Shown piece after piece: positions 1 to 64,000 of a stretch of DNA of 64,000 nt. The position numbers and the translations under genes were made by a program. The notes beneath the pieces were generated by a model, which was not told the origin of the DNA, searched no databases, and was given only the letters and a program-made list of their open reading frames with translations. The stretch lies in assembly GCA_963422365.1 (NCBI GenBank), contig OY729426.1:1504001-1568000 (forward strand), written 5' to 3'. How positions within the stretch are numbered: position 1 is the first letter of the stretch; every line of letters starts with the position of its first letter. Source of the DNA: Nitrospirales bacterium. GTDB taxonomy: Bacteria; Nitrospirota; Nitrospiria; Nitrospirales; UBA8639.

Positions 1-65
1 CCTCGCCGTCCCGACTCAGGTGAGGATTTGGAAGGAAGTTTTTTAACGGTGTGTTTTTCCATTTT

Positions 66-241
66 TGTAGGGGTGGGCTCCCGATTAAGAACCCCGATCA
101 GATCGGGGAAAAGCGTCCGGGGCAGGCCCTCCTGCCTTCTTCTGGGCCGCATAAGATGCGTTCCTACACATGTAATGGCATGAGGTATGTCCCTGCCTCC
201 GAGCAGGGATGCGATCCTACACATTCATTTACCAAGATGCG
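66..241. repeat. Degenerate GTAG/CTAC-type REP-like repeat cluster
   Basis: GATGCGTTCCTACACAT (155-171) and GATGCGATCCTACACAT (208-224) match at 16/17; an inverted TGTAGGGG lies near 67. Confidence 0.35.
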
Positions 242-410
242 GGCGACCGTCTCATAGGTCCTGAATGAATACAAAGTGACGTTCTTCGTACCCTGTTATT
301 TTACAACGAGTTATTTCAATTTTTTCTCGAAAAACCCATTATGTCACTCAGTTTGCGCTGGTACGTTGGCCTAGGTCTTTCGTGACCCCTGATCTGGGCC
401 TTTTGATTGA

Positions 411-439
411 TTGCGGCTGAAGTGCATTCTCTTTACAAT
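411..439 (+). promoter_or_regulatory. Putative sigma70 promoter of the acl operon
   Basis: TTGCGG-N17-TACAAT about 55 nt upstream of the aclB ATG. Confidence 0.4.
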
Positions 440-495
440 TACGAGTTTGGTATCCTGATCGCCACTTATCATTACAGACTAACAAAGGTTGCATT

Positions 496-1692
496 ATGGC
501 AAAGGTACTTGAAGGCCCAGGAATGGGCTTGTTGAAAAAATGGGGTTTGCAAACCCCGAATTATGCTGTGGTCGGTTCTTCAGAAGAATTGGAACAGTTG
601 TCTCAGGCCAATGATTGGTTGAACAACAGTCCGCTAGTGGTCAAGGCGCATGAAGCCTTGGGTTCACGCTTTAAACTCGGCCTCGTGAAGGTTGGAGTGG
701 ATATCAACGGTGCCAAAGCAGCCGTGAAAGAAATGCTTGGTCGGACCATCGGAACGTTGACCATTCGGGAAGTGATCGTGTCCGAAGCGGTGGAGCATAA
801 CGGGGAATATTACGTTGCCGTGAAGTCGACCCGGGACGGTGCAGACATTATGGTCGCCGACTGTGGGGGGATTGAAGTGGAATCCAATTGGGATCGTGTG
901 AAACGGTGCTCCCTTGCCGTAGGAGACTCTCCATCCGAGGCTGCCCTTGAGTCCCTTGCGAAAGAAGCCGGGTTTTCCGATGAGCTGATAACCCCAATGG
1001 CCAACTTTGCCAAAAAGCTGTTTCTCTGCTTTGACAATGAAGATGCGCAATATTTGGAGATTAACCCCGTGGTGGGCAATGCCGCCGGCGAGCTGGTCGC
1101 GCTTGATGCCGTGACTCTGTTGGACGGAGATGCCAAGTTTCGTCATCCGGACTGGACGTTTCCTTTTGCAGCCGAATTCGGGCGAGCCTATACCAAGAAT
1201 GAAGAAGACGTCATGGCCGTGGATTCGAAGGTGAAAGGGTCGGTGAAGCTTATAGAAATTCCAGGTGGAGACACGGCGATGCTTCCGGCAGGCGGCGGGG
1301 CTAGCGTGTATTACTCGGATGCGGTTGTGGCCAGAGGCGGCACGTTAGCCAATTATGCTGAATATTCAGGCGATCCTCCAGATTGGGCCGTTGAAGTCTT
1401 GACTGAAAAGATCTGTTCCCTCCCCGGCATCAAAAACATCATCGTCGGGGGGGCCATTGCCAATTTCACCGATGTCAAAAAGACCTTTGGCGGGATTATT
1501 AACGCGTTTCGTAAAGCCAAGACCGAGGGAAAATTAGAAGGCGTGAAAATCTGGGTGCGACGAGGCGGGCCCAATGAAAGGGAGGGGCTGGCAGCCATGA
1601 ACGCGTTGAAAGACGAAGGCTTTGATATTGAAGTCTTTGATCGGCGTACTCCGCTGACGGACATCGTCGACATGGCCTTGGCCAAGAAATAG
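496..1692 (+). CDS. aclB: ATP-citrate lyase beta subunit
   Basis: ATP-grasp with YLEINP; citrate-binding AGGGASV, ANYAEYSGDP, GGAIANFTDV, VRRGGPN. Confidence 0.95.
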   Translation: MAKVLEGPGMGLLKKWGLQTPNYAVVGSSEELEQLSQANDWLNNSPLVVKAHEALGSRFKLGLVKVGVDINGAKAAVKEMLGRTIGTLTIREVIVSEAVEHNGEYYVAVKSTRDGADIMVADCGGIEVESNWDRVKRCSLAVGDSPSEAALESLAKEAGFSDELITPMANFAKKLFLCFDNEDAQYLEINPVVGNAAGELVALDAVTLLDGDAKFRHPDWTFPFAAEFGRAYTKNEEDVMAVDSKVKGSVKLIEIPGGDTAMLPAGGGASVYYSDAVVARGGTLANYAEYSGDPPDWAVEVLTEKICSLPGIKNIIVGGAIANFTDVKKTFGGIINAFRKAKTEGKLEGVKIWVRRGGPNEREGLAAMNALKDEGFDIEVFDRRTPLTDIVDMALAKK

Positions 1693-1801
1693 TTGATGCG
1701 CTTATTTCGTGTTACTTACTTGGCTGCGAGGAGGCGGCATGAGAGGCCGTCCTACAAAAGAGGAGAGGTCTTTTTAACATATTGAGATGTAGGAGAGTTC
1801 G

Positions 1802-3628
1802 ATGAGCATTTTGGCCACAAAAGATACGTGTGTCGTGATTCAAGGCGGTCCGGCGGGGGTGAACGCGGCTCGGCGAATGGCCGAGTTCCGGCATATGATT
1901 AAACAGCCCTTAAACGTCTCGGCCTTTGTCTATCCTCCCGATGCCGGGAAAACCAACGAAATTATTTGCGGAAACCAACTCGTCACGATTCCGGTGTACA
2001 ACACGGTCGCCGAAGCAACCGCGAACCATCCGGAAATCAATACCAGCTTGGTCTATATCGGAGCGGATCGGGCCTATGCCGGCACCAAGGAAGCTTTGGA
2101 CAATCCTCAGATTCGAGTAGTGTCGATGATCACGGAAGGGGTACCTGAAAAAGATGCCAAATTGCTTGGGACACATGCACGAAACCTTGGCAAAGTTTTC
2201 AATGGTCCTTCATCCATCGGCGTCTTATCGGCTGGAGAATGCCGGTTAGGAGTGATCGGCGGGGCGTTTGATAACCTGGTTGCCTGTAAACTCTATCGTC
2301 CGGGTTCCTTTGGGGTGATCACGAAGTCCGGTGGTCTGTCGAATGAAATCATTTGGATTTGCTCGCAATTCGCCGACGGCATCACGACAGCCATTGGTAT
2401 TGGCGGAGATGCCTACCCGGGAACGGATTATGTGACGTACCTTGAAATGTTCGAAAACGATCCGCAAACCAAAGCCGTGATCATTGTCGGCGAGATGGGT
2501 GGTGATTTGGAGGAACGTGCGGCTGAATGGTACGGCGCGAAAAAACGTCGGATTCGAATCTTGGCCGTGGTTTCCGGTTTTTGCCAAGAAAGTTTGCCCA
2601 AGGGAATGAAATTCGGGCATGCCGGAGCAAAGGAGGGCCTCCAAGGGGAAGGGTCAGCCCGAGCAAAGTCAGAAGCCTTGAAGAAGGCCGGGGCCATGGT
2701 TCCTGATACCTTTGGAGCCTTGGGGCCGGCGATCAAAGAAACCTATGAAGCGCTGGTGAAGTCCAGTGAAGTGACGCCGATTCCCGAACTCAGTGAAGCG
2801 GAAAAGCCCAAGCTTCCCAAGACCGTCGAACAGGGCATGAAAGACGGCGATATTCTGGTGGCCCCACTGATTAAGTCCACCATCAGCGATGACCGAGGCG
2901 ACGAGCCTTTGTATGAAGGGTATCCGGCGTCTGAACTCATTAACAAAGGCTATGACATTCCTCATATCATCGGGCTCCTGTGGGATAAGCGGCTGATTTC
3001 CAAGCAAGAAGCCGAAATCATCAGGAGGATTATCATTCTTTCGGCCGATCATGGTCCGTGCGTCAGTGGAGCGTTGACCACCATTATCGCGGCATGTGCC
3101 GGCATCGGGTTGTCTCAAGCCGTTGCGGCAGGGTTGATCATGATTGGGCCGCGGTTTGGGGGCGCCGTGACCGATGCAGGTCGGTATTTTACCTATGCCA
3201 TCGATCACAACATGTCCGTGGATGAGTTCCTGACGTATATGAAGAAAAACGTCGGGCCAGTTCCGGGGATTGGTCATCGGGTGAAGAGTCTGCGGAATCC
3301 CGATAAACGCGTGAAAGAATTGGTGGGGTACGTGAAGAGTTTAGACCTTGCCACCCCGCATTTGGATTTTGCCTTGAAAGTCGAAAAGGTCACGGCGGCG
3401 AAGAAAGATAATTTGATTTTGAATGTCGATGGGACCATGGCGGCTGTCCTCGTCGATCTTGGATTCCCTATCGACAGCCTGAATGGATTCTTTATGTTGG
3501 CCAGAACCATTGGGCTGATTGGTCATTGGGCCGATCAAAAACGTCAGGGCAGTCGGTTAATTCGGTTGTTTAACTATCTGGTGCACTACGCATCGCCCGG
3601 TCGTCGGGAAGTGCCACCACTGAAATAA
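1802..3628 (+). CDS. aclA: ATP-citrate lyase alpha subunit
   Basis: KSGGLSNE, phospho-His FGHAGA, citryl-CoA lyase domain ADHGP...PGIGHRVKS...LNVDG. Confidence 0.95.
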   Translation: MSILATKDTCVVIQGGPAGVNAARRMAEFRHMIKQPLNVSAFVYPPDAGKTNEIICGNQLVTIPVYNTVAEATANHPEINTSLVYIGADRAYAGTKEALDNPQIRVVSMITEGVPEKDAKLLGTHARNLGKVFNGPSSIGVLSAGECRLGVIGGAFDNLVACKLYRPGSFGVITKSGGLSNEIIWICSQFADGITTAIGIGGDAYPGTDYVTYLEMFENDPQTKAVIIVGEMGGDLEERAAEWYGAKKRRIRILAVVSGFCQESLPKGMKFGHAGAKEGLQGEGSARAKSEALKKAGAMVPDTFGALGPAIKETYEALVKSSEVTPIPELSEAEKPKLPKTVEQGMKDGDILVAPLIKSTISDDRGDEPLYEGYPASELINKGYDIPHIIGLLWDKRLISKQEAEIIRRIIILSADHGPCVSGALTTIIAACAGIGLSQAVAAGLIMIGPRFGGAVTDAGRYFTYAIDHNMSVDEFLTYMKKNVGPVPGIGHRVKSLRNPDKRVKELVGYVKSLDLATPHLDFALKVEKVTAAKKDNLILNVDGTMAAVLVDLGFPIDSLNGFFMLARTIGLIGHWADQKRQGSRLIRLFNYLVHYASPGRREVPPLK

Positions 3629-3701
3629 CACATTCATGGTTTCTCCTGACCTGGTCCGAAAAAAAAGGATTGGGGCTCGGAACCCACGCGGAGAACATCT
3701 T

Positions 3702-5951
3702 ATGTCGATTGACCTTGTTCAAACATTGTATGATGAAATGCCTACAGCCGTAGAAGCGGCAAGAAAGCAGTTTGGTCGTGGGTTGACCTTGGCCGAAAAA
3801 ATCCTGGTTTCCCATGCAGACAATTTTCAGACCCAAATCTGGGATCGTGGAAAAGCCATGTTGGCGCTTCGTCCCGATCGCGTGGCCATGCAGGATGCCA
3901 CGGCTCAGATGGCCATGTTGCAATTTATCCAAGCGGGAAAGAAAAGGGCTGCGGTGCCCAGCACCATTCATTGCGACCATTTGATTCGAGCGGAGATGGG
4001 GTCGGCAAAAGATCTCCTGCGCGCCTGCGATGAAAATCGGGAAGTCTATAACTTTTTAGAATCTGCTGCCAAGAAATATGGCATTGGGTTTTGGAAGCCT
4101 GGCGCGGGCATTATTCATCAGGTGGTCTTGGAAAATTATGCCTTCCCAGGGGGGCTCATTATCGGGACCGATTCCCACACGCCCAATGGTGGTGGGTTAG
4201 GCATGCTGGCTATCGGAGTCGGCGGTGCCGATGCGGGAGAGGTCATGGCCGGGTTGCCGTGGGAAGTGCTGCATCCTAAACTGATCGGTGTTAAGCTCAC
4301 CGGCAAGTTGAATGGCTGGGCCTCGCCCAAGGACGTGATTCTGTATATTTGTGGCAAACTGACGGTGAAGGGGGGAACCAATAAGATTGTCGAGTACTTT
4401 GGCCCTGGTACGGAAACGATCAGTGCGACGGGCAAGGGAACAATTACCAACATGGGTGCGGAACTCGGTGCGACCACGTCGCTTTTTCCCTTTGACCAAA
4501 AAATGGTGGACTATCTCACGATTACGGAACGAAAAGAGATCGCCGCGTTAGCGCAAGCCAACAAGACGATGCTGGTGGCTGACCCTGAAGTGTATCAGTC
4601 GCCGGAAAAATATTTTGACGAGATCCTGGAAATTGACCTGTCGATCTTGGAACCTCACGTCGTGGGTCCTCATTCTCCCGACTTGGCACGACCCATTTCC
4701 AAGTTGGACGCCGAGGCCAAGGAAAAGGGGTACCCCGTTGAGTTGAAAGCCACCTTGTTAGGAAGTTGTACAAATTCTTCGTATGAAGATATTAGCCGGG
4801 CTGCCCATATTGCCCAACAAGGGCTGCAAGCAGGCTTGAAAGCCAAAACTGCATTTTTGGTTTCACCAGGCTCAGAACGGATTTTTCATACCATGAAACG
4901 TGACGGCTTTTTGAACACGTTTGAAGATTTGGGAGCGACCGTATTGGCGAATGCCTGCGGTCCGTGTATCGGGCAGTGGAAACGAGTTGATGGCGTCAAA
5001 GGCCGAGCCGATTCGATTGTGAGTACCTTTAACCGGAACTTCCCCGGTCGCAACGACGGGCTGGCCGACACGCTGTCCTTCCTGGCGAGTCCTGAGTTGG
5101 TTGCCGCATATGCCCTTTCAGGTAACTTAGGATTCAATCCTCTGCAAGATACCATTCCCACCCCGGACGGCAAACAATTAAAACTCGATCCGCCACAAGG
5201 CGATGAATTACCGGCTCAAGGCTTTGAGAAGGGCGAAGAAGGATTTATTGCTCCAGCAGAGAACGGCGAGGGGTTAGCCGTCGACCTTCCTCCCAACAGT
5301 GAACGGCTGCAATTGCTGCAGCCGTTTCCCAAGTGGGACGGCAAAGATTTCGAACGATTGCCGTTGCTGATCAAGACCAACGGGAAAACGACGACGGATC
5401 ATATTTCACCGGCGGGCCCTTGGCTCAAGTTTCGAGGACATTTGGACAAGATTAGTGACAATATGTTTTTGGGCGCGAATAATGCGTTTTCCAGTGAAGC
5501 GGGAAAAGGCACCAATGTGTTGACCGGGGAATCGGGTCTCACGATTGCGCAAATCGCGCGTGATTATCAAGGCAGAGGCATCGGGTCGTTTGTGGTTGGT
5601 GATGAGAATTACGGTGAAGGGAGCAGCAGGGAACATGCCGCCATGTCGCCGCGTTTCCTCGGCGTGAAAGCCGTCTTGACCAAGAGTTTTGCTCGAATCC
5701 ATGAAACGAATTTGAAGAAGCAGGGCATTCTGCCCATGACATTTGCGGACCCTGGGCATTATGCGGAAATCGACCAGGATGATCGAATCAGCGTCACGGG
5801 CCTCGGTGCATTGAAGCCAGGGAAGCCGGTGTCCGTGACCATTCATAAAAATGATGGAAAAGAGATCGCGATTCAAGCCAGACACAGCATGACCGAACAG
5901 CAAATCAAATGGTTTCAAGCAGGGTCGGCCTTAAATGCCTTAAATGCATGA
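3702..5951 (+). CDS. acnA: Aconitate hydratase (mitochondrial-like type)
   Basis: DRVAMQDATAQMA, HCDH, GTDSHT, GSCTNS, CGPCIG, NRNF, GSSREHA; start moved to ATG 3702 after a GGAGA RBS. Confidence 0.93.
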   Translation: MSIDLVQTLYDEMPTAVEAARKQFGRGLTLAEKILVSHADNFQTQIWDRGKAMLALRPDRVAMQDATAQMAMLQFIQAGKKRAAVPSTIHCDHLIRAEMGSAKDLLRACDENREVYNFLESAAKKYGIGFWKPGAGIIHQVVLENYAFPGGLIIGTDSHTPNGGGLGMLAIGVGGADAGEVMAGLPWEVLHPKLIGVKLTGKLNGWASPKDVILYICGKLTVKGGTNKIVEYFGPGTETISATGKGTITNMGAELGATTSLFPFDQKMVDYLTITERKEIAALAQANKTMLVADPEVYQSPEKYFDEILEIDLSILEPHVVGPHSPDLARPISKLDAEAKEKGYPVELKATLLGSCTNSSYEDISRAAHIAQQGLQAGLKAKTAFLVSPGSERIFHTMKRDGFLNTFEDLGATVLANACGPCIGQWKRVDGVKGRADSIVSTFNRNFPGRNDGLADTLSFLASPELVAAYALSGNLGFNPLQDTIPTPDGKQLKLDPPQGDELPAQGFEKGEEGFIAPAENGEGLAVDLPPNSERLQLLQPFPKWDGKDFERLPLLIKTNGKTTTDHISPAGPWLKFRGHLDKISDNMFLGANNAFSSEAGKGTNVLTGESGLTIAQIARDYQGRGIGSFVVGDENYGEGSSREHAAMSPRFLGVKAVLTKSFARIHETNLKKQGILPMTFADPGHYAEIDQDDRISVTGLGALKPGKPVSVTIHKNDGKEIAIQARHSMTEQQIKWFQAGSALNALNA

Positions 5952-5971
5952 GTGGCCGACCACAACATCAT

Positions 5972-6057
5972 TGTCATTCTGAGCCGTAGGCGAACAATCT
6001 CGTCGTTTCAACAATGCGGGTCTGTAAAAACAGATCTTTCATTTCCTCAGGATGACA
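5972..6057. repeat. Palindromic intergenic element with TGTCAT...ATGACA ends
   Basis: TGTCATTCTGAG (5972-5983) and CTCAGGATGACA (6046-6057) form an 11/12 inverted repeat. Confidence 0.65.
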
Positions 6058-6180
6058 GATGAGGCGCGTTGTGCAGGATCCCTGTCTCTCCGATTTTTTT
6101 AATCTGGGAGTTAGCCGTGTCTTTCTCCTTCATTTCGGCACACACAGGAAGGGCAGGACGGAAAGACCAAAGCGGACAGC

Positions 6181-6903
6181 ATGACGACTGATTCATTAGA
6201 TACAGGCAAAGCCGTGAGTCAAGAAGACTCTTTCCACCCCCCCATGGTCATGGTGGAGATTGCAGGGAAGCCCTTCCGTGTCCCGGCTGGGATTACCTTG
6301 ATGAAGGCCCTCTGGTATACCGGCCATAAAGTCATACGAGGTGCGGGATGCTTAGGTGGATTTTGTGGAGCCTGCGCGACCTATTATCGCACGAAGGACG
6401 ATCCGAAAGTCAAAACCTGTTTGGCGTGTTCGCATGCGGTTGAAGATGGCATGTCCTTTTCGTTTGCACCGGCTTTTCCTGCTCGAAAGGCCACGTATGA
6501 TTTGAATCAACTCGAAAATCCTAGGCAAGACTTGTTCAAATTGTATCCGGAAGCCCCTTTGTGCCGGAATTGTAATGCCTGCACCGAAGCCTGCCCTCAA
6601 CAAATTGACGTGCGTGAGGGTGTCTGGAAAGCTGTGTTTGGGGATTTCAAAGCGGTGTCGGAGACGTTCATGGACTGTGTGATGTGTGGCTTGTGTGCGC
6701 CGGTGTGCATTGCTGATATTGCGCCAAATTTAGTGGGGATCTACGCTAGTCGAGCCTATGGAGTACGGGAAATGGAAAAGCCTCCTGGCCTCTTTGACCG
6801 AATTCAAGCTATTGCAGAGGGGGAGTACAATGCTGATTGGGAACGAATCTTAAAGATGACCGATGAAGAATTACAACAAAGCTCGGCCACGATCAAGTCG
6901 TAG
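6181..6903 (+). CDS. frdB: Fe-S subunit of a soluble fumarate reductase ([2Fe-2S] plus 2x[4Fe-4S])
   Basis: GCLGGFCGAC...C, CRNCNACTEAC, CVMCGLCAPVC; adjacent to the flavoprotein within the rTCA cluster. Confidence 0.75.
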   Translation: MTTDSLDTGKAVSQEDSFHPPMVMVEIAGKPFRVPAGITLMKALWYTGHKVIRGAGCLGGFCGACATYYRTKDDPKVKTCLACSHAVEDGMSFSFAPAFPARKATYDLNQLENPRQDLFKLYPEAPLCRNCNACTEACPQQIDVREGVWKAVFGDFKAVSETFMDCVMCGLCAPVCIADIAPNLVGIYASRAYGVREMEKPPGLFDRIQAIAEGEYNADWERILKMTDEELQQSSATIKS

Positions 6904-6920
6904 GGGATTGCGGCTTACAC

Positions 6921-8501
6921 ATGGATATTCAAGCTCTGCACGATGTAGTCCACGAATCCCGTCACGCTCGGCAAACATACACCCTTCCCAAACTCTCTCC
7001 GGCTGAACGCGACACCCTGATTAAAAAATTTCATCCTGATCATCGTGAAGCCGCGTACCGTCCAATTGTCTTTGGGCCTAATGAAGGGGATCTGACGGTA
7101 CGAGAGCTCGCCTCCGTCTTGGAAGGCGACAGCGTGGTTTCCGAAGACCTCCCCTTAGTGCCAGACTACACGGTTGACGTATTGGTGGTGGGAGGCGGTG
7201 GCGCAGGGTGTGCCTCGGCTCTCCACGCGCATGGGCAAGGGGCAAAGGTCCTCTTGACGACGAAGTTGCGCTTGGGGGATTCGAATTCGGTGATGGCGCA
7301 GGGGGGCATGCAGATTGCCGTGGCTCCCGATGATTCCCCTGTCCAGCATTTCCTCGATACCCTCAAGGGCGGTCATATGAAAAATGACCATGAGTTGCTT
7401 AAGACGATGGTGGAAGAAGGGCCGTCCATTGCGAAGTGGTTATTGGAATTGGGCGTGATCTTCGACCGGGATGCGGACGGCAATCTTCACGTCAAAAAAG
7501 GAGGAGGCAGTACAAGGGCGCGGTTGCTCACCTGCTCGGATTACACCGGCCTCGAAATCATGCGAGTGCTCAAGGATGAGGTACTCAACCAAAAGGTTCA
7601 GCTTCTGGAATTTGCCGCCGCTGTGGAATTATTGAGTGACGAGCAAGGGGCGTGTACCGGTGCGGTGCTTCAGGATTTGGATAATAAACGATCCCTCGTG
7701 GTTGCCGCCAAAACTGTGATTCTGGCTACCGGCGGTATTGGGCGATTGCACATCCAAGGATTCCCGACCAGCAATCATTATGGCGCCACGGGTGACGGGC
7801 TCGTGCTGGCCTATCGCATCGGCGCGCCGCTGGCACAAATCGATACGTTCCAATATCACCCATCCGGCGGCGTGTACCCGGAACAACTCGTGGGGCAGTT
7901 GGTCACCGAGGGGATCCGGTCAGAAGGCGGGCATTTGGTCAATGTGAAAGGCGAACGATTTGTGAATGAATTGGATACTCGCGATGTGGTTTCGTCGTCT
8001 ATTATTCGAGAATGTGAAGAAGGTCGTGGTATCCGGATACCGACTGGTCGCGTCGGTGTGTGGTTGGATACTCCGTTGCTCGAGGTGGAGCAGGGCGAAG
8101 GCACGCTGGATAAGCATTTCCCTGCCATGGTTCGCCAATATGCACGGTACGGCGTTGATATCCACAAAGACCCTGTTCTGATTTATCCGACTCTTCATTA
8201 TCAAAATGGGGGAGTGAAAATCGACATCAACGGCGAAACGCCCGTGAAGAATCTCTTTGTGGCTGGAGAAACCTCAGGGGGTCTGCATGGTCGCAATCGT
8301 TTAATGGGCAATTCGTTGTTGGATTTGATGGTGTTTGGCAAACGATCTGGGTTGACGGTGGCAGCTCGCGCTCGAGCCATTCCTCAAGGCCGATTGACGT
8401 TGAACCATTTGCAGCGCTTCCGAGACGAAGCAAAAAAACACAGAATGACGAGTCAGGTCACCTCACCGATCGTGCTGCCCAACTATGCCAGGGAACTATA
8501 G
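6921..8501 (+). CDS. frdA: Fumarate reductase/succinate dehydrogenase-family flavoprotein
   Basis: GGGGAG FAD motif, QYHP, TEGIR, RDVVS, HYQNGG, GRNRLMGNSL. Confidence 0.85.
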   Translation: MDIQALHDVVHESRHARQTYTLPKLSPAERDTLIKKFHPDHREAAYRPIVFGPNEGDLTVRELASVLEGDSVVSEDLPLVPDYTVDVLVVGGGGAGCASALHAHGQGAKVLLTTKLRLGDSNSVMAQGGMQIAVAPDDSPVQHFLDTLKGGHMKNDHELLKTMVEEGPSIAKWLLELGVIFDRDADGNLHVKKGGGSTRARLLTCSDYTGLEIMRVLKDEVLNQKVQLLEFAAAVELLSDEQGACTGAVLQDLDNKRSLVVAAKTVILATGGIGRLHIQGFPTSNHYGATGDGLVLAYRIGAPLAQIDTFQYHPSGGVYPEQLVGQLVTEGIRSEGGHLVNVKGERFVNELDTRDVVSSSIIRECEEGRGIRIPTGRVGVWLDTPLLEVEQGEGTLDKHFPAMVRQYARYGVDIHKDPVLIYPTLHYQNGGVKIDINGETPVKNLFVAGETSGGLHGRNRLMGNSLLDLMVFGKRSGLTVAARARAIPQGRLTLNHLQRFRDEAKKHRMTSQVTSPIVLPNYAREL

Positions 8502-8602
8502 CAGGATGTGTATGAGTTCAGAGACCTTTGGCATTCCTTGAAGCAGGAGGAACTCCTACCCATCCCTCACCTCGCCCTCCCTGCTAATGGGGGCCATCGA
8601 GG

Positions 8603-8645
8603 AACTCCCCATTCCCCTCCTTTGTAAGGATGGGAATGGGGAGTT
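8603..8645. repeat. Perfect 14-bp inverted repeat (hairpin)
   Basis: AACTCCCCATTCCC / GGGAATGGGGAGTT with an inner TCCTT-tgt-AAGGA stem. Confidence 0.7.
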
Positions 8646-8721
8646 AGAGCGTTTGCAGGTCGGGCTTGCCCCCCCAAGACGCTGTGGACCGATAGACGAC
8701 TTTTTCTTGAAGGGGAAAATC

Positions 8722-9954
8722 ATGAATATCCATGAGTTCCAAGCGAAACAGTTATTTGCTCAATTTGGGGTGCCGGTTCCTCGAGGAAAGGAAATTAAGA
8801 CCCCACATGCTGCTGAAAAGTGGGCCGCCGCTCTCAATGTACCCGTTTATGTCGTCAAGGCACAAATTCATGCCGGGGGACGGGGTAAAGCCGGCGGTGT
8901 CAAAATCACCAAACATCGGGATGAGGTGCCGACTCTGACGCAAGAGATCATTGGGAAAGCCTTAGTGACGCATCAAACAGGACCAAAAGGGAGAAAAGTC
9001 CGGCGTCTGTTGGTTGAGGAAGGAGCAGGGATTGATAAAGAATTGTATCTCAGTCTGTTGGTGGATCGAGATACCGGGTGCCCCACGTTCCTTGCGAGTA
9101 CCGAAGGTGGAATGGACATCGAAGAAGTGGCGGAGAAGACTCCTGGTAAATTGTTCAGGGAAACGATTGATCCGGCGGTCGGGTTTCAGGGGTATAATGG
9201 GCGGAATCTTGCCTTTGCCTTGGGGTTGCCCGCTCTGGAAAAAGCCGTTGTGACGCCCTTTATTCAAATGCTGGGGAACCTGTATCGTCTGTTTATGGAA
9301 AAAAATGCGTCATTGGTAGAGATCAATCCGTTGGTGATTACCACGGAGAAACAGCTCGTCGCACTCGATGGGAAGGTCACCTTCGATGACAATGCGTTGT
9401 TTAAGCATCCGGAGGTACAGGCTTTTCGTGATCTGCACGAGGAAGAACCTCTTGAAATTGAGGCGGGTAACAATAATCTCAATTACGTGAAATTGGATGG
9501 GAACATCGGGTGTATGGTGAATGGGGCGGGATTGGCCATGGCCACGATGGATGTGATCAAGTTGGCTGGCGGAGAACCCGCCAACTTTTTAGACGTGGGG
9601 GGTGGTGCCACGAAAGAGACCGTTGCGGCAGGGTTTCGCATTCTCCTCAAGGACAGAAAAGTCAAAGGCATTTTTATCAATATTTTCGGAGGCATTGTTC
9701 GGTGCGAACGGATTGCCCATGGAGTGATCGAGGCCTCGAAAGAAATTGGGATGACCGTTCCTGTGGTTGTTCGCCTTCAGGGCACCAATGCGGAAGAAGG
9801 GCGAAATATTCTCCTCGAATCGGGGCTGAACGTCGATGTAGCGACGGATCTTTGGGAAGCCGCGAAAAAAATTGTGGCCCTGAAGCGCAAAAGAAAGAGG
9901 GTGACCGACCCGTTTTGGGGCTCGCACAGTGACTACGGAAGAAAGAAGGAATAG
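8722..9954 (+). CDS. sucC: Succinyl-CoA synthetase beta subunit
   Basis: MNIHEFQAK start, KAQIHAGGRGKAGGV, CMVNGAGLAMATMD, NFLDVGGGA. Confidence 0.96.
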   Translation: MNIHEFQAKQLFAQFGVPVPRGKEIKTPHAAEKWAAALNVPVYVVKAQIHAGGRGKAGGVKITKHRDEVPTLTQEIIGKALVTHQTGPKGRKVRRLLVEEGAGIDKELYLSLLVDRDTGCPTFLASTEGGMDIEEVAEKTPGKLFRETIDPAVGFQGYNGRNLAFALGLPALEKAVVTPFIQMLGNLYRLFMEKNASLVEINPLVITTEKQLVALDGKVTFDDNALFKHPEVQAFRDLHEEEPLEIEAGNNNLNYVKLDGNIGCMVNGAGLAMATMDVIKLAGGEPANFLDVGGGATKETVAAGFRILLKDRKVKGIFINIFGGIVRCERIAHGVIEASKEIGMTVPVVVRLQGTNAEEGRNILLESGLNVDVATDLWEAAKKIVALKRKRKRVTDPFWGSHSDYGRKKE

Positions 9955-9957
9955 AGC

Positions 9958-10830
9958 ATGAGCATCTTAGTGAATAAGTCGACGCGGGTGGTCGTACAGG
10001 GTATTACGGGAAAAGAAGGGTCATTCCATGCGACCCAGTGTCAAGCGTATGGCACCCACATCGTCGCAGGGGTGACGCCCGGTAAAGCCGGGCAGGAGGT
10101 AGAAGGTATTCCTGTGTTTCACACGGTTCGTGACGCTGTGAAAGAGACAGAAGCCACCACGTCGTTGATCTTTGTGCCTCCTCCCTTTGCCGCGGATGCG
10201 ATCCTTGAGGCGGCCAATTCCAGTCTTTGGTTGGTGGTGTGCATCACTGAAGGCATTCCCGTCAATGAGATGGTCCGGGTGAAACGGGCCTTGGCAAGTA
10301 CCCAAACCAGGCTCATTGGGCCCAATTGTCCCGGGATCATTACGGCGGACGAGTGCAAGATCGGCATCATGCCAGGGTTCATTCATCAAAAAGGAAAGGT
10401 CGGCGTGATTTCCCGCAGTGGTACGCTCACCTATGAAGCCGTCAATCAGCTGACGAATTTAGGGCTTGGTGAGACGACCTGTGTAGGCATTGGAGGCGAT
10501 CCCATCATCGGCACGGGGTATATCGATCTGCTTCAAATGTTTGAGCATGATGATGAAACGAAAGCCGTGGTCATGATCGGGGAGATTGGAGGTGATGCCG
10601 AAGAAAAAGCCGCCGCGTTTATCAAAAAAGAAATGACGAAGCCGGTCATTGGATTTATTGCAGGCATGACGGCGCCTCCGGGCCGACGCATGGGCCATGC
10701 CGGGGCGATTATCACCGGGGGGCAAGGAACGGCGAAAGAAAAAATAGCAGCCCTGGAAGTCGCCGGAGTTCGAGTCGTCCGCAATCCCGCAGAGATCGGA
10801 GAGACGGTCAAGGCCGTGTTGGGTTGTTGA
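9958..10830 (+). CDS. sucD: Succinyl-CoA synthetase alpha subunit
   Basis: [29 protein letters not shown]. Confidence 0.97.
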
Positions 10831-10977
10831 GCGTCGCCTGACTCATCACCTCACAAAATCGACAAGTTCTGCCTCGAATCAAATCTCGCTATATCGCTCT
10901 GCCCCTGGAAACGTGACGTGATTCAGCGGGAGATCTTCGAGGTGATTGAAACAGAGATGCTTTAATAATATGAAAGT

Positions 10978-11746
10978 ATGGCGATGCTTTACAGGCAAAT
11001 AGGTTCTCTGTCTCAGTTCATTAATGAACTTGAAAGAGAGGGGATAGGTGACTTCAGAACGATGGATGATATTCGGTCGTTCTATAATAATTGCAAAAAT
11101 TCCCTAAAAAATGAATTGGAGGAATTGAAAGAGGCTCTTGCCAGAAACGAAAGACGGAACATGTTGATGCGGTTTTTTTTCTTTTTTCGGAAAGAGAGAT
11201 GAGCAAGGAAAAAGAAAATTATAGAAAAACAAAACGGAGCCGAAGGGGAGGAAAGGGTGATGCGGGAATTATCAAACCTTCCCGATACGTACATCGTCAT
11301 CAATGATTATAAGTTGGAATTTTCGCGACCTATGTATGACAGAAATAATGACGACAGAATATATTCAATACAGATAGATCACGTTGTCGTCGGACCCACC
11401 GGTCTTTATTTGGTGGAAACGAAGAATTGGAGCAGGGATTCAATGGAAAACCCGGAGTTATTTTCTCCGATTAAGCAATTTAAAAGAAGCAATTTTGCAA
11501 TTTTTGTGTTACTGAATCAGGCCGTTGGGAGAGGGGATATCGATAATTTTTCCAATCACTGGGGAGACAGAAGAATGTCCCCGAAAAACATCCTGCTTAA
11601 TAAATCACGAGCCGAATCAGGAATTTCAATATGTGAGAACGCTGTCCGAGAATAAAATCGACTCTTATATTGAAAATCAAAGGCCGGCGTTTAGTCAAAA
11701 TGAGGTACAATCCCTTGCTGAGAACTTGCTCTCCCGGATTCCATGA
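10978..11746 (+). pseudogene. NERD-domain (nuclease-related) pseudogene
   Basis: GAEGEERV...L...IND...QIDHVVVGPTGLYLVETKNW NERD motif; in-frame TGA at 11200-11202 and a frameshift near 11595; AT-rich relative to flanks. Confidence 0.7.
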
Positions 11747-11812
11747 ACTCGGATCCGCGCTCTTCGCCACCTATTTTCTTTTTCATTTTCACCTGTCCCC
11801 TTGCTGTGTGAG

Positions 11813-11892
11813 TGTCATTCCCGACACTTGGCATCGGCTACATGGACGGGAATGGGCATTTCTCTGGATACCGGGTCAAGCCCGGGATGACA
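11813..11892. repeat. Palindromic intergenic element with TGTCAT...ATGACA ends
   Basis: TGTCATTCCCG ... CCGGGTCAAGCCCGGGATGACA; same termini as the 5972-6057 element. Confidence 0.6.
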
Positions 11893-12078
11893 ACGTGCCG
11901 TCATTCAGGAGAACTTTCTTGTGAAGAAGTATTTTTGTCCTGCCCAGCCGATAAGTTGTCATCAGTCGTCGAGTTGACTGTCATTATCAAGAGTGAATGC
12001 TGTTGGCTGCAATCCCATCCGCAATCGCACGATCGCCTCATGATTGATGAGGCATTGCCGAGCAAGAGAGCGAATGTC

Positions 12079-13881
12079 ATGACGTCAATTGCACGTGAAG
12101 ACCGAGTCCGTGAACTGCGCGTGCAGTTGGCTCGACAAGGATTATCCGGATTCGTCGTCCCTCATGCCGATGAATACCAAAATGAGTACTTGCCGGCTTG
12201 TGCCGAGCGGTTGGCCTGGTTGACGGGGTTTACGGGTTCGGCAGGCACGGCGGTTGTGCTCTCCGAGCAAGCCGCAATATTTGTGGATGGGCGCTATACT
12301 CTGCAAGTCCGCACTCAAGTCGACCTGCAGGTGTTTGACCCACGGCATCTCCTGGAGGAACCGGTGCATGCGTGGTTGTCCACCGTACTCCAGTCCGGCG
12401 ACAAACTGGGGTATGATTCGTGGTTGCATACACCGCAAGAAGTCAAACAATTGAAAGAGGCGTGTACCAAAGCCGACGCTGAGTTGATTCCCTGTGGCTC
12501 GAATCCCATTGATGCGTTATGGGATGATCGTCCTGCTGCTCCTACGGCCAAGGTGATTCCCCATGATCTCGCCTATACGGGAAAGCCCTCGGAAGACAAG
12601 CGACAAGAGCTTTCCATGAAATTGCAACATGCTGGTCTCGGAGTTGCCGTCTTGACCGCTCCCGATTCTATCGCTTGGCTCTTTAATATTCGTGGCGGTG
12701 ATGTCGAGCATACGCCGTTACCCCTGAGTATCGCCCTGCTTTATCGTGACGGTACGGCGTCGCTCTTTCTCGATACGTACAAAGTGTCCGATGCCTTGGC
12801 GTCGCATGTGGGACCAGCCGTGCAGATTCGTTCCGTCTCCGACTTTCATGAAACCTTGGAGCAATTGGGAAAGGCGGGTGAGCGGGTGGTATGCGATCCG
12901 AAGCGCACGGCGAGCTGGATTCCTGAACGCTTGACGCAAGCCGGGGCCCGAGTGATCGAAGGGGAAGACCCGTGTCTCTTGCCCAAGGCCTGCAAAAATG
13001 CGGTGGAGATCAATGGGGCGCGAGAAGCGCACAAGAGAGATGGAGCCGCGGTGTGTGAATTTCTGGCTTGGCTGGATCAAGAAGCGCAGAAGGGACAACT
13101 CTCCGAACGCGATGCCCAATCGTATCTTGAGGTCTGTCGGCGACGGCAACCGCTCTGGCAAGATATGAGTTTTCCGACCATTTCGGCGGCCGGCCCCAAT
13201 GGGGCAATTGTGCATTACAAAGCAGCCGATCAGCAGCCCCGAATGCTTGCGCCCGGCATGTTATATCTGGTGGATTCAGGGGGGCAGTACTTGGATGGCA
13301 CGACTGATATCACCAGAACGATTGCCATTGGGTCCTCTATGCCGGAGCACCGGGATCGGTATACCCGAGTCCTCAAAGGACAGATGGCCCTCGCCATGGC
13401 CACCTTTCCCAAGGGAACAACCGGCACACAACTCGATACGCTGGCTAGACGGCCTCTTTGGGAAGTGGGGTTGGATTATGATCATGGGACCGGGCATGGG
13501 GTTGGGAGTTATTTAGGCGTCCACGAAGGACCTCAGCGCATCTCGAAAGCGGTCGATACGGTCGCGTTGAAACCCGGAATGATCCTTTCAAACGAACCCG
13601 GGTATTACAAAAGCGGAGAGTATGGGATTCGGTTGGAAAACCTTGTTGTGGTGATCCCTGTTACGGTAAATGGCGAAGGGAATCGGGAATGGTTCGCGTT
13701 CGAGACGATCACGCTCGTGCCGTTTGATGCGTCGCTTATTGACAGGACCTTATTGAATACGATGGACATAGATTGGCTCAATGCGTACCATGCTCGCGTG
13801 CGGGAGGTCATCGGGCCGCTGGTTGATTCGTCTACAGCCGCGTGGTTAGACCAAGCGACTGAACCACTTTCCGAAGCCTAA
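12079..13881 (+). CDS. Xaa-Pro aminopeptidase (aminopeptidase P, M24B)
   Basis: GFTGSAG, DGRY, DSGGQYLDGTTDITRT, HGTGHGVGSYLGVHEGP, SNEPGYY, GIRLEN; start set to ATG 12079. Confidence 0.92.
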   Translation: MTSIAREDRVRELRVQLARQGLSGFVVPHADEYQNEYLPACAERLAWLTGFTGSAGTAVVLSEQAAIFVDGRYTLQVRTQVDLQVFDPRHLLEEPVHAWLSTVLQSGDKLGYDSWLHTPQEVKQLKEACTKADAELIPCGSNPIDALWDDRPAAPTAKVIPHDLAYTGKPSEDKRQELSMKLQHAGLGVAVLTAPDSIAWLFNIRGGDVEHTPLPLSIALLYRDGTASLFLDTYKVSDALASHVGPAVQIRSVSDFHETLEQLGKAGERVVCDPKRTASWIPERLTQAGARVIEGEDPCLLPKACKNAVEINGAREAHKRDGAAVCEFLAWLDQEAQKGQLSERDAQSYLEVCRRRQPLWQDMSFPTISAAGPNGAIVHYKAADQQPRMLAPGMLYLVDSGGQYLDGTTDITRTIAIGSSMPEHRDRYTRVLKGQMALAMATFPKGTTGTQLDTLARRPLWEVGLDYDHGTGHGVGSYLGVHEGPQRISKAVDTVALKPGMILSNEPGYYKSGEYGIRLENLVVVIPVTVNGEGNREWFAFETITLVPFDASLIDRTLLNTMDIDWLNAYHARVREVIGPLVDSSTAAWLDQATEPLSEA

Positions 13882-13908
13882 CCCGTCACGGGAAGGACTC
13901 CTGGCAAA

Positions 13909-14220
13909 ATGAGTCAAGCCCAAACAGATGAACAGATTGCCGAGCGCATACGCACGCAATTAAGTCAGGCTGCGGCTGTGGACGAGCTTTTGGTCAAGGG
14001 AGACCTCTTGCAACTTCACGTCACCGAAGATTTTTATCGACGGTTGGCGGTTGATCGGGCTCGTAGCAGAAAGATCGTGCTGATGCTGATGCAGCAGATG
14101 AAGTCGTTAACGGGTCGTCAGGATGTCACGGTGCGGGTGTACAGTCAAAAAGAAAAAATGATTGAAGGGAAAGTCAAGGCCTTTGGGGGAGATAACGTCA
14201 CGTACATGCTGGATTTGTAA
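13909..14220 (+). CDS. Hypothetical protein (103 aa)
   Basis: GGAAGGA upstream, protein-like composition, co-oriented with the aminopeptidase gene. Confidence 0.7.
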   Translation: MSQAQTDEQIAERIRTQLSQAAAVDELLVKGDLLQLHVTEDFYRRLAVDRARSRKIVLMLMQQMKSLTGRQDVTVRVYSQKEKMIEGKVKAFGGDNVTYMLDL

Positions 14221-14233
14221 GGTTCAAACCCGT

Positions 14234-14554
14234 TTATGGGGTCAACCGTTGCGTGCCGCCGATATAGTCAAACAGTGCCTGTTTCGTGGCGAGGGAATCG
14301 TGGGGAGTCTGAAGTTCGATGCTTGGGAGTTCGACAATAAACGAGCGATCATCGCATTCGACGATCGGAAAGCCTTTTCCCTTCAGGTGGGCCACCACGT
14401 CTTTCATGAACGCGACCCCTTCAGCATATTGACAAAAGACACAGTTGAGAACGTCTTCCGGTTCATGACGGGCTCGTTGTGGCGCATGCCAATAGGATAA
14501 TCGGTAACTGGAAATATAAAGTCTTTGCATCCCGTGCGCAAAGGCATTCGACAT
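14234..14554 (-). CDS. Hypothetical protein with a CxxC motif
   Basis: Fills the intergenic gap; C-terminal part looks protein-like; start uncertain. Confidence 0.4.
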   Translation of the reverse strand: MSNAFAHGMQRLYISSYRLSYWHAPQRARHEPEDVLNCVFCQYAEGVAFMKDVVAHLKGKGFPIVECDDRSFIVELPSIELQTPHDSLATKQALFDYIGGTQRLTP

Positions 14555-14646
14555 GAGGGGAAATTATAGCATGAAACAGTGGGAGCATGGGTGACCTTTT
14601 CTTGACAAGAAACATTTTTCCGACAGGGAGATGAGCAGTCTTGTAT

Positions 14647-17412
14647 ATGGGACGACAACGTTCATTTACGTACCAACCAGGATTTCTCGCGCGCCTGATT
14701 ATAACCAGATCACGCTGGCGGTTGTCGTTGAAAGATGCCTTTATCTTGAAACGCGACGGGAGACAATGGAAAATTCCCCTTACCTCAGTCAAAGACGCTA
14801 GTATCAGTCACCACCTGCTATGGTGGAAGAAACTTATTGTCTGCACCAATAGTGATAAGGCAGTTTTTCTACCTGGCTTATCAAGTTTCGCTGCCTTGAA
14901 GTTGCGTAACGCGATTGCGAAGCGGGTCAGTCAATGTCTGCTCATTGACATAGACAAGGAAGAAATAACAGGAAGTTTGGATGAGTTTTATAAACAGAAA
15001 CAATATTTAGCCAACCGCGACGTGGATCGATGGCGCAAAGCGTGTCCTGTTACCCAACAATTGGACCATGCCTTGCGACATCCTCTGTTTGATCAAAACG
15101 GTATGACTTCTGATGTATCGCACTTGTATGTTCGAATCGAAGATTTACTCGGTAAGCGTACCAGACTGCACGAACATAATGAAGAATTTATAAAACAGGA
15201 ACTGATACAGCAGGCAGACTTCTTTGACCGTGTGGAGAAAAACCCTCTCACAAAAGAACAGCGACGAGCGGCAATTGTCATGGAAGATCATCATTTGCTG
15301 ATTGCCTCAGCAGGCTCTGGTAAGACCTCTGCCATTGTTGGAAAAATCGGCTATGCTCTGAAGAAAAATCTCTGTGACTCATCACAAATCGTTGCACTCG
15401 CTTTCAACAGAAACGCCGCGAATGAGTTGAGACAAAGAATTAACGAGCGGCTTGGTGATTTGAACGGCAATGAGGTGAGGGTGGAAACTTTCCACGCTCT
15501 CGGTCTGAAATTTATCAGCCAGGCCAAGGGCGTAAAGCCGAACGTTGCAGATTGGGCGGTTCATCTTGGTGAAAATCTCGGACAGAGAGTGGAAAGACTT
15601 GTCAGCGAACTTTGCAAAACCAGCCCAAGTTTTGTTGCTCATCTGGTAAATCTGTTTTCGTATTTTCGTTGGGCGATGAAACCCTTGCATTTCTTTCACA
15701 GTTGGAAAGAATATAAACTATATCTGCTTGCGATTCGTGCTGAACTGTTGGCAGGAAACGAAGTAAAAGTTCGCACCATCAAAGGCGATAGTGTACGCTC
15801 CCTGGAAGAATGTGCCATAGCTAACTGGCTGTACGTAAACGGTATCCAATACGAATATGAAAGAGACTATAAGCACAACTTAGCAACCCAGGCCCACAGT
15901 CAATATAGACCTGATTTTTACTATCCCCAATTAGACGTTTATCATGAGCATTTAGCCCTGGATGAAAATGGAAAACCGCCGGAATTTTTCCAATCAGATT
16001 ATGTTGATGGCGTTGAGTGGAAACGTCAAATGCATCAGCAGCATGGTACTCAATTGCTTGAGACCACTTCGGCAATGTTCCGCAATGGCACCATCTTCGA
16101 TCATCTAGGGGCAGAGCTAAAAAGATACGGAGCGTTTGATGACGCGATACCACCTTCCCCCAAAGAAATCATTGAACGGGTATTAGAAGATTACACGAGA
16201 CCCCTATATTCTTTGATGCAAACTTTTCTTTCACACTGGAAATCCACAGGAGCAACAAAAGAAGTTCTGCGTTCCCGTCTTGGCGGCTTCAGGGGGTTTG
16301 AACGACTTCGGACAGAAGCGTTCCTTAATGTAATTATTCCATTGCGAGAAATCTACGATAGAAAATTATACGACAGCAATGCACTGGACTTTGATGACAT
16401 GCTGGCCAAGGCCTCTGACACATTGCGAGACGGGAGTATAAGGCATCCTTATAAAGTAATTTTAGTTGATGAATTTCAGGATATTTCGTGGTCCCGCGCG
16501 GAGATGTTACATGCCATGCTAGATCAAAACCAGGATTGTAAGTTGTTTGCGGTAGGAGACGACTGGCAGGCGATTTATCGCTTTGCAGGCGCAGACATTT
16601 CAATCATGACAAATTTCCTCGACGAGTTCAGTGTTGCCGAAGAAGACCAACTTACCCAAAATTTCCGATCCAACCAAGGCATTATCAACGTTGCTTCGCA
16701 GTTTGTTCAGAAAAATCCAAGCCAGATCCAGAAAGAGATCCATGGAGGTGATCCCCTGTATGAAGGTGTCGTGCATGTCGTCTACTATCACCTTGACGAG
16801 TATGTTGCGCCGCTTATAGAGGCAAAGTTAAGCGAGATTGTGATGAACGATGGCTCTGGGGAAAAATCTGTTTATATTCTGGCACGCTATAACCATTTAT
16901 TAGACCCAATACAATCACAACGATCCAAGTGGCAAAGAAACTATAGCGAACTGGCTATTCAATGCATGACCATTCACAAATCCAAAGGGCTGGAGGCAGA
17001 TTGTGTAATTGTGCTGGGAATGAACTCGGGATGGCAGAGCTTTCCCTGTGAAATTGAGGATGATCTGATATTGAAATTGGTCATGCCAAAAGCGGATCCG
17101 TTTGAGTTCGCCGAAGAGCGGCGGCTCTTTTACGTCGCGTTGACGCGTGCTAAACGGAAAGTCTTTCTGCTTGCGCAACAAGATCGCCCTTCTCGCTTCA
17201 TCCAGGAAATTATTAACGGCGGAAATAGCTCGGTCATGCTTGAGCGAACCCAAGCAAAAGGAAAAACATGTCCATGTGATATATGCCCAAAGTGTAAAAC
17301 AGGATTTCTAATTGAAAGGAATGGAGGTTTTGGCTTGTTTATGGGTTGTTCAACGTATCCACGTTGCTCGCACACGCAGCAGACCTCAACGCAAAAGAGA
17401 CCGATCCCGTGA
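14647..17412 (+). CDS. UvrD-family SF1 helicase (helicase IV-like) with an inserted nuclease-like domain and a C-terminal topoisomerase-type Zn finger
   Basis: ASAGSGKT, LAFN, ILVDEFQD, VGDDWQAIYRF, NFRS, TIHKSKGLE, EERRLFYVALTRA; YRPDFY..YHEH insert; CPKC...GCSTYPRC. Confidence 0.9.
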   Translation: MGRQRSFTYQPGFLARLIITRSRWRLSLKDAFILKRDGRQWKIPLTSVKDASISHHLLWWKKLIVCTNSDKAVFLPGLSSFAALKLRNAIAKRVSQCLLIDIDKEEITGSLDEFYKQKQYLANRDVDRWRKACPVTQQLDHALRHPLFDQNGMTSDVSHLYVRIEDLLGKRTRLHEHNEEFIKQELIQQADFFDRVEKNPLTKEQRRAAIVMEDHHLLIASAGSGKTSAIVGKIGYALKKNLCDSSQIVALAFNRNAANELRQRINERLGDLNGNEVRVETFHALGLKFISQAKGVKPNVADWAVHLGENLGQRVERLVSELCKTSPSFVAHLVNLFSYFRWAMKPLHFFHSWKEYKLYLLAIRAELLAGNEVKVRTIKGDSVRSLEECAIANWLYVNGIQYEYERDYKHNLATQAHSQYRPDFYYPQLDVYHEHLALDENGKPPEFFQSDYVDGVEWKRQMHQQHGTQLLETTSAMFRNGTIFDHLGAELKRYGAFDDAIPPSPKEIIERVLEDYTRPLYSLMQTFLSHWKSTGATKEVLRSRLGGFRGFERLRTEAFLNVIIPLREIYDRKLYDSNALDFDDMLAKASDTLRDGSIRHPYKVILVDEFQDISWSRAEMLHAMLDQNQDCKLFAVGDDWQAIYRFAGADISIMTNFLDEFSVAEEDQLTQNFRSNQGIINVASQFVQKNPSQIQKEIHGGDPLYEGVVHVVYYHLDEYVAPLIEAKLSEIVMNDGSGEKSVYILARYNHLLDPIQSQRSKWQRNYSELAIQCMTIHKSKGLEADCVIVLGMNSGWQSFPCEIEDDLILKLVMPKADPFEFAEERRLFYVALTRAKRKVFLLAQQDRPSRFIQEIINGGNSSVMLERTQAKGKTCPCDICPKCKTGFLIERNGGFGLFMGCSTYPRCSHTQQTSTQKRPIP

Positions 17413-18584
17413 ATGTTAGAGCGTCTTCGGATGTGCATGTGCTTACCGTTGCGCACCAAACCATTATTTTGGTCGGGACGGTTCACGTGTCACAAGAGTC
17501 TGCGGATTTGGTTCGTGCCGTCATCGAAGAGGAATGTCCGGATGCGGTCTGTGTGGAATTGGATGCCAGCCGATACGAAGCCTTGTCTCAGCAGCAGAAA
17601 TGGGAGTCGTTCGACCTCAAAGAGGTTATCCGAAAAAAACAGCTGAGTACCATGTTGGCCAATGTCCTGTTGGCCTCCTATCAAAAGCGGCTAGGGGATC
17701 AGCTCGGTGTTTTGCCAGGCACCGAGATGCTGGAAGCTGTCAACGTTGCCCAAAAGCTCGACATCCCGATTGTTCTCTGCGACCGCGACGTCCGCGTCAC
17801 CATGCGACGGGCGTGGCGATCCACCCCGTTCTTGAAGAAAAGCCTGTTGGTCTCGTCGCTCATTTTGAGCGTGTTTGACACCACGCCCGTGACAGAGGAG
17901 TCTATACAGGATTTAAAAAAACAGGATGTGTTGTCGGATATGATGCAAGAATTAGGCAAGGAAATTCCGACGTTGAAAACCGTGCTGCTCGATGAGCGAG
18001 ACCACTATTTGGCAGAAAAGACCTTGCAAGCCGAAGGAAAGACCATTGTCTCGGTGGTGGGAGCCGGACACGTGGAAGGGATTAAAGGCATTCTCCAAAA
18101 CACGCGGCGAGACAACCTGGATGTCTTAGATGTTATTCCCCCTGTGTCTTTGATGTGGAAATGGATAGGATGGTCTATCCCTGCAATTATTGTTGGTTCA
18201 ATTGCCTTGATTGGCTATCAAAAAGGGGCTGCAGCAGCCGGAGCCCATGCTGTCTTTTGGATTGTGGCCAATGGCGTGCCTAGTGGCTTGGGAGCCTTAC
18301 TGGCTTGGGCTCATCCGTTCACGATTGTTGTGGCAGTGGCTGGGGCTCCGTTTACAAGCCTGACTCCGGTGATCGGTGTCGGGTATGTAACCGCATTTGT
18401 CCAAGCCTATATGCAACCACCGATCGTTCGAGAATTTCAAACCGTGGCCGAGGATGTGGCCATTCTTCGGCGCTGGTGGCAAAGCCGATTGTTACGGGTG
18501 TTTTTAGCCTTTTTGTTTCCCACCATCGGTAGCGTGATAGGGACGTGGGTGGGCGGCACGCGCATCGTGTCGCATCTGTTTTAA
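17409..18584 (+). CDS. TraB/PrgY (pheromone shutdown) family protein
   Basis: LVGTVHVS, VCVELD, PGTEM, DRD, DERD, VVGAGH plus C-terminal TM helices; GTG start overlaps the helicase stop (GTGA). Confidence 0.88.
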   Translation: MNVRASSDVHVLTVAHQTIILVGTVHVSQESADLVRAVIEEECPDAVCVELDASRYEALSQQQKWESFDLKEVIRKKQLSTMLANVLLASYQKRLGDQLGVLPGTEMLEAVNVAQKLDIPIVLCDRDVRVTMRRAWRSTPFLKKSLLVSSLILSVFDTTPVTEESIQDLKKQDVLSDMMQELGKEIPTLKTVLLDERDHYLAEKTLQAEGKTIVSVVGAGHVEGIKGILQNTRRDNLDVLDVIPPVSLMWKWIGWSIPAIIVGSIALIGYQKGAAAAGAHAVFWIVANGVPSGLGALLAWAHPFTIVVAVAGAPFTSLTPVIGVGYVTAFVQAYMQPPIVREFQTVAEDVAILRRWWQSRLLRVFLAFLFPTIGSVIGTWVGGTRIVSHLF

Positions 18585-18604
18585 GAAAAGGATTTCAGTA
18601 CACA

Positions 18605-18796
18605 TCAAGAGGAGAGCCCGTGCACGGCTTCTCGTTTGCGGCTAAGTTGAAAAACACATTGCGGGCAGGTGTAATGAATAAAGCGACCGTCGGCCACGAG
18701 TCGTTTGTGCATAGTGATATGGCACCACGTGCATTGTCGATCAGGGCGTTCGGCCTCTGACGGGAGGGTAGGGGATTCTGGAGAAGGCGGATTCAT
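18605..18796 (-). CDS. Small Zn-ribbon protein (63 aa)
   Basis: CTWC-x17-CPQC in a short ORF divergent from the COG0523 gene. Confidence 0.55.
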   Translation of the reverse strand: MNPPSPESPTLPSEAERPDRQCTWCHITMHKRLVADGRFIHYTCPQCVFQLSRKREAVHGLSS

Positions 18797-18884
18797 TGTA
18801 ATAGTCTTGGCAATATTCTGGTAAAGCCTGACCATGGTTGTCAATGGGAAAAGAGGAGCCTGCAAGAACCAGCAGCATGTTTGA

Positions 18885-19865
18885 ATGCCTATGGTGCCAC
18901 AAGATAATCCCTCTTCATCGCTTGAGCGGAAGAACATAGCGGGCGACTTGCCGACCTCTGGAGGCAGCGTTCCGGCAGTGGTTGTGTCAGGATTCTTAGG
19001 TGCCGGTAAAACCACGCTCGTTCGGCACTTGCTTGAAGAGGCACAAGCGCAAGGGGTACGGATAGCGGTCGTGTCGAATGAATTCGGAGACTTGGGAATC
19101 GATCAAGCCTTGTTGGGAAGCCAAGTCGGCGGCAACTATGTTGAATTAGAAGGTGGGTGTGTCTGTTGCAAACTTTCCGATGAATTTGTGGCAACGCTGC
19201 AGCAGATTTGGGAAGAGGTTCACCCGGATCAAGTCATCGTCGAAACGTCCGGTGTGGCCTTGCCCTTTGATACGCTGCTGAATTTTTGGCGAGAACCGGT
19301 GTCAGAGTGGATCGGTGATGGTCTCTCGGCTGTTGTGGTGAATGCCGAACAGGTGGCTGAAGGGCGTGATCTGGAAGGAACCTTTGAGCAGCAAGTGTCG
19401 TCTGCAGACGTGTTAATCCTCAACAAAATTGATCGCCTTGATGTAGATCAACTGGATTTGGTGCAAGGGCAGGTGCAGAACTTGGCGCCCGAGACTCCCG
19501 TTGTGCAGGCCATGAACGCCAATGTCAGTCCGCTGGTGCTGTTTCCCCCTGATCCCGGGAAGCTTGCCCAGCGAGTCAGCAAGCAAGCGACACGTGAGCC
19601 ACATACCCATGAGGCGTTTGAGACGGAAGAATTCATCGTTGAGCAGGGCATCGACCCCGAGACGCTGATCCACCAGATTCGATGGTCCCACGCGCTGCGA
19701 GCCAAAGGTTTTGTGCAGACCTCCGATGGCCTTCGCCTTGTGCAAGGTGTTGGTCCGCGAGTCGATTTGATCGAGCCCACCATGACCCCGCCAGATCATC
19801 TCCTGGGGCGTCTTGTTCTCATCCGACGAAGCCGTGAGAGCGGCGCATGCAGTAAAGGAATTTGA
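18885..19865 (+). CDS. COG0523/CobW-family metallochaperone GTPase
   Basis: GFLGAGKTT, NEFG, GCVCC, ETSG, NKID, HTH, RAKG. Confidence 0.92.
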   Translation: MPMVPQDNPSSSLERKNIAGDLPTSGGSVPAVVVSGFLGAGKTTLVRHLLEEAQAQGVRIAVVSNEFGDLGIDQALLGSQVGGNYVELEGGCVCCKLSDEFVATLQQIWEEVHPDQVIVETSGVALPFDTLLNFWREPVSEWIGDGLSAVVVNAEQVAEGRDLEGTFEQQVSSADVLILNKIDRLDVDQLDLVQGQVQNLAPETPVVQAMNANVSPLVLFPPDPGKLAQRVSKQATREPHTHEAFETEEFIVEQGIDPETLIHQIRWSHALRAKGFVQTSDGLRLVQGVGPRVDLIEPTMTPPDHLLGRLVLIRRSRESGACSKGI

Positions 19866-19912
19866 TTTTCCTGCCTTGGGCGTGCCAGAGCAGCGAAGCT
19901 GATCGCACAGGG

Positions 19913-20572
19913 TTACGGTGTGGTTTGCTTCAGTAGGTGCGGATAGTTCTTCTCAACTTCTTTATGAATCTGAGGATCGAGGATAGCTTGAAAAAGCGTC
20001 TTCGCCTTTCCGAGGTAACCCACGGATAGATTCTTTGCGCTCTGTAAATTGGCGCCTTGCAACATGGTTCCGGTAAGAGAGGTATCTTGGAGGTTGGCTT
20101 CTGACAAATCTGATTCCGTGAGATTGGCTTCTCGCAGGTCAGCCATTTTCAAGTTGGCTTGTACTAATTGGCACCTCTGTAAATTTCCCCAAGGCAGTGA
20201 GGCGCGCGTCAGGTTGGCTTTGGTCAAATTCGCACCTGTGAGATCCGCGCGGATCAGTCCCGTTCCACTGAAGTCCACCATAACAAGCGTCGCGTTGGTG
20301 AGGGTGGACTTCAGCAAATTGGCCTCGATGATGTCCGCTTCCGTGAGATTGGCTTCGGTTAAATTGGCTTCTTCTAAGTTGGTTTGGAATAAGTAGGCAT
20401 CAGACAAATCTGCCCTCGTCAGGTCGCACTTGGTGAAATCCATTCTTGTGAAATCATAACCCGACAGGTCTGCTTCTCGGAGGTCGGGTCGCACGGTTGG
20501 TTGGGTTCGTCGAAATTTATTCCAGACTTCCAACCCTTGGTGTAACAGCTGAAGATGGTCTTGATTAGGCAT
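19913..20572 (-). CDS. Pentapeptide repeat protein
   Basis: Tandem A(D/N)Lxx repeats. Confidence 0.92.
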   Translation of the reverse strand: MPNQDHLQLLHQGLEVWNKFRRTQPTVRPDLREADLSGYDFTRMDFTKCDLTRADLSDAYLFQTNLEEANLTEANLTEADIIEANLLKSTLTNATLVMVDFSGTGLIRADLTGANLTKANLTRASLPWGNLQRCQLVQANLKMADLREANLTESDLSEANLQDTSLTGTMLQGANLQSAKNLSVGYLGKAKTLFQAILDPQIHKEVEKNYPHLLKQTTP

Positions 20573-20648
20573 GAGAATAGGAAGCCGCTTGGCAGAGAGA
20601 GCAAGAAGAGGCCACGGCAGGGTTGGCCGGAGAGAGAGTAAAGGCCCT

Positions 20649-21509
20649 TCAGCGTTTTTTGAGGAATTGCAAAAATTCGGAGTCAGGGCTCAGAACCATG
20701 GTCGTGTTTTTGGAGGAGAATGTTTTCCGGTAGGCTTCCATGGAACGAACAAATTCAAAGAATTGAGGATCTTGGCGATACGCCTCAGCATAAATCTTAA
20801 AGGCTTTTGCATCACCTTCACCTCGAATTTCCTGGGAAGTTTTGTAGGCTTGGGCTAAGAGAATTTCTCGGTCCTTTTCGGCTTCCGATCGAATTTTCTG
20901 GGCTTCTTCAGCGCCTTCGGCTTTGTATTGTTTGGCGATCCGTTCCCGTTCGGCTTGCATCCGATCAAACACGGCCTTGGCATTTTGCTCAGGAAGATCC
21001 GCACGTTTGATTCGGACGTCTAAGACTTCCAAGCCGTATTTCGAGGCTTTTTGATTCGCGCGTTTTGCGACCTCGGACATGATCAATAAACGATTCGCGG
21101 AGACAATTTCCGAAAGCTCGTGGCGACCTAGTTCCACGCGAAGCTCGGAATAGATGATATCGTCTAACCGTTGAAGTGCACCCCGTTGTGTTTGGAACGC
21201 CTTGTAGACTTTCAGTGGATCGATAATTTTCCATTTGGCGAAATTGTCGATCAGAATGGTCTTTTTGTCTTGGGTAATGACTTCGCGAGCGGCAACGTCA
21301 TAATCTAGAAGTCGCTTGTCGAAGTACCGTACTTCCTGAACAAAGGGAACTTTGAATTTGAGCCCAGGCTCTGTCACGGTTCGCTGGGGTTTCCCGAGTT
21401 GGACCACAATGGCCGTTTGGGTTAAATCAAGAATGAAGAACGGAGAGGCCCCCAACATCACGAGCAGAACAACGACGACGACGATACCGATAAGAAGGTT
21501 TTGTTTCAT
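20649..21509 (-). CDS. hflC: FtsH modulator HflC
   Basis: N-terminal TM, SPFH domain, DVRIKRADLP, RMQAER, FFEFVRSMEAY. Confidence 0.93.
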   Translation of the reverse strand: MKQNLLIGIVVVVVLLVMLGASPFFILDLTQTAIVVQLGKPQRTVTEPGLKFKVPFVQEVRYFDKRLLDYDVAAREVITQDKKTILIDNFAKWKIIDPLKVYKAFQTQRGALQRLDDIIYSELRVELGRHELSEIVSANRLLIMSEVAKRANQKASKYGLEVLDVRIKRADLPEQNAKAVFDRMQAERERIAKQYKAEGAEEAQKIRSEAEKDREILLAQAYKTSQEIRGEGDAKAFKIYAEAYRQDPQFFEFVRSMEAYRKTFSSKNTTMVLSPDSEFLQFLKKR

Positions 21510-22546
21510 TAGGGGGTAGCCTGTGGGTTTCGGTCGGGCCGTTTTTGTAACCGATCCAAAGGCAGGTACGGCAATATACGACCAGCGGTTGTTGAATCGA
21601 GAACAATCTTGTCGACTCCAGAGAGGACTTCTTCCATGGTTTCGATATACAGCCGCTTTCCAATGACGTCTTTGGCTTTTTTGTATTCTGCCAATGTTTG
21701 CAAAAAGTGATTGGCTTCACCTTCAGACCTAGAGATTCTGGCCTGGGCATATCCTTTGGCTTGGTTGACATCTTGTGCGGCTTGCCCTTTGGCTTTCGGA
21801 ATGATGTCGTTCCGATACCCATGGGCTTGGTTAATAAGCTGCTCCCGTTCTTCCTTGGCACTGGCGACATCTTTAAAGAATTTGGCCACTTTCTGGGGCG
21901 GATTGACATCAAGCAATTGTACAGTGGCAATCTGTATGCCACCGTCATACTCATCGACGATGGTTTGCAGTAATTCTTGTGTGGCCTGTTGGATCGCGGC
22001 TTTACCTACGGTCAACGCCTCATCGATTTTATTTTTGCCGATAATTTCCCGCATCGCGGCCTCTGCTGATTTCTGTATGGTTCCTTCAATCTCCGCCACA
22101 TTGAACAGGTAGTCTTTAGCATTGCTGATTTTGTATTGGACAATGAATTCGACGGAGAGAATGTTCATGTCTCCGGTCAGCATGAGGGCTTCTTGCGGGA
22201 CGATTTGAGCCCTCCCCCGGACATTGGTGCGAAACCCGACCTCGATACGGTGGAGTTTTTCAACCTTCGGCGTGACGACGGTCTCAATAAATGGCAATTT
22301 GAGGTGGGGCCCTGGTTCAACAGTCCGAACCACATCACCGAACCGCTTGACGAGCCCTTCTTCATCAGGCTCGACTTTGAAGACTGCTTGAGAGAGCACC
22401 AGAAGGCCCGCGACGATCAGGATGATGGACTTCATTCCACGCGTCGGCTTCATACGTTGCCATTGCTCTTTGGCTTTATTGAGGACGTCATCAAGAGGAT
22501 CAGCCCCTCCTTGCTGACCCCATGGATCTTTTGGTTCCCAAGGCAT
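21509..22546 (-). CDS. hflK: FtsH modulator HflK
   Basis: DPWG N-terminus, MLTGD.N, AF.DV..A, RLYIETME; TAATG coupling to hflC. Confidence 0.93.
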   Translation of the reverse strand: MPWEPKDPWGQQGGADPLDDVLNKAKEQWQRMKPTRGMKSIILIVAGLLVLSQAVFKVEPDEEGLVKRFGDVVRTVEPGPHLKLPFIETVVTPKVEKLHRIEVGFRTNVRGRAQIVPQEALMLTGDMNILSVEFIVQYKISNAKDYLFNVAEIEGTIQKSAEAAMREIIGKNKIDEALTVGKAAIQQATQELLQTIVDEYDGGIQIATVQLLDVNPPQKVAKFFKDVASAKEEREQLINQAHGYRNDIIPKAKGQAAQDVNQAKGYAQARISRSEGEANHFLQTLAEYKKAKDVIGKRLYIETMEEVLSGVDKIVLDSTTAGRILPYLPLDRLQKRPDRNPQATP

Positions 22547-22913
22547 ACGGTTTTCTCAATACCAGATATGGGTGATGGATAACCTGTTAGTCATATTTTG
22601 TCACGTTAGCAGAAAATCAGAAGTTAGGCAACTTCTTATCACATTTTGATGGCCAACTGTCTCGATCGCTTTCGTTTTTAAGTGCAGGGCGGATTCGACA
22701 TGGGCGTTTCATCTGAGACCTACAGCCCCAAACGCGATGGATGGATGCCTTTGGTCTTTTGGTCATTTCCGTTGAAACAGGCTTTCAGCAGCTGACTGAA
22801 AAAGCATTGAGTGGAATCAGTCGGTTGTGTGTCCTTCGTTTGGGCCCCAACTCTGCCGGAAACACAAAATGTGGACCGAGGTCCCTCGCCTCCAGGATGC
22901 GTGTGCAGGCCGG

Positions 22914-23298
22914 TCAGTCGCACCACCCATCGCACTTGCCACCGTCATAGGCCCACCCATGCCAGCCGCGAGCGGGCAGCCGTCGAGGCCGATATCCTCC
23001 ACCATGTGCCACCCCACTTGCCCCAGGCAGGGTCACGGATGACGATTGAACGGGCGTCCGAAATAGCCGTCCGCGTGAATGCGTTCGCCGCCATCCCGGC
23101 CTCCCGCTCCACCGCGTACTTCGCCAGGCGGTCTTTCTCCAGTATGTCCACGCCCAGCAGACGCACCTTCAGCCGTGTCAGTTCCGGTGGCATATCCGCC
23201 GATGCGTTCACCGCCACCGTGTCTCCATCTATCACCTGCACCACAGGCCAGGCATAATCGGCAGCCTAGACCGAGACGGCGGCGATTAGCGCCCGCAC
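22914..23298 (-). pseudogene. Thermonuclease (SNase-like) pseudogene
   Basis: MRALIAAVSV*AADYAWPVVQVIDGDTV...VRLLGVD..E...WGKWGG, then frameshift, ...HGWAYDGGKCDGWCD*; in-frame TAG at 23266-23268. Confidence 0.75.
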
Positions 23299-23838
23299 TC
23301 GACACAACTAATCGTATAATCGCATCCTAGATTCCAGCATCCTGCGTTCCAGTATGTCGCACGTGCCACACCGACTGTCATGCCGCCAAAACCATTTCTC
23401 GACCGATATTTCATGACGGCGCCGTGTGTCCCGCTTGCCGAAACCGACGTTACTTGGGTTTCAATGCGTTCAAAGCCTTCTTCCTCAAACCGGCCATGGA
23501 GATCTGACGACCATTGCATGAGATCGCGTTCAGGGAAGCCGCGCAGGAAACAGCGGGTTTCTTTTTTCGAAACCGGAAATGGGGCTGGTTGTGATGGATA
23601 TGCACAAAGCCGGGGCAGGCAGTTTGCCGGGGCGCCCGCTTGGACTGCCGGGCAGCCAGAATCGGGGATAGCTGCCCGCTGCCGCGGAGTCGTGTGGCAC
23701 GTAGGGGAGATAGCCTGCGACATCGCAGCGGTCAGCGGAGGGTCTTATGCGTGCATGCACCACGATACCGTCCCCGTCGGTCTCGACGGAGCTGGCAAAT
23801 CCGTCGGGGCGTTCGACAAGTTCGATACAATCGGTCAA
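23286..23838 (-). pseudogene. Fragmented hypothetical passenger gene(s)
   Basis: Overlapping minus-strand ORFs; protein-like segment FERIETQVT...YRSRNGFGGM. Confidence 0.35.
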
Positions 23839-24232
23839 TGGACCATCCCGATCATCGCATGCTCGGACCCTGCAACTGGCGCTGGGTCGTTGAACGCGCC
23901 GCCGACTGGATCACCATCGCCAGTCTCCGTCTCCTCACGAGACGCCTCGCAAGAGCCTGAAATCAAACGGAGTTTCTTCAGTCAGCCTCTCAGAGGGTGA
24001 GAGGAAAGGGAATTTTTTCTTGAATATTCAACCAACGACGACTACAATAAATGTCCTTTCAGCGATATTTTTCTTTACGATGCCCAAGAATCATATTTCT
24101 AAGGTAGTTTTGCGCTTTCAAGTATCTGCTTAGGCGTTCTTGGGTGAGTGCGTTACAACCCTGCCTTATTAGGTTATCATGGCTGAGGAATTCAGGAGGG
24201 AGTCTTTCTCTGTCTGACGAAGGGGGCATTCT

Positions 24233-26287
24233 GTGAATACTGAGAGCTCGGTGATTATCTTTGCGTTAGTGTCTGGCGTCGTGGGTATTGCCTATGGGGT
24301 GTATCTCACCTTTTGGGTCCTTCGACAACATGCTGGAAACGAGACCATGCAAACCATTGCGTTAGCGATCCAGGAAGGCGCCTCTGCCTACTTGAATCGA
24401 CAGTATCGGACCGTTGGTGTTGTGGCAGGCATCATGTTTCTGATTTTGTGGCTTGCAGGGATGTGGTCGGAGAATTTTGGTTTGTTGACGGCAATGGGGT
24501 TTGTGGTGGGAGCCTCAGCCTCTGCACTCGCCGGGTATGTCGGCATGGTGATCGCCGTGCGGGCCAATGTTCGGACGGCGCAGGCGGCCTCACACGGGCT
24601 GGATCCGGCCCTGCAGGTTGCCTTTAAAGGTGGAGCGGTCACCGGTCTGCTTCTTATTGGGTTAGGACTGGTGGCGCTGGCTGGCTTTTATGCCATCGGT
24701 TCTACGGTTGCAGGGCAGGAAAAAGCCGTTCATGCCCTCATCAGCCTTGGGTTTGGAGGCAGCCTCATTTCGGTCTTTGCCCGCGTTGGGGGAGGCATTT
24801 ACACAAAGGCTGCTGACGTGGGAGCCGACCTCGTTGGAAAAGTTGAAGCCGGTATTCCTGAAGACGATCCTCGTAACCCCGCGGTGATTGCGGACAACGT
24901 GGGTGATAATGTGGGTGACTGTGCCGGCATGGCGGCCGATCTTTTTGAGACCTATGTCGTGACGATTGTCGCTGCAATGGTCTTGGCCATGAGTCTCTTC
25001 CCTGGAACCGTTGCCCCCGTGCTGTATCCCTTGGCCCTTGGCGGGTTGACCGTCTTTGCGACCATTATCGGGATATTCTTTGTGAAGGCCAGTGAGGGCG
25101 CGAGCATTATGTCGGCCTTGTACAAAGGGCTGTTTGTCAGTGGAGGTCTTGCCGCCGTGGCCTTCTTTCCTGTGACGGCCAGCATGATGGACGGCGTGGG
25201 GGGGGTATCGGGAATCAGTTATTTCATTGCGGCATTGCTGGGGCTTGTGGTGACGTTGGCTCTCGTGTTTATCACCGATTATTTTACGGCCACTGCCTAT
25301 TCGCCGGTTCAAGAAGTGGTCAAGGCGAGTGAAACCGGACATGCGACGAATATCATCGCTGGTTTAGCCGTGGGCATGCAGTCGACCGCATGGCCCGTGA
25401 TCGTCATTGTCGCGGCGATTCTCTTGAGTTTTGGTATTTGCGGCGGCGCCGAAGGAGGTGGGCTGTACGGGGTCGCGGTGGCGGCGGTGGCCATGTTGTC
25501 GATGGCAGGAATCGTGGTGGCGATTGATGCGTTTGGTCCGGTGACGGATAACGCAGGCGGTATTGCGGAAATGTCTCACTTGGGTCCGGAGGTTCGAAAA
25601 ATCACGGATGCGCTCGATGCCGTCGGTAATACCACAAAGGCGGTCACCAAGGGCTATGCCATTGGCTCAGCCGCGTTGGCGGCCTTGGTGTTGTTTGCAG
25701 AATATGCTCGAGAGGCTCGGGCTGGCGACTCAAGCATTACTTTTGGTCTTGCCGATCCCAGTATCTTGGTGGGTTTATTTATCGGCGGGATGCTTCCGTT
25801 TATCTTTAGTGCGCTGTGTTTGAAAGCCGTTGGTCAAGCCGGTGGCTTGGTTGTGGAAGAAGTACGTCGGCAATTCCGTGAGATCTCGGGGATTATGGAG
25901 GGAACACGGAAACCGGAATATGGCACGTGTGTCGATATCGTGACCCAAGCCGCCCTTCAAAGAATGCTTGTTCCCGGAATGATCCCTGTCCTTTCTCCTC
26001 TTTTGGTCGGCGTGATTTTAGGTCCGGCGGCCTTAGGAGGCGTGTTGGTAGGCAGTATTGTGACGGGTCTATTTTTGGCCATTACCATGACAAGTGGAGG
26101 CGGAGCCTGGGATAATGCCAAAAAATACATTGAGGAACAGGGACGCAAAGGGACCGAAACTCACAAGGCGGCGGTGACGGGCGACACTGTCGGTGATCCT
26201 TTCAAAGATACCGCCGGCCCAGCGATTAACCCGATGATTAAAGTCATCAACATCGTGTCCTTGCTCATCATTTCCTTTATTGTGTAG
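24233..26287 (+). CDS. hppA: Membrane H+-translocating pyrophosphatase, predicted K+-independent
   Basis: [34 protein letters not shown] (Lys form), [20 protein letters not shown]. Confidence 0.95.
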
Positions 26288-26410
26288 AGCCGCATCCCGG
26301 TTCACGGCCCGGGACATGCCTCATGCGGCCAAGAAGACGGCGGGATAAGATCCCGGAGCTACAATAAGGTGAGGCATCAACTATTCTTGATAATCCCAGA
26401 GTGGCTTGTC

Positions 26411-26439
26411 TTGACCCCTTCAAGAGGCTAGGCTATCCT
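26411..26439 (+). promoter_or_regulatory. sigma70-like promoter of pup
   Basis: TTGACC-N17-TATCCT. Confidence 0.6.
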
Positions 26440-26492
26440 AAGCATGGCGTGCGCGAAAATCTTGTTCTCTTCGAGAACAGGGAGGTGGAACC

Positions 26493-26696
26493 ATGGAAAG
26501 GCAGGAACGGAAGTCTGAGGCAGCAAAAATTTCCTCCGTCCATGATGATCAGGAAGTCAAACCGAATCCTAACGTCCTTGAAACAGGCAAGAAGCTTCAA
26601 GAGGACATTGATCATTTAGTCGATGAAATCGATGAGGTTCTAGAAGAAAACGCCGCCGAGTTTGTAAAGAATTACGTGCAAAAAGGGGGAGAGTAA
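26493..26696 (+). CDS. pup: Prokaryotic ubiquitin-like protein Pup
   Basis: DHLVDEIDEVLEENAAEFVKNYVQKGGE matches the Pup C-terminal signature; GGGAGG RBS. Confidence 0.9.
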   Translation: MERQERKSEAAKISSVHDDQEVKPNPNVLETGKKLQEDIDHLVDEIDEVLEENAAEFVKNYVQKGGE

Positions 26697-26718
26697 CTCC
26701 TCTTTCTTCTTTTTTTTA
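26684..26718 (+). terminator. Weak intrinsic terminator after pup
   Basis: GGGGAG-agtaa-CTCCTC hairpin followed by a long T-rich tract. Confidence 0.4.
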
Positions 26719-26892
26719 CCGCCATCCATTCTTTCTTTTTTTGGTTTCACCAAAAGAGTGTGGCTTCGAGACGGGCCAGCGGCAAGTCTGGTGTTCCGGG
26801 TTTACACTCGGCCGTTCTGTTTGACACTCTTCCGAGCAATTCCTATGATCCCTTCTGTTCACCGTTCTCGCGACACACATGGATCTCTGCAT

Positions 26893-28593
26893 ATGGCGAT
26901 GCTCCCCAAAAAATGGCTGGTGCGTTCGATTGATCAGAAGCAGGTCGATGCTCTGGCCAGGACTCTTGGTCTCTCACCCATTACGGCAACGGTCTTGTGT
27001 GGAAGAGGCGTTGTCGAGCCTGATCAGGCCAAAACCTGGCTCTCATCCCTCGGAGGCTCGACCCATGATCCGTTTGCCCTGCCTGATATGGAACGGGCCA
27101 TTGATCGTCTTGATCTGGCAATCCAACGAGGTGAGCAGATCTGCTTTTACGGAGACTATGACGTTGACGGCATGTCGGCCACGAGCCTTCACTTACTTTT
27201 TTGGCGACATGTCGGTGCCAAAGCGGAAGTCTATATTCCTCACCGACAAGAGGAAGGGTATGGTCTTCATGAAGGGGCAATTCGGAAATTAGCCCATGCC
27301 GGCGTGTCCTTGTTGCTCACGGCGGATTGTGGAACCACCTCGCACCAGGAGATCGAGGGGGCTCGTCGCTTGGGCATGGACGTCATTGTGACCGATCATC
27401 ATCAACTTCAATCTCCAATGCCGGAGACGGTTGCGTTGATCAATCCGTACCGCCCGGATTCAGCCTATCCTTTCCAAGGATTATGTTCCGGCGGTTTGGC
27501 CTACAAGGTGGTGGAAGCCTACGCACAAAAGTATGGAGCCGCAGACGTGTCGGTCGAGATGTTTCGCGATCTGGTGGCGTTGTCTTCCATCGCCGATTTG
27601 GTTCCGCTCCGTGATGAAAACCGAGTCCTGGTGCGGGATGGGCTGGCTCAGGTGTCTCAGGGGACACGATGTGGGATCCGAGCGCTGACACAAGGCCTGG
27701 GTCTGACCGGGGCGTGTTCGGCCGGCACGATTGGGTTTGGTGTGGCTCCGCGTCTCAACGCGGCTGGACGATTAGCCCATGCCGATCTGGGCGTCAGGTT
27801 GCTCACGACAGATTCCGAATCCGTGGCCTTTGAACTTGCGCAACAGTTGGAGCAACTGAACCGTCAACGGCGACAGATTGAAGAAGAGATGACTCGAGAG
27901 GCGATCACGCAGGTGGAAGCCGGTGACCCGCCACACGCGATTGTGGTGGCAGCAGAAGGGTGGCATAGTGGCGTGATCGGCATTGTCGCGGCGCGGTTGG
28001 TGGAACGATATCACCGTCCTGCGGTCGTGGTGGCGTTTGATCGGCACGGTACAGGCAAAGGGTCGGTCAGAAGCATTGCCGGCTTCGACGTATGTCAAGC
28101 CTTGAAGAAATGTCAACAGAACTTAGTGGCCTTTGGTGGGCACCCGATGGCAGCTGGCCTCACGGTCAGACACGAAGCTTTTTCTGATTTCAGGCGCGGA
28201 TTTTGTGAAGTCGTCGATGGATTAATGGATACGACACTGCAGGTTCCCACTCTGGACGTGGATGCGGCTATTGCGCTTTCTGACGTGCAATTGCCCCTTC
28301 TCCGGGAATTAGAACAACTGCAACCTTTCGGGATGGGCAATCCTGAGCCGACTTTTATGAGTCACGGGCTTTCGGTGCTGGAGAAGAGAGTGGTAGGGGA
28401 TAATCATCTGAAATTGGTTGTTCGTCAGAACCACTCTGTCCCCATGGACAGTATCGGGTTTCGGATGGGAGGACTGGCGAAAGCCCTTGACGGGGGAAAC
28501 GGACGAATTGACGCGGTGTTTAGTCCGGAGTTGAATCATTGGAAAGGCTTGAGCCGCATTCAACTTCGGCTGTGTGACGTGCGAGTCGGGTAA
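26893..28593 (+). CDS. recJ: ssDNA exonuclease RecJ
   Basis: YGDYDVDG, EGYG, DCG, TDHH, APRLNAAGR, GSVRS, FGGHPMAAG, PFGMGNP. Confidence 0.95.
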   Translation: MAMLPKKWLVRSIDQKQVDALARTLGLSPITATVLCGRGVVEPDQAKTWLSSLGGSTHDPFALPDMERAIDRLDLAIQRGEQICFYGDYDVDGMSATSLHLLFWRHVGAKAEVYIPHRQEEGYGLHEGAIRKLAHAGVSLLLTADCGTTSHQEIEGARRLGMDVIVTDHHQLQSPMPETVALINPYRPDSAYPFQGLCSGGLAYKVVEAYAQKYGAADVSVEMFRDLVALSSIADLVPLRDENRVLVRDGLAQVSQGTRCGIRALTQGLGLTGACSAGTIGFGVAPRLNAAGRLAHADLGVRLLTTDSESVAFELAQQLEQLNRQRRQIEEEMTREAITQVEAGDPPHAIVVAAEGWHSGVIGIVAARLVERYHRPAVVVAFDRHGTGKGSVRSIAGFDVCQALKKCQQNLVAFGGHPMAAGLTVRHEAFSDFRRGFCEVVDGLMDTTLQVPTLDVDAAIALSDVQLPLLRELEQLQPFGMGNPEPTFMSHGLSVLEKRVVGDNHLKLVVRQNHSVPMDSIGFRMGGLAKALDGGNGRIDAVFSPELNHWKGLSRIQLRLCDVRVG

Positions 28594-28622
28594 TGAGTGA
28601 ACCTCGACAGGAATGACCTCTT

Positions 28623-30815
28623 ATGTTGCTGTCTAATGTCGCAGAAATTGATGACCTGATTCGGCAAGTACAAAGTTGCCATCCCGATGCAGATGAAGCG
28701 TTGCTTCGTCGTGCCTATGCGTTTTCAGCGAAAGCGCATGAAGGGCAAACTCGTCGGTCTGGCGAACCATATCTGCAACATCCGCTGGCCGTCGCCGGCA
28801 TTTTGACCTTTCTCAAGCTCGACGTGACCGCCATTGTGGCGGGGCTTCTCCATGATACCTTGGAAGATACCGTCGCGACCCAAGAAGAGTTGCAAACGCA
28901 GTTTGGACATGAGGTGACGCATCTTGTTGAAGGGGTCACGAAAATTGGCCAAATTCCTTTCCGGACGTATGAAGAGAAACAAGCTGAAAATTTTCGGAAG
29001 ATGCTGTTATCGATGGCCGATGATATCCGAGTGGTGTTTATCAAATTAGCCGACCGTCTTCACAACATGAGAACGCTGGGACATTTGTCAGAGGGCAAGC
29101 AAAAGCAAATTGCCCAAGAAACCCTGGAAATTTATGCGCCCTTGGCCAACCGGTTGGGCATGAGCGAGATGAAACAAGAGCTTGAAGATTTATGTTTCCA
29201 GTCTCTCAAGACTGAAGCCTATTCCTTATTGAAGCTCCGAGTGGCGAAACGGGATGAAGAACGGCAAGTGTATGTCCAGTCGATTCTTCAGGAGACGGTC
29301 GATGCGTTGGCCGTGTCCGCGTTGCCTGGCCAAGTGGCAGGACGTCCCAAACATTTGTACTCCATTCATCAAAAAATGGAGCGTCAGGGTATTCTGTTTG
29401 AAGAAATTCATGACCTTGTGGCTGTTCGTATTATCACCGACACCAAGATCAATTGCTATACGATTCTCGGCCTCGTGCATTCTTTATGGCCGCCGGTGCA
29501 TGGGCGATTTAAGGATTACATCGCCACGCCTCGCACCAATCTCTACCAATCGCTTCATACGACGGTGCTGGGGCCTCAAGGCGATCATGTGGAATTTCAA
29601 ATACGAACGGAAGAAATGCACCGTCTCGCAGAATATGGGGTGGCGGCACATTGGCGCTACAAAGAACAGATCAAAGTCGACGAGCGTGACGAAAAGGTCT
29701 TTAGCTGGCTCCGGCAATTTGTGGAATGGCATCAAGACCTCTCTGATAATCGCCAGTTCATGGATTCCGTCAAGCTTGACCTCTTTCATTTGGATGTCTT
29801 TCACGATGTAGTCTTTGCCTTTACGCCGAAGGGAGAAGTGAAGGAATTGCCGCTGGGATCCACATTGGTCGACTTTGCCTATGCGATTCACACTCAGGTG
29901 GGAGATCATTGCGTCGGGGCGAAAGTGAATGGAAAAATTGCGCCCCTTCGGCAAGCGCTCGTCAGTGGCGATACCATAGAAATTCTGACCTCGCCAACCC
30001 AAGCGCCGAGGAAAGAGTGGTTAAAGTTTGTTCGGACATCCCGTGCGAAAGCAAAAATCAAACACTTTTTGAAAAGCGAAGAGCAAAAGCAAGGGTTGGA
30101 ATTGGGGCATCGATTGCTTGAACGTGAGTTTCGTCAGCATCATCTCCCGTCCACGCAGTTATTTAAATCGGACGGGCTGTCAAAAATTGCCAGCGAGAAA
30201 GGATATGAATCCGTCGATGATATGACCCGGATGGTGGGGTATGGGCGGCTGTCAGCCGTGCAACTGGTCAATTGGCTTGTGTCGCCTGGCGAGGATGTCG
30301 TGAAAGGTGACGAGGCCGTTCACGCGATGCCCAAGACGACACCGGCTCAGAACCCTGTCAAATCCGTACAGGTCATGGGGGAACGGGATGTCCTGATGCA
30401 GTTATCAAAATGTTGTAGCCCTGTGCCGGGCGATCCCATATTGGGCTACATCACACGCGGACGCGGGCTGACGATCCATTCGAAGGGATGTCCCAATCTT
30501 GAGACCTTGGACTATGAAAAAGATCGCTTAGTCGAGGTTGAATGGGATGCAACGATCGAAGGGAATCATTCAGTCAAGGTGTGCGTGTTAACCATTGATC
30601 GCCCTGGAGTGTTAGCCAACGTGTCCTCATCCATTTCTGCGTCGAAGGCCAACATCAGTCGAGCAGAAATTGCGACGAGAGAAGATCAAAAGGCCGTCCT
30701 TGACTTTGTGATTGAAATTTCCAATACCCTTCATCTTGAACGAACGCTCGAAGCCATAGGGCGTGTGGATGGCGTCATTTCAGCCAAACGCGTTCGCAGT
30801 TGGCAAAATTCATGA
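28623..30815 (+). CDS. rel: Bifunctional (p)ppGpp synthetase/hydrolase
   Basis: Intact HD motif (LLHDTLEDT), RFKD synthetase motif, YQSLHT, TGS, CC and ACT domains. Confidence 0.95.
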   Translation: MLLSNVAEIDDLIRQVQSCHPDADEALLRRAYAFSAKAHEGQTRRSGEPYLQHPLAVAGILTFLKLDVTAIVAGLLHDTLEDTVATQEELQTQFGHEVTHLVEGVTKIGQIPFRTYEEKQAENFRKMLLSMADDIRVVFIKLADRLHNMRTLGHLSEGKQKQIAQETLEIYAPLANRLGMSEMKQELEDLCFQSLKTEAYSLLKLRVAKRDEERQVYVQSILQETVDALAVSALPGQVAGRPKHLYSIHQKMERQGILFEEIHDLVAVRIITDTKINCYTILGLVHSLWPPVHGRFKDYIATPRTNLYQSLHTTVLGPQGDHVEFQIRTEEMHRLAEYGVAAHWRYKEQIKVDERDEKVFSWLRQFVEWHQDLSDNRQFMDSVKLDLFHLDVFHDVVFAFTPKGEVKELPLGSTLVDFAYAIHTQVGDHCVGAKVNGKIAPLRQALVSGDTIEILTSPTQAPRKEWLKFVRTSRAKAKIKHFLKSEEQKQGLELGHRLLEREFRQHHLPSTQLFKSDGLSKIASEKGYESVDDMTRMVGYGRLSAVQLVNWLVSPGEDVVKGDEAVHAMPKTTPAQNPVKSVQVMGERDVLMQLSKCCSPVPGDPILGYITRGRGLTIHSKGCPNLETLDYEKDRLVEVEWDATIEGNHSVKVCVLTIDRPGVLANVSSSISASKANISRAEIATREDQKAVLDFVIEISNTLHLERTLEAIGRVDGVISAKRVRSWQNS

Positions 30816-30820
30816 GCATC

Positions 30821-31312
30821 CTACTTCGGCAACTCAATGGTAAGTTGGGTGCCTGGGGTGAGCTTAAGCGTTGTGGCCTGTCCCGCGCGAAGTTCTAGAA
30901 CCCGGACCGCAGCGGTTTTCGGCCGATAGCGTGGGCAAAGATTGTCGGTTCTTGTGCAAATTGGGACGTGCCGTTCAATGTGAACGATGGTTCCGTCCCT
31001 GTCCAACCATAAAATATCCAAGGGCATTTTGGTGTTTTTCATCCAAAACGTCCAATGGCTGGGGTCTGGAAACTCGGGGAACGTAAAGAGCATGCCTCGA
31101 TCAGGAGCCATCCTCGTTCGGTACATCAACCCCTTGCTCCGTTTTGCCGGCGTATCGGCGATTTCACAATAAATCGTAAACCCATCGGGTGTTGACACCG
31201 TGGCCAAGCCTGATGGATGGTGGGTAGGAGGCGTTGGAGGTGCGGAGAATGCAAAGAGGCTCGTGCTTAGAACCAAGCCGGCAAGCAAATTGAGTAAATG
31301 AATCAAGGGCAA
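30821..31312 (-). CDS. DUF192 family exported protein
   Basis: EIADT...GLMYR...GMLF...FWMKNT..PLD...VLEL.AG; signal peptide. Confidence 0.88.
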   Translation of the reverse strand: MPLIHLLNLLAGLVLSTSLFAFSAPPTPPTHHPSGLATVSTPDGFTIYCEIADTPAKRSKGLMYRTRMAPDRGMLFTFPEFPDPSHWTFWMKNTKMPLDILWLDRDGTIVHIERHVPICTRTDNLCPRYRPKTAAVRVLELRAGQATTLKLTPGTQLTIELPK

Positions 31313-31533
31313 CCTTTTGTTGGAATGGAGGACAATGATTCCGGTTTTTCCATGAAGGCCATGCTAGAACCACTTGCACAACCTGTCAAACAGGGAGCCG
31401 GATAAAATCGCCTGCACCTTCGAGACCTCATAGAATCGCCAAGAGGCAAAAGCCGTTCAATAAGGAACGGTAATCTGGTTCTCTTTGCAATTCTCCGAAC
31501 ATTCCCCTGTGATTGTGCGTGTAATTTATTGTC

Positions 31534-31562
31534 TTGACTGGTCCTTAATCTGTATATATAAT
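31534..31562 (+). promoter_or_regulatory. sigma70 promoter of the tRNA-tuf operon
   Basis: TTGACT-N17-TATAAT. Confidence 0.8.
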
Positions 31563-31740
31563 ATTAAGTTTGGTGGGTCGCCCCTTAACGGTTTTCAAGG
31601 AAAAACGTGAGATGCCCTTTTTACCTGTTTTGGCAGGGAAATTGGGTTTTGCCTTTCTTGCCTCCCACCCTATCGTTCTACTCTTTCCCTTAATTTTATT
31701 GATGCAGGAGGGGGACTGCCAAACGATTGAGTTGCTAATA

Positions 31741-31825
31741 GGGCAGGTACCCAAGTGGACAAAGGGGGCAGACTGTAAATCTGCTGCCATCGGCTTCCAA
31801 GGTTCGAATCCTTGCCTGCCCACCA
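31741..31825 (+). tRNA. tRNA-Tyr(GTA)
   Basis: Cloverleaf, CTGTAAA anticodon loop, long variable arm, GTTCGAATC, CCA end. Confidence 0.96.
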
Positions 31826-31942
31826 TAGAAAATGTGTTGTTTCGATCGTAACGTGATAAATGAGAAATTTATTCAAGTCAATGGCCTTTTGAATCGTAAG
31901 AGTAAGTAAAGATATAGATCAGCAGTGCATTCGAAAACTGTG

Positions 31943-32017
31943 GCGGGCGTAGCTCAGTGGTAGAGTTCCAGCCTTCCAAGCTGGCTGTCGCGGGTTCAAG
32001 TCCCGTCGCCCGCTCCA
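31943..32017 (+). tRNA. tRNA-Gly(TCC)
   Basis: GCGGGCG acceptor stem, CTTCCAA loop, CCA end. Confidence 0.96.
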
Positions 32018-32106
32018 ACGGAAACTTGAAGCGTGAAGAGGCAAGTGTGAGGAGCGATGCAGGATGGGTTTTCAACGGTTTACTTCTCCCATTTCACGCA
32101 ATCGTG

Positions 32107-32182
32107 GCCCACGTAGCTCAGTTGGCAGAGCACGTCCTTGGTAAGGACGAGGTCACGCGTTCGATCCGCGTCGTGGGCTCCA
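32107..32182 (+). tRNA. tRNA-Thr(GGT)
   Basis: GCCCACG acceptor stem, TTGGTAA loop, CCA end. Confidence 0.96.
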
Positions 32183-32300
32183 TTATCTCAACGAAGTGCC
32201 ACTGAAATCTATTCTCTTGTGATGGCCTTTTTACTGTTTTGTCTTGCGTGGAAACTAAGCGGTTCCACATGGGGCGACGAAATTTTTTGGGAGGGGGCAG

Positions 32301-33506
32301 ATGGCGAAGGCGAAATTTAATCGGAAGAAGCCGCATGTCAACGTGGGGACGATCGGGCATGTGGATCATGGGAAGACGACGTTAACCTCGGCGCTGACGA
32401 AGGTGATGGGGCAGGAGGGGAAGGCGACGTTTGTCAGCTATGACGAGGTAGCGAAGGCGAGTGAGTCACAGGGGCGGCGGGATCCGACGAAGATTTTGAC
32501 GATTGCGATTTCGCATGTGGAGTATGAGACGGACCAGCGGCATTACGCGCATGTGGACTGTCCGGGGCATGCGGATTACGTGAAGAACATGATTACGGGG
32601 GCGGCGCAGATGGACGGGGCGATTCTGGTGGTCTCGGCGGCGGATGGGCCAATGCCGCAGACGCGGGAGCATATTCTGTTAGCGCGGCAGGTAGGGGTGC
32701 CCTACATGGTGGTGTTTTTGAACAAAGCGGACAAAGTCGAGGATCCGGAATTGTTGGAGTTAGTGGAATTAGAGGTTCGGGAGTTGTTAGCGAAGTACCA
32801 ATTTCCGGGGGACGAGATTCCGATTATTGTGGGATCGGCGACGAAGGCGCTGGAGGGGGATGGCAGTGCCGTGGGGGTGCCGTCGATCAAGAAGTTGCTG
32901 GAGGAGGTGGATGCCTACGTTCCGACGCCGGCGCGGGCGATTGACAAACCGTTTTTGATGCCGATTGAGGATGTGTTCACGATCAGTGGGCGGGGGACGG
33001 TGGTGACAGGGCGCGTGGAACGGGGGCAAGTGAAAGTGGGCGATGAGATCGAGATTGTGGGGTTAGGGGAGACGCGGAGCACGGTGGTGACGGGCGTAGA
33101 GATGTTCCGGAAGGTGTTGGATGAAGGGCAGGCGGGGGATAATATTGGGGCGTTGTTGCGCGGGACGAAGAAGGATGACGTAGAGCGGGGGATGGTGTTG
33201 GCGAAACCGAAGAGCATGACGCCGCATACGCGGTTCAAGGCGGAAGTGTATGTATTGACGAAGGAAGAAGGAGGGCGGCATACGCCGTTTTTCAATGGGT
33301 ATCGGCCACAGTTTTATTTTCGGACGACGGATGTGACCGGGGTGGTGCAGTTGGTGGAAGGCGTGGAGATGGTGATGCCGGGGGACAATACGACGTTTAC
33401 GGGGGAATTGATTGCGCCGATTGCGATGGAGCAAGGGGTCCGGTTTGCCGTACGAGAAGGAGGGCGAACGGTGGGAGCCGGCGTCGTCACCGACATTCTC
33501 GCCTGA
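32301..33506 (+). CDS. tuf: Elongation factor Tu (copy 1)
   Basis: [28 protein letters not shown]. Confidence 0.98.
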
Positions 33507-33547
33507 GGAAGGTCGATACTTGAGGTCGGCACGAGAGGGGAGGTGTT

Positions 33548-33697
33548 ATGCGGGTCATTATTTCTTTAGCCTGTGGGGAATGTAAGAGGCGTAATTATTC
33601 GACGATGAAGAACAAAAAAAATGATCCTACTCGCTTGGAAGTGAAAAAATATTGCCGGTTCTGCCGAAAACATGTCCCCCATAAGGAAGTAAAATGA
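33548..33697 (+). CDS. rpmG: 50S ribosomal protein L33 (Zn-binding form)
   Basis: Hand translation [49 protein letters not shown]. Confidence 0.95.
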
Positions 33698-33725
33698 TTG
33701 GGTTCCCCATTGATGAGAGTCATGA

Positions 33726-33801
33726 AGGGGCATGGTGTCAATGGCTAGCATGTCGGTCTCCAAAACCGAAGGTCCGGGTTCGAGTCCTGGTGCCCCTGCC
33801 A
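33726..33801 (+). tRNA. tRNA-Trp(CCA)
   Basis: AGGGGCA stem, CTCCAAA loop, canonical position before secE. Confidence 0.95.
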
Positions 33802-33846
33802 CCATACGATTGCGTGTTCGAGTAAGGAAGGCGAGATGAAAGCGGC

Positions 33847-34038
33847 ATGAAGATACTCTGGTCGAAAATTACGGAATTTCTCACCGAGGTAAAAGGGGAG
33901 TTGAAGAAGGTTTCGTATCCGACGCGTGATGAAACCATCGGTTCCACCTCGGTGGTGGTCGTGTTTTGTTTTATTATGTCTTTGTACCTCTCGATGGCTG
34001 ATTCCGTTTTAGTGTGGCTGGTCAGTCAAATCCTTTGA
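33847..34038 (+). CDS. secE: Preprotein translocase SecE
   Basis: ELKKVSYP plus single TM; synteny. Confidence 0.93.
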   Translation: MKILWSKITEFLTEVKGELKKVSYPTRDETIGSTSVVVVFCFIMSLYLSMADSVLVWLVSQIL

Positions 34039-34057
34039 AAATTTAAGGTCAGGCTCT

Positions 34058-34597
34058 ATGTCAAAAAATTGGTACGTGATTCACACCTATGCGGGCTATG
34101 AAGGTCGAGTGCGGACTTCCTTGGTTGAGCGAGTAACTCAAATGGGGCTTGAGGAAGAGTTCGGGCAGGTCCTGGTCCCCACTGAGGATGTGATCGAAAT
34201 CAAGGATGGAAAACGTCGCGCGTCCAAGCGAAAGTTTTTCCCCGGGTATGTGCTGGTCGAGTTGCAGTGCCCCGTCAAAGACGCAACGGTGATGATGATA
34301 AAAGAGACTCCCAAGGTCACGGGGTTTGTGGGCGGGGGAGAGGCGAAGCCCATGCCCCTGCCGAGAGAGGAAGCGGATTCTCTTCTGAAGCAAATCGAGT
34401 CTGGTGTTTCTCTTCCTCGAGAGCGAGTCTTTTTTTCCAAAGGCGATAATGTGCGGATCGTTGATGGGCCGTTCATGGGCTTTAACGGCTTAATCGACGA
34501 GGTAGATGACGAGCATAGTCGAGCCAAGGTGTTGGTCAGCATTTTGGGTCGTTCGACTCCGGTCGAATTGGTGTTTACGCAGATAGAGGGGGGATAA
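34058..34597 (+). CDS. nusG: Transcription factor NusG
   Basis: WYVIHT..G.E, FPGYVL, KOW GPF, GRSTPVEL. Confidence 0.96.
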   Translation: MSKNWYVIHTYAGYEGRVRTSLVERVTQMGLEEEFGQVLVPTEDVIEIKDGKRRASKRKFFPGYVLVELQCPVKDATVMMIKETPKVTGFVGGGEAKPMPLPREEADSLLKQIESGVSLPRERVFFSKGDNVRIVDGPFMGFNGLIDEVDDEHSRAKVLVSILGRSTPVELVFTQIEGG

Positions 34598-34694
34598 GGT
34601 TGTCGGGAATGCCGTGAATGGTTGTATCCGTGTCGGCAACAGGTGACGTTGTTCGTGAGTCAACGAACTGGCAGAAAAAAAAGAGGATAGAGCG

Positions 34695-35120
34695 ATGGCA
34701 AAAGAGATCATAACGCAAATCAAATTGCAGATTTCCGCGGGGAAGGCCAATCCTGCTCCACCCGTTGGCCCTTCCTTGGGTCAACATGGTCTCAACATTA
34801 TGGATTTCTGCAAGCAATTTAACGCGAAGACCCAAAAGCAGGAAGGAAGCATCATCCCTGTTGTCATTACCGTCTATCGAGACCGGAGTTTTACCTTTAT
34901 TACGAAAACCCCTCCGGCTGCCGACCTCTTGAAGAAAGCGGTGGGGATTATCAAGGGATCCGGGGTTCCGCAGAAGGATAAAGTTGGCGCGATCTCCCGT
35001 GCACAATTACAGGAAATCTCCAAGCAAAAAATGGAAGATTTGAATGCAGTGAATATTGAAGGAGCGATGAAGATTATCGAAGGCACCGCAAGGAGTATGG
35101 GGGTCACGTTGACTGACTAA
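34695..35120 (+). CDS. rplK: 50S ribosomal protein L11
   Basis: [16 protein letters not shown]. Confidence 0.97.
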
Positions 35121-35154
35121 CGTGTTCGTTGGTTTTCAAAGGGGAGTGTGAGTC

Positions 35155-35847
35155 GTGGGAAAGCAATTACAGGGCGCGGCAGCAAAAGTTGAGTCTAAAC
35201 TGTACGGTCTCCAGGAGGCGAGTGAATTCGTGAAGCAGGCGGCCTATGCCAAATTTGACGAGACCGTGGAATTAGCCATTCGGTTAGGCGTTGATCCGAA
35301 ACGCGCAGACCAAATGGTGCGTGGCACGACGGTTTTACCTCATGGCACGGGGAAAAAGGTCAGGATTTTGGTGTTTGCCAAAGGGGAAAAAGAGCAAGAA
35401 GCCAGGCAGGCTGGTGCCGATTTTGTGGGTGTTGATGATTTGTTGGAAAAAATTAAAGGGGGATGGTTGGATTTTGATCAAGCCATTTCCACTCCTGACC
35501 TGATGGCTTCTGTCGGAAAATTGGGAAAAGTGTTGGGGCCACGTGGTCTGATGCCCAACCCCAAGACAGGAACCGTGACATTTGAAGTGGGGAAGGCGAT
35601 CGAGGAAATCCGGAAAGGTCGGGTCGAGTACAAAGTGGATAAGGCCGGGAGCGTCCATGTGCCGATCGGCAAAGTTTCGTTTGCCGTATCGCAAATCACC
35701 GAAAATGCGCAGGCGGTTTTTACGTCGGTGGTGAAGGCAAAGCCCTCCTCAAGTAAGGGGAAGTATCTTAAGGGTGCGACCATGTCGAGCACCATGGGGC
35801 CGGGTGTTCCCTTGGAATGTACGACCCTGGCTCGCCAATTTGATTAG
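35155..35847 (+). CDS. rplA: 50S ribosomal protein L1
   Basis: [27 protein letters not shown]. Confidence 0.97.
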
Positions 35848-35871
35848 TCGCGGTGTAAAAAGGAGCCGGGC

Positions 35872-36804
35872 ATGAAAAAGGAACAGAAGGCAGGGGTGGT
35901 TTCCGATTTGCACGAGAAGTTTGTTAAGGCCAGGTTGGCCGTGGTGACGGAATGTGGAGGGATGCCGGTTAATCAAGTGACTCAGTTGCGACGTCAACTT
36001 CGTGGATCTCAGGCAGAGTTGAAAGTGGTGAAGAATTCCTTGGCTGCGAGGGCTGCGGTGGGGACCTCGTTATTGCCCGTCGTGTCGTTGCTGAAGGGGC
36101 AAGTCGCGGTGGTCATCGGCTACGATGATCCGATTTTGCCTGCCAAAATTCTTCGGGATTTTATTAAGCGAGAAAAATGCGATGGGAAAATTCTTTGGCG
36201 GGGTGGTGTCATAGAAGGAAAAGCTCTTGAGCCTGCACAACTGCTCGTGACAGCGGATTTGCCTTCCAAAGAGGTTTTGCTATCAACGCTGGTGTCTGCT
36301 ATGCAAGGGCCTCTTCGAGGAATGGTGGGAGTGCTTCAAGGGATTTTACGAGGATTTGCTGCCGTGCTGGTTGCGATTCAAGACAAAAAGAAAGGAGAAG
36401 GAGAAATGGCTGCAACGGAGGCAAAGCTTTCCAAAGATGACATTCTGGGGGCCGTTGAAAGCATGACGGTTTTAGAGTTGTCTGAACTGGTCAAGGGATT
36501 TGAAGAAAAATTCGGCGTGACGGCAGCGGCGCCGGTCGTGGTAGCTGCACCGGCTGCAGGGGATGGTGCGGCTCAGGCTGCCGAAGAAAAAGACTCCTTT
36601 GATGTGGTGTTAGCCAGTGCCCCGGCTGACAAGAAAATTCAAGTCATTAAAGTGGTGCGCGAGATCACCGGGCTTGGGTTGAAAGAAGCCAAAGATTTAG
36701 TGGAAGGGGCACCCAAACCGGTCAAAGAAGGTGCGGCAAAAGATGAGGCGGAAACGCTTAAGAAGAAACTCACGGATGTAGGGGCTACAGTCGAAGTCAA
36801 GTAG
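35872..36804 (+). CDS. rplJ: 50S ribosomal protein L10 fused in frame to L7/L12
   Basis: L10 (LRRQLR..VVKN, LPSKE helix) continues without a stop codon into complete L12. Confidence 0.85.
36406..36804 (+). CDS. rplL: 50S ribosomal protein L7/L12 (internal in-frame start)
   Basis: AAGGAGAAGGAGAAATG RBS and start; [37 protein letters not shown]. Confidence 0.9.
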
Positions 36805-36887
36805 TGGGCGAGGTTTGATGCGGGAGCATTTCCCCTGGTTGCTCAGGACAGGTTGTATTACAAGCATAGATGCAGAAGGAGCCGAAT

Positions 36888-39800
36888 ATGCCTCAACCTC
36901 CATTGCCGGGAATCATCAAGCGCACTGATTTTTCGAAAATTCAGTCGACGATTGACATTCCTGACCTCGTCGAAGTTCAAAAACGCTCATACGAGGGGTT
37001 TTTGCAAAAAGATACCGACCCTGAGCGTCGTGCGGAAAAGGGGCTTCAAGCCGCGCTCATGAGTGTCTTTCCCATTGCAGATTTTAATAGTTCAGCCATT
37101 CTGGAATTTTCCAGTTATTCGCTGGGAACGCCCAAGTACGATATGCGAGAATGTTTGGAGCAGGGCATGACCCTTGCCGCCCCGTTAAAGCTACGAATCC
37201 GGCTGGTGGTATTTGATCCGCAGGAAAAGGGGGTAAAGAACAGCAAGGTGCTTGATGTCCGAGAGCAGGAAGTGTACGTGGGCGAGCTTCCTCTGATGAC
37301 GGATCGGGGAACGTTTATTATTAACGGCACGGAGCGGGTGGTGGTGAGTCAGTTGCACCGTTCTCCCGGTGCATCGTTTAGTCATGATAAAGGGCGTACC
37401 CATTCCAGTGGCAAAGTCTTGTTTTCCGCGCGCATCATTCCGTATCGAGGGTCCTGGTTGGATTTCGAGTTTGACGCGCGGGATATTTTGTACGTCCGCA
37501 TCGATCGCCGACGCAAAATGCCCGCCACGATCTTGTTGAAGGCGTTTGGCTCGTCAACGGATGACGTGCTGAAGATGTATTATCCCATTGAGGACATTCG
37601 GGTTTCAGATGGGAAACTGATGCGGAAGGTGGATCCTGAACTTCACGTGGGATTGCGTTCGTCAGTCGAAGTCTTCGAGGGGGACGGTAAGGACCTCATT
37701 GTGCGAGAAGGGACGAGGCTCACCAAGTCGTTAATGGCAAAAGTTCTGGCGGCCGGTGTGAAAGAGATCCAGGTGAAGCCGGAAGAATTGGTTGGGCGAG
37801 CGGTGTTGACGGAAATTCTGGATGTGGAAAAGGGAGAGGTGCTGGTTGAAAAAAATCAACGGTTGACTTTGCCCATGATTGAACGGCTTCTTGCATTGAA
37901 GCCTTTTAGTTTCAAGGTGATTTATTTGGATAGTGCGGCGGCTACACCGATCATTTTAGATACCTTGGATGCTGAACGGACGAATTCTCAAAAGGAAGCC
38001 TGGGTGGAAATCTACAAACGACTTCGACCGGGAGAAATGCCTTCCGTAGATTCGGCCAAGCTCTTGTTTGAAAACTTGTTTGTCAACCCTAAGCGGTATG
38101 ATCTGTCTCCAGTCGGACGGCTGAAGATGAATAACCGTTTTTCGTTGGACCTTCCTCTCCTCCAGCGGGTGCTCACCTCGCAAGATGTGGTGGAAGTGAT
38201 CCGCTGTCTCGTCGAATTAAAAATGGGTAAAGGCGATGTGGATGACATTGATCATTTGGGGAATCGTCGGGTTCGGACCGTCGGAGAATTGCTCGAGAAT
38301 CAGATTCGGTTGGGATTAGCCCGAATGGAGCGTAGCATTAAAGAACGGATGAATCTACTCGACATGGAGACAGTGCTGCCGCACGACTTGATTAATGCCA
38401 AACCCATTGTGGCCGCCATTAAAGAATTTTTTGCCGGCAGTCAGTTGTCGCAGTTTATGGATCAAACGAACCCTTTAGCTGAAATTACCCATAAGCGAAG
38501 ACTGTCTGCCTTGGGGCCTGGCGGGCTTACTCGTGAGCGCGCGGGGTTTGAAGTGCGCGACGTCCATCCGTCCCACTATAGTCGTATTTGCCCTATCGAA
38601 ACCCCTGAAGGGCCGAATATCGGGCTCATCACCTCGTTGGCGACCTATGCGCGAATTAACGAATTCGGGTTCATTGAAGCCCCATTTCGAAAAGTCCAAA
38701 AGGGACGTGTCTTGCGGGATGTCGAATTTCTTTCTCCCTTGGAAGGAGAACGCTACGTCATTGCCCAAGCCAATTCCCAAGTGGATTCAGCCGGTCGCTT
38801 GTTGTCCGATTCGGTGACGGCAAGGTCTGAGGGAGAGTTTATTTCCACGACGCCGGATCGAGTTGATTATGTGGACGTGTCCCCGAAGCAAGTGGTCAGT
38901 GTCGCAACCGCGTTGATACCCTTTCTCGAGCATGACGACGCAAACCGTGCGTTAATGGGGTCGAATATGCAGCGTCAGGCTGTGCCACTCGTGCAGAGTG
39001 AGTCGCCGCTGGTCGGAACCGGCATGGAAGCCGTGGTGGCTCGCGATTCCGGGTACGTTGAACAAGCCAGACGAGATGGGGTCGTGGAAAGCGTGGATGC
39101 CAGACGTATTGTGGTGCGAACTGAGCTTGGCAAGCTGGACGAGGGAAAAAAGAAGGCCGGACGCTTTTGGGATACGTATGACTTAGTGAAATTTCAACGA
39201 ACCAATCAAAATACGTGCGTGACCCAAACCCCGATCGTGAAAGTTGGGCAGCCGGTGAAAAAAGGGCAAGTGTTGGCGGATGGGCCAGCCATCGATCGTG
39301 GAGAGTTGGCTTTAGGAAAAAACATCTTGGTCGGATTCATGCCCTGGGGCGGATACAACTTCGAAGACGCGATTTTGCTGAGCGAGCGACTGGTTCGCGA
39401 AGATACCTTTACGTCTATCCACATTGAAGAGTTTGAGGTTGAAGCCCGTGATACCAAATTAGGGAAGGAAGAGATTACCCGCGATATTCCCAACCTGGGC
39501 GAAGAGGCCCTAAGAAACCTTGATGAAAGCGGGATCGTTCGAATCGGGGCTGAGGTCAAGGCTGGAGACATCCTGGTTGGAAAAGTGACCCCCAAGGGTG
39601 AAACGCAATTGACCCCGGAAGAAAAGTTGCTTCGAGCGATCTTTGGAGAAAAAGCCGGTGATGTCAAAGATACGTCCCTTCAAGTTCCTCCGGGAATTGA
39701 GGGGATTGTGGTGGATGTCAAGATTTTCTCCAGAAAAGGGATTGATAAGGACGAGCGTTCGAAGAATATTGAATCCCAAGATCGCGTGAAAATTGAACGG

Positions 39801-40859
39801 AATTATCAGGATGAACTCCACATCATCGAGGATGAGCGGACTAAAAAAATTCGGAAACTTCTCCTCGGGCAAGTGGTGGGCCGTGACTTGATGGATCCCG
39901 AAAGCGGCGAGGTCCTTTTAAAGAAAAAAGGAAAAATCACGACGGATGTCTTGCGGAAACTTCCTGATGATGACGTACGTCACGTGACGTTAGGTGACGC
40001 GGAAGAGCAACGCAAGCTTGAGGATATTGAGCGGGCGGTCAAGGATCAAATTGAGAGTCTGCAAACCTTCTATGACGAAAAGGTCGGTCGACTTCGGCGT
40101 GGTGACGAGTTGCCCCCGGGCGTCATCAAGTTAGTGAAAGTCTATCTTGCGATTAAGCGGAAAATTTCCGTTGGGGATAAGATGGCCGGACGTCATGGAA
40201 ACAAGGGCGTGGTCTCTCGGATTCTTCCCGAAGAAGACATGCCCTATTTGCCTGATGGGACTCCGATCGAAGTCGTGCTCAATCCGCTTGGGGTTCCGTC
40301 ACGGATGAATGTCGGACAGATTTTGGAAACGCATTTAGGGTGGTCCGCCAGGGCCTTGGGGATCTATGCCGCCAGTCCTGTATTTGATGGAGCGACGGAG
40401 GCGGAGATTAAAGAATTATTAAAGGAAGCGGGATTGCCGGAAAACGGTCAATCGGTGGTGTATGACGGTCGTACTGGTGAGTCGTTTAAAAGTCCGGTGA
40501 CGGTTGGCTATGTCTATATGATGAAGTTGCACCACTTGGTCGATGATAAGATTCATGCCCGATCCATTGGCCCATATTCGTTGGTGACGCAGCAACCACT
40601 GGGTGGAAAGGCCCAGTTCGGCGGTCAGCGTTTGGGCGAAATGGAAGTATGGGCCCTTCAGGCCTATGGAGCGGCCTCCACGCTTCAAGAGTTTTTGACC
40701 GTGAAGTCCGATGACGTGCCGGGACGGTCGAGAATGTATGAAGCGATTGTCAAGGGAGAAAATTTCTTAGAGCCTGGCTTGCCGGAGTCGTTTAACGTGT
40801 TGGTGAAAGAATTACAAAGCCTGGGGTTGGATGTTGAGTTGATGAAATCTGCCGAGTAA
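36888..40859 (+). CDS. rpoB: RNA polymerase beta subunit
   Basis: [36 protein letters not shown] before ATG 36888. Confidence 0.98.
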
Positions 40860-40920
40860 CTCAGTCATATGCCACTCATGTCACGAGTGCTTCTCAGTTT
40901 CTTGAGAGGAGGTTAGAGCC

Positions 40921-43900
40921 TTGGAAAGCGTCTATGCTCTGTTTGAAAGACCGCGCGATGCGATGTCCTTCGATGCCATGTGTATTCGAATTGCGTCGCC
41001 AGAAAAAATTCGTTCGTGGTCGTATGGAGAAGTCAAAAAACCGGAAACGATCAATTATCGGTCCTTTAAGCCGGAAAAAGATGGATTGTTTTGTGCGAAA
41101 ATTTTTGGACCGACCAAAGATTGGGAGTGTAATTGCGGAAAATACAAGCGAATGAAGCATCGCGGTATTGTCTGCGACAAGTGCGGAGTCGAGGTCATTC
41201 AATCGAAAGTGCGGCGGGAGCGTATGGGACATATTGAGTTGGCCGCGCCCGTTGCTCACATCTGGTTTTTAAAAGGGGTGCCGAGTCGGATTGGGATCCT
41301 TTTGGATATGAGTCTCAAGCAACTGGAAAAGATTCTCTATTTTGAGGCGTATGTCGTCATTGACCCCCTGGAGACCCCGCTCAAGGAAAAAGATCTGCTC
41401 ACGGAAGAAAAATACCGTGAATGTGTGGATCAGTACGGACCACAGGCCTTTCGTGTCGGCATTGGGGCTGAAGCCATTCGTGAATTGCTGAGAACAGTTG
41501 AGATCGAAGCCCTGTGGGCTGAGCGCCATGAGAAGGTCAGAGTCACGACCTCTGCGGCATTGAGCAAGAAGATTACGAAACGCCTGAAAGTCATCGAGGC
41601 TTTTCATAAGTCAGGCAATAACCCGGAATGGATGATTCTGGACGTCATCCCGGTTCTTCCGCCTGAGCTGAGGCCGCTGGTGCCGTTGGATGGCGGGCGT
41701 TTTGCCACGTCGGACTTAAACGATCTTTATCGACGAGTGATCAATCGCAATAACCGGTTGAAGCGGTTAATGGAATTGAAGGCGCCCGGCGTGATTGTTC
41801 GCAATGAAATGAGAATGTTGCAGGAAGCCGTGGATGCACTTTTTGATAATGGTCGACGAGGGCGGACGATTCGTGGGGCCAATAAGCGACCCTTGAAGTC
41901 CCTCAGTGATATGCTTAAAGGCAAGCAGGGCCGGTTTCGTCAAAATCTCTTGGGAAAACGGGTTGACTACTCGGGTCGTTCGGTGATTGTGGTTGGGCCG
42001 GAACTGAAATTGAATCAATGCGGGTTGCCCAAGAAAATGGCTTTGGAATTATTTAAGCCGTTTATCTTCCACAAGTTGGAAGAGCGTGGAGCGGCGACCA
42101 CCATCAAAAGTGCGAAACGCCTTGTGGAAAAGGAGCGTCCCGAAGTCTGGGATGTGTTGGACGAAGTGATTCGAGAGCACCCGGTTATTCTGAATCGAGC
42201 CCCTACGCTCCATCGTTTGGGCATGCAGGCGTTTGATCCCGTGCTGGTCGAAGGCAAGGCCATTCGCTTGCATCCCTTAGTGTGCGCGGCGTTTAACGCG
42301 GACTTCGATGGTGACCAGATGGCGGTTCACGTTCCGCTGTCGGTTGAGGCGCAAATCGAAGCTCGCGTCTTGATCATGTCCATCAATAACGTCTTGTCGC
42401 CAGCGAATGGCCGCCCACTTGCTGTTCCCTCTCAGGACATGGTGTTGGGTTGTTATTGGTTGACTCAGGAGCGACCGGGAGCGATGGGTGAAGGGAAGAT
42501 GTTGTATTCACCCGAGGAAGTGCGAATTGCCTATGATGCCGGCCAACTGGACGAACAAGCTAAGGTCAAAGTGCGAATTGAAGGGGTCTTAGTCGAAACG
42601 ACCGTCGGTCGCGTGCTGTTTGGGGAAATCCTTCCTGCCTCCATAGAATTTTCACACGTCAATCAAGTCATGACCAAGAAGGAAATGACGAAACTGATCG
42701 ATGCGGTCTATCGTGAAGTCGGGGTGCACGAAACGGTCAGGATGCTCGATAAGCTGAAGGATCTTGGTTTTTACTACGCCACCAAAGCCGGGGTCTCTCT
42801 CTGCATTGACAATATGCATATCCCGACCCAAAAGGAGGTGCTACTGGATAACGCGCAAAAGGAAGTGTCCGAGGTTGAGCGTCAATACAGTGAGGGGCTT
42901 ATCACGAACGGTGAGCGCTACAACAAGGTCATTGATATCTGGGCCCATGTGAGTGAACGGGTTGCCACTGAGATGATGAAGGAAATTAAAGCCGGTGGCG
43001 GGCAAGGACCGGATGATACCTTGAATCCCATCTTTATGATGGCTGATTCCGGCGCGCGAGGGAGTTCACAGCAAATTCGGCAGTTGGGTGGGATGCGGGG
43101 CTTGATGGCGAAGCCGTCTGGTGAAATTATTGAGACCCCCATCACCGCCAACTTCCGGGAAGGGCTCACGGTACTCCAATATTTCATCTCGACACACGGG
43201 GCGCGCAAAGGGTTGGCTGACACGGCTCTCAAAACGGCAAACTCTGGGTACCTCACGAGGCGGCTGGTGGATATTTCACAGGATGTCATCGTGAGTGAAG
43301 AAGATTGCAAGACGGCCGATGGGATTGATGTCTCTGCCTTGGTCGAAGGTGGAGAAGTGATTCAGCCGATTGAAGAACGGATTTTAGGCCGTATTGTGGC
43401 GGAAGATATTCTTGATCCTTTAACCGGTGACGTTGTGGTGGCGGGGAATGAAGAGCTAGATGAAGCGCGCGTGAAGGCCGTGGTTGAAGCAGGCATCGGA
43501 CATGTCCGCATCCGATCGGTGTTGACCTGTCAATCCCGGTGGGGCGTGTGCGTGAAGTGTTACGGTCGGGATTTAGCCAGGGGAAAGTTGGTCGAACTGG
43601 GCGAGCCTGTGGGGGTGACTGCGGCGCAGTCTATCGGGGAGCCCGGTACGCAGTTAACCATGCGGACCTTCCACATTGGAGGGACGGCCAGTAAAGTCGT
43701 GGAACAAAGCGTGGTCGAGTCTCGACACGATGGGGTCTTGAGATACCTCAGTTTTGATGCCAAGAAAAATGCAGATTTTCATAATCGTCACACGGCGGTT
43801 CAGAATAAGCAGGGCGAATGGGTGGTCATGAATCGAAACGCGAAGATTGCCGTCTATGATGACTCCGGACGAGAGCGGGAAAAGTATCCGGTTGTCTCTG

Positions 43901-45099
43901 GTGCGAAAATTATCGTGAAAGATGGTGGTCGGGTGACGGTGGGACAGAAACTTGTGGAATGGGACCCGTATTCGTTGACCATTCTGACGGAAGTGGGTGG
44001 GAAAATTGCCTATGGAGATATCTCCGAAGGTGTTACCATGAAAGAAGAGGTCGACGAAATCACCGGCCTGTCCCGCAAGGTGGTCATTGAGCAAGCGGGC
44101 ACCAATCTTCGTCCACGAATTTCGATCAAAGACGAGGGTGGCAAGACGGCGAAATTGCCAGGTTCTGGATCTCAGGCTCGCTATCTCCTCCCTGTGGGTG
44201 CGCATATTTTCGTGGAAAAAGGAGCGATCGTGTATTCAGGAGATGTCTTGGCGAAAATCCCTCGAGAAACTACGAAGACCAAAGACATTACGGGTGGCCT
44301 GCCAAGGGTGGCAGAGTTGTTTGAGGCGAGAAAGCCCAAGGAGCAAGCAGTGATTAGTGAAATCGACGGGGAGGTTTCCTTTGGGGGATTTGTCAAAGGG
44401 ATGAGGAAGATCGTCGTCGATAACACGATGGGAGACATGAAGGAATATTTCATTCCTCGAGGAAAGCACGTCAATGTGCATGAAGGGGATTGGGTGCGCG
44501 CCGGTGAACCTCTCATGGATGGCTCGGCAAATCCCCATGATATTCTGAATGTATTGGGTCCCCGAGAACTGCAGCGCTACTTGGTGAATCAGGTTCAAGA
44601 AGTGTATCGATTGCAGGGGGTGTGGATTAATGACAAGCATATTGAAATTATTGCGAGGCAGATGTTGAAGAAAGTTCGCATTGAAGACCCTGGAGATACC
44701 AACTTTTTGCCAGGGGCCCAAGTTGGGAAATTTGCTTTCACCGATGAAAATCAACGGGTCCTTGCCGATGGGGGGGGGGCTGCTATCGGCAAGCCGGTGT
44801 TGTTGGGTATTACCAAGGCTTCACTGAATACAGACAGCTTTATTTCTGGGGCTTCGTTCCAAGAGACGACACGAGTGCTCACTGAAGCCGCCATCAATGG
44901 GCGGGTTGATGACCTGCGAGGGCTCAAGGAAAACGTCATTGTGGGACGCCTGATCCCTGCGGGAACGGGATTTTTCCACTACCGCGAAACGTTTGTGCCA
45001 GCCGCGGATCAAGCGTTCTTTATTGAGTCAGGTAGGTATGATGAGGAGGATGGATTAGCCGTGACGCAAGGGAACGAGTTGCAGACGCAATCCACGTAA
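40921..45099 (+). CDS. rpoC: RNA polymerase beta' subunit
   Basis: NADFDGD catalytic motif, Zn-binding Cys motifs; TTG start after GGAGG. Confidence 0.98.
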
Positions 45100-45117
45100 G
45101 GCGTGGAGTGTTTTATC

Positions 45118-45146
45118 TTGACACGTTGATATTGCATCACTATAAT
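45118..45146 (+). promoter_or_regulatory. Consensus sigma70 promoter of the str operon
   Basis: TTGACA-N17-TATAAT, perfect consensus. Confidence 0.88.
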
Positions 45147-45202
45147 CGAAAGGTTGCCCAACAGATTCATTCCAACGATATACTTGAAGGAAAGATCGTG
45201 AC

Positions 45203-45574
45203 ATGCCAACGGTGAATCAGCTCATCAGAAAAGGCCGCAAGGCCCCAAAAGCCAAAAGTAAAAGCCCTGCGCTTAATCGATGCCCGCAGCGACGGGGTGT
45301 CTGTTTGCGCGTCTATACCACAACTCCGAAAAAACCGAATTCTGCGTTGCGGAAAGTGGCACGTGTGCGTTTGACCACAGGCGTTGAGGTGACAACCTAC
45401 ATCCCGGGCATGGGGCATAACTTGCAAGAACATTCCATTGTGCTCGTGCGTGGTGGTCGGGTGAAGGACTTGCCTGGCGTGCGTTATCATTTGGTCCGAG
45501 GCGCACTTGATGCGGTAGGCGTGGCGAATCGGAAGCAGGGTCGTTCCAAATACGGAGCCAAACGACCGAAATAG
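45203..45574 (+). CDS. rpsL: 30S ribosomal protein S12
   Basis: [18 protein letters not shown]. Confidence 0.98.
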
Positions 45575-45615
45575 TCAGGATAATGTGTTTGCTGTGGGGA
45601 AGGTAGTTTTACAAT

Positions 45616-46086
45616 ATGTCTCGTAGTCAGAGTGCCGTCACAAGAACTCCCGCTGCTGATCCCAAATATCGTGATCACCTTGTGGGGAAGTTTATCAATA
45701 TTCTTATGGCGCGAGGGAAAAAGAGTACAGCCCAACGTGTGTGTTATGGGGCGTTCGATGCCATTCAAAATAAGACTGGCAGTGATCCTTTGAAAGTATT
45801 TCATTCTGCGCTTGGCAATGTAAAGCCAATGGTGGAAGTGAAATCGAGACGGGTGGGCGGTGCGTCGTACCAGGTCCCCGTTGAAATCCGGCCAGTCAGG
45901 CAAGTTGCCTTGGCCTTTCGATGGATTAAGTCCAGTGCTCAGTCTCGAACGGGAAAAAGTATGCAAGACAAGCTTGCTGCCGAGCTGCTTGATGCAGCCA
46001 ATAATACAGGGGTTGCGGTCAAGAAACGAGATGAGACGCACAGAATGGCCGAGGCTAATCGTGCGTTTGCCCATTACCGTTGGTAG
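45616..46086 (+). CDS. rpsG: 30S ribosomal protein S7
   Basis: RVGGASYQVP, MAEANRAFAHYRW. Confidence 0.98.
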   Translation: MSRSQSAVTRTPAADPKYRDHLVGKFINILMARGKKSTAQRVCYGAFDAIQNKTGSDPLKVFHSALGNVKPMVEVKSRRVGGASYQVPVEIRPVRQVALAFRWIKSSAQSRTGKSMQDKLAAELLDAANNTGVAVKKRDETHRMAEANRAFAHYRW

Positions 46087-46198
46087 CGGTCTCTTGTTGC
46101 TGTAGTGGAACCACCCTCCACGTGTAGTGTTATTTTTTTCTCAATCTGTGTTCGGATTGGGTGTCTGGATTTTTGCTGTAGCCCGGTGTGGAGGAGTG

Positions 46199-48280
46199 AT
46201 GCCTAGGGAATATCAATTGGAGCGTACTCGGAATATCGGCATCATGGCCCATATTGATGCAGGGAAAACCACGACGACCGAGCGCATCCTTTTTTATACT
46301 GGTGTCTCTCACCGAATGGGTGAGGTGCATGAAGGTGCGGCTCAAATGGATTGGATGGAGCAGGAGCGGGAACGGGGTATTACGATTACTTCTGCGGCGA
46401 CCACCTGTTTCTGGAAGGATCATCGCATTAATATTATCGATACGCCTGGGCATGTGGATTTTACGGTTGAAGTCGAGCGATCCCTTCGCGTGTTGGACGG
46501 AGCCGTGGCAGTTTTTGACTCGGTACAGGGAGTCGAGCCGCAATCAGAAACGGTCTGGCGTCAGGCCGATAAATATCGAGTCCCTCGAATTGCCTTTCTT
46601 AATAAAATGGATCGGGTGGGTGCAGATTTTTCAGGGAGCATTCAAAGTATTATTGATCGTTTGGAAGCCAATCCCGTTCCGGTCCAGTTGCCAATCGGAA
46701 AAGAGGCTGATTTTCGAGGGGTCATTGATCTTGTCTCGATGAAGTCCTACCTCTTTAATGATGAAACGTTGGGCTCGAGTTTTGTGATCGAAGATGTTGC
46801 GCCGGATCTTCTGCCGATGGCTCGATCCTATCGAGATAAAATGGTAGAGGCTGTTGCTGAATTTGATGAGATGGTGCTTGAACAATATCTAAATGGCGAT
46901 CTGCTGAAACCGGATGACATCAAGCGTGCTGTGCGCGCTGGGACCAATCAAATGCAAATCACGCCGGTCTTATGTGGTTCGGCGTTTAAGAATAAAGGGG
47001 TGCAGCCGTTACTAGATGCTGTGGTGGATTTTCTGCCTTCGCCTTTAGATGTTCCAGAAGTAGAAGGGGTTGATCCGGCTAGTGGCACGAAAATGAACAG
47101 TCTGGCCAGTGATGAAGAGCCGTTTTCTGCGTTAGCCTTCAAGATCATGACCGATCCCTTTGCCGGACAACTCACGTATTTTCGTGTTTATTCCGGGAAA
47201 CTGGGAACGGGCTCGTATGTATATAACGTCACCCAGGGTAAACGAGAACGGATCGGGCGTTTACTTAAAATGCATGCGAATAAGCGTGAAGATATTGATA
47301 CGGTGTATGCCGGAGATATTGCTGCTGCGGTCGGGATGAGGGGCGCGAGAACGGGTGATACCTTAGCGCATGAAAAGCATCAAATATTGTTGGAGGTTAT
47401 TAAATTTCCAGAGCCCGTGATTTCTATGGCGGTTGAACCAAAGACCAAGCAGGATCTTGAAAAGCTTGGTTTTTCTTTGGACAAGCTGTCGCAGGAAGAT
47501 CCGTCCTTTCATGTTCGAACCGATGAGGAGACTGGGCAAACGATCATTTCTGGAATGGGGGAGTTGCATCTGGAAATTATTGTTGATCGTCTGGTCAGGG
47601 AATTTAAGGTTCAGGCGAATGTCGGGAAGCCTGAGGTTGCCTATCGCGAAACGATTCGCGGCAAAGGTGAGGCCGAAGGGAAATATATCAAGCAATCTGG
47701 TGGGCGAGGGCAATATGGGCATGTGGTGTTGCGCGTCGAACCGTCTGAGCCTGGGGTGGGGCTTGAGTTTGTCAATAAGATCGTTGGCGGCATTATTCCC
47801 CGTGAATATATCCCTGCGGTGGAAAAAGGGGTGCGGGAGCGAATGGAGTCCGGCGTGGTGGCAGGGTATGCCATGCGGGATGTTCGGGTGACGTTATTTG
47901 ATGGTTCCTTTCATGAGGTCGATTCGAGTGAAATGGGATTTAAAATCGCGGCGTCGATGGCCTTTGAGGTGGCCTGTCGCAAAGCCAGCCCGATCCTGCT
48001 TGAGCCGGTGATGAAGGTGGAAGTTCTCGTTCCTCAGGACTTTGTAGGTGATGTGATTGGGGATTTGAATTCCCGACGAGGAAAGGTGCAAGGAATCAAG
48101 GCGAGGGGCGGCTCTCAGGCCGTTGATGCCACGGTCCCCCTTGGGGAAATGTTCGGGTATGCCACGAGCCTGCGATCGAAGACGCAGGGGCGTGCAACCT
48201 ATTCAATGGAATTTGCGCAATACGAACCGGTTCCCAGGCAACTGGCCGATCAGATTGTCAGTAAGCAACGTGGAGAATAA
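46199..48280 (+). CDS. fusA: Elongation factor G
   Basis: [26 protein letters not shown]. Confidence 0.98.
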
Positions 48281-48381
48281 CGTTGCAGCTTTTTGGAAAG
48301 GCAAGAATGCGACATGACTTTACTCGTTTCTTTCTCGTATAGCCTCAAGCGATTCTCAATCGAAGAGTGAGGAGGGGGCAG

Positions 48382-49587
48382 ATGGCGAAGGCGAAATTTA
48401 ATCGGAAGAAGCCGCATGTCAACGTGGGGACGATCGGGCATGTGGATCATGGGAAGACGACGTTAACCTCGGCGCTGACGAAGGTGATGGGGCAGGAGGG
48501 GAAGGCGACGTTTGTCAGCTATGACGAGGTAGCGAAGGCGAGTGAGTCACAGGGGCGGCGGGATCCGACGAAGATTTTGACGATTGCGATTTCGCATGTG
48601 GAGTATGAGACGGACCAGCGGCATTACGCGCATGTGGACTGTCCGGGGCATGCGGATTACGTGAAGAACATGATTACGGGGGCGGCGCAGATGGACGGGG
48701 CGATTCTGGTGGTCTCGGCGGCGGATGGGCCAATGCCGCAGACGCGGGAGCATATTCTGTTAGCGCGGCAGGTAGGGGTGCCCTACATGGTGGTGTTTTT
48801 GAACAAAGCGGACAAAGTCGAGGATCCGGAATTGTTGGAGTTAGTGGAATTAGAGGTTCGGGAGTTGTTAGCGAAGTACCAATTTCCGGGGGACGAGATT
48901 CCGATTATTGTGGGATCGGCGACGAAGGCGCTGGAGGGGGATGGCAGTGCCGTGGGGGTGCCGTCGATCAAGAAGTTGCTGGAGGAGGTGGATGCCTACG
49001 TTCCGACGCCGGCGCGGGCGATTGACAAACCGTTTTTGATGCCGATTGAGGATGTGTTCACGATCAGTGGGCGGGGGACGGTGGTGACAGGGCGCGTGGA
49101 ACGGGGGCAAGTGAAAGTGGGCGATGAGATCGAGATTGTGGGGTTAGGGGAGACGCGGAGCACGGTGGTGACGGGCGTAGAGATGTTCCGGAAGGTGTTG
49201 GATGAAGGGCAGGCGGGGGATAATATTGGGGCGTTGTTGCGCGGGACGAAGAAGGATGACGTAGAGCGGGGGATGGTGTTGGCGAAACCGAAGAGCATGA
49301 CGCCGCATACGCGGTTCAAGGCGGAAGTGTATGTATTGACGAAGGAAGAAGGAGGGCGGCATACGCCGTTTTTCAATGGGTATCGGCCACAGTTTTATTT
49401 TCGGACGACGGATGTGACCGGGGTGGTGCAGTTGGTGGAAGGCGTGGAGATGGTGATGCCGGGGGACAATACGACGTTTACGGGGGAATTGATTGCGCCG
49501 ATTGCGATGGAGCAAGGGGTCCGGTTTGCCGTACGAGAAGGAGGGCGAACGGTGGGAGCCGGCGTCGTCACCGACATTCTCGCCTGA
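48382..49587 (+). CDS. tuf: Elongation factor Tu (copy 2)
   Basis: Same protein as 32301-33506. Confidence 0.98.
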
Positions 49588-49599
49588 GGAAGGAATCTA

Positions 49600-49917
49600 G
49601 TGGTGGTAGGTGTGGATCAGCGTATTCGTATCCGATTGAAGGCCTTTGATTATCGAATCCTTGATCAATCGGCAAGGGAAATTGTGGATACCGTCAAGCA
49701 AACGGGTGCGCGCGTTGCTGGACCTATTCCGCTTCCCACTCGTATTGAAAAGTTTACCATTCAGCGGTCTACTCATGCGGATAAGAAATCCCGTGAACAG
49801 TTTGAAATCCGAACCCATAAACGCTTGTTGGATATTCTTGAGCCCACCCCGGAAACAATGGATGCACTCATGAAATTAAATCTGGCTGCCGGGGTGGATG
49901 TGGAGATCAAGCTGTAG
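49600..49917 (+). CDS. rpsJ: 30S ribosomal protein S10
   Basis: [22 protein letters not shown]. Confidence 0.97.
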
Positions 49918-49957
49918 TGTGACGTCATCGTAAAGGATTGGCTTGTAAGGGTGCTGC

Positions 49958-50581
49958 ATGGTTAGTGGGTTAATAGGGAAAAAATTAGGAATGACGCAGA
50001 TTTACGACGAAAATCGTCGTCTCCATCCCGTGACGGTTATTGCAGCGGGTCCTTGTCTGGTCACGGCCGTTAAGACCAAAAATCATCATGGCTATGATGC
50101 GGTGCAGCTTGGTTATTCGGAAGTTCAGGAGCGGAAGCTCTCCAAAGCCCAGGTGGGACATCTTCGTTCTTCCGGGCAAGAGAAGCTTTTTAGGTATTTA
50201 CGAGAGTTTCGCGGTGTGCCGGATCATCAGGTGGGGGACGCCGTGACGGTTCACCTTTTTGAAAAAGGCGAAGTGGTTCATGTGCAGGGGACCTCAAAGG
50301 GAAAAGGGTTTCAGGGGGTCATGAAGCGGCACAATTTCTCTGGTGGTCCAGCCAGTCATGGTTCGATGTTTCATCGTGCGCCGGGGTCGATCGGCAGTAG
50401 TTCGTATCCCTCTCGCGTTTGGAAAAATCAGGCTCTTCCTGGGCAAATGGGGAATGAGCGGGTCACGGTGAAAGGATTGACCGTCATCGAAATTCGACCG
50501 GAAGAAAATCTGGTCCTCATCGCAGGAGCCGTTCCTGGTCCTGTGGGAGGGCTGGTCCTCATCCGGAAGGCAGGAGGATAA
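49958..50581 (+). CDS. rplC: 50S ribosomal protein L3
   Basis: [23 protein letters not shown]. Confidence 0.97.
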
Positions 50582-50589
50582 CCAGTCGC

Positions 50590-51213
50590 ATGGCCTTCAT
50601 GGAAGTCGTGGACCAACACCACAAGGTTGTGGGGACCGTTGAGGTGAACGAGATCGTGTTTGGGGCTCAGCCTCATGGCGTTCTTCTGCATTCCGCAGTG
50701 GTGATGCAGCGTGCCTCGCTCCGACAAGGGACTGCAAGTACGAAGGGCCGGAGTGAGGTGAGTGGAACGGGGAGAAAACCGTGGAAGCAAAAGCATACGG
50801 GGCGGGCTCGATCGGGTTCGAATCGATCTCCGGTATGGCGACATGGCGGAACAGTCTTTGGGCCTCGGCCACGAAAGTATGGTTCTTCTATGTCGAAAAA
50901 AATGTATCGAAAGGCCATGCAGAGTGCCCTTTCTTCTAAGAAGGCAGCCGGAGAGTTGGTGATTCTTGCCGATCTCTCCCTTCCGGAACCAAAAACCAAA
51001 TTGATGGCAGAGACGGTGAGGCAATTAGGGGCAACCGGCACGGTGCTTTTCGTGGTGGGAAAAGACAACCGCGCCGTCTTTAGCGCGACGCGGAATTTGG
51101 CTCGAGTGAAAGCCGTCTCACCACAAGAACTCACGGTTTACGATGTGCTTCGATACGAGACGCTCGTGGTGTTGAAGGGCGAATTGGCAAGCGTTCAGGA
51201 GTTGTGGGCATGA
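50590..51213 (+). CDS. rplD: 50S ribosomal protein L4
   Basis: RQGTASTK.RSEV, KPWKQKHTGRAR. Confidence 0.97.
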   Translation: MAFMEVVDQHHKVVGTVEVNEIVFGAQPHGVLLHSAVVMQRASLRQGTASTKGRSEVSGTGRKPWKQKHTGRARSGSNRSPVWRHGGTVFGPRPRKYGSSMSKKMYRKAMQSALSSKKAAGELVILADLSLPEPKTKLMAETVRQLGATGTVLFVVGKDNRAVFSATRNLARVKAVSPQELTVYDVLRYETLVVLKGELASVQELWA

Positions 51214-51503
51214 AACGTGACCCGTTTGACGTCTTAGTGAAGCCGTTGTTGACCGAGAAAATCACGGGGCTTCAGGAATCCGCGAACCGCATCGCCTTTG
51301 TCGTGCAAAATGATGCAAATCGGATCGAGGTTCGTCAGGCGGTGGAGTTGGTTCTCAAAGTAAAAGTGAAGTCTGTGAATATCATGAAGGTCATGGGCAA
51401 GAAGAAGCGTCAAGGGCGCTTTCTTGGAAAACGGTCGGACTGGAAGAAGGCCATCGTCACGCTTCACGAAGGAGAAAGGGTGGATTTGTATGAAAGTGCC
51501 TAG
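51210..51503 (+). CDS. rplW: 50S ribosomal protein L23
   Basis: PLLTEK, WKKAIVTL; ATGA overlap with rplD. Confidence 0.96.
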   Translation: MKRDPFDVLVKPLLTEKITGLQESANRIAFVVQNDANRIEVRQAVELVLKVKVKSVNIMKVMGKKKRQGRFLGKRSDWKKAIVTLHEGERVDLYESA

Positions 51504-51773
51504 TAGGACCTTGGGAAAGGCCGTCAGCGTCCTTCTCTCGGCCAGTTGTCGTGCTCACTATTTCCGTTGCACGCTTCGTGGCGCCAACTGGCCGGTGGCC
51601 TTGCTGGATGGGCCATTTTGAAAGTCATGCCGTACAACTGGTGGTTTGAATGTTGCCTGTAGAAGAAACGAGTTCTGTAAATTGTTGAGTTTTTCAATAG
51701 ACTTCTAGTCGGTCGCTTTTGAAAACGTTTCTTTCGCAAAATCTGGAGCTAGAGGAGAGGAAGGTCGCAGACA

Positions 51774-52601
51774 ATGCCGAATAAACCGTATCGTCCGACA
51801 TCGCCTGGGCGTCGAGGCATGACAGTGCTCAAGGACAAGACGCTGTCGAAAGAGCCGCCTGAAAAACGCTTAACCACGGCCATGTCTCGCTCTGGAGGTC
51901 GAAACAACTTTGGTCGCATTACCACCAGATTTCGAGGTGGAGGTCATAAGCGCCTGTATCGAGTCATTGATTTTAAGAGAGATAAAGTTGGCGTGCCTGG
52001 CAAAGTCGTCAGGATAGAATACGATCCCAATCGTTCGGCTCGCATTGCGTTGATTGCGTATGCCGATGGGGAAAAACGGTATATACTTGCTCCCGTTGGG
52101 TTGTCGGTAGGGGATTCCATTCAGGCAGGTCCTGGTTCGGATATTCGTCCTGGAAATGCGCTTTCCTTGTCGTTGATTCCGCTTGGCACCACCATTCATA
52201 ATATTGAACTCAGGCCAGGGAAAGGTGCCCAAGTGGCGCGGAGCGCTGGAGCTTCGTGTCAGGTCATGGGCCGAGAAGGGCAGTATGTTCAGGTCCGCTT
52301 GGTCTCGGGTGAGATGCGTCGGATTCTTGGAACGTGTATGGCGACTGTGGGACAAATTGGGAATCTTGAACACGAGAATGTCACGGTGGGTAAGGCCGGT
52401 CGTTCGAGGTGGATGGGTAAACGTCCTCATGTACGAGGGGTCGTGATGAATCCGGTTGATCATCCTCATGGCGGTGGGGAAGGGAAGTCCGGGCAGGGTA
52501 ACCCCCATCCCGTTTCCCCTTGGGGTGTCCCGACTAAAGGCTTTAAGACTCGGAAGAAGAAATTGTCATCGCAGTTCATTATTTCTCGGCGGACTAAGTA
52601 A
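51774..52601 (+). CDS. rplB: 50S ribosomal protein L2
   Basis: [21 protein letters not shown]. Confidence 0.98.
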
Positions 52602-52616
52602 GGAGAGCGAACATCG

Positions 52617-52904
52617 ATGCCGCGTTCAATTCATAAGGGGCCGTTTATCGATTCTCACCTCATGGAAAAGGTGGAAAAGATGAATGCGTCTCCTGACCGG
52701 AGGTTAATTAAAACCTGGTCGCGTCGATCAACGATTATTCCTGAAATGATTGGTCATACTTTTGCTGTGCATAACGGGAAAAAGTTTATTCCAGTCTATG
52801 TGACGGAAAATATGGTTGGGCATAAGCTCGGAGAATTTTCTCCTACCCGGTTTTTTAAGGGCCATGGAGCTGCCAAATCGGAAAAAGCCGTTCCATTGAA
52901 GTAG
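52617..52904 (+). CDS. rpsS: 30S ribosomal protein S19
   Basis: KTWSRRS, GHKLGEF. Confidence 0.97.
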
Positions 52905-52938
52905 GGTGGTAAGGGTGAAAAACCAGGAAGGGGACCTC

Positions 52939-53286
52939 ATGGCCGAAGCAAAGGCGGTCTTGCGCTACGTCAGAATGACGCCACGAAAAATGCGGATGGT
53001 CATCGATTTAATTCGCGGACGTGATGTGCCTGAGGCCTTGACGCTGCTCAAGTACTTGTCCAGAGCTGCTGCGCCGGTTGTGGCAAAGGTGTTGAATTCC
53101 GCCGTCGCGAATGCCGGCCAGCAGGAGTTGGGAGATCCTGAATCTTTGAAAATCTCAAAAGCCTATGTGGATGGCGGTCCCGTTTTAAAGCGATTTCAGG
53201 CCAGATCTATGGGCAAGGCGAACCCCATCCATAAACGAACGAGTCATGTGACCATTATGGTTTCTCCGGCGAGAAGGGATTCCTGA
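52939..53286 (+). CDS. rplV: 50S ribosomal protein L22
   Basis: PRKMR, SAVANA, KRTSH. Confidence 0.96.
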   Translation: MAEAKAVLRYVRMTPRKMRMVIDLIRGRDVPEALTLLKYLSRAAAPVVAKVLNSAVANAGQQELGDPESLKISKAYVDGGPVLKRFQARSMGKANPIHKRTSHVTIMVSPARRDS

Positions 53287-53338
53287 AGAGAAGTGGGTGT
53301 TAACCGTTTCAGTTGACGGAGCGAGGTAAACCGGGTTT

Positions 53339-54004
53339 ATGGGTCAAAAAACACATCCATATGGGTTTCGGCTGGGGTATACCAGGACCTGGACTTCTCG
53401 ATGGTATGCCAGGAAAAATTTTGTAAAGTTGTTGCATGAGGATGTAAAAATTAGGCAAACGGTAAAATCCCGTTTATTTCATGCTGGCATTTCACGAGTG
53501 GAAATTGAACGTTCCGGGAATCAAGTAAAGTTGATCATTTACACGGCCCGCCCTGGCATTATCATCGGAAGAAAAGGTGCCGAAGTTGATAAGTTAAAGG
53601 CTATGCTGGAGCAACGATATGGTCGGGAAGTCTATGTGACGGTCAAGGAAATTAAGAAGCCGGAATTAGACGCGCAGCTTGTTTCTGAAAATATTGCCTT
53701 GCAATTGGAGAAACGCGTTTCCTTTCGTCGTGCCATGAAGCGAAGCGTGGCGTCAGCCCTTCGGTTAGGCGCTCAAGGTGTTCGAGTGTCTTGTGCCGGA
53801 AGGTTGGGCGGAAATGAAATTGCCCGAACGGAATGGTATCGGGAAGGCCGTGTTCCACTTCACACGCTCAGAGCGGATGTGGATTATGGCTTTGCGGAGG
53901 CCCATACGACCATGGGCATTATTGGGGTGAAGGCTTGGATTTATAAGGGCGATGCCGAGTTGCCAAATGCGGCGAAAGACGAAGCTTCGTTGAATTTGCT
54001 CTAG
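53339..54004 (+). CDS. rpsC: 30S ribosomal protein S3
   Basis: [22 protein letters not shown]. Confidence 0.97.
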
Positions 54005-54077
54005 AAAGGTGTTGGCATTTATCGGACGCATGCTTGCGTCCGCCATATTCACTCATGACTTTTGATGTTGCCAGAGT

Positions 54078-54497
54078 ATGTTAGCTCCGAAAAAAGTTAA
54101 ATTTCGAAAAGTGCAAAAAGGCCGTATGCGAGGGAAGGCCTACCGTGGCGGTGACGTGTCTTTTGGAGAATTTGGGCTCAAGGTGCTTGAGCCTGGTCGG
54201 ATTACGGCCCGTCAAATCGAGGCGGCGAGGATTGCGATGACGCGTCATGTGAAGCGCGGTGGAAGAATCTGGACTCGGATTTTCCCTGATAAGCCGATCA
54301 CCAAAAAGCCTGCTGAGGTTCGAATGGGGAAAGGAAAAGGAAGCCCTGAATTTTGGGTTGCCGTGGTGAAGCCAGGCCGGATTCTCTATGAAATGGATGA
54401 TGTGTCGAGAAGTGTGGCGGAAGAGGCGTTTCGTTTGGCCGGTCATAAACTGCCGTTGGCGACAAAATTTGTCGTTCGAGGCGCATACTCTGTCTGA
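54078..54497 (+). CDS. rplP: 50S ribosomal protein L16
   Basis: RQIEAAR, RMGKGKG. Confidence 0.97.
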
Positions 54498-54506
54498 GGC
54501 GCATTA

Positions 54507-54737
54507 ATGGATGTCAAGGAATTCCAAGTCATGGAAGCGGAAGAGTTGATAGGAAAAGTGCATGAGTTGAAGCAGGAATTGTTTCACCTTCGATGTCAAC
54601 ATGCGCTTGGACGCATTGAAAATCCAATGAAGATCCGTCAAGCGCGGAGAGACGTGGCTAGGGCCAAGACCGTGCTTCGCGAAAAACAGGTTGGGGCATT
54701 CAAAAAGTTAATCGTAGGGCGGAAAAGCCAACCGTAG
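54507..54737 (+). CDS. rpmC: 50S ribosomal protein L29
   Basis: [15 protein letters not shown]; synteny. Confidence 0.93.
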
Positions 54738-54750
54738 GGGTGAAAAAAGC

Positions 54751-55026
54751 ATGACGGACGCACCAAGGCGACAACGTGCATCGTATGGGCGAGTGATGAG
54801 CGACAAAATGGACAAAACGGTCGTCGTGGCGGTTCCGAGACTGGTGTCGCATGCTTTGTACGGAAAAGTGATGCGACGGCTTACCAAGCTTAAAGCCCAT
54901 GATGAGGCGAATGAGTCTCGCATTGGCGATCGTGTGAAAATTGTGGAGACGCGGCCGCTCAGTAAGGATAAACGTTGGCGGTTGGCAGAAATTATTGAGC
55001 GTGGCGAGCAGAACCCATCGCCGTAA
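54751..55026 (+). CDS. rpsQ: 30S ribosomal protein S17
   Basis: [18 protein letters not shown]. Confidence 0.96.
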
Positions 55027-55076
55027 TTGGTGACGGGGGTTGCGTGTTCGGTGGATGTGTGGAGTACTGACGGACG

Positions 55077-55445
55077 ATGATTCAAAATCATAGCTATCTC
55101 GATGTCGCAGATAATTCAGGCGCCAAAAGTGTGCGGTGCTTTCATGTGCTGGGGGGGACTCGTCGACGGTATGGAGGCATTGGCGACATCGTGGTGGTGT
55201 CGGTTCGAGAGGCTATTCCTAAAGCGTCTGTCAAAAAAGGTGATGTAGTCAAAGCGGTGATTGTTCGAACGAAAAAAAGTCGGCGTCGTGAGGATGGCTC
55301 CTATATTCGATTTGATCGCAATGCCTGTGTGTTGGTGAATAATCAAGGGGACCCTGTGGGTACAAGAATTTTCGGTCCCGTTGCTCGGGAATTGAGGAAA
55401 AAGAAGTTCATGAAAATTATTTCACTGGCTCCTGAGGTGTTATAG
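55077..55445 (+). CDS. rplN: 50S ribosomal protein L14
   Basis: [21 protein letters not shown]. Confidence 0.97.
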
Positions 55446-55480
55446 CGCGTATGGGGACTCGAACTGCAACAGGAGGCCTG

Positions 55481-55813
55481 ATGGTTGCCAAATCCCGTAT
55501 TCGAAAGGGTGACTCGGTGATCGTGATTGCTGGACGGGAGAAGGGGAAGGTTGGGAAGGTTTTGCACGTGAATGTACGGACCAGCCGAGTGACGGTGGAA
55601 AAACTCAACATTATTAAGCGACATACGAAACCCTCTCAAAAAGTCAGACAAGGCGGCATTTTAGAGCGTGAGGCGCCCATGGCGATTTCGAATGTCATGA
55701 TGTACTCCCAGGCTTCGGGGAAATCCTCACGGGTCAAAATCAAGATGTTGGATGATGGGCGTCGGGTGCGGGTCTTACAGAAAAGTCCTGATGACGTCTT
55801 GGATAAGGTGTGA
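55481..55813 (+). CDS. rplX: 50S ribosomal protein L24
   Basis: [17 protein letters not shown]...SNV; AGGAGG RBS. Confidence 0.96.
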
Positions 55814-56412
55814 TGGGTAAAAAAGAAGCTATAGACAAGCCCGGAACCAAGAGAGAGTCGGCACAGGACGGATCTCCTCCGCGTTTAAAAGATCTCTATC
55901 GAAATGAGGTTATCCCTAAGATGATGAAGGAATTTTCGTATTCCAATCCGATGCAAGTGCCACGTGTAGAGCGGGTCGTCCTGAATGTCGGCATGGGAGA
56001 AGCTATTCAAAACGTCAAACTGTTGGAGAGTGCCGTGGCTGAGTTGGCGTTAATCACCGGTCAGAAGCCTGTCGTGACCCGATCGAAAAAAGCCATCGCC
56101 GGCTTTAAAGTTCGGGAAGGCATGCCGATCGGCACCAAGGTCACGCTTCGCGGAAGCCGGATGTATGAGTTTCTTGATCGCTTGCTGAATATTGGCTTGC
56201 CTCGGATTCGAGACTTCCGAGGAGTGTCGCCCAAGGCGTTTGATGGTCGTGGTAACTATACGTTCGGGTTAAAAGAGCAGTTGACCTTTCCTGAAATTAA
56301 ATATGATGACGTGGCAGCGATTCACGGGATGGATATTACGATTGTGACGAGTGCTCAACGAAACGATGAAGCCCAATCCTTGTTGGCTCATTTGGGAATG
56401 CCGTTTCATTGA
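55813..56412 (+). CDS. rplE: 50S ribosomal protein L5
   Basis: [16 protein letters not shown]. Confidence 0.97.
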
Positions 56413-56444
56413 TACGGTAACCCGCGATTGAGACGGAGGCCATT

Positions 56445-56630
56445 GTGTCAAGAAAAGCATTGCGGAATAAGGCGGCGGTGGAACCGAAGTTTCCCGTCCG
56501 GCACTATAATCGGTGCCCCCTCTGTGGTCGCGTGAGGGCCTTTTTACGACGCTTTCATATGTGCCGAATTTGTTTTCGGCTGCATAGTCTGCGCGGGAAT
56601 ATTCCTGGGGTCACCAAGTCAAGTTGGTAG
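56445..56630 (+). CDS. rpsN: 30S ribosomal protein S14 (type Z)
   Basis: [21 protein letters not shown]. Confidence 0.96.
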
Positions 56631-56667
56631 GCCAGATCTAGGCTATGAATGATGAGGATATGACGTT

Positions 56668-57072
56668 ATGGGTATGACGGATCCAATTGCTGATCTTTTT
56701 GTTCGCGTGATGAATGCCCTTGGACGGGGTCATGCGACGGTGAATGTTCCAGCCTCCAAGCTGAAAGCCAACGTGCTTTCTGTCTTTCAAGCCGAAGGCT
56801 TTATTCAAAATTTCTCATCCACGACACTCGATGGACACCCGGCTCTTCAGGTGGAATTGCGGTACATTCCAGGACGGGAAAAGAAACCCGTGATTGAGCG
56901 AATCAAGCGGGTCAGCAAGCCAGGGAAGCGGGTGTACGTGGGGGCCTCATCTATCCCTCGAGTGCGAGGTGGGTTGGGTGTTGCGGTGCTTTCGACATCG
57001 AAAGGGGTCATGACCGATCGGCAAGCCAGACAGAATAGCATCGGGGGAGAAGTATTGTGCCACGTGTGGTAG
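56668..57072 (+). CDS. rpsH: 30S ribosomal protein S8
   Basis: DPIAD, SKPG.RVY, STSKG. Confidence 0.97.
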   Translation: MGMTDPIADLFVRVMNALGRGHATVNVPASKLKANVLSVFQAEGFIQNFSSTTLDGHPALQVELRYIPGREKKPVIERIKRVSKPGKRVYVGASSIPRVRGGLGVAVLSTSKGVMTDRQARQNSIGGEVLCHVW

Positions 57073-57118
57073 AGCCTGGTCGAACCAGTTTAACCTCAAC
57101 AAGGAAGTCACGTCAACG

Positions 57119-57658
57119 ATGTCTAGGATCGGGATCAAACCAATTGCCATAGCCTCCACCGTCGAGGTGAAGGTTGAAGATCGGTCTGTCTCCGTGAAGG
57201 GACCCTTAGGCCAATTAGGGTGGAATCTTGCCGAAGGAATTGACGTCGAAATCAACGAGAGGACGGTCCATGTGGGAAGGCGTGGAAATTCTCCTCGTGT
57301 CAAAGCCTTACATGGGCTGACCCGCATGGAGCTATCGAATTTGGTTGAAGGAGTGACCAAGGGGTTTCAACGAACATTGGAATTGACGGGGGTAGGGTAT
57401 CGGGCGCAAGTGCAAGGTCAATCGCTGACCTTAAATGTGGGGTTTTCGCATCCTGTGATCTTGTCTGTTCCGCAAGGCGTAGAAGCCTCGGTCGAGAAAC
57501 AAACCATGATCTCCGTCAAAGGTATTGATAAGCGTCTGGTGACCCAGACCGCCGCCAATATTCGACGGGTGCGCCCGCCTGATGTCTATAAACAGAAGGG
57601 CATTAAGTATACTGGTGAAGTCTTAAGGAAGAAAGCCGGGAAGGCCGGCAAGAAATAG
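57119..57658 (+). CDS. rplF: 50S ribosomal protein L6
   Basis: MSRIG, GVGYRA, PDVYKQKG. Confidence 0.97.
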   Translation: MSRIGIKPIAIASTVEVKVEDRSVSVKGPLGQLGWNLAEGIDVEINERTVHVGRRGNSPRVKALHGLTRMELSNLVEGVTKGFQRTLELTGVGYRAQVQGQSLTLNVGFSHPVILSVPQGVEASVEKQTMISVKGIDKRLVTQTAANIRRVRPPDVYKQKGIKYTGEVLRKKAGKAGKK

Positions 57659-57667
57659 CGTGCGAGT

Positions 57668-58033
57668 ATGAATCAAAAAACACAACGTCGCCAATTGGAA
57701 CGGCGAAAAGCGCGAGTCAGAAAAAAAGTTCAGGGAACACCCGTTCGGCCGAGGCTGACGGTGTTTCGAAGCAATGCGCATATTTATGCCCAAGTCATTG
57801 ATGATATCGCGGGTCTTACCTTGGCTGCGGCGTCCTCCAAAGACCTCAGTCTTCGCGAAACCGTGAAGTCTGGTTCTTCGAAGGCGGCGGCACAAGCCGT
57901 CGGGCAATTATTAGCCGAACGAGCAAAGGCCGGGAATGTGACCGATGTCGTGTTTGATCGGAATGGGCGATTGTATCATGGGCGTGTAAAAGCGTTAGCC
58001 GACGCGTCCCGTGAAGGGGGACTTGCCTTTTAA
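57668..58033 (+). CDS. rplR: 50S ribosomal protein L18
   Basis: [13 protein letters not shown]...YHGRV. Confidence 0.97.
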
Positions 58034-58051
58034 CCAAGGGGATGACATTCG

Positions 58052-58546
58052 GTGCAAGTAAATCCAGAAGAATTGAACTTCAAAGATAAATTAATTTCTA
58101 TCAACCGAGTCGCGAAAGTCGTTAAAGGGGGGAAGCGATTTTCCTTTAGCGCGCTGGTCGTGGTCGGAGATGGGCGGGGATGGGTTGGCGTTGGCAAAGG
58201 AAAAGCGACTGAAGTGCCGCCGGCGATTGCCAAAGCCGTCGGGCGGGCCAAGAAGCAACTGCTCCAAGTTCCTTTGAAAAATGGCAGTATCCCGCATGAC
58301 GTGCATGGGCGCTTTTGCGGGGAACATGTGTACATGAAACCGGCGAAAGAAGGGACAGGGATCATCGCAGGAGGAGCAGTCCGTGCTATTTTAGAAATGC
58401 TGGGGGCCCATAATATTATTGCGAAAACATTAGGCCGTGGAAATCCCTATAATGTGGTGCAAGCCACATTGGCTGGATTGTCTCAACTCAAGGGCCCGGA
58501 AGAGTTCAAGCAGATCCGTCATGTCCCCAATGGGGCTTCACTCTAA
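58052..58546 (+). CDS. rpsE: 30S ribosomal protein S5
   Basis: KVVKGGKRF, GTGIIAGG. Confidence 0.97.
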   Translation: MQVNPEELNFKDKLISINRVAKVVKGGKRFSFSALVVVGDGRGWVGVGKGKATEVPPAIAKAVGRAKKQLLQVPLKNGSIPHDVHGRFCGEHVYMKPAKEGTGIIAGGAVRAILEMLGAHNIIAKTLGRGNPYNVVQATLAGLSQLKGPEEFKQIRHVPNGASL

Positions 58547-58547
58547 C

Positions 58548-58763
58548 ATGTCGAGGAAAGGTGCCGTGCCTCAATCTCAACGCGAGGATCAGCTTTCCAT
58601 TACGCTGAAGCATAGTCCCGTTGGACGACCCTCTAGGCAACGGTTGTATTTGCAGGGTCTGGGTTTGCGAAGGCTCCATCAAACCGTGCAGCGTCCCAAG
58701 ACGCCGCAGGTATTAGGGTTGATTGAGAAGGTCAGGCATCTCGTTGAGGTCAACTACCCATGA
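58548..58763 (+). CDS. rpmD: 50S ribosomal protein L30
   Basis: ITL..S..G, LGLRR, KVRHLV; synteny. Confidence 0.92.
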   Translation: MSRKGAVPQSQREDQLSITLKHSPVGRPSRQRLYLQGLGLRRLHQTVQRPKTPQVLGLIEKVRHLVEVNYP

Positions 58764-59209
58764 AACTTCATCAGTTGCAGCCCGCACCGGGTTCCAAGAA
58801 ATCGAGAAAACGTTTAGGGCGAGGTCCAGGTTCAGGGTTGGGCAAAACGGCAGGCAAGGGGCATAAAGGAATGCTCGCTCGGTCTGGAAGGGCGAATGTC
58901 GATGGTTTTGAAGGTGGACAAATGCCCCTCGCCAGACGGTTGCCCAAACGAGGATTTCATAATCCTTTTCGTACCGAATTTGCCGTGGTCAATCTCAAAA
59001 CACTTTCCGTCCTTGATCAGGTCACTCACGTGACCCCTCGAGTCTTATATGAGAAAAGGATTGTCAGAAAGCAGTCAAGACCTATAAAAATTCTTGGTGT
59101 AGGAGATCTGGATAAGCCCATGACGATCGAAGCGCATACATTCAGTCAGTCGGCTCTTCGGAAAATCGAACAAGCTGGCGGACAAGCCAAGGTCATCGGC
59201 CGTGCTTGA
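58760..59209 (+). CDS. rplO: 50S ribosomal protein L15
   Basis: [26 protein letters not shown]. Confidence 0.97.
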
Positions 59210-60515
59210 ACGGCTCATTACGAGCTTCCAGAACATCCTCAAAATTCCGGAGTTACGTAGCCGTGTCATTTTTACGGTGGCCATGTTGGCGGTGTACCGG
59301 ATTGGGGCTCATATCCCGACTCCGGGGATTAACAATGATGAGCTGGCGGCATTCTTATTAGATCGAGGCGGAGCCCTCCTCGGGTTTCTGGACATTTTCT
59401 CTGGCGGGTCGCTATCACGGTTAACGATTTTTGCTCTGGGCATTATGCCCTATATCAGTGCTTCGATTATTCTCCAATTATTAACCGTTGTTATTCCGCA
59501 TTTATCGAAGCTCGCCAAGGAGGGTGAACGAGGAAGAAAGACCATCATTCAATATACCCGGTACGGCACCATTGGGATCGCCCTTATTCAGGGGTTTGGG
59601 ATTGCTCTCGGACTTGAAGGTATGAATGGGGGTCAATATGTGTTGGAGCCAGGCTGGCCGTTCCGACTCATGACTGTCATTACGCTGACCGCGGGAACTG
59701 CGTTCCTCATGTGGTTGGGTGAACAAATTACCGAGCGTGGAGTGGGGAACGGAATCTCGCTTATTATTTTCGCCGGAATTGTCGCACGGCTTCCAAGCGC
59801 GGTTGCACAAACCTTTGAAATGTACCGAGTTGGGGAGTTGAGCCTTCTCTTCCTCATCCTGTTAGGCGTAGTCATGATGGCTGTGGTCACGGCCATTGTG
59901 TTCTTGGAAAGCGGGAGACGAAGGGTTCCGGTTCAATATGCTAAACGGGTGGTCGGCCGTAAGATGTATGGAGGGCAAAGTACTCATATTCCATTGAAAA
60001 TTAATACGGCGGGGGTGATTCCGCCAATTTTTGCGTCTTCAATTATTGCGTTCCCTGCCACTATTACCTCCTTTATCCAGGTACCTTGGGTCCAAGCGTT
60101 AGGGGCGCACTTAGCTCCTGGGTCAGTCGTCTATACGTTGTTATATGTGGGTCTTATTATTTTCTTCTGTTTTTTCTATACGGCGGTCGTGTTGAATCCG
60201 GTCGATATGTCGGACAACATGAAGAAATATGGAGGGTTTATTCCTGGCATTCGGCCAGGCCAGCGAACGGCGGATTATATTTACAGAGTCCTCACTCGTA
60301 TCACGTTCGCCGGCGCTCTTTACCTGGCTGTTGTCTGTGTGATTCCGGAATTATTGATTTATAAATTGAACGTTCCCTTTTATTTTGGTGGGACGTCGCT
60401 GCTGATTGTCGTGGGTGTAGGGTTGGATACCGCCCAGCAAATCGAGTCTCATATGCTGATGCGGAATTATGAAGGATTCTTGGCCAAGGGGCGTTTAAAA
60501 GGCCGGAGCGGATAG
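59202..60515 (+). CDS. secY: Preprotein translocase SecY
   Basis: [32 protein letters not shown]. Confidence 0.98.
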
Positions 60516-60521
60516 CAAGAC

Positions 60522-61169
60522 ATGCGATTGGTTTTTCTTGGTGCGCCTGGGGTGGGCAAGGGCACACAAGCGGAAATGGTGTCAGCCCAACTTGCGATTC
60601 CCAAAATTTCGACGGGAGATTTATTACGAACGGGTGTGGCCCACAAGACGTCGTTGGGCCTTGAAGCACAGCGCTATATGGCGCGAGGGGATCTCGTGCC
60701 CGACAATGTGGTGATCGGTCTCGTAGCGGAAAAAGTCGGTTCTGTAGAATGCGAAAAAGGATTTATTCTTGATGGATTTCCACGAACCATTCTTCAAGCG
60801 GATGCTTTGTCGGGAATTCTTCAGAAGCAGGATGTGGTTCTGGACCGAGTCATTTATTTCATGATCCCCCACGAGGAAGTGGTCAAGCGATTGAGCGGAC
60901 GAAGAAGTTGTTCGATGTGTTCGGCGGTGTATCATGTTGATTACGTTCCGTCTAAGCAAGAGGGGCGCTGTGATGAGTGCGGGGCGGCCCTTGTTCAACG
61001 CAGCGACGACAAACAAGAAACGGTGGAATCACGGCTCACGGTGTATGAAGCGCAAACGTCTCCATTGATTGCCTATTATAAAGAGAAACATGTGTTGGCT
61101 GAATTAGATGGCACGGGCTCCATAGAAGACGTACGGGTGCGGTTACTCGCTTTGTTGTCTAGGTCGTAG
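60522..61169 (+). CDS. adk: Adenylate kinase (Zn-LID type)
   Basis: GAPGVGKGTQ, LDGFPR, CxxC...CxxC LID. Confidence 0.97.
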   Translation: MRLVFLGAPGVGKGTQAEMVSAQLAIPKISTGDLLRTGVAHKTSLGLEAQRYMARGDLVPDNVVIGLVAEKVGSVECEKGFILDGFPRTILQADALSGILQKQDVVLDRVIYFMIPHEEVVKRLSGRRSCSMCSAVYHVDYVPSKQEGRCDECGAALVQRSDDKQETVESRLTVYEAQTSPLIAYYKEKHVLAELDGTGSIEDVRVRLLALLSRS

Positions 61170-61175
61170 CCTTTC

Positions 61176-61946
61176 ATGATAATGCTCAAGACTGAAGAAG
61201 AAATTGCGCTGATGGCACAAGCTTCGAAGATTGTGGCCGAAGCGCATCAGGCGCTCCAACAAGAGGTCAGGCCCGGGGTCACCACGTTGTATCTGGACGA
61301 ACTCGCTGAAACGTTTATTCGTGACCATGGGGGAATTCCAGCCTTTAAAGGGTATCGCAATTTCCCCAATACCTTGTGCGCCTCGGTGAATCATGAAGTG
61401 GTGCATGGCATTCCCTCCAACCGGGAACTGAAAGAGGGAGACGTTGTCGGGCTTGACTTGGGGGCGATTGTTCAGGGATTTTATGGCGATGGGGCCGTCA
61501 CGGTACCCGTTGGACCCATTTCAGCCCACGCTGAAATCTTGCTCAAGGTGACGGAAGAAGCGATGCATAAGGGGATTGATCAAGCACGGGTGGGGAACCG
61601 GTTGTCCGATATTGGCCATACGATCCAATGCCATGTGGAAGCGCAGGGGTTTTCTGTTGTGAGAGATTTTGTGGGACATGGGATTGGTCGGCAACTCCAT
61701 GAACAACCTCAGGTTCCTAACTATGGTCGTCCTGGGCAAGGCTCACGCCTTCAGTTTGGGATGGTGCTGGCCATTGAGCCCATGGTGAACGTTGGTGGGC
61801 CTCAGGTGAACGTGTTAGACGATCAATGGACTGCCGTCACGAGAGATGGCAGCCTGTCGGCGCATTTTGAACATACCGTGGCGATAGAACCCGAAGGGCC
61901 ACCCACAATTCTGACGATGGTAAAGGAGCGGGTTGGCGTCAATTGA
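61176..61946 (+). CDS. map: Methionine aminopeptidase type I
   Basis: HGIP, GHGIG..LHE, IEPM, SAHFEHT. Confidence 0.97.
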
Positions 61947-61966
61947 TATCGACGCGGTTTAGGCTG

Positions 61967-62185
61967 ATGGCAAAAGAAGATATGATTGAAGTCCAAGGGG
62001 TGATCATGGAAACGTTACCCAATGCCATGTTCCGAGTTACATTAGAGAGTGGACATAAAATTTTGGCCCATATTTCAGGGAAGATGCGGATGCATTTTAT
62101 TCGTATTCTCCCGGGCGATAGAGTGACCGTGGAGTTGTCTCCTTATGATCTCACAAGGGGACGGATAACCTATCGATTCAAATAG
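61967..62185 (+). CDS. infA: Translation initiation factor IF-1
   Basis: MAKED.IE, SGKMR, SPYDL.RGRI. Confidence 0.97.
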
Positions 62186-62204
62186 TCAGGAGAGGGATGC
62201 TCTC

Positions 62205-62318
62205 ATGAAAGTCAAATCGTCCGTCAAACCCATATGTTCAAAATGTGTTGTGTTTAGACGACGAGGAATTGTTCGGGTCCGATGTAGTAATCCTCGTCAC
62301 AAGCAGCGACAAGGATAA
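62205..62318 (+). CDS. rpmJ: 50S ribosomal protein L36
   Basis: Hand translation [37 protein letters not shown]. Confidence 0.95.
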
Positions 62319-62384
62319 TGGCGTAAAGGGGAACGGCGTCAACGAGTTTTAACCGAAAGCGCATCACGTGAAAAAGGAGGGGCC

Positions 62385-62753
62385 ATGGCTCGGATAGCAG
62401 GCGTTGATCTGCCTGTGGGGAAACGCATTGAGATTGGCTTGACCTATATTTATGGGATCGGGCCGTGGAGTGCGAGGCAGATTTTACGAAAAACCGGCAT
62501 TGATTGTGCCGTGTGCGTCAAAGATCTTCGTGAGGAAGACATTGTCAAACTTCGTGAAGCGATAGATAAAGACTCTACCGTGGAGGGGGATCTCCGAAAA
62601 GAGGTCACTCTCAGTATTCAACGCCTGATCGATACAGGGTCGTACCGAGGCCTTCGTCATCGAAGAGGGCTTCCCGTTCGTGGACAACGGACCAAAACCA
62701 ATTCACGAACCCGAAAAGGGAAACGGGCTTCGATTGGCAGGAGCAAAAAATAA
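62385..62753 (+). CDS. rpsM: 30S ribosomal protein S13
   Basis: [17 protein letters not shown]. Confidence 0.97.
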
Positions 62754-62773
62754 CAAGCCATTCAGGGGACAGC

Positions 62774-63157
62774 ATGAGCGTAAAAAAGGGTCGAAAAAAA
62801 GAGAAAAAGGTCGTGCAAATGGGGATTGCCCATATTCAAGCGTCTTTTAATAACACGCTTGTGACCATTACGGATATGAGTGGCAATACGGTCTCTTGGT
62901 CGAATGCAGGAGGCTTAGGATTCAAAGGGGCCAGAAAAAGTACGCCTTTTGCGGCGACACGTGTGGGGGAGGCGGCGGGACGCAAAGCCATGGAACAAGG
63001 CATGCGCCAAATTGACGTCTATGTCAACGGGCCTGGGTCGGGACGTGAGTCGGCTGTACGAGCGCTACAATCCGTCGGCTTACGGGTGAATTTGATTCGT
63101 GATGTGACCCCTATTCCCCATAATGGATGTCGACCGCCGAAAAGACGACGGGTGTAA
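62774..63157 (+). CDS. rpsK: 30S ribosomal protein S11
   Basis: [21 protein letters not shown]. Confidence 0.97.
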
Positions 63158-63236
63158 GCGGCGATTCATTAAACCTTCAGATGTTGGGAAAACATCAACT
63201 CAGGGTCTGGAGTCTTGCAAGTGAGAGGCTAAAGAC

Positions 63237-63863
63237 GTGGCAAATTATCGTGGGCCAGTATGTAGGATTTGTCGAAGGGAGGGAGTCAAACTGTTCCTGA
63301 AAGGAACACGTTGTATGACCGACAAATGTGCGATTGAACGTCGCAGTTATCCTCCCGGTCAACATGGGCAATCTCGACCTCGTGTGACGGACTATAGTAT
63401 GCAGCTTCGTGAAAAGCAGAAATTGCGTCGGATGTATGTCATTCAAGAGCGTCAGTTTCGGGGAATTTTTGAGCGTGCTGAACGTCAAAAGGGCGTGACG
63501 GGCGAAAATCTTTTGGCTCTGCTTGAGCGACGATTAGATAATGTCGTCTACCGGATTGGATTGGCTTTTTCACGCAAGCAAGCTCGCCAATTCGTGAATC
63601 ATGGACATATTTTGGTCAATGGCAGAAAAACCGATGTTCCCTCTTATACGACGGCTGTTGGGGACGTGATTCAGGTGAGACCACGGAGCCTGGAGTTGCT
63701 CGCAATTAAAGCGGCTGCACAGGTCGCCGATAGCCAGCCAGGGGTGAGCTGGATCGACTGTGACCGGGATGCATTGAAAGGGACGATTCAGGCACTGCCG
63801 ACAAAGGATGATATTGGGGCCCCGGTCAATGAACAGATTATTGTGGAATTATATTCTCGCTAA
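63237..63863 (+). CDS. rpsD: 30S ribosomal protein S4
   Basis: CRICRRE, PGQHG, LERRLDN, IVELYSR. Confidence 0.97.
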
Positions 63864-63937
63864 AAGTGGAACAATTTGGCCATCATGCGTTGTGGCCAAT
63901 GTTTAGGCTGTGCCGGATCGAGGTGAAAGGGGGCGTA

Positions 63938-64000
63938 ATGATCAAAGGGATAAAGGATTTTCAGTTGCCTATGCGACTGGAGTTGGAAAAAGAAACAGCC
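63938..64000 (+). CDS. rpoA: RNA polymerase alpha subunit, 5' fragment (runs off the window)
   Basis: ATG after AAAGGGGG; MIKGIKDFQLPMRLELEKETA; canonical position after rpsD. Confidence 0.75.
   Translation, partial: MIKGIKDFQLPMRLELEKETA

Follow-up and report, generated by a model that had tools for sequence, protein, structure and literature searches.

The window analysed here is a 64,000-nucleotide stretch of contig OY729426.1 from a Nitrospirales bacterium. Between rplA and rpoB it carries a single stop-free rplJ-rplL frame (35872-36804, + strand) that encodes 310 amino acids in the order uL10, linker, bL12. The bacterial ribosomal stalk is viewed as a non-covalent uL10(bL12)4-8 assembly made from separate rplJ and rplL genes, a solved example being T. 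maritima L10-(L12 NTD)6 (PDB 1ZAV/1ZAW/1ZAX). The features of the locus are as follows.

35155..35847, + strand: rplA (uL1), the upstream neighbour; its stop lies 24 nt from the rplJ start
35860..35865, + strand: Shine-Dalgarno (SD)-like AAGGAG for the fusion start, 6 nt 5' of the ATG at 35872; duplex with the 16S 3' end -8.1 kcal/mol
35872..36804, + strand: fused rplJ-rplL ORF (translation, Pfam, contigs of three studies)
35872..36399, + strand: uL10 part, residues 1-176 (PF00466; 1ZAV match E 1.4e-21; best Foldseek match 1zax_A)
36268..36399, + strand: long C-terminal uL10 helix, residues 133-176 (AlphaFold2 helix; gapless alignment to 1ZAV)
36392..36397, + strand: internal SD AAGGAG within codons K174-G175-E176, 8 nt 5' of the nested ATG; -9.0 kcal/mol
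36400..36432, + strand: predicted flexible linker, residues 177-187, from the uL10 helix to the first bL12 helix (pLDDT <50 at 176-186)
36406..36804, + strand: nested in-frame bL12 of 132 aa, a predicted free product starting at ATG 36406
36433..36573, + strand: bL12 dimerisation domain PF16320, residues 188-234 (Pfam, above cut-off)
36598..36801, + strand: bL12 C-terminal factor-binding domain PF00542, residues 243-310 (Pfam, above cut-off)

The junction reads AAG AAA GGA GAA GGA GAA ATG, where the ATG at 36406-36408 is Met179, and Met179 to the stop amounts to 132 aa. Pfam places the L10 family (PF00466) at residues 1-98 with an E value of 7.8e-26, and a scan of the entire fusion returned bacterial L10 and L12 families only, with no P1/P2-homologous C-terminal tail. 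Residues 130-174 of the uL10 part align without a gap to the C-terminal helix of T. maritima L10 (1ZAV), up to the end of that protein, and AlphaFold2 models a uL10 domain, one helix spanning 133-176, a disordered linker at 176-186 and bL12 helices from 188 onward. The gapless alignment and the modelled helix bear out the three-segment, Thermotoga-type helix length proposed in the first-pass annotation; the model is weak over the bL12 half (mean pLDDT 68, pTM 0.47) and does not give the placement of the tethered domain. The same layout is predicted for an Armatimonadota fusion (P0125), with a helix at 129-171 and a disordered linker at 174-182. Across the order the junction varies little in length: in 91 of 102 sequences the stretch from position 169 to 186 holds 18 residues, and in the others 19-20.

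One objection to a fused frame is that a sequencing or assembly error erased a stop codon. Contigs from three studies in Logan cross the junction with 0 differences (X3 at depth 263, X5 at depth 17, and X6 as a piece covering 36206-36642 at depth 19), a check made on assembled contigs, not raw reads, and one in which the present assembly may itself derive from X3 or X5. Given an identical junction in contigs of three studies and a frame that is open in 85 of the 86 genomes drawn from the order, error is refuted for practical purposes. The claim that no stop separates L10 from L12 is accordingly confirmed by the translation, the contigs and the relatives alike. The closed single-contig genome contains one uL10 match and one bL12 match, both within the fused ORF, and no second copy of rplJ or rplL was found in it.

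A search of relatives recovered the fusion in 31 of 31 genomes of the order, 30 of them with a full-length, stop-free frame; in genome G022 it is split over two contig ends, and both pieces are open across the junction. We then considered a draw of 301 genomes from the phylum, 86 inside the order and 215 outside, with rows counted by hand. Within the order 83 genomes carry a full-length stop-free fusion, two carry partial fusions that are open across the junction, and one has no match; identity across the 85 fused genomes is about 55-95%. A match was obtained in 197 of the 215 genomes outside the order, and none of the matches listed for these 197 is a stop-free full-length fusion. All 47 long matches listed outside the order contain stops, and most of the remaining genomes have separate matches; the 291 weaker matches are not expected to hide fusions, because a fusion would rank above them. 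At nine outside loci that carry both genes, direct reading of the DNA found the genes separate in all nine. The fusion is therefore fixed in Nitrospirales and absent from the 197 matched Nitrospirota genomes outside the order, and the rplJ/rplL junctions of relatives within the order proved to be fused and not stop-bearing.

In a quick tree of 88 rows, the fused Nitrospirales fall into a single clade (SH-aLRT 99) that is nested in a group with unfused Nitrospiria (SH-aLRT 98). In the closest unfused sister, L032, AGAAAGGAG precedes a bL12 that starts MATATKLSKDEL. Comparison of these sequences indicates that the fusion likely originated at the base of Nitrospirales when the rplJ stop disappeared together with most of the spacer, and we infer that the former intergenic SD was turned into the coding codons K-G-E. 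The spacer upstream of the fused gene is also short. Its 24 nt here (35848-35871) equal the median of 62 Nitrospirales loci (L001-L094; range 10-113), while the corresponding spacer is 178-289 nt in eight of nine unfused Nitrospirota (L031-L038, L049) and 20 nt in the sister L032. Since so short a spacer leaves no room for the usual rplJ leader, autoregulation of rplJ must differ, and shortening of the spacer with loss of the leader seems to be older than the fusion. A causal tie between the short rplA-rplJ spacer and the fusion was considered and rejected, given the 20 nt of the unfused L032 and the 125-178 nt of a second fused lineage described below. A search of 13 loci against Rfam at E<=1 returned no family, the L10 leader included, but this was equally so for the unfused outgroups with long spacers, and leader loss is not thereby shown. 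A scan for promoters and terminators gave results at chance level. EF-Tu-sized ORFs at 32301-33506 and 48367-49587, the second of which begins like EF-Tu, flank the rplK-rpoC and str clusters and are probably the usual tuf duplication.

The first-pass annotation had proposed that the in-frame ATG at 36406 is a nested start for bL12, and comparison across the order supports this. The inner start codon is ATG in 62 of 62 unique full-length Nitrospirales CDS, and all 120 proteins compared keep Met179, unlike Met31, Met144 and Met151, which vary. The inner SD forms a duplex with a median of -9.0 kcal/mol in the 62 CDS. Folding of the mRNA in the -30..+20 window of the inner start is weaker than the ORF median in all 62 and weaker than at the rplJ start in 51. 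After 40 further loci were added, ATG was found behind AAGG[AG] in 100 of 102 CDS, in an alignment whose anchor itself required the AAGG[AG] motif, and the other two have Met behind K-E-E-G-D. Codon -5 is AAA in 95 of 100 and codon -4 is GGA or GGG in 96 of 100, counts taken among kin that are not independent.

Codon choice was compared in 23 Nitrospirales representatives below 85% identity. Gly175 is GGA in 18 and GGG in 2 of 20, whereas other conserved Gly residues are GGA in 40 of 247; with GGA and GGG combined, the figures are 20/20 and 113/247. Similarly, Lys174 is AAA in 20 of 23, as against 142 of 429 at other Lys. One family (f3) keeps the SD in a different register, as AAG GAG GAG/GAT. 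The further suggestion that the linker holds a tandem SD stands in part. The AAGGAG at 36392-36397 is conserved and usably spaced, but the second copy at 36398-36403 lies 2 nt from the ATG, which is too near, and its Gly codon is variable (GGA 52, GGG 32, GGC 6, others).

Because the ATG is conserved, the AAA-GGA codons are constrained and the mRNA folds weakly, the nested start looks to be under selection at the DNA level, and we regard internal initiation at this codon as very probable on these comparative grounds. Several observations are less favorable. The inner SD outscores all other in-frame ATG, GTG and TTG codons in only 5 of 62 CDS, with a median of 8% scoring equal or better, and Met198 is nearly as invariant as Met179 (100/102). 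Separate bL12 genes are reported, in the available part of PMC13001810, to be more codon-adapted than uL10. In the fusion the bL12 part is not higher (0.033 +/- 0.026 versus 0.086 +/- 0.023 for the uL10 part), a comparison of low power given that codon bias is weak genome-wide (EF-Tu 0.004).

Fusions of this kind extend beyond the phylum. Many further full-length uL10-bL12 chains, at 35-45% identity, turned up in a search of all 50% representatives. Together with a follow-up profile search this gave 143 proteins in 25 clusters at 52% identity, namely the query cluster and 24 others, leaving out partial proteins and P0153, a long-spacer read-through. Eight of the 24 have at least two members and 16 are single, and the singles may include sequencing errors. 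Names, looked up for 30 clusters, point to Armatimonadota (NLC55322.1), Bipolaricaulia (MFQ5793823.1), Dehalococcoidia/Chloroflexota (GIW11759.1, MCL6648797.1), Fervidibacterota (MCS3918850.1) and Gemmatimonadetes/Gemmatimonadota. By eye, most clusters have G/E-rich residues directly before the Met or Val that begins bL12. Several individual proteins depart from the common form: P0136, from a cluster of 16, has a long junction, with 83 residues from helix start to bL12 motif compared with 62-76 in other fusions, and P0122, P0123, P0128, P0137 and P0147 are 593-1056 aa long and match the bL12 C-terminal domain 6-8 times over. P0411, known as a protein sequence only, is a Nitrospira-type fusion in which Val replaces Met179, which is what a change of start codon from ATG to GTG would give. 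Two Clostridia loci (L096, L098) taken as candidate fusions were rejected, as both have a TAA.

DNA was examined for one fused lineage outside Nitrospirales (L131-L147). The fusion is present in 17 of 80 loci, which give 16 unique sequences with a median identity of 64% (range 54-100%). In these 16 CDS bL12 starts with GTG 15 times and with TTG once, other conserved Val residues being GTG in 47 of 153, and the Gly before the bL12 start is GGA in 16 of 16 against a background of 45 of 183. In the unfused relatives of this lineage free bL12 starts with the same GTG. Retention of GTG or TTG points to an initiation codon and not to a required residue, as far as codon patterns can tell. Codon invariance is not unique to the start, since Val204 of the bL12 'MTVLEL' motif is GTT in all 16 CDS of this lineage (codons there are mixed in Nitrospirales and unfused loci). 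A single clade uniting this lineage with Nitrospirales was rejected (AU p=1.5e-11) under a constraint that involved 28 of the 88 rows and was picked after the first tree was seen. Mapping of fused and unfused states on the 88-row tree requires 10 changes, three of them forced by starred branches. For the loci in the tree, two separate origins are shown; the unfused sisters of other fused groups lie outside the tree sample.

We sought to determine whether the open frame is itself maintained. No stop codon occurs in the linker of any of the 102 unique CDS of the order, and parsimony counts 71 amino-acid changes at linker codons -9..-1. At the rate of four-fold sites, about 33 stop gains would be expected at codons -5..-1 and 16 at -3..-1, a rough figure obtained from 57 columns with an over-parameterisation warning and ignoring the RBS constraint on the same bases. 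Unrelated bacteria (L156-L161) tolerate a stop between the SD and the start; the rplJ stop falls there in the unfused loci L156, L158-L161 and L174. Selection for the open frame is likely on these counts, though not proven. The fusion could alternatively be a tolerated accident, in which a single loss of the stop left a harmless extra bL12 at the C-terminus and no selection acts on the tether itself. Many unfused operons have short, often in-frame spacers that one substitution or small deletion would fuse, an ease that could by itself account for the repeated origins, and the 62-83 codons from helix to bL12 in the fusions are within the 56-99 of unfused loci. Set against this are 0 reversions in 85 genomes of the order where roughly 16-33 stop gains are expected, and we consider an accident quite improbable.

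The reading that we favor, by a narrow balance of judgment and from comparative sequence, is that a stop-free frame has retained the ancestral ribosome-binding site and start of bL12, yielding a 310-aa chain and several-fold more free 132-aa bL12, with the intact fusion anchoring the stalk. One mRNA would give both products, in a ratio governed by how strong one start is relative to the other. The tethered bL12 would pair with a free bL12 at the distal end of the uL10 helix, so that one fusion and five free bL12 would make a stalk of six arms, one of them unable to dissociate. Inner-start translation, tether survival, the position of the tethered arm and the stoichiometry are the steps that we infer; we think it fairly likely that the tether stays intact. 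Free bL12 must be made from somewhere, because E. coli with only one L12 dimer doubles in 46 min instead of 24 (PMC3299993, available part) and the genome has no other rplL; the same slow growth makes a stalk of the fusion alone, with one L12 monomer, implausible. The inner start is the simplest source. T. maritima L10, to which the helix aligns, binds six L12 N-terminal domains (same part of PMC3299993). The two products posited by the first-pass annotation, of 310 and 132 aa, thus appear likely from the single gene copies, the conserved start and SD, and the GTG/TTG codons of the second lineage.

Other arrangements of the same products have to be weighed. Both starts might be used and the fusion then cleaved in the linker, leaving an ordinary uL10(bL12)6 stalk and an open frame that serves only expression or co-translational assembly. 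The linker is predicted to be disordered and is basic/acidic, and the SD alone accounts for its conserved residues; on the other hand, the fused lineages have no common cleavage motif at their junctions, and a stop codon, a cheaper route to the same outcome, is present in 0 of 102 CDS. We view cleavage as unlikely, though worth keeping in mind. Unlikely as well is an intact fusion in which free dimers fill all three helix sites and the tethered bL12 is an extra arm, alone or as part of a fourth dimer, for seven or eight factor-binding domains in the form closest to archaeal P0. Such an arm would fit the full three-site length retained by the helix, the seven binding sites of the archaeal stalk, of which aP0 carries one (PMC7768734, available part), and the slower growth that accompanies higher L12 copy number (PMC12179292, available part), but a complete tethered dimerisation domain sits ~11 residues from the distal site, and binding in cis should outcompete free dimers there. 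If instead only the long product were translated, free bL12 would be surplus fusion that had been cleaved, with the uL10 halves degraded. Codon adaptation that is no higher in the bL12 half would agree with this, but the SD, start codon and weak folding are all conserved, and the GTG/TTG retained by the second lineage is understandable only as an initiation codon, leaving very little room for such a scheme. Our preferred reading remains the intact fusion with a supply of free bL12 from the inner start.

The fused ORF has been recorded before in database names: 'Fused 50S ribosomal proteins L10 and L7/L12 (Modular protein)' is the GenBank/UniRef name in Nitrospira moscoviensis (ALA57626.1), N. 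japonica and Nitrospira sp. KM1, and the Fervidibacter sacchari fusion is annotated 'Multifunctional fusion protein'. These names record the fused ORF only and are silent on a nested start, a second product, order-wide fixation or repeated origins. Searches by title and abstract opening, mostly among papers outside subscription journals, found no publication on the fusion or the nested start. The term 'fused' does not occur in the available parts of PMC13001810, PMC10931766 and PMC12179292, and the first 300,000 characters of PMC7203096 hold nothing relevant. By the sequence comparisons above, the fusion is real, order-wide and repeatedly evolved; within the literature covered it is known only as an annotation. 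Gene callers give the fusion alone or bL12 alone, and rplJ or rplL can consequently seem missing.

That several lineages independently evolved a P0-like stalk, with a non-exchangeable covalent bL12 arm under selection and one ORF giving both subunits at a fixed non-equimolar ratio, strikes us as marginally the better bet. If so, the rule of a wholly non-covalent, exchangeable bacterial stalk has repeated natural exceptions, all Nitrospira included, and the locus would be a rare instance in which a single ORF provides two subunits of a core machine, at about 1:5. A fixed fusion in globally important nitrifiers and in other phyla offers natural test cases for why bL12 is multi-copy, whether bL12 exchange matters and how a non-equimolar uL10:bL12 ratio is set. 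Direct tests are feasible, as cultured carriers exist (N. moscoviensis, N. japonica and F. sacchari).

Compared with known systems, the fusion shares with the bacterial L7/L12 stalk its domains, its gene order (rplK-rplA-rplJ-rplL-rpoB) and the helix length of 1ZAV. The ordinary stalk is made of two polypeptides, whereas here no stop intervenes, the gene specifies one bL12 in covalent linkage with uL10, and bL12 has its start within the frame. As in the heptameric Thermotoga-type stalk, the helix is long enough for three dimers by its alignment to 1ZAV. E. coli infB, clpB, mrcB, arcB and the rpn family have SD-led in-frame internal starts that give full-length and N-terminally shorter products (bioRxiv 10.1101/520783, available part), and the fusion shares with the infB/clpB type a conserved in-frame start codon and usable SD spacing. 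In contrast to those genes, the two predicted products would belong to one complex, as subunits in a ratio of about 1:5 with the inner product major, and the inner start once served a gene of its own. In archaea, aP0 is an rRNA-anchored chain with its own factor-binding C-terminus; P0 has a tail with homology to P1, and bL12 has little in common with the P proteins (PMC7768734, available part). The convergence with P0 claimed by the first-pass annotation would therefore be a functional analogy only and not homology. Archaeal aP0(aP1)6 and eukaryotic P0(P1-P2)2 have an anchor with a P1-like factor-binding tail, whereas here the whole of bL12, dimerisation domain included, is attached to the anchor.
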